Shown: piece by piece, positions 1 to 64,000 of the stretch | How positions within the stretch are numbered: position 1 is the first letter of the stretch | How the letters are laid out: each line of letters begins with the position of its first letter | Origin: Octopus vulgaris | Taxonomy: Eukaryota | DNA length: 64,000 nt | Reading direction: 5' to 3' | Assembly: GCA_951406725.2 (NCBI GenBank) | Contig: OX597827.1 | Coordinates: forward strand, 25,978,001-26,042,000 | Position numbers and translations under genes: made by a program | The notes under the pieces: generated by a model | What the model was told of the DNA's origin: nothing | What the model saw: the letters and a program-made list of their open reading frames with translations, nothing else | Database searches by the model: none

Positions 1-55
1 TACACACAGTCTCTGAGATTATTCTTGAATATATTGATGGGAAAAGTGCGCGCAT

Positions 56-88
<33 letters not shown>

Positions 89-220
89 TAAATGTGAGGA
101 GGGGATATGAGAGTTAAGTAACGTAGTCTTGAAATAACATACACCATTTACTCTCATCGATTGACACACCTCCTATTGGCTAAACACCAGCGTGATCATT
201 ATAGTACGATTATTATCACG

Positions 221-905
<685 letters not shown>

Positions 906-1090
906 TAGTAGTGACAGCAGTACTATTTATGCGAATTAGAAATTTCTCAACAGAATTTTTAGAATTTCCATTTTTGAAACAATATTCGTGACCACCAAAC
1001 AACGCACAAACACAAGCACGATTGCACACACGCATACACAATACATAAATGTACATAGATGCATACACAAACGTTTATATACATATATAC

Positions 1091-1127
<37 letters not shown>

Positions 1128-1162
1128 TATATAATTTCTGTATGCATCTATGTATATATATA

Positions 1163-1202
1163 TAGGCGCAGGAGTGGCTGTGTGGTAAATAGTTTGCTAA
1201 CC
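1163..1202 (+). mobile_element. SINE family A, 5' part of the tRNA head, interrupted by a 2.3-kb insertion
   Basis: AGGCGCAGGAGTGGCTGTGTGGTAAATAGTTTGCTAACC matches the heads of uninterrupted copies (19396, 51839, and 26468 on the minus strand). The SINE resumes at 3498. Confidence 0.9.
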
Positions 1203-1430
1203 TACTTCCCATGGGTCTTTGTTGTCAGTGTACGCATGCGTCATTGTGTTGTGCACTGAAGAAGATAGCCGCAGTGTTTAGCCTGCCAAAAAGAAGCTGC
1301 TGCAAGGTAGGACTTTTGTCTCTTGGGTCCAGTGGGGGTTGTTGTCTGTGGTTATAATTTTTACAAAAAATGAGTCCTCACTGGATTCAAAATGTTGGTC
1401 TGCTTGCGGTGCAGCAATACTGTTCAAATC

Positions 1431-1707
1431 AAGTGAAAAGTTTTTGTCTCATTGTGAGAAGTACAGTTTTGGTGCGTATCCTTCAACCAAAAGTTGTTCA
1501 CTTTTAATAGTGTATGTTTTTACAACAACGTTTACCATTAATTGGAAAGCTGTATTTCAAGTGTTCACATTAAGTGAAAAGTGTTTCTCATTGTGAGAAG
1601 TATAGTTTGGTGGCGTATCCTGCCACCAAAAGTCGTTCGCTGTTTTTTAAATAGTGTGTATTTGTGCAACTATGTTTACCAATAATTGGAAAGCTGTATT
1701 TCAAGTG
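1431..1707 (+). repeat. Two tandem ~135-bp monomers in the 5' UTR of copy 1
   Basis: 1431-1563 and 1572-1707 both run AAGTGAAAAG...CTCATTGTGAGAAGTA...GCGTATCC...ACCAAAAGT...AATTGGAAAGCTGTATTTCAAGTG. Confidence 0.9.
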
Positions 1708-1937
1708 GAGCATTCAAGGTTTTAAACGAAGTTCCATAGCGCTTGGAGTACCTGAATACCCAGAAGATATTTTACTGTATTTTTTTGAACTGTTGTTTTC
1801 TTCTTCTTTTGTGACTTTCTTATTGAATTGTTTGTTCTTTTTTTCTTTTTCCCTTTTCTTTCCTTTTGATTGCACTCTTTTCTTTTTGAAATTTGTGAAA
1901 TATTGTTTTGGACTTTTTTTACTTTTTGATTTAAAAC

Positions 1938-3195
1938 ATGGCAAAAAAATACGGATAAGATTGTAGAGTGGCAGATTGTCTTTAAGAGTGGCTCACACAG
2001 CAAGAGGAGAGGACGATGGTGTTGAGAACGTATTCGAAGTTGCTCGATATCAATGCCGTCTTCTCCAAGAATATAGTTGAGCAGGATTTGGCGGGACATC
2101 TGCCAACCATTAAGGATATCTCTAGGGGTGTCAAATGTGCAACGGTGTGGTTGCTGTTTGACACCCCAGGAAAGGCTCGCAGTTTTGCGAGCCAGCCCGG
2201 TGAGGGTGAAGAAATTTTGTTTCTTCCCACTTATTGTGGGAAAAAATTGACGAAGGCTTGGGTCTGCGGTTTACCACCCGGAATTGAATCCCAGTGGATA
2301 GAAGATGATATCCGTCGGGGTCTGGGTGGCAACGGAGCCAGGCTCCTTAATATGAAAATTCTTCCTGCGGCTGATTGGGTTGGGTCAAAACAGCTTTTGA
2401 CCCTGTGCACCCAATCAGCCATGAATCTGGTTATGCTAGATTTTTTGAAAATGGCCGGGTGCAGGTACTCGGATACTCTTGAGGGTCGCCCCCTCTAGGT
2501 GTCATCGGTGCCTGGAGCCTGGCCATATAAAGAAAAACTGTCCTTAGGAACAAAGCAAAGTCCTGGAGTAGTTGATTGAAACCTCTGTAGAAGAAGGAAC
2601 GAAGGCGGCCGAGGAGACGGAGGACTCCTCAAACAAGGGCCGCAAGTGGAAGAAGGTGAGCCACAATGGGTGCTCACTGAAGGACCCTAGGGATGAGGGA
2701 GGGGAGGCGAATCTCCCTAACACTGAGGAGACACACTCTCCCTGAGTTGAGAAAAAAGAGGAAGAGGAAAAGAAACAGTACATTGCCGGCAGTCGGTGAC
2801 ATAGCACCGGTATGTCCCGGAACCTTGCCGGTAGGGTTGTGCCAACGGCAGAGGAAGAGATAATGTTGGGGGGAATTGTGCCGCCAACGGTAGAATTGAC
2901 TACCTCGAACCCGGAAGGAGGGGAACCATTGGTCTTCTTCTACAGAGGCGGAGAGGTAGAAAAGGTGCTGGAAAAGCACTATAAGGGAGTACCTTTAGCC
3001 TGCACACAGGATCCCGAATGGCCTCTGCAGACAGCTGTGGTGGTCATATCGGTGTCTGTGGGGTATAGGCTGCAGGGATTCAATGAGGAATATCGCATAT
3101 GGCCGGGCGACGCCGGCTCAGATCCCGCCTTGGTCTTGAATGAGGAGTGGGGAATGGTGGAGTATACGCGCACAAGCGATGTTGGGGAGGGATAG
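1938..3195 (+). pseudogene. Decayed ORF1/Gag-like nucleic-acid-binding protein with CCHC zinc knuckle
   Basis: ATG at 1938 aligns with the copy-2 start. ORF 2016-2498 is followed, after a frameshift, by CHRCLEPGHIKKNC (CX2CX4HX4C), a K/E-rich linker, and C-terminal ORF 2812-3195. Confidence 0.75.
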
Positions 3196-3497
3196 TGACA
3201 AGAAATTGAAAAGCCTCGGTGTTATAATGTTTATTGTATAATGGTTAATGTTTATTGCATGTTATTGTGCTTAAGGGGCTTAACGCCAATTCTTAAATAG
3301 ACTATTACTCCAAAAATTGTAAAACTGAGGTAAGAGGTTTTTTTCTATGAAATAATGTTTTAAACAATCAAAAATTCGACGGCCGTTTTTTGTCTTCTCC
3401 CATTAATATCATCCTTTTCATCATTCACCTCATCAATGTCTTTCTCCCGCCCGCAAGATACTCTGTATCATGCCTTTATGGCAAAATCTTTGAAGTA

Positions 3498-3637
3498 AAG
3501 TAGTTTGCTTACCAACCACATGGTTCCGGGTTCAGTTCCACTGCGTAGCATCTTGGGCAAGTGTCTCCTACTATAGATTCGGGCCTACCAAAGCCTTGTG
3601 AGTGGGTTTGGTAGACATAAACTGAAAGAAGCCCATC

Positions 3638-3640
<3 letters not shown>
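3498..3640 (+). mobile_element. SINE family A, resumed part (B box and core)
   Basis: AAGTAGTTTGCTTACCAACCACATGGTTCCGGGTTCAGTTCC...TCTTGGGCAAGTGTC...GAAAGAAGCCC continues the head at 1163-1202. Confidence 0.9.
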
Positions 3641-3675
<35 letters not shown>

Positions 3676-3910
3676 CATATTAATAAATAAAACATATGCA
3701 TATATATATATACATATATGTACGTACCAACCTCTACATGCGAAAAGCAAATCAAATAAAATTTGAGATCTTTTCGCAGAGGGGTAAAAATGGTAAGAAA
3801 AACAGGACAGTAACGACAGTACAAAATATATGTTTTATTTATTAATATATTATATGACGGAACGCACGCATCCATTTCTAAGTAACATTGTTCTTGATAT
3901 ATCTATATCT

Positions 3911-4035
<125 letters not shown>

Positions 4036-4386
4036 TGTGTGCAGGGATGTGAATGCGAATGTGAAACCTACGGGAATGTTTCTGGCAGTATAAAATGGGA
4101 AGCTAAATATTACGTAAGATGTTATCACGATACCATGATTACATTTATTTAGAACCTTTTAAATACTCTCTCAAACAGTATTTTATAAAGGCAATCGTGA
4201 AATGTGTGACCTCGCCAAATAATGAGCTAGCAAACTTCTCTAGACACACAGTCATATATACGCACGAACAAATATATGTATATATATGTATATATATATA
4301 TGTACACATATATATATATATGCATATATAATATATACATATATATATATATATATCAATAAGATATATATGGATATATACATACC

Positions 4387-4441
<55 letters not shown>

Positions 4442-4449
4442 GCATATAT

Positions 4450-4628
4450 GTGTACTGGTTTAAAAAACGTGAACAGAATAAATAACAAGAACATTAAGAA
4501 AGCTAAAACATGGAAAATGAACTTTTGCGGGACAATGAACGAAACAAATAGAGAAACGAGACAAGCAACATAAAGAACAATCCCTTCATCAGTTGTCCCC
4601 TGTTTTATCTTCTCTACGTTTCAAAGGA
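4450..4628 (-). mobile_element. Probable PLE terminal fragment with a degenerate hammerhead, between (TA)n tracts
   Basis: Minus strand reads CTGATGA-A-GGGA...TCCC-GCAAA, with a further GAAACGTA motif upstream. (TA)n lies on both sides. Confidence 0.4.
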
Positions 4629-4629
4629 A

Positions 4630-4677
<48 letters not shown>

Positions 4678-5284
4678 CGTTTTGGGATTTGGTTTGCAAG
4701 ATTCTTTATGTGAGTGTGTTGAAGCATATCTTGCTGTGTCTAGGGGGAGTCATTTTCTTTTAGTGCCTTATTTCTTAATACACTCACCGGTTTAGTTTCC
4801 AATCATATCCTTCTTCATTTTTCCTTTTCTTCCTTTTTTATTACTTTTATTATTTAGTTACTCATATATATAATGTTTAAAATTAAAGTTTTCATGGGAG
4901 ACTTTAAAATGTAGTATCAAAATTTTGTGCTGTGGGAGTGTATGTAGTGTGCTTTGAGAGCAGGTTCCCCACTGAAAGCTACGGGGTGTGGAGGGGTCAT
5001 CTACGTTACTGCAATTTAGCCGCAGGATTTACATCAGGAATTCCTCGGTGCACGTTCAGTATATTTTAAGTAATCGATAGGGAAGCCAGAATGCGCTGGA
5101 TGCTTTATATAATTCAACCATCCTTTTGGCTGACACCTTCACTGCTCCCTAGTGGCTGCAATTCCCTTATATCAGTCCTCAATCACCAGGGAGCAGCATA
5201 GATATAAGACTAAACGATCGTCACACGAAATAAAGCTTATTGTACAATCTGCTTTCCTTAATTGTTTAACATATATATACATAC

Positions 5285-5330
<46 letters not shown>

Positions 5331-5351
5331 ATGTATATACATATACATGTA

Positions 5352-5378
5352 TGGCTGTGTAATAAGTAGCTTGCTTAC
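5352..5378 (+). mobile_element. SINE family A head fragment, broken at the same site as the copy at 1163
   Basis: TGGCTGTGTAATAAGTAGCTTGCTTAC overlaps the start of ACTTCCGG, the 5' end of element copy 2. Confidence 0.75.
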
Positions 5379-6800
5379 TTCCGGTTACCCGGAATGCAAC
5401 ACTAGTTGGTCTGGACTATTACAGTGAGAAGACGTGAGTTTTGACTCCGTGAAGAGAAAGAACAAAAAGAAAAATTGTCAATTATGGCTCGCTATAGCGA
5501 GCAAAAATTTTGTGTTCTCATCACCATAACGGTGAATTGAGAATTTTTGCGTGAAAATTCTTGGTGTGGCTCTTTTTCGCCAAATAATTTGTAAATTCTA
5601 GTGGGCGTATCTCGCTAGAAAAGTGGAATTTTTCTGAACTGGAGTACTTCAAGAATAACCCAGACTATTGGATTACCTGTTGGAGTATTATACAAAGGAT
5701 TCCCTATCTGTGCTATTTGTGAGGTTTTTCTTTTATTTTTTTCCCTTCTATTTTTTTCTTTCTTTCTAAACTTTGGTTTATTCTTTTCATTGTTTTAATT
5801 TCAGTTTCCTTTCCTTTTTTTTTATTTTGCTTTATTTTTATTCGGTATTAATTTTTTGGCGGACTGTTTTTTGAACTACTTTTGAACTGTTTTTTTGGGG
5901 GGGGGGCATGGCAGAGAAGGAACTTAAAAAGAAGAACTCTGTCTTGGGGTGGGAAATTAACCCGCCTAAGCAGTGGTTAAAAGATATGGAGGAGAGAACG
6001 ATGGTGGTTAGAACTTATTCTAAAGTTCTTGATTCCATCACCGTCTTCCCAAAACCAGTTATAGAAAATGAACTGAAAGACTATATGTCCTCTGTGAAAT
6101 ACATATCACGTGGTGTCAAACTTGCAACCGTATGGTTGCTGTTTGACAACCGGGAAAAGGCTCGCACATTTGCGAGTCAGCCTTTAGAGAGTAACTAAAT
6201 TCTGTTCCTCTGTCGTACTTAGGGAGAAAATTAATAAGAGCCTGGGTATGTGGGTTGCCCCCAGGCACCGAGGCGGGTTGGATTGAAGATACCATTCGAC
6301 GGGGAGTGGGGGATAGTGAACCCAGGCTCTTAAATGTAAGGGTATTGCCGGCGGTCGATTGGGAAGGGTCAAAAGCGATTTTGACCCTGTGAACCACATC
6401 GGCCGCAACAGATCTGTTTTTTCCAGAGTTTTTAAATGGCTGGCTGTAGGTATCCGGTGATACTTGAGGGACGTCCACCCAAGTGTCACTCGTGCCTGCA
6501 GCCAAACCACATTAAACAGAATTGCCCCCAGGACCATGAAAGATTCTGGAACAGTCACTCGATGACACCTCCCCTACCCGGTCAAATGGAGAGATGGATG
6601 TGGTTTAGGAGGCTGAAGCCTCCTCAACACAAAAAGGATTAAAAAGGCAGAAGGCGAGCAACAATAGTTGCGTACCGAACGGCCCTAAGTCTTCGAGAGG
6701 TGGGGGATAAACTCGGACAAAGTGGAAGAGCTTCACTCTCCCGAAGTCAGGAAGAAAAGAAAAAAAACAAAGAAGAACGGGTCGCGCAGGGGCGAGATGA
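5377..6800 (+). mobile_element. ORF1-type retroelement, copy 2 (divergent subfamily, 3' end not recognisable)
   Basis: Starts ACTTCCGG. The 5' UTR shares GGCGTATC and GGAGTAC...CCCAGA motifs and a T-rich tract with copy 1. The protein is homologous to copy 1, and similarity fades near 6780. Confidence 0.75.
5908..6780 (+). pseudogene. Decayed ORF1/Gag-like protein with CCHC zinc knuckle (copy 2)
   Basis: MAEKEL...RTYSK...ISRGVKLATVWLLFD...FASQP, then AWVCGLPPG in a shifted frame, then MAGCRYPVILEGRPPKCHSCLQPNHIKQNCP. Manual count gives 37/61 identities to copy 1 over MV.RTYSK-FASQP. Confidence 0.8.
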
Positions 6801-7216
6801 TGTGCTTATTGGTTTAGAGAACTCAATAAGCTAAGGGTCGCTGACAATAGTTACCCTAAATTTTAATAAGAATTGCTTCTCAAATGTGATAGCATTTTAT
6901 AAAGAAACTTTGGCAGCGTCGAATGAGTTGGTATTTAACAGGCAAGTGAGTAAATTTCGAAGGTAGCATAACTGTAAATGCGGTGGGGATTAGGTTGGGT
7001 ATTTATTCTTAGAAGGCCGGAAAATGTTGCCAGTAGTCGGCATACGTAAAAGAAGAACTGAAATAAATGGTTGAAGAACGAATATATAGTGTGTGTTTAT
7101 TTTTGATTTAGCAAACAAAAAAAAAGAAAAAAAGAAGACAATCTCGAACTATAACAATATCTGTTTCAACACGCGGTTTTACATGAGAAATCTTGCAACA
7201 CAAATTTATAAACGTG

Positions 7217-7250
<34 letters not shown>

Positions 7251-9258
7251 CGAATGAGTGGACAGACCAAAGAAAATGCCCCTCATCACATTTGTTGGAA
7301 GTTGTATGCATTACTGAAAACAGTTTAATATGGATTCCATGCTACTTCAAGTTTCGAAGGCCATAACCGAGCCTTTCTCGTCAGAATGGTAATAATCCGA
7401 ATAACTGGAGAGATGCAGGAAGTACGAGATGGCCACCGATAGATGGGCTGCGATTAGTCAAGGAAGGTCAGGTGATGTAATCGTTGGTAGTATTGCTAAC
7501 TAAGCGACAGCAGTTACATCGGAGAAAAGAGTTTCTTTGGCCCCGTGGCTGGACATAAAATTTGTTGCAACCGTTCGTCCAGCCAAGAGATTTTGTGGGG
7601 GTTTTGAGGCTACGAGCTTCGGTTCATGTTTAAGCATGTGCGCGTGTATGCATGCATGAGTGTGTATCCCTATGTGCGTGTAAACTTATGTATGTGTGTA
7701 TGTATTTGTGCGGATGTGATATACACATGTGCGTATGTATACGCGTATTTACGTGTGTGTATTTGCGCGAGTGCGTTTGTGCGTGCGTATGTGCATGTGT
7801 TTGTGTGCTTGTGCATATTATATGCCTGAGCGTGTATAATATTTGTGTGTGTGCGTGTGTGTGGAAATGAAAATAGATGGCTATGAATATTGCTGTAGTG
7901 CAGCTTAAAGCCAGCTCTGCATGAGCAGACTAGAATCGAAGATGCTTTAATCATCAAGATCCATCTTTTTTAAACAATCTTAGACGAACATCAATCCTTC
8001 GTCTTTGGCCAATATATTTAGGAGATCACATCACGTATAGAATCCCATCAAAAGCAACTGTCATTATACTTTCCACTTAGATTTCCAATTTAGGCCAATG
8101 GAGACAATGGATATTATCCAAGAGTCTTGTTCGGGACCTACACCTGGATCTCGTTCCGGTTGGTTTAGTTTCAATCATCCATTTTACGATTCCTTCCTGC
8201 GACAACCGAAATACCGGACTTCTGGCTTTTCAGTGGGGAAAAGTTGAACCTTGACCTGGAGAAAATCCCTGGTCTCCGAACTACGTAACCTGGTGAATAA
8301 CATTATCCTAGAGACGCTTTTGAGAGGACCGTGTTCTGGCCAATTACATTAGTGATCGCAAAGTTAGCCGCCTGTTAAAATTCCCGTTAGGATTTGATTT
8401 GGAAAGTTCTTGGTTGTTATTTCTAGTAGATGGGGCAACCAGATTGTGTCTCCCTTCCTGATCGGTAGGAAGGTGACAATATAGTAAGAATTTTACATTT
8501 GTCAATCAGGGGTCCATACATAAGAACAGTGTTGTAACCTGAAGTATCTCGTCATCTTGTATCATTTCCAGTGTTGAACGTTCAGACTGAGGTTTCACGC
8601 TCTACAACTTATCGAGGTGAACAAGTATATAATATGAGAATAGTACGTGCAATAGTTAAAAGACTTGCTATTTGTTATTCGGAGCTATCGCTATCACATT
8701 GAATGGCAATCTAATCGATAAAACATAAGCTTGAACGAGAAGGTCGGTATAATAGAATTAATCAATTTATCTGTTTTTATCGAAAAGCATTAACACAACT
8801 GAGAGGTAATTGCATACTTGGGAATAGGATGTAGAATAATCAATCGAACTATTTGAATTGTCTGCCAATGATATGTCCTCTGTCCATAGATAATCGATAG
8901 ATGTGTCGGAACAAATAATGAGAAGGAAAAGAAGGATGTAGTGTAGATAAATTGAGCAGAGTTTAAACAGAACAACATCTATATCAAATATAAATGTTGA
9001 TATAGGCGCATCCTTATTTGTGATGTTGATAAACGTAAAATGCAATTTGTATGTCAAATAACAAGAAAATGGATGACTGCCATTGTTGGAAACGCGCAGT
9101 AAATTTATAAGTTAGGGCCGAAATAATTTGTAAATATTTCTACGATGGATTGAAATTTTATTAAATATCTCCTTTTTCGAATGTTTATCAGATTTTGTAT
9201 TTCCGAGATATTGGTTGTGTTTCAATGTGCGAAAAAATGTAACCAAAGACTATATTCG

Positions 9259-9848
9259 TTTCTACTCTAGGCACAAGATCTGAAATTTTAGGGGAGGGGG
9301 CCAGTGGATTAGATCGACCCCAGTACTTAATTTATCGACCCCGAAAGGATGAAATGCAAAGTCTTCCTCGGCGGAATTTGAACTCAGAATATAAAGACAA
9401 ATGAAATACCGATAGGTATTTCGCCCGGCGTGCTAACGTGTCTGCCAGCTCGCCGTCTTAAATAATCTTCTCTACTCTAGGCACAAGGCCCGAAATTTTT
9501 GGGAAGGGGGCCAGTCAATTAGATCGACCCCATTATGCATCTGGTACTTAATTTATCGACTCCGAAAGGATGAAAGGCAAAGTCGACCTCGGCAGAATTT
9601 GAACCCAGAACGTAAAGACATACGAAATACGTATTTCTTTACTATCCACAAGGGGCTAAACACAGAGAGGGCAAACAAGAACAGACAAACGGATTAAATC
9701 GATTATGTCGATCCCAGTGCGTAACTGGTACTTATTTAATCGACCCCGAAAGGATGAAAGGCAAAATCGACCCCTGCGGAATTTGAACTCAGAACGTAAA
9801 GACATACGAAATACCCCTTAGCATTTCACCCGGCGTGCTAACGTTTCT
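9259..9848 (-). mobile_element. SINE family B cluster: monomer (9259-9457) plus dimer (9468-9848)
   Basis: Minus strand shows the tRNA-like head GGCGAGCTGGCAGA...GAGTTCAAATTCC and the body GCCTTTCATCCTTTCGGGGTCGAT (Meta-domain-like, from memory) three times. Confidence 0.9.
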
Positions 9849-10029
9849 CCCTCTTGAATATTTTAAATATTATTTTGATATAAACTCTACGTTGACTTTC
9901 TGTATATTGTTCACTTCCTGCTTAAATATCTTGCTGTTACTCAATGTAATGTGACCTGTCTTTTTGTTTATACACATAGGCGTCAAAAGGCTGTGTCATA
10001 AGAAGTTTACTTCCCAACCACGTGGTTCC

Positions 10030-10099
10030 GGGCATATTGCGTAGTGGTTAAGAGCACGGCTACTAACCCCAAATTCCGAGTTCGATTCCAAGCAGTGAT

Positions 10100-10131
<32 letters not shown>

Positions 10132-10133
10132 GG

Positions 10134-10170
<37 letters not shown>

Positions 10171-10190
10171 GGATAATAATAATGATGATG

Positions 10191-10231
<41 letters not shown>

Positions 10232-10420
10232 TATAATAATAATAATAACATCGAAAATACTTTAGGAATGAGAACCTAGGTTCGAAATTTCCCCAAGACA
10301 CATGATGAAGGCTGGACGGTATATCAGCCGAAACGTTGTGTTAACAACAAAGAAGATGAGGACAAATATCCGTCAAATGTAAATAATGTAAATAATTCCT
10401 CATCTCTTAAGTATAGAACT
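10030..10420 (+). mobile_element. SINE family D: tRNA head, (TAA)n tract and hammerhead-containing tail
   Basis: A box TTGCGTAGTGG, B box GAGTTCGATTCC, (TAA)n at 10103-10248, hammerhead motif at 10298-10341. Confidence 0.75.
10298..10341 (+). ncRNA. Minimal type I hammerhead ribozyme motif (C3 mutated to A)
   Basis: ACAC-ATGATGA-A-GGCTG...CAGCC-GAAAC-GTT-GTGT. Stem I is ACAC/GTGT, stem II is GGCTG/CAGCC, and stem III is the palindrome ACGT. Confidence 0.65.
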
Positions 10421-10789
10421 GTCTGGCATTTTGAGCAAGTGTCTTCTACTACAGCTACGGATCGGCCAAAGACATGCGAGCAAATTTGGTAGACAGAAAC
10501 TGAAAGAAGCCCCGCGTGTGTGTATATATGTGTGTGTGTGTGTCTATGCTTGTCCCCCACCACCACCGCTTGACAACCGGTGCTGGTCTGTTTACGTCCC
10601 CGTAACTTAGCGATTCGGTAAAAAGAAACGTACAGAATGATTACCAGACTAAAAAAAAACTGAAAGCCCTGGGGTTGATTCGTTCGACTAAAATTCTTCA
10701 AGAATGTGCTCCAGCATGGTCACAGTCTAATGACTGAAGCAAATTAAACACATTTACAAACGTATATTTATATATTTGTAAACGGTGGG

Positions 10790-11620
10790 GAAATCAAAAA
10801 TAACTGTAATCCTTGCAAAAGTATCAGCTCCTTCATCCAAACATAGTTCCCGTGGTGGAAGCGACTTCCTAACGCATGATCCCCTGAACATCCTAAATGC
10901 TTTAGCAGGGGTCCCACAATCTACATCGTTTATCTTAGCTGCAGTGACATTTTCGACAAAGTTGACCGCAGATATTAAATAATATTGAAAGAAATTACCT
11001 GACATTGGAGTTCGTGATAATCTACTGCAGTGGATTACTTGTTGCTTGGCAAACAGAACTTAATAAGCGGTCTATCGAATTTATTTAAGATTAAGGAAAC
11101 ACCATTAATGTTATCCAGTATGGTGTGTGTTAGGACCTCTTTCTGTTCAGTATTTACGTAAATGATATATGAAATGCCATCAGCCATAGCGAAAGAAAGT
11201 CTTTGTTGATGACTCTAAACTCCAGAAATCTATCAAGGGGTTGTTACTGAATAGAATAGCCAGCCTGATCTATACTTTATGATTAAAAAAACAATCATGC
11301 TGTTAAGCGAGGAAAAGTTCGAGCTCGCTTTTGTGGAAAGAGAATATACTTAACAGTTATATTCTGTTCGTTACTGCGAGCTTCTCACAGCGTTAAATAA
11401 CATCAGAAACTTGGGTCTAACTATGCAAAATTACGTAAGCTGGAGCGCACATAATTATAAAGTCGTTATGGCCCACGCAATTTACTCAGAAATTTCTAGT
11501 CCAGATATGTTTATACCATTCTTCTTCTCTTCTCTACGTTTGGTAGGTCTCACCATGAATATTGCTGCCTGCTGTGACCTCTTCAAACAAAACATGTGTA
11601 TGACTGAGTGGAGAAATGTA
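10790..11620 (+). pseudogene. Decayed CR1/Jockey-like LINE reverse transcriptase fragment
   Basis: Frameshifted translation gives IVYLSCSDIFDKVD, DIGVRDNLLQWI, VLGPL.FSIYVND, VFVDDSKL, NIRNLG and HEYCC, the usual order of RT motifs in this group. Confidence 0.75.
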
Positions 11621-11702
11621 AGAAAAAGCCATTCAACACATTTAGTTAGAGTTACATATATTGTTGCTTAAAATAGTCCGAATCGGTTTTATACGACTCA
11701 GA

Positions 11703-11796
11703 GTTTCGCAGGTTTCTTACAGAAATCTACTTCATTTAGACTCAGTTAACCGAATGAGCTTGAATGAACTAGGTTTCTGTAAAAGCCTGGGAAACG
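11703..11796. repeat. Imperfect inverted repeat (~40-bp arms)
   Basis: GTTTCGCAGGTTTCTTACAGAAATCTACTTCATTTAGACTCA pairs with TGAGCTTGAATGAACTAGGTTTCTGTAAAAGCCTGGGAAAC. Confidence 0.75.
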
Positions 11797-12559
11797 TTAA
11801 GGGGCATGGTGCCTACTGAAACTGCTAAAAATAATATTATGTATGTACTCTGTTATAATTGTGTGTGTATGTGAGCATGTGTGTATGTGTGCCTGTGTGT
11901 GTACGTGCATATATTTCAACATTTAGTTACATGTATATTGAAACATACATTCAAAAAGATATTAAAAGCGAGATAGCATTTTAATGAATAAAATATTTGG
12001 GACTAAATCTAATATGATGGATAGATAAATATGAAATTAATTACATTTTAGCGATAAATACGCAGTGCGTCTGTAAACAAAACGCCATAGGCTTAGATCC
12101 GACTTCAAAAGCAACAATGATATTTTAGCTGTAGCCGGGCTGATGTGCTTACGCATTGTTATGACATTAATTGCAGTACTGACTTCTTTATGTTGAAATA
12201 TGTCATGAAATCGTTCACCACAGACTCAATTAGACTCTAAACTTGTACAATGAAGTTTGGAGGGTGGAAACTGTTAGGAAGACTATCTGAAAAACCGTTC
12301 CTGCTGTTGCGTGGTAGAATGTAATATGTTACACCCTTAACACCATTACCTGAATATGTACCACGATTCTGAGTTCAAATATCTTCACTGTCAGCTTCTC
12401 CAGTCATTTTCTTGTTCGACGCACCGATATTTCGACAAATCAAATGTCATTAATATATATCCGTTATACTTTTTGATTTGTTTTAATATTTATGGTACAA
12501 TGTTGCATATTACGTGGATTTTAAATTGTTCAAATTCCCTGCGTTATTCAGTGATCATG

Positions 12560-12805
12560 TGACTGAACAGGCGATCAGATGTTGTTTTACATCGCTGGTC
12601 GCAATGCACCTTTTTGTATTGTTTAGGACGCAACACCGCTGGCTAGGCGAGCAGATCAACAACCCCGCCTAATCGAACGGGGGACTGTAACAAGGCGAAA
12701 TGAAGTGTTTTCTTCAAGAGTACAACGCGCCGCCATTTCAGGTAATCGAACCCACGATATAGCGATCGTGAGGTAAACAGCCTGACCGGTAGTCCTAGCG
12801 CCTTC
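12560..12805 (-). mobile_element. Degenerate tRNA-headed SINE related to family C
   Basis: Minus strand GAAGGCGCTAGGACTACCGG...GATCGC...GGGTTCGATTACC...GGCGCGTTGT...CTTGAAGAAAACAC resembles the heads at 47375 and 15801. Confidence 0.6.
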
Positions 12806-13009
12806 ATGCGTTATTCAGTAGATTAGTTAAGCTAGGCAATTCATCCGAGGCTCTCTTTAAAAGCCAAAATGCAGTGACTGGAGTTGCATTTCTCTCTGCT
12901 GGACAAATAATGTCAATGCCTCACCGTTCTTGTGATATCAAGCATAAAAAGTATAATTTTTCATAGAAATATATGCAGTTATGGCTGAAGCCACAAAAGG
13001 GTTGCTTTA

Positions 13010-13124
13010 CGCAGGCGTGGATGTGTGGTAAGAAGTTTGCTTCCCAGCCACGTGATCACTGGTTCAGTCTCACTGTGTGACACCTTCGCCAAGAGTCTTC
13101 CACTGTAGTCAAGACTCGACCAAG
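13010..13124 (+). mobile_element. SINE family A 5' fragment
   Basis: CGCAGGCGTGGATGTGTGGTAAGAAGTTTGCTTCCCAGCCAC...GGTTCAGTCTCACTG. Confidence 0.8.
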
Positions 13125-13155
13125 GCGCACACATACACATACACACACACATGTG

Positions 13156-13187
<32 letters not shown>

Positions 13188-13206
13188 ATATATACATACA
13201 ATATTC

Positions 13207-13290
13207 GATATGCACATATATACACAAGGGTACTATATGAGTACCTATATAGGTACTCATATAGTACCCTTGTGTATATATGTGCATATC
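13207..13290. repeat. Perfect 84-bp spacerless palindrome
   Basis: GATATGCACATATATACACAAGGGTACTATATGAGTACCTAT is followed immediately by its exact reverse complement. It extends imperfectly to about 13187-13310. Confidence 0.95.
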
Positions 13291-13429
13291 TAATATAGTA
13301 TGCATATATTCTATTAATTTGCCTGTACGTCTGATAATTCGCTTACCACTTGTGATGGTATTTTAATAATACCATCCCTATATTATGTATATATATAATA
13401 AGAGATATATATAATAAGAGTAGATCGTA

Positions 13430-14874
<1,445 letters not shown>

Positions 14875-14879
14875 CAACG

Positions 14880-15029
14880 GTCTCCTTTTACTTTATGTGT
14901 AGCAAATCCACATACAGGGTTTTGTCGGCCCGATGTTGTTGTCGAATACACTTGCCAAAAGTTCCATGCAGTGGTACCGATCCTGGAACCATGTGGTTGG
15001 AAAACAAATTTGTTATCACGTAGCCACTT
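14880..15029 (-). mobile_element. SINE family A fragment
   Basis: Minus strand GTGGCTACGTGATAA...AACCACATGGTTCCAGG...TGGCAAGTGT...CGGGCCGACAAAAC. Confidence 0.75.
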
Positions 15030-15416
15030 CTTAGAAAACATATATTTCGAAACAGATCAATATCGGGAATAATCTATACAAAACCTCTTTCCTGTATTTA
15101 TATATTAATGGATTAAATCGCATTAGAAAACTGTTTTCAGTTCTCTATTGACTTAGAGATAATCAATCAAAAGCGTTTAGTTGTTCACGAGTTGTTTATG
15201 AGCTACCTATTCCTGGCTATTTGTGTTGTTGTTGTTTGTTTCCAGGCAGGAGAGAGTGGAGTCGTCATCTGAAGTGAATAAACGTGTGTATATCCGTAGG
15301 GGTATTTTGATATGGTGTATTCAGTGGAACGGAAGATATGTCAGCTGGATTGGCACAAACGTAGTACGATGGATAGCAAAATTGCCTAGCAAACACACAC
15401 CACACACACTCATATG

Positions 15417-15479
<63 letters not shown>

Positions 15480-15516
15480 ATATGTATCTATCTCTCTCTG
15501 TATATATATCATTGGG

Positions 15517-15801
15517 TACGCCATCTGTTATGATGACCAGTTTCACAGTTGATCTGATTAACGGAGCAGCCTGTGCGAGAAATTAACGTGCATGTGGCTG
15601 AGCATTCCACAGACACATGCAGTTTTAGGGAAATTTAGCGTGATACAGAGTGTGAGAAGGCTGGACCTTTGAAGTACAGGTACCTCTCATTTTTGCCAGC
15701 GGGATGGACTGGAACCTCATGAAACAAAGTGTCTTGATAAAAGACACAACGCGCTGCCGGGTATCAAAATCACGACCTTATGAATACTAAGCCATGCGCC
15801 T
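15517..15801 (-). mobile_element. SINE family C copy
   Basis: The reverse complement matches 47375-47744 (TGTGGAATGCTCAGCCAC...CACGTTAATTTC...CAGGCTG). Confidence 0.8.
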
Positions 15802-17106
15802 TTACTTAAATCAATGTTGATCAACGTGACCAGAATTCGAAACTGAGCCCGCGCCCACAATCTGGGATCCTACCCGCTAGACGGTTGCACCATGTTGTCC
15901 AGCTGTTTATGTAGAAATTATATAAAAGTTCCCCGACATTCAACCGGAATTCTAACAAAAGTCTTCTAATAGAAATTCACACAAACACTCACACACATGC
16001 ATGCACGTATGCACGCACGCACACACATACATATATGTAACTAATATAAGGGGATTAGCTTCGCATAGAATATTTTCTTCATATTTATCTCTACACATAA
16101 TTAACACTTATTTTTTATAATGATCCACATTTACATATAATCATGGCTCAAAAGCAATATATTGTAAAAAGATACGTTTGAAACCAACGAATAGAAGAAT
16201 ATTTATTAAAAAAAGACACCAAAGTACACAAACTATAATTCCCTAAAATATAGAGATTACATTTCTACATAGAAGTGAACTAACTTCTAGAACAATTAAC
16301 ACCAAGAGAGAAATCTGCTGACCAAACACCCAGGATTTACAAGTTAGTAATTTAAAATTTCGTGGTATGCTTAACTGATAGCGTCCACCTTGGTACAGCT
16401 TTCTAAGTAGCACAAACGTTTTGTAAAAAAATCTCCTGAGAAATTAATCTTATCACCCACTTGCATTCTTTTGAGGACCGTTAAACATTCCATAACCAAA
16501 CAGGCCAATACATGCATCTACATGTATGTACTAAGATACTAACATGTATGTCATGGACTGAATCCTAAAAATTAAACCTCCATATGCCCGAAACCCATGT
16601 TAAAGCTCTCATTAGTATCCAAATAAAACCAACTACAAGTAAACTTTGTGACTCAATACACTCATTGCGTTTACCTACATTCTTTTCTGAGAAACAACCC
16701 TATGACCTGAAGATGTCTCACCTAAACAGACACAACTGATTATGCGGAAAGTTTTACATGCATGAATAAATCCCGAATAAAGCTCAACCCCAAATTCAAT
16801 CAATATAAGTTTCCCATAATACCATAACATCAGAACCTTCTTTAAAACTTAGTCAAGGTTTCAGAGCGCTCTACCTACCCCAGAGAATTTCAACCAAACA
16901 GAGACTAAACTAAAGTCAAAATAGACATGACTGTACCAAATCAGATGAGGGTGGAGAAGAGAACATTTAAGTCAATGTTAATACTATTCCTGTTCAAGAC
17001 TAATACATTCAAGCATGCATACATACGAACTTACATACATATTTATATATCTACACACACACACACACACATACATACATGCATAGATACATATACATAC
17101 ATACAT

Positions 17107-17177
<71 letters not shown>

Positions 17178-17716
17178 CATACACACACACGCATATATAT
17201 ATAAATATATACGTTGACAGATACGTGCAGACACACATATATACATATTTATGTACATAAGTATCCACTGACAATATATATTCTAAATGTCATTTTAATA
17301 AACAATACATTGAGATTTCGAATATATTTTAAAAGATATTACAACATATTGTATACTAATTGACATATATATTGTATACATTCTAAATATCGTGTACTGT
17401 TGTAAATGACAATAGCAATGACGTAAACTATTGTAAATAAGAATACCAAATCGTAGTTCCTGGATTCAATTAGATTTTAAATGACGTTAAGATAAATATG
17501 TTCGAAATGACAATACAATACAACCGCGTGCCAATGTATATATGCATACATATATACGTACGTACGTATATATGTATACATATATACGTATGTACGTATA
17601 TATTGTATTTATGTGTCTGTATATATATGTATATATATATTATTTATATATAAGCGCATTATATTTTTTGTTGTCGTTTTTCTTGTTCTTTTCTTGTTCT
17701 TTTCTCCTTCTTCTTG

Positions 17717-17779
<63 letters not shown>

Positions 17780-17799
17780 TAATAATGATAATAATAATG

Positions 17800-17850
<51 letters not shown>

Positions 17851-18047
17851 GTAATAATGATAATAATACAGTTAAAATTATCGATCCTTCATTCAATTAA
17901 ATTTTTACTTTTATTTTCATTCGAGGTATAGCTTTTATCTATATATCGACTATCTACCAATCATAGTATCTGTCTATGTGACAATTCATCCATTTCACTA
18001 TCTAATATGTATGTATGTATGTATATATGTATGTATGTAAGTATATG

Positions 18048-18082
<35 letters not shown>

Positions 18083-18084
18083 CT

Positions 18085-18167
<83 letters not shown>

Positions 18168-19349
18168 GTGAGGGTATATGTGTGTCTGCAATTATCCGTC
18201 TATCCGTCGAGTTAGCAAGACGCATAGACGGATACTCAAGAAAGATGTTTCAGCAACGGTAGAAATCCTTACAAGAATTCCTTTGGCACATTTTGCTCTT
18301 TATGATTCTGCTAATCTACACTCAGACACTCTCATGATCTCATGTTACAAAATGCCGCACCATCAAGTAGAAGCTACCAAGACACCAGCAGAGCCTATAT
18401 CTTTTTGCTTCCTGACTACCAAGATCAAAGAGACGGTCTTGCATTTATATCTCATTATCTAAGTTATAGACGAGTGATCGGTGATATTTTGAGTCAATGC
18501 TGCAACTGGAATCGCTTTGTGTCTAAATGCAAAAGAAGATTCAATTCTTGACCATCAATTACGATGAATGCCGTCTGCAAATTTGTTTTGACACCAGTGC
18601 ACAGTTTGATGAGTCAGTGACATTAAATTACCTGTGGTACTTTTTGTTGATATTAAGAAAATCTCATAGTGTGTCTTTTCAGTTAAAGCTACCTTGGAAA
18701 ATGAATCTTACAAGGGTACATGCTTTTGTTTATATTATAGAAACCAGCAAACAAATTATTTACTGATGGGTCATAATATCTATCAAGGAGATAACAATTC
18801 ATGAAGTGACGCAGAAAATTAAGAGTTTAAATTATAACATGGCAATTGTAAGAATGAATTTATACGTTACTGTTAGGATTCCCTTTCTTCTACATAATAC
18901 GGTGTCATTCCTGGCAATGAATCTGTCGTACCAGTTGCCTGGTATGTGTTTATTATGTAACATTGGGACATCCAGTTATGTTGCTGCGCTATATTTTGTT
19001 GTTATTTAAGCAACGAGTTCGTGGATGCTTAAAGGTTTGGATGTGGTACTAAGAAAGAGTAGGGACTCTTGAAATAAGCATATACACCCATTTCCTATTT
19101 TTATAGATTTGATCACATGGTTTGCATACGCGTATTCGAGCATGAAATATCGTACCAAATCAGCGCAGGGTCTAATTTCTGAAGAACATCTTTAACGGTA
19201 ACTTGCAAAACAGTTTTAATACCTTTGCTAACACAGGTAGGAGCTCAGTGTTGAGTTATAAGCCTTTTTGTATACCTCGTAGTATACTATGGTTACATAA
19301 CGAAATGTGCAGTGTGCCTACTAGCAATTAATATATAATACATACATGC

Positions 19350-19395
<46 letters not shown>

Positions 19396-19397
<2 letters not shown>

Positions 19398-19563
19398 TGC
19401 AGGAGTGGCTGTGTGGTAAGTAAATTTCTTACCAAAACCATATGGTTCCGGATTCAGTCCCACTGCATGGACACTTGGACAAGTGTCTTTTACTATACCC
19501 ACGAGCCGACCAAAGCCTTGTGAGTGGAAATTGGTAGACTGAAACTGAAAGAATCCCGTCGTA
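19396..19563 (+). mobile_element. SINE family A 5' half (uninterrupted target site)
   Basis: GGTGCAGGAGTGGCTGTGTGGTAAGTAAATTTCTTACC...GGATTCAGTCCC...GAAACTGAAAGAATCCCGTCG. Confidence 0.9.
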
Positions 19564-20142
19564 TATAAATATATATAATATAATATAATATAATATATAT
19601 ATATATATATATGTATTTAGGCATGGATATAGGCATTTATACATATAGCCACATATTTACATATGTATATATATATATATCGTTTGTATATAGGTGTGTG
19701 TGTATTTATATATAATATATACCAACACACATTTGTTTACGTATATGTACTTGTATGCATACGTAAATGTACAATACACACACATGTGAGAAACATATGT
19801 GGTGAGATGTGCATTTAATTACAATTTTTTGCCAGATTCCCAAAACAAGATTCCCATATTGAAAATATTTCATATCTTATAGCATGATGCATGGTGTGTA
19901 TGCTCACATTCAGTGGGTCAGTAAGGTATAAGTTTTGCCAATATACAGTACATGAGTAATCTCTCATATCACGGCATCGACACACCCAGACACTGAAACA
20001 GACACACACACAAATACACACACAAAGTCTTATATGTGTGTGTATATATAGGATAGACATGTTTAGATATAATTTTCGCAAGCCAGGACGCATAAATATT
20101 TTTGTAAAAAAACTGATTTATTTATGAGATCACCAATATATA

Positions 20143-21418
20143 TCACGTCATCCCATAACTTCTGTTCGATTTTTCCTTTTAAAAATTGAATGTAATTTAA
20201 TAGTATTTTAGAATGTCTAATGGAATTAAAGATTATTTTTAGGCATTTGTGTACATTTAAACTAATTAAATATTATTTTACAGAATAATAGAATTAAAAT
20301 TTATTTGATTAAAACCCTTTCTAACTTGGCAGTACCCAGTAAAGCATTTAAGGCACATAACGCTTTATGAGTACAAAAAAGGAAACCCTGCAGCCGAAGC
20401 GACTCGAAACATACTCAGTTTATGGGAAAGAATGCTTGAATGAAAGAACTTGCAGAAGATGGTTTGCAAAATTCACAAGTGGAGATTTCAACCTTGAAGA
20501 AGAAGATCGAACAGGACGTCCAGTTGAGTTTGATGATAAGCTCTTCGAGGCATTACTTGAAGAAAATCTTGCATTATCAGTTGAAGAATTGGCAATAAAG
20601 CTTAGTTCAAACCATACAACTATTCATCGTCATCTTCAACAACTTGGAAAGGTTCCTAAATTGGAAAATGGGTATCTCATGAATTGTCCGAAAGCAAACG
20701 CAAATCTCGAATTGACATCTGCTCTTCTCTCCGTTCTCGCGAACTCATTTCACCCTTTGTTGATAGACTTGTGACTGGTTATGTAAAATGGAACTTCTAT
20801 CAAAATGGTAAACGTCGTAAACAGTGGCTTGGTAAAGGGGAAAAAACTCAACCACAAGAGAGAAGGGAACTTCATGGGAAAAAGGTTCTTCTCTCTCTCT
20901 GGTGGGATTGCAAAGGAGTAATTCACTTTGAATTGTTACCACCTAATGCAACAATCAATGCTCAAGTCTACTGTCATCAATCAGAGCGTTTGAACCAAGC
21001 TTTGAAGAAACAAGACCCGCTTTAGTGAATAGAAAAGGAGTGATGCTTTATCAGGACAATGCGGGACCCCACGCTGCAAAGATCACAGTAGATCGAAGAG
21101 ATTGCTTGGGAAAAAATTCCTCATCCATCTTATTCTCCCGACCTTGTTAGACAACCATTTGTTTTGTAGTGTACAGAATCATTTGGGGGATATAATTTTC
21201 GCAAGCCAGGAGGAGGTCGAAACTGACATTTCAGAGTTCTTCGCTTTGAAACCAAGAGAGTTTTACATTGATGGGATTAAAAGGCTTGTAAATAGACGGA
21301 ATGAAGTCATAGATAATCAGCAGGGAAAGTACATCGATGATTAAATTTCAATTAAATGTAACATTTGATCACTTGTTTTCTTTATTCAAAATTCGGACAG
21401 AACTTGTGGATGACCTGA
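20143..21418 (+). mobile_element. Full-length (1276 bp) decayed mariner DNA transposon
   Basis: Imperfect ~30-bp TIRs (TCACGTCATCCCATAACTTCTGTTCGATTTTT / AAAATTCGGACAGAACTTGTGGATGACCTGA) with TA on both sides, enclosing a transposase. Confidence 0.95.
20367..21344 (+). pseudogene. Mariner (DD34D) transposase pseudogene
   Basis: HTH region RTCRRWFAKF.SGDFNLEEEDRTGRP, then VTG(Y)VKW with the first catalytic D lost, LSLWWDCKGVIHFELLP, QDNAGPH and HPSYSPDL. Several frameshifts. Confidence 0.93.
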
Positions 21419-21447
21419 TAGATATATATAGACACATTTGTATATAC

Positions 21448-21513
<66 letters not shown>

Positions 21514-21894
21514 ATGTATTATGTAAATGTATATATTCTATGAGATAATGTAATATTGTTCACCACAGTTCATTATTGGGGAACACATTATAGTATTGTG
21601 ACACAGAGAGCAAAAGGCAAGCATACATACATATACATACATACATACATATATGTAAGCAAATATGCACGTATATACATGTATATGTATATCCATTCAT
21701 ACACACATATATCCACCTATATATGCATACAGACAGACAAACACATACGTAAAACTTGTTTTGGGGATTAGTGGTTATCGACACACATCAAATAGAGCTA
21801 TACAGAAAATCATGTAGATATTGATTTTGAGAATCCCTTTCACATAGAAAATGTAAAACACATTCTATCCGAAACAGTTTCCCCACCCAATATT

Positions 21895-22102
21895 GATTTC
21901 AAGCTTTGGCACCAGGCCAGCAATTTAGGAGAACTGATTAGTCGATCATATCGGGTCCAAAGTTCAAATTTTATTTATTTTATCCTGAAGGATGATGGGC
22001 AATGTCAAGCCCCCAGCAAATTTCAACTCCGAACGTAAAGACGGATAAGATGGAGCTACACATCGTACACGGTGAGCTAAAGATTCTGCCAGCTCGCCAC
22101 CT
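21895..22102 (-). mobile_element. SINE family B, degenerate copy
   Basis: Minus strand GGTGGCGAGCTGGCAGAATC...CGTCTTTACGTTCGGAGTTGAAATTT...CATCCTTC. Confidence 0.75.
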
Positions 22103-22220
22103 TTTTCCAACCCAATTTTAACTTGCCTACTTTATAACTGTATGTGATGTGCAACGAGAACCACTATTCCAGGGAAAGAATTATTTCACAAAATTCGTAT
22201 GAATTCAATATAGATATATA

Positions 22221-22400
22221 TCTATTATATAAAATCCGTTCTGTGTGCGTGTGTGTGTGTGTGTGTGAGTGTCTTCTAGGATCTCGGGCATCCTCCATTC
22301 GATTGCACTCAAATTTGATATGTAGATACCGATGGTATCAGAGCGTGTATAAGACTTGAAAAATTACAAAAATCGATTCCAGGTGAGAATGCGATCGATA
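22221..22400 (+). mobile_element. Probable non-autonomous Helitron 5' end
   Basis: A|TCTATTATATAAAA start, a short (GT)n tract, then CTCAAATTTGATATGTAG, the layout of DINE/Helitron-N 5' ends. No 3' hairpin-CTAG found. Confidence 0.5.
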
Positions 22401-22581
22401 AAATAAATAAAATGGTTTTCCTTTGGAATAGAAAAAAGTATATCTTTATTTATTCTTTTGAAGATGTCTCAAATTTAGGTTAAATCAGTGTTTCTCAAAG
22501 GGGAGGCCTATGGAACGATGGGAAAAGTTGTTTTGAGAAATTTGGTTTAAATGTCTGACAACTCAGCACTGTCCATTGCTC

Positions 22582-22659
<78 letters not shown>

Positions 22660-23103
22660 ATATGGTGTGTGTGTTTAATGATTATAAATAATCATATCAC
22701 TTATTCACAGTAGGCTGCGCGTACTAATCCTCCATGCACTACAATCTTACATCAAATTCTGTCAGAAAAATTCAACAAAATTGTTTAATTGAAATTTTCC
22801 ATATGGCAAAAATTAAAATACCAAAAAATATGCAAAAAATATCGGAACATAAATAGATGAATAAATATCTTACATGATCGACAAATCAATACGTCATTAG
22901 TTAAATAAAGTATCGAAAATAAAAGAAAAGAAAATCGTGAAACTTCCCAGTGTGATTAACGAACTTATCGATCATATTAACGACAGCAAAAACAACTAAA
23001 TTAATGTCAATAAAAACGAAAAATTTACTACCATTACCACCACCACCACCACAATCACAACTACTACTACAACTACTACATCTACTACTGATGCTGCTGC
23101 TGT

Positions 23104-23145
<42 letters not shown>

Positions 23146-23174
23146 CAGCAGCAGCAGCAGTAGTAGTATTAGTA

Positions 23175-23549
23175 GCCAGCAATTTTGGGGGAAGCGATGC
23201 GTTAATTGCATCGACCCCAGTGTTCAACGGGTATTTAATTTATCGACTGCGAAATGATGAACGGTAAAATCGACCTCGGCGGAATGTGAACTGAGAACGT
23301 AGAGACTAGCGAAATACCCATTTCTTTACTACCCACAAGGGGCTAAACACAGAGAGGACAAATAAGGACAGACAAACGGATTAAGTCGATGTAATCAACT
23401 CCAGTGCGTAACTGGTACTTATTTAATTGACACCGAAAGGATGAAAGGCAAAGTCGACCTCGGTGGAATTTGAACTCAGAACGTAGCGGCAGACGAAATA
23501 CCGCTAAGCATTTCGCCCGGCGCGCTAACGTTTCTGCCAGCTCGCCGCC
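23175..23549 (-). mobile_element. SINE family B dimer
   Basis: Intact head GGCGGCGAGCTGGCAGAAACGTTAGCG and two bodies, joined at the same junction as 9468-9848. Confidence 0.9.
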
Positions 23550-23588
23550 TAAAAATAACAGCGTTGATGATGCTGATGACGCTGATAA

Positions 23589-23607
23589 TGATGTTAACAA
23601 TAACAAC

Positions 23608-23687
<80 letters not shown>

Positions 23688-23700
23688 CAGTAGTAGTAGC

Positions 23701-23761
<61 letters not shown>

Positions 23762-23780
23762 ATAATAATAATAATAATAA
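23589..23780. repeat. (AGT)n-(AAT)n microsatellite
   Basis: Directly visible. Confidence 0.97.
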
Positions 23781-23971
23781 TGTTTCCTACTCAAATTCCT
23801 CTTCTTTCATATTGTGATCGTACGATCATCTACATTACCGTGTTCTTTGCCATCATGGTGGATGTCACCCTCGTACTCTTTCAACGTAATTGCAAGAATG
23901 GTGCTCTTTTATTCTTGCTCCTATACCATCATGCATTTCTGTGATGGTTCTTGCTCTAAATAATGCTAGAC

Positions 23972-24309
23972 CAATTTTGTGAAGGTTATTTCTACAGATA
24001 TTTTATAGAAATATAGAAATTATAGCGAGCACTAACTTATTGATATAACGTTTCGTATCGAGACGTCAGATGTAAATAAGCAATGAGATCGATGACAGAA
24101 ATGGTTAATATGTGTATATGTCATATTTCAGGGGTGCTGATGAAGGAGCAAAGATCCCTGAATAATGGCATACACTCATTACCCATTTTTGTCTTCGATC
24201 TCTTTGTTTGTTTACATATGTCGTCTCGATACGAAACGCTGTAGCAAAAAATCAGTGCTGTTTCTAATTTCTATAGAATATCTGCAGAAACAACCTTAAC
24301 AAACTAATT
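23972..24309. repeat. Degenerate long inverted repeat (~160-bp arms) with a hammerhead remnant at the apex
   Basis: GAAGGTTATTTCTACAGATATT...CGTTTCGTATCGAGACG...TTCAGGG pairs with CCCTGAA...CGTCTCGATACGAAACG...AATATCTGCAGAAACAACCTT. The loop contains CTGATGAAGG. Confidence 0.85.
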
Positions 24310-25539
24310 TCTGTAGCACTGCTAACAAATCTAATATACCTTATAGTATATTATGGGTGCATGACGATATACCACGTACCTACAAGTCATTAAAGATAGA
24401 GCAGTGTCTTTTACAATATGATGAATAAAGGTACGCTGAATGGTTTCCAAAAAGATTCTTAATTAATACGAATTTCCCTTGGCAGTAATTGGGACTTAGT
24501 ATGGGTAGATACTTCAAGAAATGAAAAGAATTCATCTCTACGAATAAAACTTATTAGTGGAAAGATAATTTGATTCTTCTTTATAGGCCATTGTCAGTTA
24601 TGTACATATTCCTATATATTATCATTCATAACGATTAGCACCCGAGGGCCACTCCCGAGGAATAGCTAAGGGAAATTTTTACATATTGAAAGAAATTTAT
24701 GGATAATTTTTGGCCAATTTAATTTCCAAAATTGAAATTAAGACGAACTCGCAAAACGACACAAAATCACATTATTTGCTAGCATTTGATCTGTTATGTT
24801 GCCAGTATGTTGCGAAGCTGTATTATATGAGATTTGTTTTTGTTGCGCATAAATCTAAACGTACATTAATTGCTATTTATTTGGTATTAAGATGTATTTG
24901 TTGTCAGTTTTTGCTCTCATATAATTCTTGTTTCTCTTATGTTTCCTACTTCACATATTTTATATTCAATATCACAAAGTATAATTTTTTCTTGACTAAC
25001 TAATTTTAAGAACATGTCCTGTTTTTAATTTATTCGTAGTATCGTCCATTGATTTCATGCAGATTTAGCGTTTAGGGCGACAATAGTTTTATTGTTATTA
25101 TTAATGCGGTATTATTGACAAAGCAACTACTTAATTAGTTTACATGGTTTAATACAGAGTTAACTTTTGTCGCAGTTATCGTTCACACATGTTCCTTTCT
25201 GATATAAGAAAGTCACTGAGACGTAGGGAAACTGTACCTAACACGTGACTGCCTTCAGTCAATCAAATTGTACCTTAATTTTCAAATGTTATGAGCAATA
25301 ACCTCGCCATAAATAGGATCGCCTTTTCAAAATTCCCTCCATAGAGACTGCTATGATATATATAGCTCCACGTCTTTCATACCTTCCCATCGTACTTTTG
25401 AAATTGCTTAAATTAATGTAAATAAAACTTACAGATTCCAACTGCATTTTCAGCTTCACCTGTACACATTTCAACAGTTGTAAACTGAAATATATTTTCC
25501 TTAAATGCATATACATATTGAGGCATACTCTCAGAAACA

Positions 25540-25590
<51 letters not shown>

Positions 25591-25811
25591 TAAATAATAA
25601 TAATACCAAAAATAATAATAAAATTTACTGCCTGACTGAAACTGCAGTTTGCTGCGAGATAGTTTGTAACATACACGTGGGTATAAAGGATAAATGTGGA
25701 TTCACATTCGGTTGTATAATTTTGGGGAGTACGGTTGAAATATTAGTTATGCGATGAAGCTTGATCGCGTACATTTTTAATCCTGATGCTAAAAAATTTA
25801 TAACTTGAATT

Positions 25812-25873
25812 ATTACACTGAGGAAAAAAATAGGTAAATATAATTTACTTTAATCTCGAAACGCGTCTGTAAT
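25812..25873 (+). ncRNA. PLE-type type I hammerhead ribozyme motif (stem II base decayed)
   Basis: ATTACA-CTGAGGA-[stem II containing GTAAAT/ATTTAC]-C-GAAAC-GC-GTC-TGTAAT. Stem I has 6 bp, stem III is the palindrome ACGCGT, and the cleavage triplet is GUC. Confidence 0.75.
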
Positions 25874-26073
25874 TAATCGAAGTCGTGTGGATTCATAATT
25901 TTTTTCTTTTTGCGTACATAAAAAAGTGTTATTTCTCGGAGATACTTATGGTAGTTGAAATAGCATTAGCTTCTATTTCTAATTTCAGTATGTGGCGAAG
26001 CAGTTTACTGACCCCTGATTACAATTATATTTAGGTATATAATTATAGAATTATATATTCTTTCTTTCTTTCT

Positions 26074-26468
26074 TTCTTTTACTTGTTTCAGTCATTTGAC
26101 TGCGGCCATGCTGGAGCACCGCCTTTAGTCGAGCAAATCGACCCCGGGACTTATTCTTTGTAAGCCCGGTACTTATTCTATCGGTCTCTTTTGCCGAACC
26201 GCTAAGTGACGGGGACGTAAACACACCAGCATCGGTTGTCAAGCAATGCTAGGGAGACAAACACACCAACACACACACATACACACACACATATATATAT
26301 ACATATATACGACAGGCTTCTTTCAGTTTCCGTCTACCAAATCCACTCACAAGGCATTGGTCGGCCCGGGGCTATAGCAGAAGACACTTGCCCAAGATGC
26401 CACGCAGTGGGACTGAACCCGGAGCCATGTGGTTGGTTAGCAAGCTACTTACCACACAGCCACTCCTG
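26074..26468 (-). mobile_element. SINE family A, full-length copy
   Basis: Head, CORE-like CTTGGGCAAGTG, internal (TA)/(TG) tract and tail ...AAATGACTGAAACAAGTAAAAGAG. Nearly identical to 33297-33759. Confidence 0.95.
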
Positions 26469-26558
26469 TATACACATAACACAAGCATGCATTTGCATAT
26501 ATACATAGACACTTGCGCGCGCACACACACACACACACACATACACGCACTCACACAC

Positions 26559-26602
<44 letters not shown>

Positions 26603-28087
26603 ACATGCGCGCGCGTCTGTGTGTGTATGTTTGTAAATATGTATTTCGCGACCTGAGCGGAATAATATTGGACATAAATTTCTAAATATAATCCGGAGTG
26701 TGGATTACGTATTTCAGAAGGATTTTCTTCACTTCTCGATGATAGTTTTTTTTTTCTTTTTTTGTAACAGTTGTTAACACACAATGAATAACAACCATTT
26801 ACAACGTGACACATCGTAAGATACCAAAAATCCTTGAAATCCAGTTCCTGTTGGTGTATTCCCAGTTTTCTTTAATTTCTGAATTAAAATCTCACCGTTC
26901 TCCTTTATTCATTTCAGAGGCCGATTAAATTTATATACCTGTAATATGTTGAGGTTTTACTAGCATATTTTAAGGTTTTACACCAATACGAGTTATCAAT
27001 ATAAATACTGTTAGTGATATATGTATAGAGAATTTTCCATCTTTTTCCCCCCTTAATTTCCTTCTCTCCTTTTCTTTATCCATAAATCATTTAAAGATGT
27101 TTGAATATAAATAAATCATTCACAAATTCAGCTTGTGTCTATTATCAACAAAGCATTCCAGATGGAGCGTTTGGCATATTTCAGCAACAGAATCAGTAGA
27201 AAAATTCTGACACACCATCGATTACCGTCATCTGTTTAAGACGTGTAAATTGCATAGAAATTTGTAAATATTTTCCCTTCAATTTCATTACTTTTTTTCC
27301 TACCGAGTGATTCTGTATTCGGTGCAGAAGCAGTTAATATATATATTTTGCCTTTTATTTATATATTTTTTCACACACATATATATGCATATATATTTTA
27401 TGATTCACTTATATTCTAAAATTAATCGTATTTTGTAATATTTCGCAATGAAATTCCAATAACGCTACATAGAAAAAAACCCCCACAAAATGTAAGTTGA
27501 TTTGACAAAACTACTGACAACGGTTGAATACAATCTAAAGTAAATTGTAATTCTTTCAGAAAAATTGTCTAAATAAATCGTTGAATATAATACAAATATT
27601 ATGTAAAACTGAATAATGCCAAAAACATCCATTTAAGCTACATTCTCAGCAACCGAACTTAACAGAAAAATAAACGATTATATGTCTTCATATAAATCGG
27701 TTTATGTTAGATTACAGGTGGCGAATAATGTGGTTAATAGTAAATATATTTGCTAAGAATACGTGTGCTTTATAACACCGTTTCCGTCTAAACTATTCTA
27801 CTGATGACTAAAGTTATGAGTAGAACATTCTTTGACGAAAAACAAGAAATTTCTTATGTGGTGTAAGGTAACGATTTGAATAAAGCGATAAATACTCGGA
27901 AAATTGATGCAAATTGCTTCAATAACAGAAATGAAATTATTAAGAGAAAATCATAGATTTAGGGCGGAACAGCAAGCCTTATTTTGTTTATGGGTACTAT
28001 TTACGATCAAACATACATATATACATTCATACATACATGCATACAGACATGCTTACTTAAATATATACAAATATATGAATGTATATG

Positions 28088-28137
<50 letters not shown>

Positions 28138-28543
28138 GGTATGTATATTGCATGGAAACATGGAAATATGTACACCTATCTATCTATCTCTCTGTCAGTC
28201 TGTTAATCTATCTATCTCTCTATGTGGTGTTTGTGTGTGTGTATAGATAAAGTGTGGGAGAAATAGACAGACAGACAGGGACAGAGTGATGATTATACAT
28301 ACACGCACACACATCCATATATATACCTTTATCATATGTGTATGTTTGCATTTATACAGGTAAATACATTCATACATATATACATACACAAACAAGCATT
28401 CACACCTTTACACACAATCACACTGATGCATATGTACGCGTGTATACATCAGTACGCACATGTGCATGCGATACGAAATACTATATGATGTGTATTGTCA
28501 TATAAGGAAAAGTAAAAGTACATATTTATATGTTTCCATACAA

Positions 28544-28620
<77 letters not shown>

Positions 28621-28941
28621 TACATATATACATATGTGAGTGTCTGTGTGTATGTGTGTGTGTGTGATAGTAAATGTAGAGTACAGCAGTTTGAAGAAAT
28701 CATACACAACAGAATTAAGATATGATAATGACATGTATCACGAACAAAATATATACCACCCCGAGGAATGCATCTTCTATTCGTTTAGCAACGATTTTTT
28801 TTATGAATGATTAAATACTGTATGTATAGTAATCTCTGAAAATGTATAAGTAAATATATGTGTGTTTGCATGTACGCATATATATTTATCTACGTAAATA
28901 TACATACACACACACAGACATACACGTATATAAACATACAT

Positions 28942-28975
<34 letters not shown>

Positions 28976-29925
28976 TATATGTATGTATATGTACGGACAC
29001 TATTTTTTGTAAGATTATTGAACATTTACAATCACATATAAAAAGCTTTTGGTAAGATTGCGTATATATATATATATATATATATTCGTATTTGTGTGTT
29101 TTCGTGCATGTATGTGCACAAGTAAGTGTGCATTTATATTCATTTTATTGTATAAAGAAACAGAGATGTTTTTAAGCTAATGCATGTAAAAAATAATATA
29201 TTTACGTTCGTGTCTGAGTTTGTGTGTTTGTGTGTGTTTACATGCACATATGTTAGTTGTGTTTAGATAACAGTTCAACTAATATAACCTGGTGTTGCAT
29301 AGCACAGAAGATCGCCTTTTGTTAGTTGCAGGATTATGGTACATTACCTCCCCTGCTTCGAGACCTCTTCAACAAAAAAACAAATATTTTACATACGTAA
29401 CCCATTATTAATAGGACACTGGTATCGAATACTTATTCCTACTCACTGAGACCCCTAAATTAACATTTGGGAAAGGCGAAAGTTCAGATATTGATTTGAA
29501 CCATTTCCCACTCCTAAATTAAGATCACAAACAGTTCAACTCATCAACATCGAAATTTTTGAACATGTCTTTCTAATTTATAATTCTGAATTTGCCTGTT
29601 ATGAACATTTTAATTTGTCAACATTGAAACTTGTAAAGATGTTTTTCTAATTCATAATTCTAAATTTTTACCATTGAAAAACAAAAAAAATATTGTTGAA
29701 AATAGCTTTGCATATATATAAATAAATTTAATTTAAAAAATTATAAGTTTTTCAAATTAGGTGCATTTTCAACAACAAATTTGCTTATATTTCACCCTCA
29801 CTTTTTTTTACACACATACGCAAACACACACACACTCACACACACACATTCACACATACACATACACACACACACACACATATGTATATATATATTTATA
29901 TATATGTATATATATATATATATAT

Positions 29926-30079
29926 AGGCTGTGTGGTAAAAAGCTTGCTTCCCAACCACATGGTTCCAGGATGAGTCCCACTTTGTGGCACCTTGAGGAA
30001 GTATCTTCTACAATAGTTTCAGGCCGACAAAAACGTTGTGAGTCGAGTTGGAAGACTGAAACTGAAAGACACTCGTCGT
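29926..30079 (+). mobile_element. SINE family A 5' half
   Basis: GGCTGTGTGGTAAAAAGCTTGCTTCCCAACCACATGGTTCC...GAAACTGAAAGA. Confidence 0.85.
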
Positions 30080-30357
30080 GCATATATATGTATATGCTTC
30101 TTACCACACAACCAAACCTGTGCCTATATGTACATATATATTGTGCGCTTTGTGCGTAGAGTGTTATTATTTAATCGTGACACTGACGAACGCACAGTGT
30201 ATCTATTATTCTAGCCATGGCGTTGCTTGATGATTTTCATTGATGTAAATAGGATTTGCCATAATTTCTCTCTTCTGGTGGGCAGTTGAGGGAAACACTT
30301 TGGCTTAGTTAAGTAGCCCATGAGTTACGAAACACGTTTTAATAATCTCTTTAGTTG

Positions 30358-30411
<54 letters not shown>

Positions 30412-30514
30412 GAGAAACAGACAGCAAAGAAAGTTATTAGATGTATTTGCATCTGTTCGAAGTTCTTCAGCGAAGGCTTTATTCTTCATTGTGTATGCTA
30501 TATCACACCCTCTA

Positions 30515-30522
30515 GCTATCTA

Positions 30523-30553
<31 letters not shown>

Positions 30554-30574
30554 TGTCTGTCTGTCTGTCTGTCT

Positions 30575-30648
<74 letters not shown>

Positions 30649-30772
30649 CCTACCTATCTATCTATCTATGTATCTATCTATCTATCTATTTATCTGTCTG
30701 TCTATATGTATGTCTGTCTGTCTGTCTTTCTGTCTTTCTGGCTGTGTGTCTGCCTGTCTGTGTCTGTCTGAC
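30515..30772. repeat. (TCTG)n/(TCTA)n tetranucleotide array
   Basis: Directly visible. Confidence 0.95.
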
Positions 30773-30804
30773 AGTCTGTCCCTCTGCGTGTCTTAAATAT
30801 ATAG

Positions 30805-30842
<38 letters not shown>

Positions 30843-30857
30843 GCATACGGATGTGTG

Positions 30858-30931
<74 letters not shown>

Positions 30932-30949
30932 TTTTTATACACATATGTA

Positions 30950-31005
<56 letters not shown>

Positions 31006-31479
31006 TGTGGAGGGGGTATGAAAGAGAAAAAGAAAGAGAAACGTAATCGAACATATACGTCAATATCGATGTAGACTGTGATATCTATAAATAAATTACT
31101 GTCGGTGTATAAGACATTGATATTGTATATTGAGGATATTTACATGTAGTTGTATAGATATATTCGTTTTAAAACCTCCTTACATGTACAAACCAATGTT
31201 CCTTATCTCATCATTATTCTACAGTTATAGATGTGAAACTATTGCTAAACATAATTGACATTTATTGGCTTTCTAGTTATGTAGATTAACGTTATACAAG
31301 CCATAAATGTGCCATCTCTTACAGACACGAAATGCGTTAGAATACGTTAATCCAAACGCTGCTAGCGGACAAAAAATCAAAATATAAACGAAAGCTGAGA
31401 GAATTGGTATGCTTATATACATACACATATATGCGTGCTATTGTGTATGTGTGTGTGCATATATTTATTCATATAAAGG

Positions 31480-32040
<561 letters not shown>

Positions 32041-32109
32041 GCCTCCTGTATGCACACACCGATATAGTATGTTATAATAGTTATTTATGCTGAGAATTGC
32101 AATACAAAT

Positions 32110-32320
32110 AAAAGTCCTTTCTACTGAGGGCACAATGGCTGAAATGTTGTAGGGGCGGGGACTAGTGAATTACTTTGACTCCATTGCTCGACGAGCATTT
32201 GTTTCATCGACCTAAAAGGATGAAATCAAAATCTACCTCGACAGAATTTAAGATCAAAACTTAAAGGCGAATGAAATGCCACTAAGCATTTGTTCGACCT
32301 GTTAACAATGTTGCTGGCTC
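32110..32320 (-). mobile_element. SINE family B, degenerate copy
   Basis: Plus strand TTTCTACTGAGGGCACAA...ATCGACCTAAAAGGATGAAA...GAAATGCCACTAAGCATTT parallels 9259-9457. Confidence 0.7.
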
Positions 32321-32559
32321 AATGTAGTATTGTGACAAAGAAGATATAGATAAGTTAGGACCGATAAACGCGAAGGAAAATAGTTGGCATTGGTGTATTC
32401 CACTCAAAGACACATATTAAAAGGCAATACACACCGCGAAACGTAAGAAGACGATGACTTATAAAAGTGAAAGACAGTGTAGTGTTTAGTTATATATTTG
32501 ACGAATTATAGAGAAGAACTTTTAAGGTATGTTGCATAAACCAGAGCCTTATGTATTGT

Positions 32560-33075
32560 GACAAATGAAAGCATAGAAACCATGAAACATTGGCTGCAAG
32601 CTGAGAAACTCAGTACAAGGAAGGACATGGAATTAGACGGAGAATTCGAAAGAAAAAGTAAAACTCATCATAAAATTGGTTGACAAAAATTGATCTTAAG
32701 AGAGATACAAAAAAAAGCCTGTTGATGGAAACGCAGGATGAAACAGTAAACGCAAACTCCATAACGTATATGCATAACTCAGATGAAACAAATAAGTGTA
32801 GGTTTTGTGGGAATGAGGTCGAAAGGGTGACACACTGTGAGTGCCTGTGACACACTTGAGCAGATATAATATACACGACCCGAAGAAAAGTCTGCTTACA
32901 CCTTAAATGGTCTTTATGCAAGAAATGCGTGATTTCATCCACTGAGACATGATATCTGCACAAACCAGAGCAGGTCCTAGAAAATCAAGCCCTGAAAATC
33001 TTGTAGGAATTTACAATTCAGACTGACAAAATTCTTGAATATACGAGGCCAGAAATAACTTTGCTTGAGAGAGGA
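32560..33075 (+). pseudogene. R4/Dong-like non-LTR retrotransposon fragment (CCHC finger and start of REL endonuclease)
   Basis: WLTKIDLKRDT, QDETVNAN, KCRFCGNEVERVTH, WSLCKK, YLHKPEQVLENQALKIL*EFTIQTDKILEYTRPEI. Confidence 0.8.
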
Positions 33076-33296
33076 ACTGTAAAGAGAGGAGATCCTTCAC
33101 AATAATGGTAAAGAAAACGAGAAAAATAGTCCATTATGAGCTTATAAGCTCAGCTAATGCGCATTTTATTTGAGGCCAAATCAATGAAAGACAAAGTCGA
33201 CCTCGGCGGAATTTGAAACCAGGAGTTACAACCGGAAGACAATAGCAGAACACAGGTTCGAGAAATTTCCACCTTAGTAATTCATAATAATAATAC

Positions 33297-33510
33297 TCTC
33301 TTTTACTCTTTTACTTGTTTCAGTCAGTTGACTGCGGCCATGCTGGAGCACCGCCTTTAGTCGAGCAACTCGACCCCGGGACTTATTCTTTGTAAGCCCA
33401 GTACTTATTCTATTGGTCTCTTTTGCCGAACCGCTAAGTGACGGGGACATAAACACACCAGCATCGGTTGTCAAGCTATGCTAGGGGGACAAATACAGAC
33501 ACACAAACAT

Positions 33511-33597
<87 letters not shown>

Positions 33598-33759
33598 TAC
33601 GACGGGCTTCTTTCAGTTTCCGTCTACCAAATCCACTCACGAGGATTTGGTCGGCCCGAGGCTATAGTGGAAGACACTAGCCCAAGGTGCCACGCAGTGG
33701 GACTGAACCCAGAATCATGTAGTTGGTAGGCAAACTACTTACCACACTGCCACTCCTGC
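33297..33759 (-). mobile_element. SINE family A, full-length copy
   Basis: Collinear with 26074-26468, with a longer internal microsatellite. Confidence 0.95.
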
Positions 33760-33770
33760 TGGTAATAATA

Positions 33771-33844
<74 letters not shown>

Positions 33845-34127
33845 CGTACTGAAACCTATTTGAAAATGATTCCAGGCTCACCATCCCTACAAGAAGTGCA
33901 AAAAATGGTATTAACTGGAACGGCTCATGTACTGAGAAGAGCACTATCGCTGTGAAAATAACATCCATCCATGAATTTATTTATTTATTAATTTTTAAAT
34001 ACATATTTTATCTATGAATTTGCGCGTGTAATCTGGGAATGCATACAATGCCCTTCTCTGCCCTATGTGTATGGAAAACATTCGGCGAAAAACGGAAGAA
34101 AATTTGAAGAAAGAAGGAAAAAGAAAT
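33845..34127 (+). mobile_element. R4/Dong-like 3' end within (TAA)n
   Basis: TETYLKMIPGSPSLQEVQKMVLTGTAHVLRRALSL* plus a 3' UTR, with (TAA)n on both sides. Confidence 0.8.
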
Positions 34128-34167
34128 AATAATGATAATAATAATGATAATAATAATAATAATAATG

Positions 34168-34242
<75 letters not shown>

Positions 34243-34403
34243 GATATAGTTGTCAGAGACCATGAAGAAAAAAAATGCTTTCTAATTGATGTATCAGTAC
34301 CGGCAGATGACAACGTGTCTTTAAAAGAAATGGAGAAACTCTCAAAATACAAAGACCTGGAAATAGAGGTAACTAGAATGTGGAATCTGAAAACAGAAAC
34401 AAT
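34243..34403 (+). mobile_element. R4/Dong-like REL endonuclease fragment within (TAA)n
   Basis: DIVVRDHEEKKCFLIDVSVPADDNVSLKEMEKLSKYKDLEIEVTRMWNLKTETI, the (P)D..D..K..KY motif. Confidence 0.85.
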
Positions 34404-34415
34404 TAAATAAAACTA

Positions 34416-34474
<59 letters not shown>

Positions 34475-34479
34475 TAATT

Positions 34480-34653
34480 GTACGTGGAACAAATAGGGGC
34501 TGCAATTAGGGTGGAGCACTTGCAGAAAACAGCACTGCTTGGAACCCCTCGAATACTCCTGAATGTGCTCGAATATTATGAGGTATTACCTTAGTTCACT
34601 GGTAGTGAACAGCTGACTCTGTAGTACATCTCCAGTAGTACATCTGCAAAGGC
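34480..34653 (+). mobile_element. Second R4/Dong-like family 3' end within (TAA)n
   Basis: YVEQIGAAIRVEHLQKTALLGTPRILLNVLE, with a 3' UTR ending GCAAAGGC-(AAT)n. Homologous to 60272-60360. Confidence 0.75.
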
Positions 34654-34722
<69 letters not shown>

Positions 34723-35049
34723 CCTAGACAGAAATTTATAAACAGTTAATGAATTGCTACGCGCGTTTCCACGAATCGAATGACTCTTAAAATCACAGTC
34801 CATGTTCCTGGCATGATTACGGTGTAGTCCGTAGAATCCATGGGCATCCGGTTGATCACCATCATTGATTCACTTCTTCATGCGGTATATATTTAGTGCA
34901 TGTACCACAAAGGGATATTTTTACTAGTATGGAGATCAAGCGAGTTATAACGAAATAGGAGCTTTATATGCTTTTTCAAAACGTTTCCTGTACGCAGATT
35001 GAATATATACATATACATACATACATACATACATACATACATACATACA

Positions 35050-35131
<82 letters not shown>

Positions 35132-35132
<1 letters not shown>

Positions 35133-36893
35133 TATGAAAAGGCACAAAACTACAGTCAACAAAAAATAATGAGGGAACTAAAATCCATATTAAACCCATA
35201 CAAAGCAGGGCTCACCGACAAAGAATATGATTATATGACCAATTTCACAAGCAAAACCAGCCAATTCTACGGTATACCTAAGATCCACAAAAGTGAGAAA
35301 ATAAGCAACGCATGCAAGATAGCTACAGACAAAATAATTAAAGTCCCTAATCCTAATGACCTCAAATTGAGACCCATAATAGCAGGTCCCGCATGCTAAA
35401 CCCACCGCCTCAGTAACTTTTTAGACACCCTGTTAAAACCACTCCTAAAACATGTCAAAAGCTATATAAGGGACGACTTAGATATGCTCAATCACCTACC
35501 GAATACTATAAACAAAAACACCATACTGGTATCCTTCGATGTAGTCAACCTCTACTCCAATATCCCCCACAACCTAGGACTAGAGGCAATCCAATTCTGG
35601 CTAGAAAATCACGCCAACGAACTACCACATCGCATCAAAAAAGAATTCGTGATAGAAGGGGTTAAATTCATCCTGGAAAATAACTTTCGCCTTCAATGAC
35701 AACTTCTACCGACAAAAATCGGGGACTGCGATGGGTACACGAATGGCCCCCTCCTTTGCCAACCTAGTCATAGGATATCTAGAGATCAGTCTGTATCGTA
35801 AGGTTCTAGAAAGATATGGCAGCCCTTTCTCCATCTACATAGAAAACAACTGGAAGAGATATCTAGATGACTGTTTCATCCTTTGGCATAAAAATATAGA
35901 AAAACTCATAGAATTCCAGGAAATTTTAAACGGACTGGACGTAAACATCCAATTCACGATGGAATATAGCCAGCAACAACTCCCCTTAATATAATAGAAA
36001 CAGACATATATTATAAGCCTACAGACTCTAAGCAATATCTTCCATTCAATTCATGCCACCCCAGACACACCAGGATGAATATCCCCTTCAACCTAGCAAA
36101 AAGGGTATGCACTATAGTCTCGAACGCAAACACCAGAGACACACGACTATAAGAACTAAAAGATACCCTTATCACCAGGAACTATCCACCTTCACTTATT
36201 GACAAGTGCATTCAACGTGCCCTTCAACTTAACATCAAGGAACTGAGACATCCCAAATCAAAGAAAAACTTACAACCAAAAGCCTTACCATACATCTCCA
36301 CACACAACCCTCTCAATAACGAAGCCTTCGGCACCATCCTCCACAACATATCCCTCCTAAAAAAAGACCACAGAATGAACACAATCCTCCAAACACACAC
36401 GATCATAAAAAGCAAGAGACAGCCTAAATCCATGAAAAGTCTCCTAACACAAGCCCGAATTCACTCTTCAACACAGAAGCCGACAGTAAAAAAATGTGGA
36501 AGACCCAATTGCGGGATATGCGACTATCTAATTGAGTTCTCCTTCAAACAGGGACAACGGTTTACAGTGAAAAGCAACTTCACATGTGCTTCGGAGAACC
36601 TAATTTACTCACTAACCTGCTCCGGGTGTCAAGAGCAGTACATAGGCCAAACAAAAAATAGTTTGCGTAAACGAATGGCCCTGCACAGATCCCAGATAAA
36701 AATTCCCCAAAACAGAAAAATAGCTTTTAGCCAACACATAGATACTTGCGCCAACCAAAAACACCAAGCTTCATGATTTTCCCCCTCTACCAATTTAGGG
36801 ACGACACAACCTCGAGACAACGAATAAGTAAAGAAACTCTCTTTATTGCAAAATACAGGCCACTTCTTAACCGGTCTACGACAAACAATTAAT
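35132..36893 (+). pseudogene. PLE reverse transcriptase / GIY-YIG endonuclease pseudogene
   Basis: FYGIPKIHK, LRPIIAGP, SFDVVNLYSNIP, GTAMGTRMAPSFANL, RYLDDCF, TDIYYKPTD, Cys motif CGRPNCGIC, NLIYSLTC..C.EQYIGQT. A few stops, frameshifts and small deletions. Confidence 0.95.
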
Positions 36894-37609
36894 ATACCTC
36901 AACTTTAGAATAAAAGAAATATTCACACACAAATATTACATTCCAAAGAATCCATTACTAATCACAGCTAAAATCACAGCTATAATCCATAACATACCGA
37001 CTTCAAGTCATACAACACCTCACTACTTTAACCCATTCATATTCTCCCTTCTCTGTTTTTTCTTCTTCTTCTTCCTCTTCTTCTTCATCATCATCATTAT
37101 CATCATCATCGTCGTCATAATCATCACCACCATCACCCACATCGTCATCTTCTCCTTCTCCTTCTTCTTCTTCTTCTTCATCATCATCATCATCAACATC
37201 GTCATCTTCTTCTTCTTCTTCTTCTTCTTCTTCTTCTTCTTCTTCTACTACTTCTCCACCTCCTACCCCATAACTTTGTCACTAATGTTTTTTAGTATAA
37301 CACCTACGCAAATTCTATAAACAAGCCTGTCAATATAAATATTCTCCTGAATTGAACTGAGACTGCCAGCCGCCACTGACCATTCAAAATACGACCATCA
37401 GGGCACTCCCAGATTCTCCCACCCCCTTTCCTCACCAGCCTTCTTCCTCTACTACCCTACCAAGAACTCACAACGACCTCCAACACACAAGTGCAAACAA
37501 GGGAGTCAGAGAAAGGCAGAATGCCACTTAAATCTGAACACTACTATAGAAATATTCTTTTAAAAAAACTTTTCTTCTAATTTTTCTAAATTTAATTATT
37601 TAATCGTTA

Positions 37610-37647
37610 CAGTTGAAAAGGTCTCAAAATGACCGAAACCGGTACTG
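37610..37647 (+). ncRNA. Minimal type I hammerhead, U3/A8 core variant
   Basis: CAG-TTGAAAA-GGTC-TCAAAAT-GACC-GAAAC-CG-GTA-CTG. All three stems pair, and stem III is the palindrome ACCGGT. Confidence 0.7.
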
Positions 37648-37694
37648 AAATGTTCACTATAAAATTATTTAAGCATTTTCTATTTTTGACTTGT

Positions 37695-37755
<61 letters not shown>

Positions 37756-38029
37756 CCAACAACTGTTCTCTCTACACATTCTTGTTGAATCCACCATATG
37801 TTAAGATATACCTCCTTGCGACAATGTAAAATTCCATTTCATCAAGATACCCTTGGCCTGAAGTATGGCATTCAGTATATACCTCGCTTGGATATTCATA
37901 TCTATTACGTTCCTTAACTTCTATATATATAGACACACTCATATATATATATATATATATGCGTGTGCGTGTATACATACATGTATATATATATATATAT
38001 GTGCGTGTATGTAGTCTATGTTGATGCTA

Positions 38030-38104
<75 letters not shown>

Positions 38105-40794
38105 TAGATAGATAGATAGTTAGATAGATAGATAGATATTTAGATTTATCTCTCTAAATACATCATACATATCTTAATAAATATAAGATAGCGTTTATAC
38201 AATGAGATAGCGAACATAGAACCGCGAAGACGTATTTGTGTAAGTCATCGTGTTTCAATATAATCACTTCTGACAGCCATTTTCGTTTGGAACTGTTATT
38301 AATTAACTCTAAGGCACAACAGATATTTAGAGAACGATTTATATATTATTCATGAATCAACAAAGTTCACTCGTTCTATGAACGATTTTTCACTTTACTT
38401 TCCTATAAAAACTGCCTTTGACATTCTTTTCAAGCATTTTATCAAAACTGATTATATATTAATTATTTAACAGCAATGTTGATTGATGGCTTTTAGAATT
38501 CATACTTCTTTAACGATGTTGTTTAAACGAGTAACTAAAAGTCACTCTTGTCGTTGTTCAACGATATACCCACAATGCAATAGTCACTTTGCACACTGTA
38601 CTGACACAATTTACGCTCAGAAACATAAATAGCAGACAAATTAAATAACAATGTTGTTTAATTCTATTGTCTATTGGTCACGAGTTATGTCGTCAACGTT
38701 TTCTTTTTCATTTGGTCACATGATACAGTATACTCTCTTTCGTTAGCAGTTGCTTTTCTTTCATTCTCTTTGTCTTCCTGATGGTAGCAAACGGCTATCC
38801 ACTCATTCTCTCTCTCTCTCTCCCTCTCAATTCTCTCCTCTCTCTTTCCTTCTCTCTCCCGCTCTTCGCTTCTGTAACAACTGTCAGTTTTGTCTTATTC
38901 TCTGGTGATAACGCCATCTCTCATTTTGTCCTCTCCCTCTTTCTCTCTCTCCCGCTTTCTCTCTCTCTCTTTCTCTCTCCCTCTTTCTCTCTCTCTCTTC
39001 CTCTCTCTCTCTCTCTCTCGTGGTCGCAATATCTACGCTTTATATTTTTATTTCTTTATTGAACTCATCACTGTCATTCTGTCTGTCTGTCTGTCTGTCT
39101 CTCTATCTCGCTCTCTTCAGCCACATTTCACACTCCCACCTCCCATTTATCTCTCACATCACCTTTTGCTCCCATCGCCTCTCTCCTGCCCTGTTTCTTC
39201 CTCTCTTTTACGCATCTTTCAATGCCCTCTTTCCGCTCTCTAACAATACACACACAGAATTCACTGCTTACATATATATGTGCTTCTATAATAAACTGAA
39301 TCTAAAGATCAACAACAAGCAATCCGATGTCAGGAGAGGTAGAGCAAAGGGAGGGAACAGAGAGAGAGAGTGAGAGAGAGAGAGAAAGACTGATAGAGAT
39401 GAATGTAAAGATAAAGGGAGAGAAAAAAGAATGGAGGAGAGTAGAATATGTCATTAGTTGATAACTAATCGAATTTTCATCCAGATATATGTAGATGCAG
39501 AATATAAAACAACAGACATGAACTTGTTATTTATTTTGTTCAGTTTTATAGCAATTGATTATGTTTACAGCGTAGAATTCTGCGTGCAAAATAATCTCTC
39601 ATCGATTTTCAAACAGAATTGATCTCAACCATATATTTCATGCTATGGAAACAAAATAAAATAAAGATGTCGATAACTTAACAAAATGAATGTACAACAA
39701 AAAGAAGAAAAACGAACGAAACAAAAAGTTTTTAAAAAATAAACAACAAACGAATCAAAACAAAATATATAAAACAAAATGGTTTCGTTGAGAAAAACAA
39801 AACTGAAGATGTCCAGTAACAAATGAAATAAATAGACAGTATGAAGTCTCTTTATGTTCTGCTAGGAAGGAGCAAAAAACAAAATTGACAACAAAGGACA
39901 GGAAAAGCAAAATAACAAAATCTCTCTTTCCAGATGCTTCTATTCCTCTACGTTCTACACGTGATCTATGTGACCTTTCGTGGATAACAAAACCTGGTGT
40001 ATTTTTGTTTTCTCGAAATTACCTGGCGGAACATTGGTGTAGAAAGCCAGAACAATAGGAACCACGTTTTAAAGACAATTTCAAATATTACAAGAATAAA
40101 ACAACTTTAAATTTAGTTTTAGTCTTTTTTTTTCATTAGAATGGAATCAACATTTAAACTTTCTGTACTCTCTTTAACTAAAATTCCAAATAAAATTCAA
40201 AAGAAAATATATAGTATATAACCTTGCCTTATGCCTTGCTGTTTTCGAACATAGAACACGAATGGATTGTATCTACATCTTTTGTCAAACAAAACATAGA
40301 ATACTTACTATTTTGATAGACAGTACTTTGTTTTTGGTCACGAGGATGAGGATTGTGTTAATAATATTGCATTAGATTTTACGAACAGAGCATAACTAAA
40401 AAACAAAGACCTCTAGTGAAGGAAAAAGCCACAAAGGATGTTGGACTACCTTGTGCTGTGGAAGGTCAATTAGTTTGAACTTAGCAGCCGACTTCTACAA
40501 TTGAAGACAGATGCAAATCAAGATCGATCTCTGTGGAATTAGGAATTCAAATGGGAAGAGACATAAAGGAAATACTAACCTTTTTTCACATATTGGTAGC
40601 ATGTCTCAAAGAGTAACAAACTTTGGACAGTCTTTTTGCAATTTTTGATAGGGTTCAGCAAAATGAGACTGCAATTGAATTCCTGGATGTGAAAATGGGG
40701 GATTTTCTTCATCATCATCAGTGGAATTACTTACAACAGGCAACCAGCGAAGCTATATTCCGTTTTCTTTTGTCATATCTTCCTTCACTTGTTC

Positions 40795-40950
40795 CAATCA
40801 AGAAGAATGTTAGTCGAACGAAACGACTACAGCACATATTTTTATTTTTTAAGACTAGTTCTTAGTCTTATGCCAAACCGTTAAGTTAGGGAACGTAAAC
40901 ATGCCAACACCGGTTGTCAAGCGGTGGCGGGGGAATCACAAACACAAAGA
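40795..40950 (-). mobile_element. SINE family A 3' fragment
   Basis: Plus strand AACCGTTAAGTTAGGGAACGTAAAC...CGGTTGTCAAGCGGTGG matches the tails of other copies. Confidence 0.7.
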
Positions 40951-41002
40951 AACACAAACAGTATAATATATCTATCTATCTTTCTACCTTTCTCTCTATC
41001 AG

Positions 41003-41070
<68 letters not shown>

Positions 41071-41073
41071 ACC

Positions 41074-41106
<33 letters not shown>

Positions 41107-41149
41107 TATCTATCTATCTATATATATATATATATACTAACGATAATAT

Positions 41150-41925
<776 letters not shown>

Positions 41926-41976
41926 CAACGAATTAAAAGCAGTGCCAGTGTTATAAACCTTATTCCCCATACATAC

Positions 41977-42198
41977 TCAATGTATGTGTTGCATATGTTC
42001 GTCGGTTTGCTGTGCCATAGCGCCTGAGGTACGACTCCCTCATTACGCTGGGTGTTAAAAGATCCCGAACATCATAGACAATGACACAACCTCTCCCACG
42101 ATCACATTCACGAGTGATGGATACGTATATTTCGCCATTTTGGGGGCTTATCCACATCACGAACCTGAATCGAAGCGGGGGCGGATCGAATCGCCACT
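41977..42198 (-). CDS. Candidate internal coding exon (222 bp, phase 1-1) of an unidentified gene
   Basis: Acceptor TTTTATATTGCTTTAG, donor GTATGT, open frame (EWRFDPPPLRFRFVMWISPQNGEIYVSITRECDR...), CpG-rich non-repetitive sequence. No recognised homolog. Confidence 0.3.
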
Positions 42199-42339
42199 CT
42201 AAAGCAATATAAAATAAGGTAAAAAGTTTTTGCCACGGTGATACATACGTAAGCTTAAATTCAATAACGAATAGAGCATATGTGGTCAATAATATTTACA
42301 AAATTTGCACTACTTTTCACTGAGTAAGTGCGGTCGATA

Positions 42340-42499
42340 CGATGGACTTCTTTCAGTTTCCGTCTACCAAATCCACTTACAAGGCTTTGGTCGGCACGAG
42401 GCCATAGTAGGAGACATTTGCCTACGGTGCCGCGCTGTGGGACTGAACCCATAACCATGTAGTTAGGAAACAAACTTCTTACCACACAGCCTCAGCTGC
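42340..42499 (-). mobile_element. SINE family A 5' half
   Basis: Plus strand CTTCTTTCAGTTTCCGTCTACCAAATCCAC...GGGACTGAACCC...CTTACCACACAGCC. Confidence 0.88.
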
Positions 42500-43637
42500 A
42501 TCTATACAACACATTCTCACTTGAAAATTAGGAAGAATGATTCTCTTGGCAGTTTCTGAACAATTATTACTTTCTTGGAACTGAATAGAAATTAAGCATT
42601 TGTTTACAAAGTTTCACGAAAGTCCAACAGGGAAGTGGTTGTTAAGAAATGCTAAACAACTCTCTGGGATGAAGGTAATAAAAAAAGGTAAGGGAGCGAC
42701 ACATTAAAAACGATGTCAACTGGGAGATAAGATAGAAGTTGTGTTCATTGGTTTCAGTTATATCTTACCAGTGATACCTCCACAAAAACTCGAACAGTCT
42801 ACAAATGAATTATTTTGGAGATCAGCTGTCCTGTCTGTTTCCTTAAAAATTTGCTACGAGTTTGAAAGGAAAGAATTCTTGCCGATAGTAACGGATTAGT
42901 GGATCCAACTCTTGAAATGCAGTGCTTAAAATTAAGATTAGTTGATATAGGTGTTCTAATTGCAGTTTTTTCTTCGAGTATTGCTACCATTCTTATTCTG
43001 AAGGAATAACCTTCCTTTCGAGTTCCTCTGTGACTTATCATAACTGAACTCTATTTCTGTGATACTGAAAAGAACTCTAGTATCGGACAACTTCTTAAGA
43101 TATGCCAAATGAGTGTCTGAGGTGAAGGCACAATGATACACAGGAGAGCTGTGTGGATATCTGGAAAGATATTATAGGAATTTCCTAACAAATCCTAACA
43201 ACTGAGAGTGGATGTTAAATGGGGACCAGCCAGAGGCCAAAAACAGATTAAAAATGGTAGTGAAATTCACGTTTGCCCTAAATGCTCTTTCCTTCGGAGA
43301 AACGTAAAAACCTTCAATTTCTTTGCAGATATAGGCACAAATGTGTTTCTGTTCTTAAGGGGCTTAATTTGCTATCTCGAGTTACAGGTTCAGCGCCACT
43401 GCGCGGCACCTTGGACAAATGTCTTCTAATATAGCCCCCGGTAAATCAATGCCGTGTGTGTGAATTTGAGTGAAATTGTGGGGAGGGCCATTTGCATATA
43501 TATATATATATATAAATTTAAATAATAAGAGTGAAAAATTGAATATTAATTTGATTAATATCAATTTAAAACCAGTGGCCTAGCATATTTCTAAAAATCT
43601 GAAGATTCAGAAAAATTATATTACATACATATAATAC

Positions 43638-43784
43638 GGATGACCACTACGTGGTCATCCATTATGCCAGAGGTAGACCCCATATGGTCTGCCCACTAAG
43701 AAAATATTGTTGTCAAACTCTTCTTCGTGGTCAGACCATATGGGGTCTACCTCTAGCATAATGGAGTCCACTTAGTGATCATCC
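43638..43784. repeat. Nested inverted repeat (~63-bp arms, each beginning with a small hairpin)
   Basis: GGATGACCACTACGTGGTCATCCATTATGCCAGAGGTAGACCCCATATGGTCTG pairs with CAGACCATATGGGGTCTACCTCTAGCATAATGGAGTCCACTTAGTGATCATCC. Confidence 0.9.
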
Positions 43785-43786
43785 CT

Positions 43787-43836
<50 letters not shown>

Positions 43837-43911
43837 AGGGGCTGATGAAAAGTTCCTGGTTTTGAGTAAAACAAAACACAGGAGGGGCCTACAAAAGTAC
43901 TTATCTGTCTG

Positions 43912-44067
<156 letters not shown>

Positions 44068-44195
44068 TAGGTAGGTACAATAAATTCCGGATGAATACTT
44101 GATAAATGTAAGCACCTGTATATGCCAGCTAGTAGCATAGTTGAGAGGATATATGTATCAAATGAAATAAATGAAAAACAGGACACAAAGGATGT

Positions 44196-44290
44196 TGCGG
44201 TACGTATGTTTCGAGCGTTATAGAACAACTTATTCTTACATCAATGCATAATCAACATAACAGATAGTTCAAAAGCCCTCTTCAGCCGCA
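44196..44290 (-). ncRNA. Type I hammerhead ribozyme, left arm
   Basis: Minus strand TGCGG-CTGAAGA-GGGC...GCTC-GAAAC-ATAC-GTA-CCGCA. Confidence 0.8.
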
Positions 44291-44480
44291 TGCAATTGCT
44301 ACACCAAAGAAAACGATATGGACGATTTGGCTTGGAGTTTAATAATACCATGTACGCCTATGAAGATTTACAAACATACTTTCCCAATGATACCCCGTTT
44401 ACCTACCATTATAAACAATACCAAATGTTTTTTCTCAAACCTTTCATAATGTGATACAAGTCTTTGGTGTAGCAATTACA

Positions 44481-44575
44481 TGCGGCTGAAGAGGGCTTTT
44501 GAACTATCTGTTATGTCGATTATGCATTGATGTAAGAATAAGTTGTTCTATAAAGCTCGAAACATATGTACCGCA
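44481..44575 (+). ncRNA. Type I hammerhead ribozyme with intact core, right arm
   Basis: TGCGG-CTGAAGA-GGGCTTT...AAAGCTC-GAAAC-ATAT-GTA-CCGCA. All core nucleotides and G10.1-C11.1 are present, and stem III is the palindrome ACATATGT. Predicted cleavage after A44570. Confidence 0.88.
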
Positions 44576-44614
44576 ACATCCTTTGTGTCCTGTTTTTCAT
44601 TTATTTCATTTGAT

Positions 44615-44650
<36 letters not shown>

Positions 44651-45139
44651 GTGTGCGTGTGTCTGAGTGTATACATATGTAAGCATGTGTGAATGTATAT
44701 CTTTACGTTGCGATTTGTTCTCTCTCTCTCTCTCTCTCTCTCTCACACGCACACTTGAAAACTGGTGTTGTTTTGTTTACATCACCGTAACATTAGCAGG
44801 CAATGCTTTTTGTTCTTGAGCAAAACACTTCATTTACTCCAGTTCACTCATCTGGTAAAGGTAATCTTTCAACAGGCCAATGTCCTGTCCACGGAGATAT
44901 AAATACGCTAGAATAACCGAGGAAGCAGCGCCATGCTTCTTGTGGAGAATTGTGGGCTCACCATAAACTAAAAGACTTTGCAGTGGATCACTGTCCTGTA
45001 AAATTTTTAATTTCACTGGAATCTTCAGGAAAATCAACTGACGTACTTCAATAATCAAAATTCCATGAATAGTGCTGTTGAGTAATTGATGTTTGCAATG
45101 CATCTAGTGTGAGGTCTGAGATGCTTACACTGTCTATAA

Positions 45140-45322
45140 TGGTTTCAAATTTTGACACAAGGCCAGCAATTTTGGCAAGGGTTTAAGTCAATTACATCGA
45201 CACCAGTCATCAATTGGTACTTATTTTATCCACTCCAAAAAATGAAAGCCAAAGTGGATCTCGGCGGAATTTTGAACTAAATAAGTCACAGCATGTTAAA
45301 AATTCTGCTGGCTCGCTGCCTT
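45140..45322 (-). mobile_element. SINE family B, degenerate copy
   Basis: Plus strand GGCCAGCAATTTTGG...GGTACTTATTTTATC...CTCGGCGGAATTTTGAACT...CTGCTGGCTCGCTGCC. Confidence 0.75.
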
Positions 45323-46048
45323 AATATGCCATCTATGTAATCGAAACTATTATTGTCAGTGAGTTCACAAATTTTGTAATTCCACTCAAACCAACAGATG
45401 TAACCTTTCCATTTACCAGACATGAGATTACCGAACAAATGCGCGCTGTCATGTCAATCAGGCCATCCCAGTTGCTGCAGTGCATCGTCAAGGATACTGA
45501 TTCCAATATTATATAAGATCTCTGTATTTATGCATCAGATACGGGAATACATGAACTGTCCCCGTGTCGGCAAAGAGAAGCGATCTATGCATTACATACA
45601 ATTCTTTACATAATCTCCAAGTTATTGGAATTGGTCAAAATAAAGAATTTGGGATAGTATTCTTAGATTTATATATATAGAAAATCAATACTGCGGTATT
45701 TCCTATTGCAATCTTGATTACCCGGAAGTCGATAGGAATAAATAACTTGCAGAGATCAACTAAAAATAATATCACACATATAAACACATACAGGTAGATA
45801 TCAATATACATGCAAGCACACACTAACACACACACACACATATATATATATATACATACGCACGCATATTCTCAGAGTAAATGCGTGTGTCTATATCAGC
45901 ATACGGTAATAAAAATTAAATATAGGCGTGTGTGTTCGTAAATGTGTTTCTATCTATCTATATATCTATTTATTTACATGTATGTATGTATGTATGTATG
46001 TATGTATGTATGTATGTATGTATGCATGTATGTATGTATGCATGTATG

Positions 46049-46112
<64 letters not shown>

Positions 46113-46127
46113 CATATATTTATATGG

Positions 46128-46495
46128 AAAAAAAGTCAAGATAGGAAATGCTAAAATAATTTTATAAAAAACATTTCACTACCGGTTTCAGTCATTGAGA
46201 CTATTTCATCAGTAACAATTAAATAATTAAATTTAGAAAAATTAAAACAAAAGTTGTTTTTAAAAGAATATTTGTATAGTGGTCAAATACAAGTGGCATT
46301 TTCCTTGTTTCTGCCTGTCTCTGACTCTCTTGTTTACTCTTGTTTGTTCGAGGTCCTTGTGAATTCTTGGTAGGGAAGAATCAGAAGACAAAAAGGAAAG
46401 GGGGGGATAAGGGGAGAAGAAGACAATTTGGGAGTGCCAAGATAGTAGTATTTTGAATGGTCAGTGGATGGTAGCAGTCCCTGTTCAATTCATGA
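46128..46495 (-). mobile_element. Solo 3'/pLTR fragment of the Neptune-type PLE family
   Basis: The reverse complement aligns to 37348-37700 (CCACTGACCATTCAAAATAC...CCCTACCAAGAA...GAAACCGGTA). It ends at (TA)n. Confidence 0.85.
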
Positions 46496-46596
46496 ACAAG
46501 CCTTGTGCCAAGAATAGAAAAATGTTCAAATATTCATACGTAAATATGTGTGTGTGTGTGTGTATACGAATGTGTATGTGAATATATATGTATATA

Positions 46597-46632
<36 letters not shown>

Positions 46633-47034
46633 TTCAGCTAAATGTAAACTAAACTATCGATAAGAAACAATGAGACAGCTAATTCATCTAATCTTATCTG
46701 TGAGGTTATGCTTCAAATCTGAAATGGTAACTTAGTTTATAATATGATATCAAACTTAGCAACAAGCATATGTCACATATCTATATTTGAGAAAAAGAAG
46801 GAGAACAGCAGAGATAGAATTCAGGATTAACTGCTACACTTTGCCAATACATGTTCTGATAAGCTTAGAGTACAAGAGAAACAAATACGAGCAATGAGAT
46901 GCCTTTTCATTAGCTAAAAACGCGTTGAAACACTTACTATATATGTATGTGTGTAAGTATATATTAATATATATATATATATATCTTAATATATATAATT
47001 ATATATATATATATATATATGAATATAGCAAAAA

Positions 47035-47072
47035 CTGTCCGATGAACGGCAACGGGAAACTCAGAGTAACAG
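47035..47072 (+). ncRNA. Compact hammerhead motif (U4C and a 10.1/11.1 mismatch) in an ~85-bp insert within (TA)n
   Basis: CTGT-CCGATGA-ACG-GCAA-CGG-GAAAC-TCAGA-GTA-ACAG, followed by AATAAA and (TA)n. Confidence 0.65.
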
Positions 47073-47177
47073 ATTTTGTTGAATTTTCTGCTGTTTTAAA
47101 TAAAGTATATATATATATATATATATGTAGCTCCCGGGTTGAGTCGGGTTTAACCACAGTAAATAAGGTACTCAATG

Positions 47178-47226
47178 GCTTCCTGATGATTTCTTTTGAA
47201 TGAAACAGTTCTAGTCCTGTAGAAGC
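47178..47226 (+). ncRNA. Hammerhead motif in an ~125-bp insert within (TA)n
   Basis: GCTTC-CTGATGA-TTTC-TTTT-GAAT-GAAACAG-TTCTAGTC-CTGTA-GAAGC. Stems I and III are intact, with a U.U mismatch at 10.1/11.1. AATAAA repeats follow. Confidence 0.75.
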
Positions 47227-47250
47227 TCCTTCTATAAAATAAATAAATAA

Positions 47251-47744
<494 letters not shown>

Positions 47745-47757
47745 TTCCATTCCATTA

Positions 47758-47840
<83 letters not shown>

Positions 47841-47899
47841 CATATATATATATATGTGTGTTTATATGTTGATATATATTAATGTTTCCATGTTTATCC

Positions 47900-48070
47900 C
47901 CCTACAATTGCTTGACAACCGATGTTGTTTTGTTTACGTGCCTGTAACTTGGCGGATCGGCAAAAGAGAGCGATTGAATAAATATCAGGTTACCAAAGAA
48001 TAAGTCGATGTGTTCGGCTAAATACGGTGCTCCAGCATGGCTGCAGTCAGATGAGTGAAGCAAGTAAAAG
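47900..48070 (+). mobile_element. SINE family A 3' half
   Basis: GCTTGACAACCGATG...GGCAAAAGAGA...GGTGCTCCAGCATGGCTGCAGTC...CAAGTAAAAG. Confidence 0.85.
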
Positions 48071-48268
48071 CGGATACACACAAACACACACACACACAGA
48101 GTTCTTCGCAGAGGTAAGACGACATTTTTTTTATATTTGCGCTGCCCTCACATGTCTTTGCCAGTATATACATAGTGAAGCTTTACTATATCATCATACA
48201 TTTACTGACTGCTATTTCCAGTAAACATAGGTGCCTGGTTGTACTACTCTCTCTCTCTCTCTCTCACT

Positions 48269-48315
<47 letters not shown>

Positions 48316-49149
48316 TAGTATATGAGCGGACAAACAGAAGTGACGCACAATGCATTTGAAATTAAATAAATTCTTTTTATTAAATAAATAATTAAATAAA
48401 CATCATACATATGTGTGTAGGTGTCTGTGTGTAATTATCTATGTGTATTTATGTGTACATATATGAACTGTAGGCTCATGATACCATTCTAAGCTAGTCT
48501 GAGATAAATAATTCAGTCATCCACTGTTATTTCTCAAATCAAATATCAAATTGGTGTATAGGACTTAGAAAATCAATATATTTACATACAAAATATTGTG
48601 AACAGTGATTGCATTACATTACAGATATGATTCATCTATGTTTATTTTGGCTGTTTGTATTGTTGCTTAACGTACATGTCAACCCGGATCAGTCTACAAT
48701 CTGCTATCACTCGAGTCCTCATTTCCCCTATTCTCTTGGCTGCCTTGGAGTACACTATCCTATCATTATTCCACTTGTAACATAGCAGTTTGGAAATTTT
48801 GGCTCCATCCCAAGAAGTAATAGGGAACACGTAGAGGTGCTTTTATTTCATTCTTCCATATTTTCAAATTTCTGGAAGCAATGTTTAATTTTGGTTGAAC
48901 GGATACATTAAAACATAACCAATAAGAACTTTAACCCATAACTCGAATGCGTGTAAAATGAATACGAACATAATGAAACCATTCTCGCCGCAGGATTGCC
49001 GTGATCAGAGATCCGAGCTTTGAGATGAAGAAATTTTCTGAATGTGTGTATGTCTCTTCTATTTTTTAATTTATATAAATCTTCCACTGAGGAGTGAACC
49101 GGTTTCCAACAAAGATACAATGCGCTATCTTTTGGATGTAGTTAACACA

Positions 49150-49632
49150 AATTCACATTTGGAACTTAAGAAAAGTCTTGCATATATTTACTGCTCCACT
49201 CACAGATGGCACTTGTAATGTACGAATCAACTAGTCAATTTCTCTTTCTGAAAATCCCAGTATATCCAGCTTCTCCTTTAAGCATTTACTAACAAAATGC
49301 AGTGCTCTAATTCTTATTGGTATGGATATGAATTCATAGTCTGGATATAGATGCTGGAGGTTTCGAAGCAGTTGTCCATAGATATCCTCTTTTTCTTTGA
49401 TTTTCAAAGAGATATTCTTTGTGTTGGTGTTTATGAATGTATTCCGTAACAGAAGGATTTTCTAAGTTTATTTCAGGAAAGTCTTTTTTCCAGGTGGCTT
49501 TATAGATTGTTTTAGCAACAATATCGTGACGCATAGGGAGGTATTACCGTGACGACATTTTAGGACAGCTACAAATCACATGCGTGATGTCTTCCACAGA
49601 AACATGACATAGGCCACATATGCGGTTGCACC
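49150..49632 (-). pseudogene. REL-endonuclease (R4-like) non-LTR retrotransposon C-terminal fragment
   Basis: Minus strand CGLCHVSVEDITHVICSCPKMSSR*YLPMRHDIVAKTIY ... LIRTLQVPSVSGAVNICKTFLKF (CCHC finger and RHD motif). Confidence 0.8.
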
Positions 49633-50394
49633 TTGAGATTACAAGATCATTATGTATGTATGTATGTATGTATGTATGTATGTATGTATGTACGTATGTA
49701 TGTATATTTCTTTGGGATTTATAAAGTTTTATTTCTTTGCAGAATTGAAGAAGGCCGATTACTATGTGGCAAGCCTTTTATGATTAAGTCCATGTATCTT
49801 CTGGTGTTTGAGTAATACATGCATGTGTGCACGTAGACGGACTTGCCCATGTGAGTGAGCGTGTTGCGATAGAACACAAGTGTATGTTTCATTAACGCTC
49901 AACCGAAACCGCAAATAAAGAAATCCTGAAATATTTTACAAATAACCTCTGTTCCTCTGACGGATCGTATTTAGAGAATGAGAATCAGTCTGCTCTGATC
50001 TCTTGGGAACAACGCAAGGATTTTTAGGTTTCTTTGTAGATCTGTTGCTACGTGGCCCAGCGCACATATGACGAAGAGAACAAATGAAAATTAATATCTT
50101 GGATATAAGAGGTATAGGCTTCTCACCAGTTCTCACCTTTCCTCCAATTCATGATGCCATTTGCGACTGGTTCCGGCAGCGCTGCACAACTTTTGCACAG
50201 TGTGCCATACAACTCTATTAAGTCTTTTCTGTTTATATTGACATGCTGTTTCTATTGGAATACTCAACCAAAATTCATAATTTTGAAAGGTGTTGATACT
50301 TTCATGTCTGTGTATATGACACCGGGTGTGTATGTGTTCGAGGGTGTGCGTGTGCTCATATAATAGTATAACATACATGCTGGAGTAAAGATTT

Positions 50395-50540
50395 TTGCCA
50401 ACGTAGCATGACAGTCCTGGTTTAGGACGAACGTTGCTGTAATTTAGCCCCAGGAGACATCGTGTCCTGCTGGCTATGCGACACAATCTGTGTCCTTATA
50501 TTTTCGAACAAGGGAATCTAGCACCCCCATTCAGCTCAAA
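50395..50540 (+). repeat. Dispersed repeat fragment (related pieces at ~5003-5160 and ~56745-56850)
   Basis: The three sites share GTTGCTGTAATTTAGCCCCAGG-like starts, and two share CCTTAT.TTTTC.AA...AGCACC.CCA. Confidence 0.5.
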
Positions 50541-51667
50541 ACAATATCTGTGTATCACGATTTCCGGGTTAGTTCACTTCATCATAAAAAAATAATCGTT
50601 CGGCTAGAGGTGGCGCTGCCAAAGTACTGTTACTGAATATCTCCGTTGTGAGATTTAAAAATAGTAATTTTCTAATTTATAGATACATGCTCTTGCACAC
50701 AAATACGCACATATATATTAACTTCTTTGTTACGCCACTGAATCTCAAAGGCGCCTCCTAATCGATTGAATTATTATTCTATTGCTTAACTCATATTATT
50801 GTATGTAGCTGAGACAGTTTGTTGTAACGTGTGAGAGTTTTAACAATTTGGTATAATCCGAATTTAATTTCATTAAGATTCGAAGAAAAAATTACCAAAC
50901 CAGAAAATTCTGAAATTGTTCGCATCTGCATAATTCTTACAATACAGTCATTAACTCCCATGAAAACCATACTGGCAATTCTCCTATGTATATTAATACC
51001 TCTAAATCTGCACTGTTCTCAGGTATTTCATTAGCAAGTATATTAATTAATTTGCTTTACTTTTCAAAGCATCTTATAAAACTTTTGCGTCGGCGTTTTG
51101 CTTTCCACTCCAGTAACTGTTCATGTCATCGTTTTAGGTTTTTGACTATCAAACAATGGAAGCCGAACTGGTAAGTATGGAACGGTAAAGTAAAATTATT
51201 TCGATATAACATCATAGCTCTTTCGTTTAATTGGTTTGAAATTCACGGCACGTAGTTTGAACTAAACTTAAGACGTGATTGTGCTTTGTCTTAACTTTTA
51301 TCTTATATAACTAACTTTTGCTACAAAATTACTGTAATAAAAAAAATAAAGAAACATGTATAGGAATAAATTTAAATTAATATGTTCCGGAAGATAGTAA
51401 GAGTCAATTTATGTATATATTATAGGACAAGATAACCAGACAATTTGAGTGCGTGGAATAACTGCTAGGCTGGTTAAAACGGCTTCAGGGATATAAATTT
51501 TGCTTATGGTAATGTGTTTGAGAAAACTATATTTTTATCACTTCGGAAGATCGAAAGTACCTGAGGTTTCATGGAGAGAAGGATTGGTTAATGCATAAAG
51601 TTTTAATATTTCATGAAGATAAAGCTGTGAGCTATCAGAGTCCTTAGCATCCTGGGGGAAATGATGA

Positions 51668-51832
51668 GCTGCATTTCGTCCGTCTTTACGTTCTGAGTTT
51701 AAATTCTGTTGAGATCGAATTTACCTTTCCAGGGGATTCGATAAAACCCGTGCTGGTTGCTGATTGGGTTCGGTGTTAGCGACTTGCAGCCGTCCCCGAA
51801 ATTGCTGGCCTTTGTGCCAAAATTTGAAACCA
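51668..51832 (+). mobile_element. SINE family B fragment
   Basis: CATTTCGTCCGTCTTTACGTTCTGAGTTTAAATTCTG...GAAATTGCTGGCCTTTGTGCCAAAATTTGAAACC. Confidence 0.75.
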
Positions 51833-51838
51833 ACATAT

Positions 51839-52670
<832 letters not shown>

Positions 52671-52924
52671 ATAATATACACAGTTTTAATATAACCTGAA
52701 AATAAGGCAGCGAGCTGGCAGAATAATTAACACACAGAGGAACATGCTTATCGGTATTCTGCCGGGTTCGCCTGTCGATAAAATACACTCCTGTCGAGCA
52801 CTGTTGTCGATGCAGCTGGCTTACGCGTCCCGTAAACTTGAGGCCAATATTTCCAGAAAATATTAACGACGAAAAAAGAGCCACGGGTGTTAAAGTAATA
52901 TTCGGAACTTGATTGTATATTAAG

Positions 52925-53266
52925 TCACCGGGATAGGTCCCCGAATATTTGCTGCGGATCCTGTTCAGTTGCGATGTTCACAGCGTCATTCTTGAAACCG
53001 TTGCTGTTCCTGATCAACACCCATCCTAAAGACCGGAGAACTTTAGAAAACAAAGGACGACGTCTTACTTTGAGTGTTGTAAAAGAGTTACCAGGCTTAA
53101 CTGTGAAAATATTATCACTCGTCACAACTTCTATAATCGTGACAGTTTCCGCGTCATTATCATTGTTGGCTGAGTGATACACATGTTTCGAATCCACAGA
53201 AATTAATGGCGATAGAAGAATCTCTTCGTATTCCTGGACATTTTCTGTGATCTGGTGGTTGATAAT
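52925..53266 (-). CDS. Candidate coding exon of an unidentified gene (113 codons to stop, or 198 bp to a donor after 53069)
   Basis: Acceptor TTTTTTTCTTGGACTTAG. The phase-0 frame IINHQITENVQEYEEILLSPLISVDSKH... stays open to TGA. Internal AAA|GTAAGA donor and non-repetitive composition. Confidence 0.35.
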   Translation of the reverse strand: MINHQITENVQEYEEILLSPLISVDSKHVYHSANNDNDAETVTIIEVVTSDNIFTVKPGNSFTTLKVRRRPLFSKVLRSLGWVLIRNSNGFKNDAVNIATEQDPQQIFGDLSR

Positions 53267-53386
53267 CTAAGTCCAAGAAAAAAAATGAATCAACACTACA
53301 AGTATATGAGGAGTAGTGACCCCTCTATCATATAGAATTTGCCATAATTCAAAAAATGTCTTCTTCTTCTTCTTCTTCTTCTTCTT

Positions 53387-53459
<73 letters not shown>

Positions 53460-53562
53460 TTTCTGTCTCTTCTCGTTCTCTCGCTTACAACTCAATAATA
53501 ATTATGAATACGAAAGAAACATCAACACACGTCAATGAGCGTAAAAACGAAATCATTATCAT

Positions 53563-53639
<77 letters not shown>

Positions 53640-54165
53640 TTATTATTATTATTATTATTATTAACATCATTTTCAGCTATTGTAGTAGTATAACTACTCG
53701 TAGTAGTAGTAGTATCTGCAGTAGCTCTAACAACACATTTTCAGGATATGCACACGTTTCATTATAATCAGATGTTTTTAGCCTTCTGGTTGTATTGATT
53801 AAAGAAGCAGTGTCGTTCGAATGTTTATCGGAATCTTTGTTAGCATTGATTCTTCACTGCATTACTGCATTGTTGTAGATCATAGATGTGGATATGAAAA
53901 TCTAATCATTCAAAGCTGATCGATAAAATTATTTGTTGGCGGAGGCGGCGGAGGCGGCGGCGGCGGCGGCGGGTGGTGGGTTTGGTTTGGCGGTAACTAG
54001 ATTTCATTAAGAAATCGCAGATATAATAAATTTCATTCGTATTTAAACGAGAGGCTGGATAATCTTTCTCTCTGTATAATTTGCTTGATAAGCGAACCAT
54101 TGGCGGAATATCTATTTGGTCGCTTAATTTGGTAGAAATCTAGTCGAATGTCTATAAAATGAAGG

Positions 54166-54400
54166 TACTACATAAGAAGAGTGGTCCTAGTGCGCGCACT
54201 CGCGTAGCTAGTCGTGACTAGTCGATCCTTGCTTTGTGTTTTTGTATTTTATTTACTTTGTTTAGAAAAATTATTTACTTTGTGTGAAAAAATATTTATT
54301 TTGTGTTTTATTTACTTTGCTAGGTAGTCATTGTAGAATCGACTAGTCACGACTAGCTAGCGCGGATGCGCGACTACGCATGTAGGAAGTACATGTAGTA
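54166..54400. mobile_element. MITE-like element with CpG/CTAG-rich inverted repeats
   Basis: TACTACAT...CGCGTAGCTAGTCGTGACTAGTCGAT pairs with ATCGACTAGTCACGACTAGCTAGCGCG...ATGTAGTA around a T-rich interior. Confidence 0.7.
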
Positions 54401-54799
54401 TAATGAAGTGTTAGATATATTAATTTGCCTAAAATTCAGAGTGGATGGTTATGGGTGGAATGCTGTTAATCCTTGCTTTATGCTATCTAAGCTGCACAAT
54501 AATACACCCTTAATAAAATTTTATTAATATAACATCAACGATGAATATATAAATAATCAATATGTTGAAATACTTAATATCGTGAGTAATAAAATTAGGA
54601 AATATCTGTAAAATGGAAATTGTTACTGATGCTGTTTAAAAAAATGTAAATTTTGCAGTTTTCAAGTTACATATACACACACGCCAGCAGACAGACAGAC
54701 ACACACACACACAAAAAAAAAACACACACAAAAACACACAAAACACACCTATGTATTGGTACATACATGCATGTTCCCTTCTGTTTTTAATTATTTAAA

Positions 54800-55200
54800 T
54801 TCTTCTTCTCGGGAAGGAGCTGGTTTCTCACAAACAGCTCTATCGTTAGAATGTTGATAACAAAAAGTAAAGTTAGATTATAGATACGAGAAAAGTTTTG
54901 CATATTTTTGCTCTTCCATTTACGGTTTGTGTATATAATGTGCAAGCCAAATGGTGGATTATAAGTATGTATCTCAGTGCACGCCTTTGAATGCAGTGTA
55001 TGCCAGAAGGTTTGCAAATCCAACGGAGGCCTCAAGAGACGTTTTTAAGATCTACAAAGAGCAGAACTTATCTGCAGGTCTTGGTGGTCCAAATCGGAGG
55101 TGCAGTCTATGTGGGTGTCTTTCCAGAACATTGGTTTAAAAAGCCACATCAGATGTTATTCTAAGTTGTAGGTACAGGAGGAGCTTAAACTCTGCATAAG
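54800..55200 (+). pseudogene. Probable RTE-like LINE C-terminal remnant with degenerate C2H2 fingers
   Basis: FECSVCQKVCKSNGGLKR and RCSLCGCLSRTL/GLKSHIRC. Confidence 0.5.
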
Positions 55201-55291
55201 GAGTAGACAACCACCATGACCACCATGTATCTACGTATCTATGTATGCATGTATGTATATACGTAAGTATGTATGTATGTATATATGTATG

Positions 55292-55325
<34 letters not shown>

Positions 55326-55494
55326 TGTGTGTATGTATGTATGTATATAAGTATGTATATATATGTATGTATGTGTGTATATATGTATGTATATATGTGT
55401 GTACGTATGTGTGCAAACATAAATACAAACGTACACAGGCATAAACACTCACAAGTATGTATATAGTTATATATATATATATAAATATACTTTT

Positions 55495-55873
55495 AATTGT
55501 TTCAGTCATTTGGCTACGGCCATGCTGGAGCACCGCCTTTAGTCGAACAAATCGATCCCAGGACTTGTCCTTTGTAAGCCTAGTACTTATTCAATCGGAC
55601 TCTTTTACCGAACCGCTAAGTTACGGGGACGTAAACACACCAGCATCGGTTGTCAAGCGATGTTGGGGGGGGGGGACAAACACAGACACACAAACACACA
55701 AACACATTTATATATACATATACATATATACGACGGGCTTCTTTTCAGTTTCCGTCTACCTAATCCACTCACAAGGCTTTGGTCGGCCCGAGGCAATAGT
55801 AGAAGTCACTTGCCCAAGGTGCCACCCAGTGAGACTGAACCCGGAACCATGTGGTTGGTAAGATACTTACCAC
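55495..55873 (-). mobile_element. SINE family A, near full-length copy
   Basis: Collinear with 26074-26468. Confidence 0.93.
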
Positions 55874-55874
55874 A

Positions 55875-55943
<69 letters not shown>

Positions 55944-55945
55944 TG

Positions 55946-56135
55946 AGACACAATGGCCCAGTGATTAGGGCAGCGGACTCTCGGTCTTCGGATCGCAGTT
56001 TCGATTCCCAGACCGGGCGCTGTGAGTGTTTATTGAGTAAAAAACACCTAAAAAGTTCAACGTGGCTCCAGTAGGGGGCTGTGGCGAACCCTGCTGTCTT
56101 CTTTCATTCACAACTATCATTCACTCTGTCTACCT
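55946..56135 (+). mobile_element. SINE family C 5' half
   Basis: CAATGGCCCAGTGATTAGGGCAGCGGACTC...TTTCGATTCCCAGACCGGGCG matches 47375 onward. Confidence 0.88.
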
Positions 56136-57799
56136 GTTTTTAAATTATACATATTGAAAAAGTACCAGCTCTCTACTGAGATGGGCATTGCTCTCTTTTA
56201 CTTATTCTCTATTTGTTTCTCTTACCTTTTCGAAAGAAATTGGTCGTAATTCATACTTGGAGATTCATGGGCTTCACCATATCACGAATTGCCATGCTTT
56301 TAAAATTGCTTAAGTCTTTGTTCAATTATAAAGATTGAAGAAAATTGCAATGGGTAAATGTAAAAATAAACTCGAGACTGTAATTCCGTCTGCCCTTGAA
56401 CCACAGCATTGCTATACATGAATTTATATTCTGTAGAGTCCACAGTGGAATAATTAAAAGTTAAAGCTATCAAGTGACTAGTTAATTAACTTGACATATA
56501 TCTGCTTTAACATCAACCCTGATTCGGACACGACAAAAATAAGTATATGAAGCAGATTTTATACATTACGGAAGATACACTGTATCACATTAGAAGGTGG
56601 TAACGAAGTACCATCTTTCAAATTATAAGTATTTTGAAAAATAGAAATAATATATTTCTAAATCTCTCAGAGAGATTTATGCAGTAGCAGCACGATAAAG
56701 TGATAGCATATTGTCAACTTAATGTGGCAGTTACATAAAAGGGAAGAATGCTACTGTTATTTAGCCTTATGAAATACCGTTTCCTGTTGGACTTCACACA
56801 TTTCCTGTGACCTTATGTTTTCAAAGTGGAGACAAGCACCTCCACCCAGCAAAACCACCATCCAGAGACTACATTCAGAGTCACTGCTCATCACCGGTCT
56901 GAAGTAGCATGGCTTTCCAGCTGTCGATACCTATCTACCCATGAAAACATATATAACTATGTTATTCGCTGTACGTGGATATTAGAGAGAAGAGACATTT
57001 AAAAGTGGAAGGTTGTAAGTTCAGATAAATTTCAAATGTTAACGTTTAGACCAATGACAGAATCATAGCCTGGTTTGGCAACATGTTAGAAATAGCAACC
57101 AATTCCACTTCAGTCACACTGTACCAACTTCAAAACATGAAATTGGATTGTAGATAATGTAACACGTGTTCTTGTAGCGTTTAATACTTGATATCTTAAA
57201 CAATGTGGGGTGAGTAAGGCAGGAAATCCTTCCTTTACTGATTCGCCCAGTCTGAGCAAACACATTAAGAACAATAACAGTAATAACATTTAACACATTG
57301 TGTATGTATATATATATATATATATGTACCTGTGTATGTATATACAAATATAAGAAATGGAACAAAAACGCAACAGAGGACAATAAAACATTCGAACAGA
57401 TAGACGATACCCAGGTGGACAGGAGAAACAGTTAGAAGGACAGGGAAAAAAAGACGGATCATTCGTGGCCTTCTTTCCTTAGGCTTATCAGAAGTCCTTA
57501 CTGTTTCGGGCAGTTACACTTGAGACAGTTCGATCTGGTTGCTTCCAACAAAGTCTAAGCTATGAGCGAATGTGTACGGCAACGAGGACAAAAAACAGAG
57601 AGCATGGTACACAATTGCAAATACACACAACAAAAAAATAACCACAGGTGTCTTTCGATTGAGGACGAATAAAATTGAGCTGGGTTTTATGAAGGGAATG
57701 CCTAAGGACAGGAAAATAGGTGATGGGCACAAGAAGTATTGACAGTCGGCAGTCAGGCCAAGAAAGAATGATCATGGCTGGTCTGACATCGGTCACTTA

Positions 57800-57850
<51 letters not shown>

Positions 57851-59019
57851 GTATGTATCTATGTGTGTATGTATATGTTTGTGTATATATATATATAATA
57901 TGAATACATATATCTACTATATATATAATATGCATATATATATATATATATACATACATATACATACATATATATATACATACATACATATATATGGTTA
58001 TATATGCATATGTTTTATATATATTTATATTCATGTATTCGTAAATGATGGAGAGTGTGTATACATATATACACATATGTATATATGAGTATGTACGTGT
58101 GTTGTACTTGAGTGTGTAAATGTATGCAGGCTTTTAAAGTCCATATGGCTTTTAATCACCCTATATACGCTTAGTAATATTTTACCTCGTTTTCAACTTG
58201 CTATATAGCTATGGCGAATTAATTGTGGCATGGTGACTATCAGATTGGGAAAAGCTTAAAAGCTTTCTTTATGTACAAATTAAAGCAAAGTTGTATTATA
58301 TGAAAGAATTTGTCAGCAGAATTGGAAATCGTTTATCACAACATGAAATCAAATATTTATTTATTTAATATGCTGCATTGAAATCAGTTTCATGCCAAAT
58401 TACACTTCGGTTGTGAGTTCAAAGATTTCGAGCTTTCACTGGTTTCAGCAGTTCAAAGCCAGTTCACTAAATATTTGATATGAAATGATATATGTATTGA
58501 AATACCACATATCATTATACCGACTTTCATCTTACTAAACTCTGTAGAGTTCAACAACATTTACTTGTATTTAACTACAGGATCGATGAAGTATATTAAA
58601 TGAAAATCCTAACCATATTTCTTACATATTCCCGAGAAAATGAATTTACCAATATTTACATATACCGAAGACTTTCGAGGTTGGTATTTTGGATTCGTGT
58701 CTGTGAATGATATTTCTATAACATTGGGTACTCTTCTAGAACAATGATTTTGCAACATTAAAATATTAAAAGCTTTTAATTCCTTCCATAAATATCCTTT
58801 ATTCTTCAAAAGTCTTTGTGGGTAATAACTTGGATTAAAAGTCTTCAATAGGCTTGAAATGGCATGACCAGTTGCATCGCTTAACGAATTCTACTGTATA
58901 TAGTGACAAAGAATTCTTCTGAAAACATATGGCTCCAAATCGTCTGATTTTTTATGCTCTGGATCATTTCTTTATGTTAAAAGTCTGAGCTTTGTTCTAT
59001 TGCGTTCCTTGTTATAAAT

Positions 59020-59170
<151 letters not shown>

Positions 59171-59480
59171 GTATTTTCTTTTACATAAAGTTATTTTTCC
59201 CGCCCACTTATATAAAACATTGCACAACCAATTGATAGAGCTGTCGTTATTATATCTATATCTGCGAGTGCGATACAGGATCGATGAAAAATATTAAGAT
59301 CAAAACGTATGGCAAGTTAACTTCAGTGCCTGATGAACTGATGAAAGCAATGAAACGATGTTAGTGGTGGAGGAAATGTCATTTCCTCACCGCATGTCGT
59401 CATTTCCTCACAGATACACACACACACAAACATATATCTACATATACATATATATCTCTACAGATAAATTTAACAATCAT

Positions 59481-59510
<30 letters not shown>

Positions 59511-59511
<1 letters not shown>

Positions 59512-59688
59512 ATCAAAATAAATAACAGGATACCCAGAGGTGATGCAGTACGACCGTTTCAAGCGGTTCTATTTAACTGAACAATGCAATCATTACTTCA
59601 CGATTGCATTGTTCAATTAAATGCATCCCCTTGAAACGTTCGTACTGCATCGGGTCGTACTCTGGATATCCTTTTGCTTATTTTGATT
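59511..59688. repeat. Fold-back hairpin (~80-bp arms, 10-nt loop) carrying hammerhead 3' halves
   Basis: AATCAAAATAA...GATGCAGTACGACCGTTTCAAG...GAACAATGCAATC pairs with GATTGCATTGTTC...CTTGAAACGTTCGTACTGCATC...TTATTTTGATT. The left arm abuts (TA)n and another (TA)n lies ~100 bp downstream. Confidence 0.85.
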
Positions 59689-60064
59689 TTATTCACCTTA
59701 CTTTGAAGTTGTACGGATAATACCGGTCTAATTTTTGGGGCTTCAACTTAAGTACCTAATTCATCTGAATCTCAATTATTTTACTATATATATATATATA
59801 TATATATAGTTTCAGTGTCCAAAGATAAGACTGAGTTACTGGAAATCGTTAGAACCACGGCTAGGGTTTTAGCTATTATTAATTTTGGAAGACATAATGA
59901 TTGGAAATTAGCTCAAAGGCAATAGAGATAGTCGAAGGTACGGTGAGCAAGGAGGAGAAAGAAGGGGGAGGAGAAAGAGACGAAAGACAAGAAACAGGAG
60001 AGGAAGGAATATTCCGCTTCTTATCCTTCTTCCTCTTCCTCTTATTCCTCTCATTATTCCTCTC

Positions 60065-60184
<120 letters not shown>

Positions 60185-60186
60185 TA

Positions 60187-60251
<65 letters not shown>

Positions 60252-60271
60252 CATTATTATTAATTTTATTT

Positions 60272-60360
60272 ATTGCCTTTGCACAGCTTCTAACACGTAC
60301 TACGGTGCTAGCTGTTCACTACCGGTGAACTAAGGTAACACCTCTTATTTTTCGTGCTTT
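60272..60360 (-). mobile_element. R4/Dong-like 3' UTR fragment ending at (TAA)n
   Basis: Reverse complement GAGGTGTTACCTTAGTTCACCGGTAGTGAACAGCT...GCAAAGGCAATAA matches 34580-34658. Confidence 0.8.
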
Positions 60361-61725
60361 CTTCCTTATTGCATACCTTGTTGTCAGCTGGGCATGCTAT
60401 ATTTATGATAGATACATACATACATGTACACATACACACATACATTTATTTTTGAGGTCATAAAAATTTGTAACTTTTTATATGTACTTTTTGAAGTACA
60501 AATGAAACGACCAACAGCATCACGGAAATGTTTGGGTGAAGACCTTTCAGGATAGACAAGGGCCTTACAGCCATCCTTGATCACAAGAGCAAATACGACG
60601 CACGAAATATTGATAGCATATTCTATCCTGTGAATTAATAACACACTCGTTCCTTCCTCGTATAATTCTACCACTACCAACAGCTTGTCTTCTCCTCGGA
60701 TAATGCTAAACCACATGTCACCTCTCACACTTGTGACACAGAATGTTGTGTACATGCACTAAATACCCACAACTACCACTATCTACACCCCCAGAACGCT
60801 GGGCCCTGGATACTCCTATACTACGAAATAATTTCAGCTGTCAAGTTTCATTATTCGAAAGGAACATTAATCGTCTCAATCTCATTGGACTTACAGAACC
60901 TGTGAAGATTATGCTTCCATATACTTTCTGCAGACTAAAACAAAAATGAAACAATAAACCAATTTATCCTGCTAGAGTTTGCACGCAAATATATTTTCTG
61001 CAGCTATATCTAATCTGCAAATCACTTCTTTTGAATGTTAATGAACATTTTTTTTCAAAAATCCCATTCTTCTTTTTCTAAATAGACAATTTTGTCAATT
61101 TTGATCTTCATATATTTCCAAAGAGCATTAGCGATGAAAGAGAGAAGTGTATTTCTTTGAAATGCAGAATATAACTCATATTAGGAAGCTGTGTCAGCAA
61201 CAGGCTATTACAAACCACGAAAAATAAAAATATGAATTTTACATAAACGAGAACTGACACTAGTTTTGAACTCGGATTGTCTATTATTTCTCTTTTACAA
61301 TACTCACAAGCCTGATGTTAGTACGTTGAAAGCTATGCAATCGTAATGGTAACTAATTTTATGAAATATAGTTGTCCATAGATACCGTATATAATATATT
61401 TATGTGTGTATAGAAATCGTACTTTTAGCGATAATTCATTTCCTCCGTATTCCAGGTCGTATTTTATGTTGTTAGCTTTTTATATGAAAGCTTTATTCGA
61501 CAAACGAATCTCTCTACCGTTATTTGACATGTTATCCATTCAATTCACTATTATTTTTCCCTCTCTCCCCCTCACACTGTGGTTTCCACACTTTCATTAC
61601 AAATTTCTTTGAAAATCTGATTCAATAGTCAGTGAGATTGGAATTTTCTTCTATCACGAATCTTTCAATATGCATATATATATATGATACATTACTACAC
61701 GATACAAAATATGATATGCATATAT

Positions 61726-61768
<43 letters not shown>

Positions 61769-63920
61769 CTGTATGTATATACATATATATATATTTATAT
61801 ATATGTACCTGTATCTATGTATATTTATAAATGTATATGTATGTGTTTGTATTTTTATATCTGCCTCTGTGTGTATGTGTGTGTAAGTGTGACTTTGTTT
61901 GTGTGTGTGTGTGTATCACCTAGAAACCCACAATTTTTGCCCCTGACTGTTAAAACACACAAAAAGATTATTCTCCAAAACAAGTTTTAGTTTCTTCGCA
62001 CGAAATTATAATTTTTTTCTTCATGCATTTACCATATCAGAGATTTAGATTTTCTTTCGCATTTTTTTCATTCATTCTAAAGATGATTTCAATGGAAGAA
62101 CATATCTTTCTAAAATAAGCAAAGAAACTAAAAGATGTCTCAGCTATAGAATTCTTTATTCTTTCAAAACTAATAGAAAACGAAGTCTTCAATAAATTAT
62201 AATTTATTACACAATGCTACTAACTACGGTATGAGATCGGAAGATATTATAAGAAACATATATCAGGAATGAATATCTTCTTCTCTTTTTTTCTTCTTTT
62301 TACTCTCAGTGAGTTAAAAAATAATCAATAAAAAATTTCTGATGTGGAGTTGTCACCTTTAGAAAGTAGATTGAGAAAAACATTTGTTTCGTTTAGAATT
62401 GTGTCTGAGATAGAAATACAACAGTGTGCATCTTTACACAATGATTTCTTCTCTAACGTTCATTGAGGTACTAACGTTATAATGGCTTCAGAATGTACAA
62501 AACTTCTAAATTGTTGTTATAACAGATAAATCTATATTAGGCTTTTGTACATGTTTCGAAAGAATCTATCGCCATATAAAACTCATATATGTAGAGAACG
62601 TCTATATCTAGAAAAAAAACCCAAGAAAATAAAAAAAGAACAGAATCAGAAACAAAAACAAACTGGTAATGTCTTTGCAACTTTCTGTAGATACAATAAA
62701 TTTGAATTATCGGAATGCAATTCGAATGTTCAGAACAAAGAAAAAACGAAAAGAAGAAAGATGCGGATGAGAATATAGATACTCCCGTACACTCAGAGAC
62801 ACACAGACACACACAGGCACACACATATCGTGATAACTAAAATATTGTTTCTATATTTATTATCAAAGAAAACGATAGGCAAGTTGCGAATAATAGAAAT
62901 GATATGTAATATTATTTTGTGAAACAAGGATATATACTTGCATTAAAAATGGATTTGAAATACTACAGCAGCAATAATCTGAAGCCTTGCCTTTCAATAA
63001 AGATGGCTACAATTGTCGTTAAAAGCACCAAAGATATCCTCATTTATTTGAGGGTGGGAAAACATTTTGTCTTTATGGATATTTTGAGTCGCTTTTATTT
63101 TTTGAGCAAGGACATATGAAGGTTAGCAACCGACTTTTAACGCATTTAATGAGATACTAAAGTTTCTGCTTACAAGTGTCTATGAAGTGTCTGTAATATA
63201 CAGTATTTTTACTAACATGAAATCAAAATGAACGAATCAATAAAAAACCACGCAAGGGCTCACAATATATATATAAATTAATTAATTAATAAAAAAATTA
63301 CAGCAAAAAAGTTTGTACCTTACAATTAGTAAACAGACACAAGTTTAGACAGGAGCTATGAAAATAATAGCAAATTCAGAGCAGCCGTTTATTGGGAAAT
63401 CAATGTAAATGTGTAGCAAGTTAGCGACTGTATCATGATTTTACAATGTTCTACATTGAGAACTAATGGCGTGGTTGCTCGCCTTACTAGAAATAACAGC
63501 TGCATCATTTTAAATAACAATACGAAGGAATATATTGGATAATGCAATATCAGAAATGTGTAGAACAAATGAAAAGAAGGTCATATCTATAAAAGCTTTC
63601 ATCATAGTTGTGTTTATTGAAGATGTCCCATGTTACACAGTAAAAATGTATTGCATTACCTATAGGCATACATTGAAAGAGTTTGTAATGCTTTGTTCAT
63701 CCTGTTTATTTCTTAAAATATCTATGGTGCATGTGATTACATCAGCTTTTGTGTTCAATATCAGAAATGAGATAACATCAGAAATTGAAACGCCGGTATA
63801 CACAGTTAAGTCAGTGTAGAATTAAAATGGCCATCTTTGATGGTTATGATGATGTTAGTTCTACGTGTCCAAAGATCATGCATAAGAGTGGCAATTTCTG
63901 AAGTTGCTATGGAAACCTAC

Positions 63921-64000
63921 GTGGAGGCATGTGGTTTAGTGGTTAGTGTATTCCACTCACGTTTGTAAGGTCGTGAGTTCGATTACCGGCGGCGAGTTGT
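63921..64000 (+). mobile_element. tRNA-derived SINE head (family C-like), cut by the window end
   Basis: GGAGGCATGTGGTTTAGTGGTTAG...GTGAGTTCGATTACC (A and B boxes). Confidence 0.7.

Follow-up and report, generated by a model that had tools for sequence, protein, structure and literature searches.

Non-autonomous LINEs in which ORF1 is present have been described in the Jockey clade (HeT-A), the CR1 clade (Ag-Sponge) and the L1 clade (HAL1), and the list in PMC5786205 names no Tx1-derived or molluscan member. HAL1, or 'half-L1', is a mammalian L1 derivative that encodes only the ORF1 protein, ORF1p (PMC5753468, PMC3627910, PMC5786205). ORF1 proteins of type I are assigned to plants and non-mammalian animals (PMC5203782). 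Target choice in LINEs follows the endonuclease, and many elements of the Tx1 clade prefer a site in another repeat: Tx1L inserts in Tx1D, Keno in U2 genes, and Kibi and Koshi in microsatellites (PMC4494074). The non-autonomous SINEU riders share the target of their partner, and SINEU-3 inserts in Mariner-N4_AMi (PMC4494074).

The locus described here lies in a window of 64,000 nucleotides of Octopus vulgaris DNA that is AT-rich and microsatellite-rich and carries SINEs together with Penelope-like and mariner fragments. Copy 1 of the element is a 2,295-bp insertion on the forward strand (1203-3497) that splits the head of a SINE. It is bounded, as a reading of the sequence alone had proposed, by a target-site duplication of 16 bp whose left (1187-1202) and right (3498-3513) copies agree at 14 of 16 bases, and the flanks proved to be the two halves of one SINE. 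The 5' end at 1203 is matched by a diverged copy in a sequencing contig (record 10) that starts exactly there. Self-comparison revealed neither LTRs nor terminal inverted repeats in copy 1. The 16-bp duplication and the lack of LTRs support a non-LTR reading.

Copy 1 begins with a 5' UTR of 735 bases (1203-1937) that opens with TACTTCC, as copy 2 does (see below), and has a T-rich end. It contains a tandem duplication of about 143 bp with 82% identity (1421-1707, found by self-comparison) and, searched in three forward frames, gave no match in Pfam under E 0.05. A decayed ORF1 follows, running from an ATG at 1938 to tandem stops at 3193-3198. Its 418 codons agree with the single reading unit of about 420 codons that was originally proposed, and they are broken by three frameshifts (near 1943, 1985 and 2493) and four internal stops (2545, 2569, 2743 and 2797). 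Copy 1 is dead, and the description 'complete' holds for its two ends only.

Between the stops and the right duplication is a 3' tail of 299 bp (3199-3497) that has no stable fold (fold z 0.54). A tail of this length ending TTGAAGTAAA had been reported from the sequence; the length is right, and the two A at the end of TTGAAGTAAA are part of the duplication. Copy 1 ends GAAGTA, followed by the duplication, while the family end is GAAATA followed by the AA of the duplication. Because A is read at 3495 in 61, 58, 81 and 56 contigs of four DNA runs, the family end carries an AATAAA that runs into the duplication. The end of copy 1 has no poly(A) tail, which may have been short from the start or may have eroded. 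No reverse transcriptase (RT) or endonuclease match to Pfam was obtained from copy 1 in the forward pieces and frames tested or in three reverse frames, and 299 bp after the stop leave no room for ORF2, as had been claimed. A search of Rfam over 1000-7500 returned only microsatellite-driven microRNA matches below the cut-off.

A paralogous element, copy 2, occupies 5377-7050 on the same strand and starts after a SINE head at the site used by copy 1. Its 5' UTR is unlike that of copy 1, its ORF1 begins at 5908, and its zinc knuckle is at 6484-6525. The two copies share 67% DNA identity over 2004-2552 of copy 1. The right duplication of copy 2 was not found up to 12,000, and its 3' end is undefined. 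The DNA behind it (6742-9992 in all forward frames, and from 7864 in reverse) yielded no RT or endonuclease match that would indicate an ORF2. Both elements start with TACTTCC (1203-1209 and 5377-5385), where copy 2 reads ACTTCCGG. We take ACTTCCGG to be an ETS-type motif such as occurs at the 5' end of several L1-type elements.

A comparison of copies 1 and 2 over 138 codons, a check that the sequence-only reading had suggested, gave a dN/dS of 0.16 and a pN/pS of 0.35 (95% bootstrap 0.26-0.46), with 39, 27 and 73 differences at codon positions 1, 2 and 3. ORF1 has thus evolved under purifying selection between the two lineages, and the dN/dS of 0.16 may reflect selection in autonomous ancestors. 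When family bases were compared with window bases, all 14 of the rows entered were non-synonymous; these rows were preselected and did not include row 1981 or four rows in the linker, so the count is given no weight.

A profile of the two window copies matched 25 proteins at E values up to 0.001 among 1.84 billion. Four of these matches were not taken as homologues, which leaves 21 of the 25 as aligned family members, and P0002, P0005 and P0015 (repetitive) were left out of the alignment. P0001 and 21 other matches align over the N-terminal half. Names were found for six of the ten relatives looked up, and all six are from Octopus (O. sinensis, O. bimaculoides and O. vulgaris). The best match, P0001, is O. 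sinensis XP_029652367, a protein of 281 residues that is 68% identical and is co-linear with copy 1 through the knuckle to a K/R-rich tract, up to about residue 273. Other relatives are 21-32% identical to P0001 and are mostly fragments. A Transposase_22 match was absent in the 25 members scanned, and a word-index search with the N-terminal half among longer proteins found nothing. The O. sinensis annotation lists P0001 as a gene with three isoforms (XP_029652367-9), and in the protein a phenylalanine replaces the first knuckle cysteine. It could be a transcribed copy or a candidate for domestication.

The AlphaFold model of P0001 has a mean pLDDT of 73, with a block of 89-97 over residues 11-100, and it places two RRM-like domains before the knuckle. 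The first (residues 14-101, corresponding to 1986-2237 in copy 1) best matches the La RRM, with Z 8.4 and an rmsd of 2.7 over 81 aligned residues. The second (residues 101-186, 2238-2492) matches RRM3 of Mip6 with Z 8.4 and an rmsd of 2.4 over 75 aligned residues, and many further RRMs. Proteins with tandem RRMs also rank first in a Foldseek search of the model. The CX2CX4HX4C knuckle noted earlier is at 2500-2541 and matches Pfam zf-CCHC at E 0.003, below the curated cut-off. It is followed by a charged low-complexity linker (2542-2830) that is disordered in the P0001 model and ends in the K/R-rich tract, where the likeness of copy 1 to both copy 2 and P0001 ends. The forecast of an RRM-like fold plus knuckle was therefore borne out twofold in the model, which indicates that the copy 1 protein is a type I ORF1 with two RRM-like folds and a CCHC knuckle.

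Look-alikes in the ESM Atlas are CCHC proteins and clusters of the ZCCHC3 type, in which RBD1 and RBD2 precede a knuckle (0.88-0.92). These ZCCHC3-type clusters (PF23057/PF23058) share with the octopus protein the order of tandem RRM-like domains and then a knuckle. However, their scores are 0.88-0.90 with a TM of only 0.39, and there is no Pfam match to PF23057 or PF23058 by sequence.

Further copies are present in public sequencing data. Words of the element occur in 13 of the 24 listed runs, which come from six studies and carry four organism labels. Contigs from four of the 24 listed DNA runs were aligned to the element at 80% likeness, with the repeat at 2750-2782 left out exactly where P0001 and copy 2 diverge. 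The results shown comprise 40 of 523 variant rows, 15 of 323 joints, 24 of 2,291 loose ends and the 32 longest pieces; among the joints listed, SINE flanks crowd out internal joints. The 'reach' of a contig given below is the distance to the end of its aligned part, as deduced from contig record 25, although the text of the tool gives it as the contig end. All 30 bins of the element were covered in each of the four runs. Divergence from the window exceeds 5% in 31 of the 32 longest pieces shown (median 13.8%). These pieces are therefore other copies, and the element belongs to a multi-copy family. None of the 32 pieces shown spans the whole element. Related DNA was not found in metagenome or viral contigs.

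A burst of SINEs and LINEs in O. vulgaris is placed at a JC distance of 0.065 (PMC13282606). If 14% pairwise divergence corresponds to about 7% from the centre, the family would roughly date to this burst, on an estimate that is biased by the 80% likeness cut-off.

The host SINE allows the insertion site to be defined. Its 5' part, a tRNA-like head (1165-1202), was aligned with ten uninterrupted copies in the window, and its 3' part (3498-3640) is 74-89% identical to other window copies. Among the joints listed, empty-site contigs connect 1187, 1188 or 1192 directly to 3500-3514. We take TGGCTGTGTGG at 1175-1185 in the head to be an A-box-like motif and GGTTCAGTTCC at 3529-3539 in the body to be B-box-like. 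ARAGORN found no tRNA gene and the fold of the head had a z of 0.0, so the label 'tRNA-derived' comes from the box motifs alone. Another copy of this SINE, at 9980-10530, is split at about 10032-10418 by a short repeat with a long TAA tail, a nested insertion that uses a SINE position other than that of copy 1.

Copy 2 starts at most 1-5 bases from the SINE position of copy 1, on the same strand and directly after the head, a coincidence of sites that the sequence-only reading had not noted. The two copies share this site despite their different 5' UTRs and a third of ORF1 bases differing. Simple arithmetic with about 12 SINE copies in 64 kb puts the chance of such a coincidence near 7e-4. A third insertion is given by record 25, a contig copy with 42 mismatches and 10 gaps whose alignment starts in the SINE head at 1167 and continues to 1494. 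Contigs that carry family bases at 1214 reach 43-58 bases, and those with family bases at 3495 reach 47-51 bases, in each case through the SINE part to the end of the aligned stretch; the latter may represent an allele of the window's own locus. Against these three insertions at one SINE position stands one apparent exception, record 10, whose 26 letters before 1203 do not align to the SINE and which is one case against strict targeting. The family probably prefers this site in the SINE head. Since copy 2 and the contig copy start at the same SINE position, these data suggest a partner that is Tx1-like and site-preferring.

Beyond the linker, copy 1 carries a stop-free C-terminal segment of 131 codons (2800-3192). 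The other two forward frames have six and five stops over the same stretch, and a run of this length arose in 41 of 5000 simulations. Tens of contigs per run carry the segment in the four DNA runs, so it is family-wide and its last 127 codons are probably coding. No homologue was found in Pfam, in word-index searches against longer and similar-length proteins or in the Atlas; a single-sequence AlphaFold prediction was uninformative (pLDDT 34.5). The segment is missing from P0001 and copy 2. An unrecognized domain had been delimited at 2812-3195, and that part of the proposal stands insofar as the stretch found no homologue in these searches and probably encodes protein. Its start does not, because the methionine at 2812 is probably a product of chance, brought into frame by a frameshift as the copy decayed. 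It is more likely that reading after 2745 runs through the neighbouring K/R-rich frame, as in copy 2 and P0001. A one-base insertion at 2833 is present in some copies (6, 3, 5 and 7 contigs, about a tenth of the depth). This lineage may have gained the segment as a domain, or else the segment is the terminal part of another sequence that was joined on at the K/R tract.

The explanation that best accounts for these observations, to which we assign a probability of roughly two in three, is that copy 1 is a defunct member of a family of non-LTR retroposons in Octopus that encode ORF1 only, are non-autonomous and most likely descend from a Tx1-type LINE. RNA polymerase II would transcribe such an element from its own 5' UTR, and its ORF1p, with two RRMs and a knuckle, would coat the RNA in cis while ORF2p is borrowed in trans from an autonomous partner. 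The partner's endonuclease would nick the bottom strand of the SINE head at about 5'-CTACTT/A, leaving a T-ended 3' end that could pair with the A-rich end of the RNA. The duplication would then arise through target-primed reverse transcription and a second nick at a distance of about 16 bp. The insertion would fall between the A and B boxes and break one of very many SINE copies, which would make the SINE head a safe landing place. A partner LINE was not found in the window: beyond 10 kb, five of the 79 open stretches have a Pfam match, and all five are Penelope-like or mariner. There is also no match to the 3' tail elsewhere in the window.

A different history, in which most of the family consists of autonomous Tx1-type LINEs that have ORF2, and copy 1 belongs to a minor, internally deleted sub-lineage, is improbable but deserves the most attention among the alternatives. 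O. vulgaris is reported to have 80 L1-Tx1 families, 13 of them recently active (PMC13282606). The deletion joint would lie either near 3282-3340, with the early tail being the worn start of ORF2, or at 2750-2782, with the C-terminal segment being the end of ORF2. Both seams are bridged thinly or not at all by contigs. Depth has a bottleneck at 3245-3324: position 3299 has 2-14% of the depth at 3444 and 12-88% of the depth at 3218. Records 15, 24 and 32 span 3025-3282 and then leave the alignment for 80, 169 and 227 letters unlike the window; they are probably one locus, a paralog seen in three runs. At the other seam, the K/R tract is where copy 2 diverges and where P0001, with 281 residues, comes to its end.

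Several results weigh against a deletion at these points. A depth dip of similar size occurs inside ORF1 at 1981 (15-34% of the depth at 2076), where it sits at a private indel, so a dip is no sure sign of a joint. The C-terminal segment has no match to the end of an ORF2. By eye, 3255-3350 of copy 1 and 6835-6915 of copy 2 look like the start of an APE endonuclease, which would favour a deletion. A relic of this kind was sought at 3240-3413 and 6835-7050, and PDB sequences and Pfam gave only chance matches, which lends the likeness no support. The ORF body, the C-terminal segment and the tail have similar median bin depths, on both sides of both seams, and depth is lower only 5' of about 2120; with 4 kb of ORF2 in between, a much deeper tail would be expected. 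Such a profile fits a short element that is truncated at its 5' end or has exchanged it, but the support is weak, as contig depth does not measure copy number. In all four runs depth rises four- to six-fold at about 2120, and several long pieces start at 2104-2151. This position may be a preferred point of 5' truncation, or it may mark a shorter or 5'-swapped subfamily.

Whether copies other than copy 1 pass from ORF1 into the same tail bears on a narrower alternative, namely that a full-length LINE inserted at this locus and, in that event or later, lost its interior in a one-off deletion. A non-window base at 3218 occurs in 22, 6, 29 and 21 contigs of the four runs; these contigs extend 65-70 bases to either side, past the stop, and cover 3148-3288. 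Those with a non-window base at 3299 (5, 3, 3 and 10) reach about 40 bases each way (3258-3340), and row 3448 reaches 98 bases each way in one run. The crossing contigs with non-window bases come from three organism labels. Several copies thus share the junction of ORF1 and 3' tail, as expected of an element that spreads as a unit and as the sequence-only reading had proposed to test, here with 3 to 29 crossing contigs per run. Because other copies have contigs that continue past the stop codon into the 3' tail, a one-off deletion, which had been named in advance as the outcome that would overturn the ORF1-only reading, is very unlikely, even though no second complete copy is seen whole among the contig pieces shown.

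Equally hard to sustain is an origin as a gag-only LTR or other non-LINE element or as a retrocopy of a host ZCCHC3-like gene, for which the nucleocapsid-like zinc knuckle, the ZCCHC3-type Atlas clusters at 0.88-0.90 and the three annotated isoforms of P0001 might speak, but which conflicts with the lack of terminal repeats, a duplication of 16 bp rather than 4-6 bp, RRM rather than capsid folds, and dozens of diverged copies together with many Octopus relatives at 21-32% identity, mostly fragments, as expected of a mobile family.

The preferred reading, a family of ORF1-only retroposons, invites comparison with HAL1, to which the element had initially been likened. The two are alike in encoding ORF1p only, in their target duplications, in a presumed need for ORF2p in trans and in having an ORF1 under apparent selection. 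They differ in that HAL1 has a type II ORF1 (Transposase_22, with a coiled coil, one RRM and a CTD), whereas the octopus element has type I RRM-RRM-CCHC architecture, an extra C-terminal segment and an apparent fixed target. L1 insertions carry a poly(A) tail, and copy 1 has no A-tail. The element therefore works like HAL1 without being a HAL1 member, since ORF1 type and tail differ; what survives of the original label is a multi-copy, constrained lineage that probably has ORF1 only. The element shares its way of life with HeT-A, which is telomeric, as well as with Ag-Sponge and HAL1, and fits the category that these form.

Elements of the Tx1 clade provide a further parallel: they too have a type I ORF1 and insert at a fixed site in another repeat, as the octopus family appears to do, and non-autonomous riders inherit the target of a partner. 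The octopus family differs in that its target is a SINE head and its rider encodes its own ORF1, and, as the element has no RT, its placement in the clade is tentative. A type I ORF1 is consistent with the Tx1 clade, for which it is typical as it is for plant L1 elements, and also occurs in other clades. The ORF1-only habit and the fixed-site habit are each known separately, and we found no joint description. An ORF1-only or SINE-targeting element in cephalopods was not found in the literature searched by title and abstract, and Repbase or the Zenodo library of PMC13282606 may already hold the family.

Other repeats are scattered through the window. Penelope-like fragments at 14380-14757 (reverse strand) and 35400-36773 (forward strand) are 69% alike and match GIY-YIG (E 3.5e-7 and 4.4e-4) and RT (E 7.8e-4); a stretch at 41191-41529 (reverse strand) resembles them by eye and has no Pfam match. 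A decayed mariner transposase lies at 20361-21341 on the forward strand (HTH_48, E 2.7e-7; Transposase_1, E 1.1e-26). At 44154-44617 there is a 157-bp inverted repeat, 97% complementary with arms 150 bases apart, that is MITE-like or a fold-back element. A second dispersed family has internal tandem units (9250-9850, 23176-23554, 45134-45278 and 51629-51832). A third (10546-10748, 26080-26254, 33316-33493, 47891-48070, 52499-52656 and 55490-55672) often lies directly 3' of the host SINE.

A more elaborate scheme can be offered only tentatively. A Tx1-derived ORF1-only family, the first from molluscs for which we found a description, might home to one position in the commonest octopus SINE, between its A and B boxes, with an ORF1p that gained its C-terminal domain after the loss of ORF2 and possibly uses it to recruit the ORF2p of the partner. 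Such an arrangement would be a three-tier parasite composed of rider, LINE and SINE target.

No principle is changed by these findings, as both ORF1-only riders and site preference have already been described. If the preferred reading is true, the ORF1-present category would be extended to a Tx1-type lineage and to molluscs, and the SINE head would join the known targets of site-preferring LINEs, with the C-terminal domain as a further object of study. Riders that carry only ORF1 offer a natural way to test why ORF1p has to act in cis. Here the target would be fixed and countable, with empty and filled sites in very many SINE copies, so that insertions of the rider and of its partner would be directly comparable.

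Follow-up and report, generated by a model that had tools for sequence, protein, structure and literature searches.

Published insertions of Penelope-like elements (PLEs) are described as carrying an inverted 5'-truncated copy and a one-ended tail and as being biased towards microsatellites (PMC8557442; PMC3846280; PMC8969392), and their pseudo-LTRs (pLTRs) are given as about 200 bp long and mostly non-coding (PMC3846280). PLE inversions are said to trouble assemblies (PMC8557442). Pairs of hammerhead ribozymes on opposite strands, 100-700 bp apart, were reported in 2014 (PMC4209133), and such ribozymes are thought to require a same-strand neighbour for helix III (PMC4209133; PMC6765202). The purified PAc protein is reported to cut and extend both strands of AT-rich DNA and to start at two internal RNA sites, which define the tail (PMC11167929). 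Moreover, non-autonomous pLTR derivatives and solo monomers have been described (10.64898/2026.07.22.740005; PMC8557442).

The locus at 44074-44617 of the 64-kb window (the whole stretch of DNA that was analysed) is probably one recent insertion of a high-copy PLE-type family, in which two 5'-truncated 3'-end (pseudo-LTR) copies lie head to head inside a microsatellite. The head-to-head truncated copy is known from the EN+ PLEs Penelope/Poseidon, Neptune, Nematis and Hydra (Craig et al. 2021, PMC8557442; Arkhipova et al. 2013, PMC3846280), and so are, from the insertions described there, the one-ended extension, the microsatellite without clear duplication and the hammerhead near the 3' end. 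Unlike these EN+ insertions, the locus has no ORF, its extension measures about 80 rather than 30-40 bp, and there is no palindromic overlap at the inversion junction. The hammerheads agree with those of PLEs (Cervera and de la Pena 2014, PMC4209133) in being of type I with a helix I of 5 bp, a helix II of 7 bp and a small palindromic helix III, and in their position on opposite strands 100-700 bp apart, here about 200 bp. In contrast to the PLE hammerheads of the main text of that article, helix II reaches a length of 66 nt and includes an inner hairpin, and stem II of this copy starts on its 5' side without an unpaired base.

Non-LTR retrozymes were also compared; they are likewise non-coding, AT-rich and a few hundred bp long (Cervera and de la Pena 2020, PMC7229834; 10.64898/2026.07.22.740005), and they share with the locus a type I hammerhead, a high copy number and a relation to pLTRs. 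However, what defines a retrozyme are head-to-tail repeats in which two ribozymes on one strand set a circle free, whereas the copies here are unequal and on opposite strands. The locus does not fit the definition of a non-LTR retrozyme, as the only two cores of the window lie on opposite strands and not in a same-strand tandem.

Layout, boundaries and flanks of the locus

The locus is composed of the following features, from left to right, with strands in brackets:

44020..44073 (no strand): left target flank, (TA)n with short GGTA repeats
44074..44153 (-): tail, a 3' extension of about 80 bp of the left copy that the right copy lacks, placed by family depth and bridging pieces
44154..44310 (-): left arm, in which the 3' end of the family lies in inverted orientation and truncated at its 5' side, identical to the right arm at 153/157 positions
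44196..44290 (-): left type I hammerhead, damaged, with a predicted cut after 44201
44311..44460 (+): "spacer", the 5' part of the longer direct copy and native upstream family sequence, placed by bridging pieces and depth
44461..44617 (+): right arm, the 3' part of the direct copy, ending without a tail
44481..44575 (+): right type I hammerhead, with a predicted cut at 44570/44571
44493..44558 (+): extended helix II of 66 nt in the predicted fold, built from segments of 7 and 4 bp plus an inner hairpin (about 10 bp)
44562..44569 (+): 8-nt palindromic helix III with loop, the dimer-forming part (self-duplex of 8 bp, -7.0 kcal/mol)
44616..44649 (no strand): right target flank, (CA)n(TA)n

A first-pass annotation had described a 464-bp unit at 44154..44617 with 157-bp inverted arms of very few mismatches. 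The arms are as described, with 44154-44310 and 44461-44617 comprising 157 nt each, 153 of them identical, and 150 nt between them. The outer boundary had to be moved, since the left copy continues through the 80-bp family extension to about 44074, and the element therefore spans about 544 bp rather than 464. The direct copy thus covers 44311-44617 on the (+) strand (307 bp) and the inverted copy 44310-44074 on the (-) strand (about 237 bp), and the two are joined at their 5' ends. The four arm mismatches (right/left) are at 44478/44293, 44517/44254, 44554/44217 and 44567/44204. The resulting arm difference of 2.5% suggests that the insertion is recent. At three of the four differences it is the left arm that holds the minority letter of the family, and two of these damage the ribozyme.

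At the insertion flanks, no target duplication of at least 5 bp was found, and there is no second copy of the tail within the 64-kb window. Hallmarks of EN+ PLEs found at the locus or in its family are the 5' truncation (from depth and variable breakpoints in other runs, with the caveats on summed depth and subfamilies given below), the inverted head-to-head copy, and a hammerhead with palindromic helix III near the 3' end; the direct (partial tandem) pLTR arrangement does not occur at 44074-44617. MITE/TIR elements do not offer a matching description, given the 80-bp asymmetry, the lack of a target duplication and the absence of the junction from the 32 listed contigs of the other runs.

As for coding capacity, the annotated lack of a coding region is borne out: the five short open frames at the locus yield no Pfam match near the cut-off (best E 0.03). 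For a 56-codon open frame through the tail no homologue was found, with 0/7 candidates scoring in a search for a longer protein, which is weak evidence. This is also a difference to PAc, the ORF of which is reported to begin within the hammerhead (PMC11167929).

Other repeats were noticed in the window. An imperfect palindrome of about 190 bp at 43617-43806, which is 82% self-inverted, contains nested short inverted repeats and is followed by (TA)n, is possibly a small foldback element, and a near-perfect AT-rich palindrome of about 80-120 bp at 13190-13307 is a source of spurious microRNA matches. A broken mariner-type transposase lies at 20361-21344 (+) (Mos1 HTH domain, E 3e-7). Two dispersed SINE-like families with 74-81% identity are represented by 42337-42513, 43381-43468, 26307-26483 and 51836-51993 for the first, and by 45162-45278, 23175-23476 and 9688-9789 for the second. 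Short blastn matches at 39110, 40419, 25015 and 39816 were inspected and are not copies of the hammerhead family, and nhmmer gave a single weak AT-rich match in the window (59502-59568, E 0.009). Exact-pattern scans of metagenome contigs, viral contigs and prokaryote genomes gave no match, as expected for an animal repeat.

Family members in public runs

Part of 44072-44617 is matched by 20 of the 24 listed runs, under four organism labels, none of which reaches half of its words; none of the 24 is recorded as RNA with a match. Four of the 20 matching runs, all of them in the form of contigs, were mapped at 82% likeness (contigs in X1, 1482; X2, 969; X6, 646; X5, 75), X5 being by guess a putative RNA run whose 75 contigs were not taken as evidence of expression. 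In these four, all depth at 44394 carries another letter, and the window's own copy is thus apparently absent, so that the run data describe the family and not the locus in the window. Single pieces were listed for 32 of 3193, and bridging of a junction required at least 31 letters on each side.

Eight of the 32 listed pieces bridge the junction of spacer and right arm at 44460/44461 (X1 piece 6; X2 pieces 11 and 12; X5 pieces 20 and 22; X6 pieces 28, 30 and 31), but the left junction at 44310/44311 is bridged by none of them and is present in none of the seven joints that were detected. As the spacer is linked to the right arm and not to the left one, it is the upstream sequence of the family. 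The "150-bp unique spacer" of the annotation thus has the right length but is not unique, being family sequence that exists in many copies and runs on into the right arm. The boundary between left arm and tail at 44153/44154 is bridged by 3/32 listed pieces (X2 pieces 9 and 10; X6 piece 26), and 44074-44153 therefore is family sequence downstream of the arm that only the left copy has. Across the stretch, summed depth peaks within this tail, at 44091-44128; loose ends in X1 and X6 (six contigs each) show a similar tail end adjoining a microsatellite, and one X5 contig hints at a tail end at +47. Behind 44597 and 44602, the consensus of the loose ends partly resembles the start of the tail, so there is no clean proof of a common short 3' end.

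Within the spacer, summed depth, which is not equal to copy number, climbs 3'-ward over eight bins by factors of 324, 47 and 25 in X1, X2 and X6, with rank correlations of 1.0, 0.81 and 1.0, respectively. This fall towards the 5' side matches the expected result of 5' truncation, with the caveat that the low depth at 44319-44356 may partly come from a subfamily difference upstream of 44359. Five listed pieces end at this position and thereby suggest that another subfamily exists upstream of it. Loose ends at 44427-44442 in X1, X2 and X5 indicate that some members also differ upstream of 44442.

Five of the seven joints are between an inverted and a direct copy, with a different breakpoint pair in each (44118/44549, 44167/44561, 44206/44404, 44243/44550 and 44310/44427), the other two being a 35-nt deletion and a replaced stretch. 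Each inverted joint comes from one contig per run at single-contig depth, and joints with a likeness below 95 or a side of less than 30 letters, as in two of the five inverted ones, are often repeat-derived. The joint 44206/44404 is common to X2 and X6, which bear two organism labels, and this suggests a shared older insertion that is usable as a marker.

Could the inversion have arisen after the insertion, by fold-back repair at a single direct copy, or be an artefact of a chimeric read or an assembly error? The exact locus is in none of the mapped runs, and PLE inversions reportedly are difficult to assemble (PMC8557442). However, the arms differ at four sites, other runs contain five inverted joints of a similar kind, and the 80-bp left tail could not originate from a fold-back of the right copy, which makes this explanation extremely unlikely.

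A different question is whether arm, spacer and arm move together as a MITE-like unit that keeps its antisense arm as an off-switch of the ribozyme, which corresponds to the non-autonomous ribozyme-switch family of the first-pass annotation. The 97% identity of the arms would agree with such a unit, and so would the computed loss of the active fold on both strands upon arm pairing. Nevertheless, we regard it as quite improbable: the spacer is upstream element sequence, its left junction was seen in 0/32 listed pieces and 0/7 joints while other inverted copies break elsewhere, the 80-bp asymmetry means that the arms are not the termini of the element, minority letters, two of them damaging the ribozyme, are in the left arm at 3/4 differences, and no target duplication exists. 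The alternative offered by the same annotation, a very short PLE insertion, is supported by the layout, the family junctions and the variable breakpoints. It had been added that the locus would be an ordinary inverted truncation if the spacer was simply upstream PLE sequence and the unit single-copy. This largely applies, as the spacer belongs to the upstream part of the element, and as the left junction is absent from the listed contigs of the other runs.

One X6 contig deserves separate consideration. Its direct copy stops at 44310 and turns to 44427, with 29 further letters unaccounted for, and its junction is thus not identical to that of the window. The stop may mark a fixed 5' start, or it may have been imposed by the end of the reference. 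If the insertion had the same geometry and an ORF-less source, namely a short non-autonomous PLE pseudo-LTR derivative moved in trans by a PLE, this contig would mark the true 5' end of the family. Such a source would be a dispersed monomeric retrozyme or a SINE-like passenger of about 390 nt or slightly more; it is compatible with the two-copy insertion proposed above and differs from it only in the sequence upstream of 44311. The 387 nt of family sequence lack a coding signal, very many contigs are found in public runs, one independent inverted copy (that of X6) stops at 44310, and the published non-autonomous pLTR derivatives and solo monomers (10.64898/2026.07.22.740005; PMC8557442) set a precedent. 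On the other side, no tandem junction is among the seven joints, the steady 5'-ward fall in depth is as expected if a longer RNA was truncated, published pLTRs (about 200 bp) are mostly non-coding anyway (PMC3846280), and the 29 letters of the X6 contig may be more upstream sequence. Regarding the absent tandem joint (3' end into spacer start), short contigs rarely reveal one. We consider an ORF-less source possible, but as a tentative option.

The same contig would be a sister form if, in the window's own genome, the unit itself, with a fixed direct-copy start at 44311, had been amplified as a short ORF-less retroposon. The antisense arm would then keep the long-armed hammerhead uncut in read-through transcripts, and transcripts that start in the spacer would remain capable of cutting as dimers in trans. 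The probability of this scenario appears to be small.

The two hammerheads and the extended helix II

Each arm contains a type I hammerhead core (CUGAAGA...GAAA) with a stem I of 5 bp, and the two ribozymes face outwards, in agreement with the annotation. A descriptor scan detected two cores in the window, whereas 200 dinucleotide Markov samples contained on average 0.005 per 64 kb. The observed number is far above chance, although the count amounts to one independent motif, because the cores are copies of each other. No further core was found in the window, also by a relaxed scan. In the right ribozyme, stem I is formed by 44481-85 and 44571-75, the core by 44486-92 and 44559-62, and stem II has 7 bp. 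All elements of type I (CUGANGA, GAAA, UH, three helices) are complete in this copy, whereas the left one has a mismatch in stem II. "Two intact hammerheads" is thus correct for the right copy but not for the left one, in which a U-C mismatch interrupts stem II (44217) and the helix III palindrome is broken at 44204. The self-duplex of helix III accordingly has -2.1 kcal/mol on the left versus -7.0 kcal/mol on the right, and the active fold costs 9.3 versus 4.8 kcal/mol. By sequence and predicted fold, only the right ribozyme is undamaged, and the decay of the left one fits with an absence of selection on the left copy.

The loop II of about 50 nt that had been annotated is replaced in the predicted structure by a mostly paired, 66-nt extended helix II. 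Its fold has -14.9 kcal/mol (z -2.5), and 5/500 shuffles are equally good. Family variants are compatible with the predicted helix: 44557 T>C changes a G-U to a G-C pair, and 44501 G>A (21-86% of depth) and 44548 C>T (28-45%) strike both partners of one pair, the two being seen in separate contigs and hence not as joint changes. One variant, 44493 G>A (13-43% of depth), would disrupt stem II at its first base pair, which counts against strict conservation. Family loose ends at 44526-44538 reveal a helix II that is about 11 nt shorter before 44538 in all four runs, and the length of the extension therefore varies among subfamilies.

In Rfam, a local search with 516 nt gave four matches up to E 10, none of which is a hammerhead, and a search with the whole window gave only repeat-driven and hairpin matches among the best 150 of 243. 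It is likely that the 66-nt helix II causes this miss. In a limited search of the literature on long helix II or loop II variants, no comparable natural case came up (PMC3088659, PMC6155905). The 66-nt structured helix II and the tail of about 80 bp may be called mildly new, as neither had a published match within this limited search.

When the monomers are folded without constraints, the active fold is not favoured (z 0.47 and 1.86), and stem I has a probability of about 0.01. Such predicted values would fit with a dimer- or protein-assisted ribozyme, and equally with a poor one. With a helix III that is an 8-nt palindrome, the ribozyme would be expected to cut for the most part in dimers, which tandem copies on the same strand would provide.

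Putative origin, PLE partner and significance

How could the head-to-head insertion have been generated? The RT-endonuclease of an autonomous partner would cut both strands of an AT-rich simple repeat, and each 3' end would then serve as primer for the reverse transcription of element RNA, in one case with a distal start that includes the tail and in the other with a proximal start that does not. Both reverse transcriptions would stop early, and the two 5' ends would subsequently be joined, so that the "spacer" would be nothing else than the excess length of the longer copy over the shorter one, and the hammerhead would be the usual pLTR ribozyme of the family. The both-strand cutting and extension and the two RT starts of this scheme have their model in PAc, a Poseidon element from Anolis (Frangieh et al. 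2024, PMC11167929).

The membership of the family in PLEs is supported by non-coding hallmarks of the sequence, and we hence use the term PLE-type. It counts against the proposed explanation that the tail has about 80 bp versus the published 30-40, and that the hammerhead family, in the 387 nt known of it, has no linked RT or GIY-YIG sequence. The presence of other PLE-type remnants in the window (GIY-YIG at 14380-14760 and 36153-36773, RT at 35656-35991) speaks in favour of it; these share no sequence with the family and contain no hammerhead core under the relaxed scan. These broken remnants, at 34959-36776 (+) and 14377-14760 (-), have GIY-YIG domains with E 4e-4 and 4e-7, and their endonuclease pieces share 66% identity over 76 aa. 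The RT fragment of the 34959-36776 remnant has a Pfam E of 8e-4, which is below the cut-off, and the Cys-rich linker before its endonuclease is one that we take to be Neptune-like. A Cys-rich open frame at 41188-41529 (-), which has no Pfam match and ends at a microsatellite, presumably resembles a Penelope/Poseidon linker with the start of the endonuclease.

With respect to activity, the locus would have no dimer partner in cis, as it is without a same-strand tandem copy. The computed arm duplex has -264 kcal/mol and places the active fold 136-144 kcal/mol out of reach. Read-through of either strand would transcribe the antisense arm first and result in a 157-bp duplex, and the locus is for this reason most likely a catalytically silent relic, as far as can be judged from the computed energies, and at most a source of double-stranded RNA. 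The annotated idea that arm pairing switches cleavage off is right insofar as the computed masking is complete, but this masking is a by-product of any 157-bp inversion and shows no selected switch.

As such, the locus is ordinary, since the layout of truncated PLE pseudo-LTRs has already been described. If the above-mentioned amplification with a retained antisense arm were true, it would represent a natural antisense-locked ribozyme element of real interest. What the family offers is a hammerhead that is highly abundant, has a structured helix II of 66 nt and was missed by Rfam here, and descriptor searches with short loop limits would consequently undercount such ribozymes. With its many inverted copies, varied breakpoints and long one-ended tail, the family is good test material for PLE inversion by both-strand priming at two RT starts.
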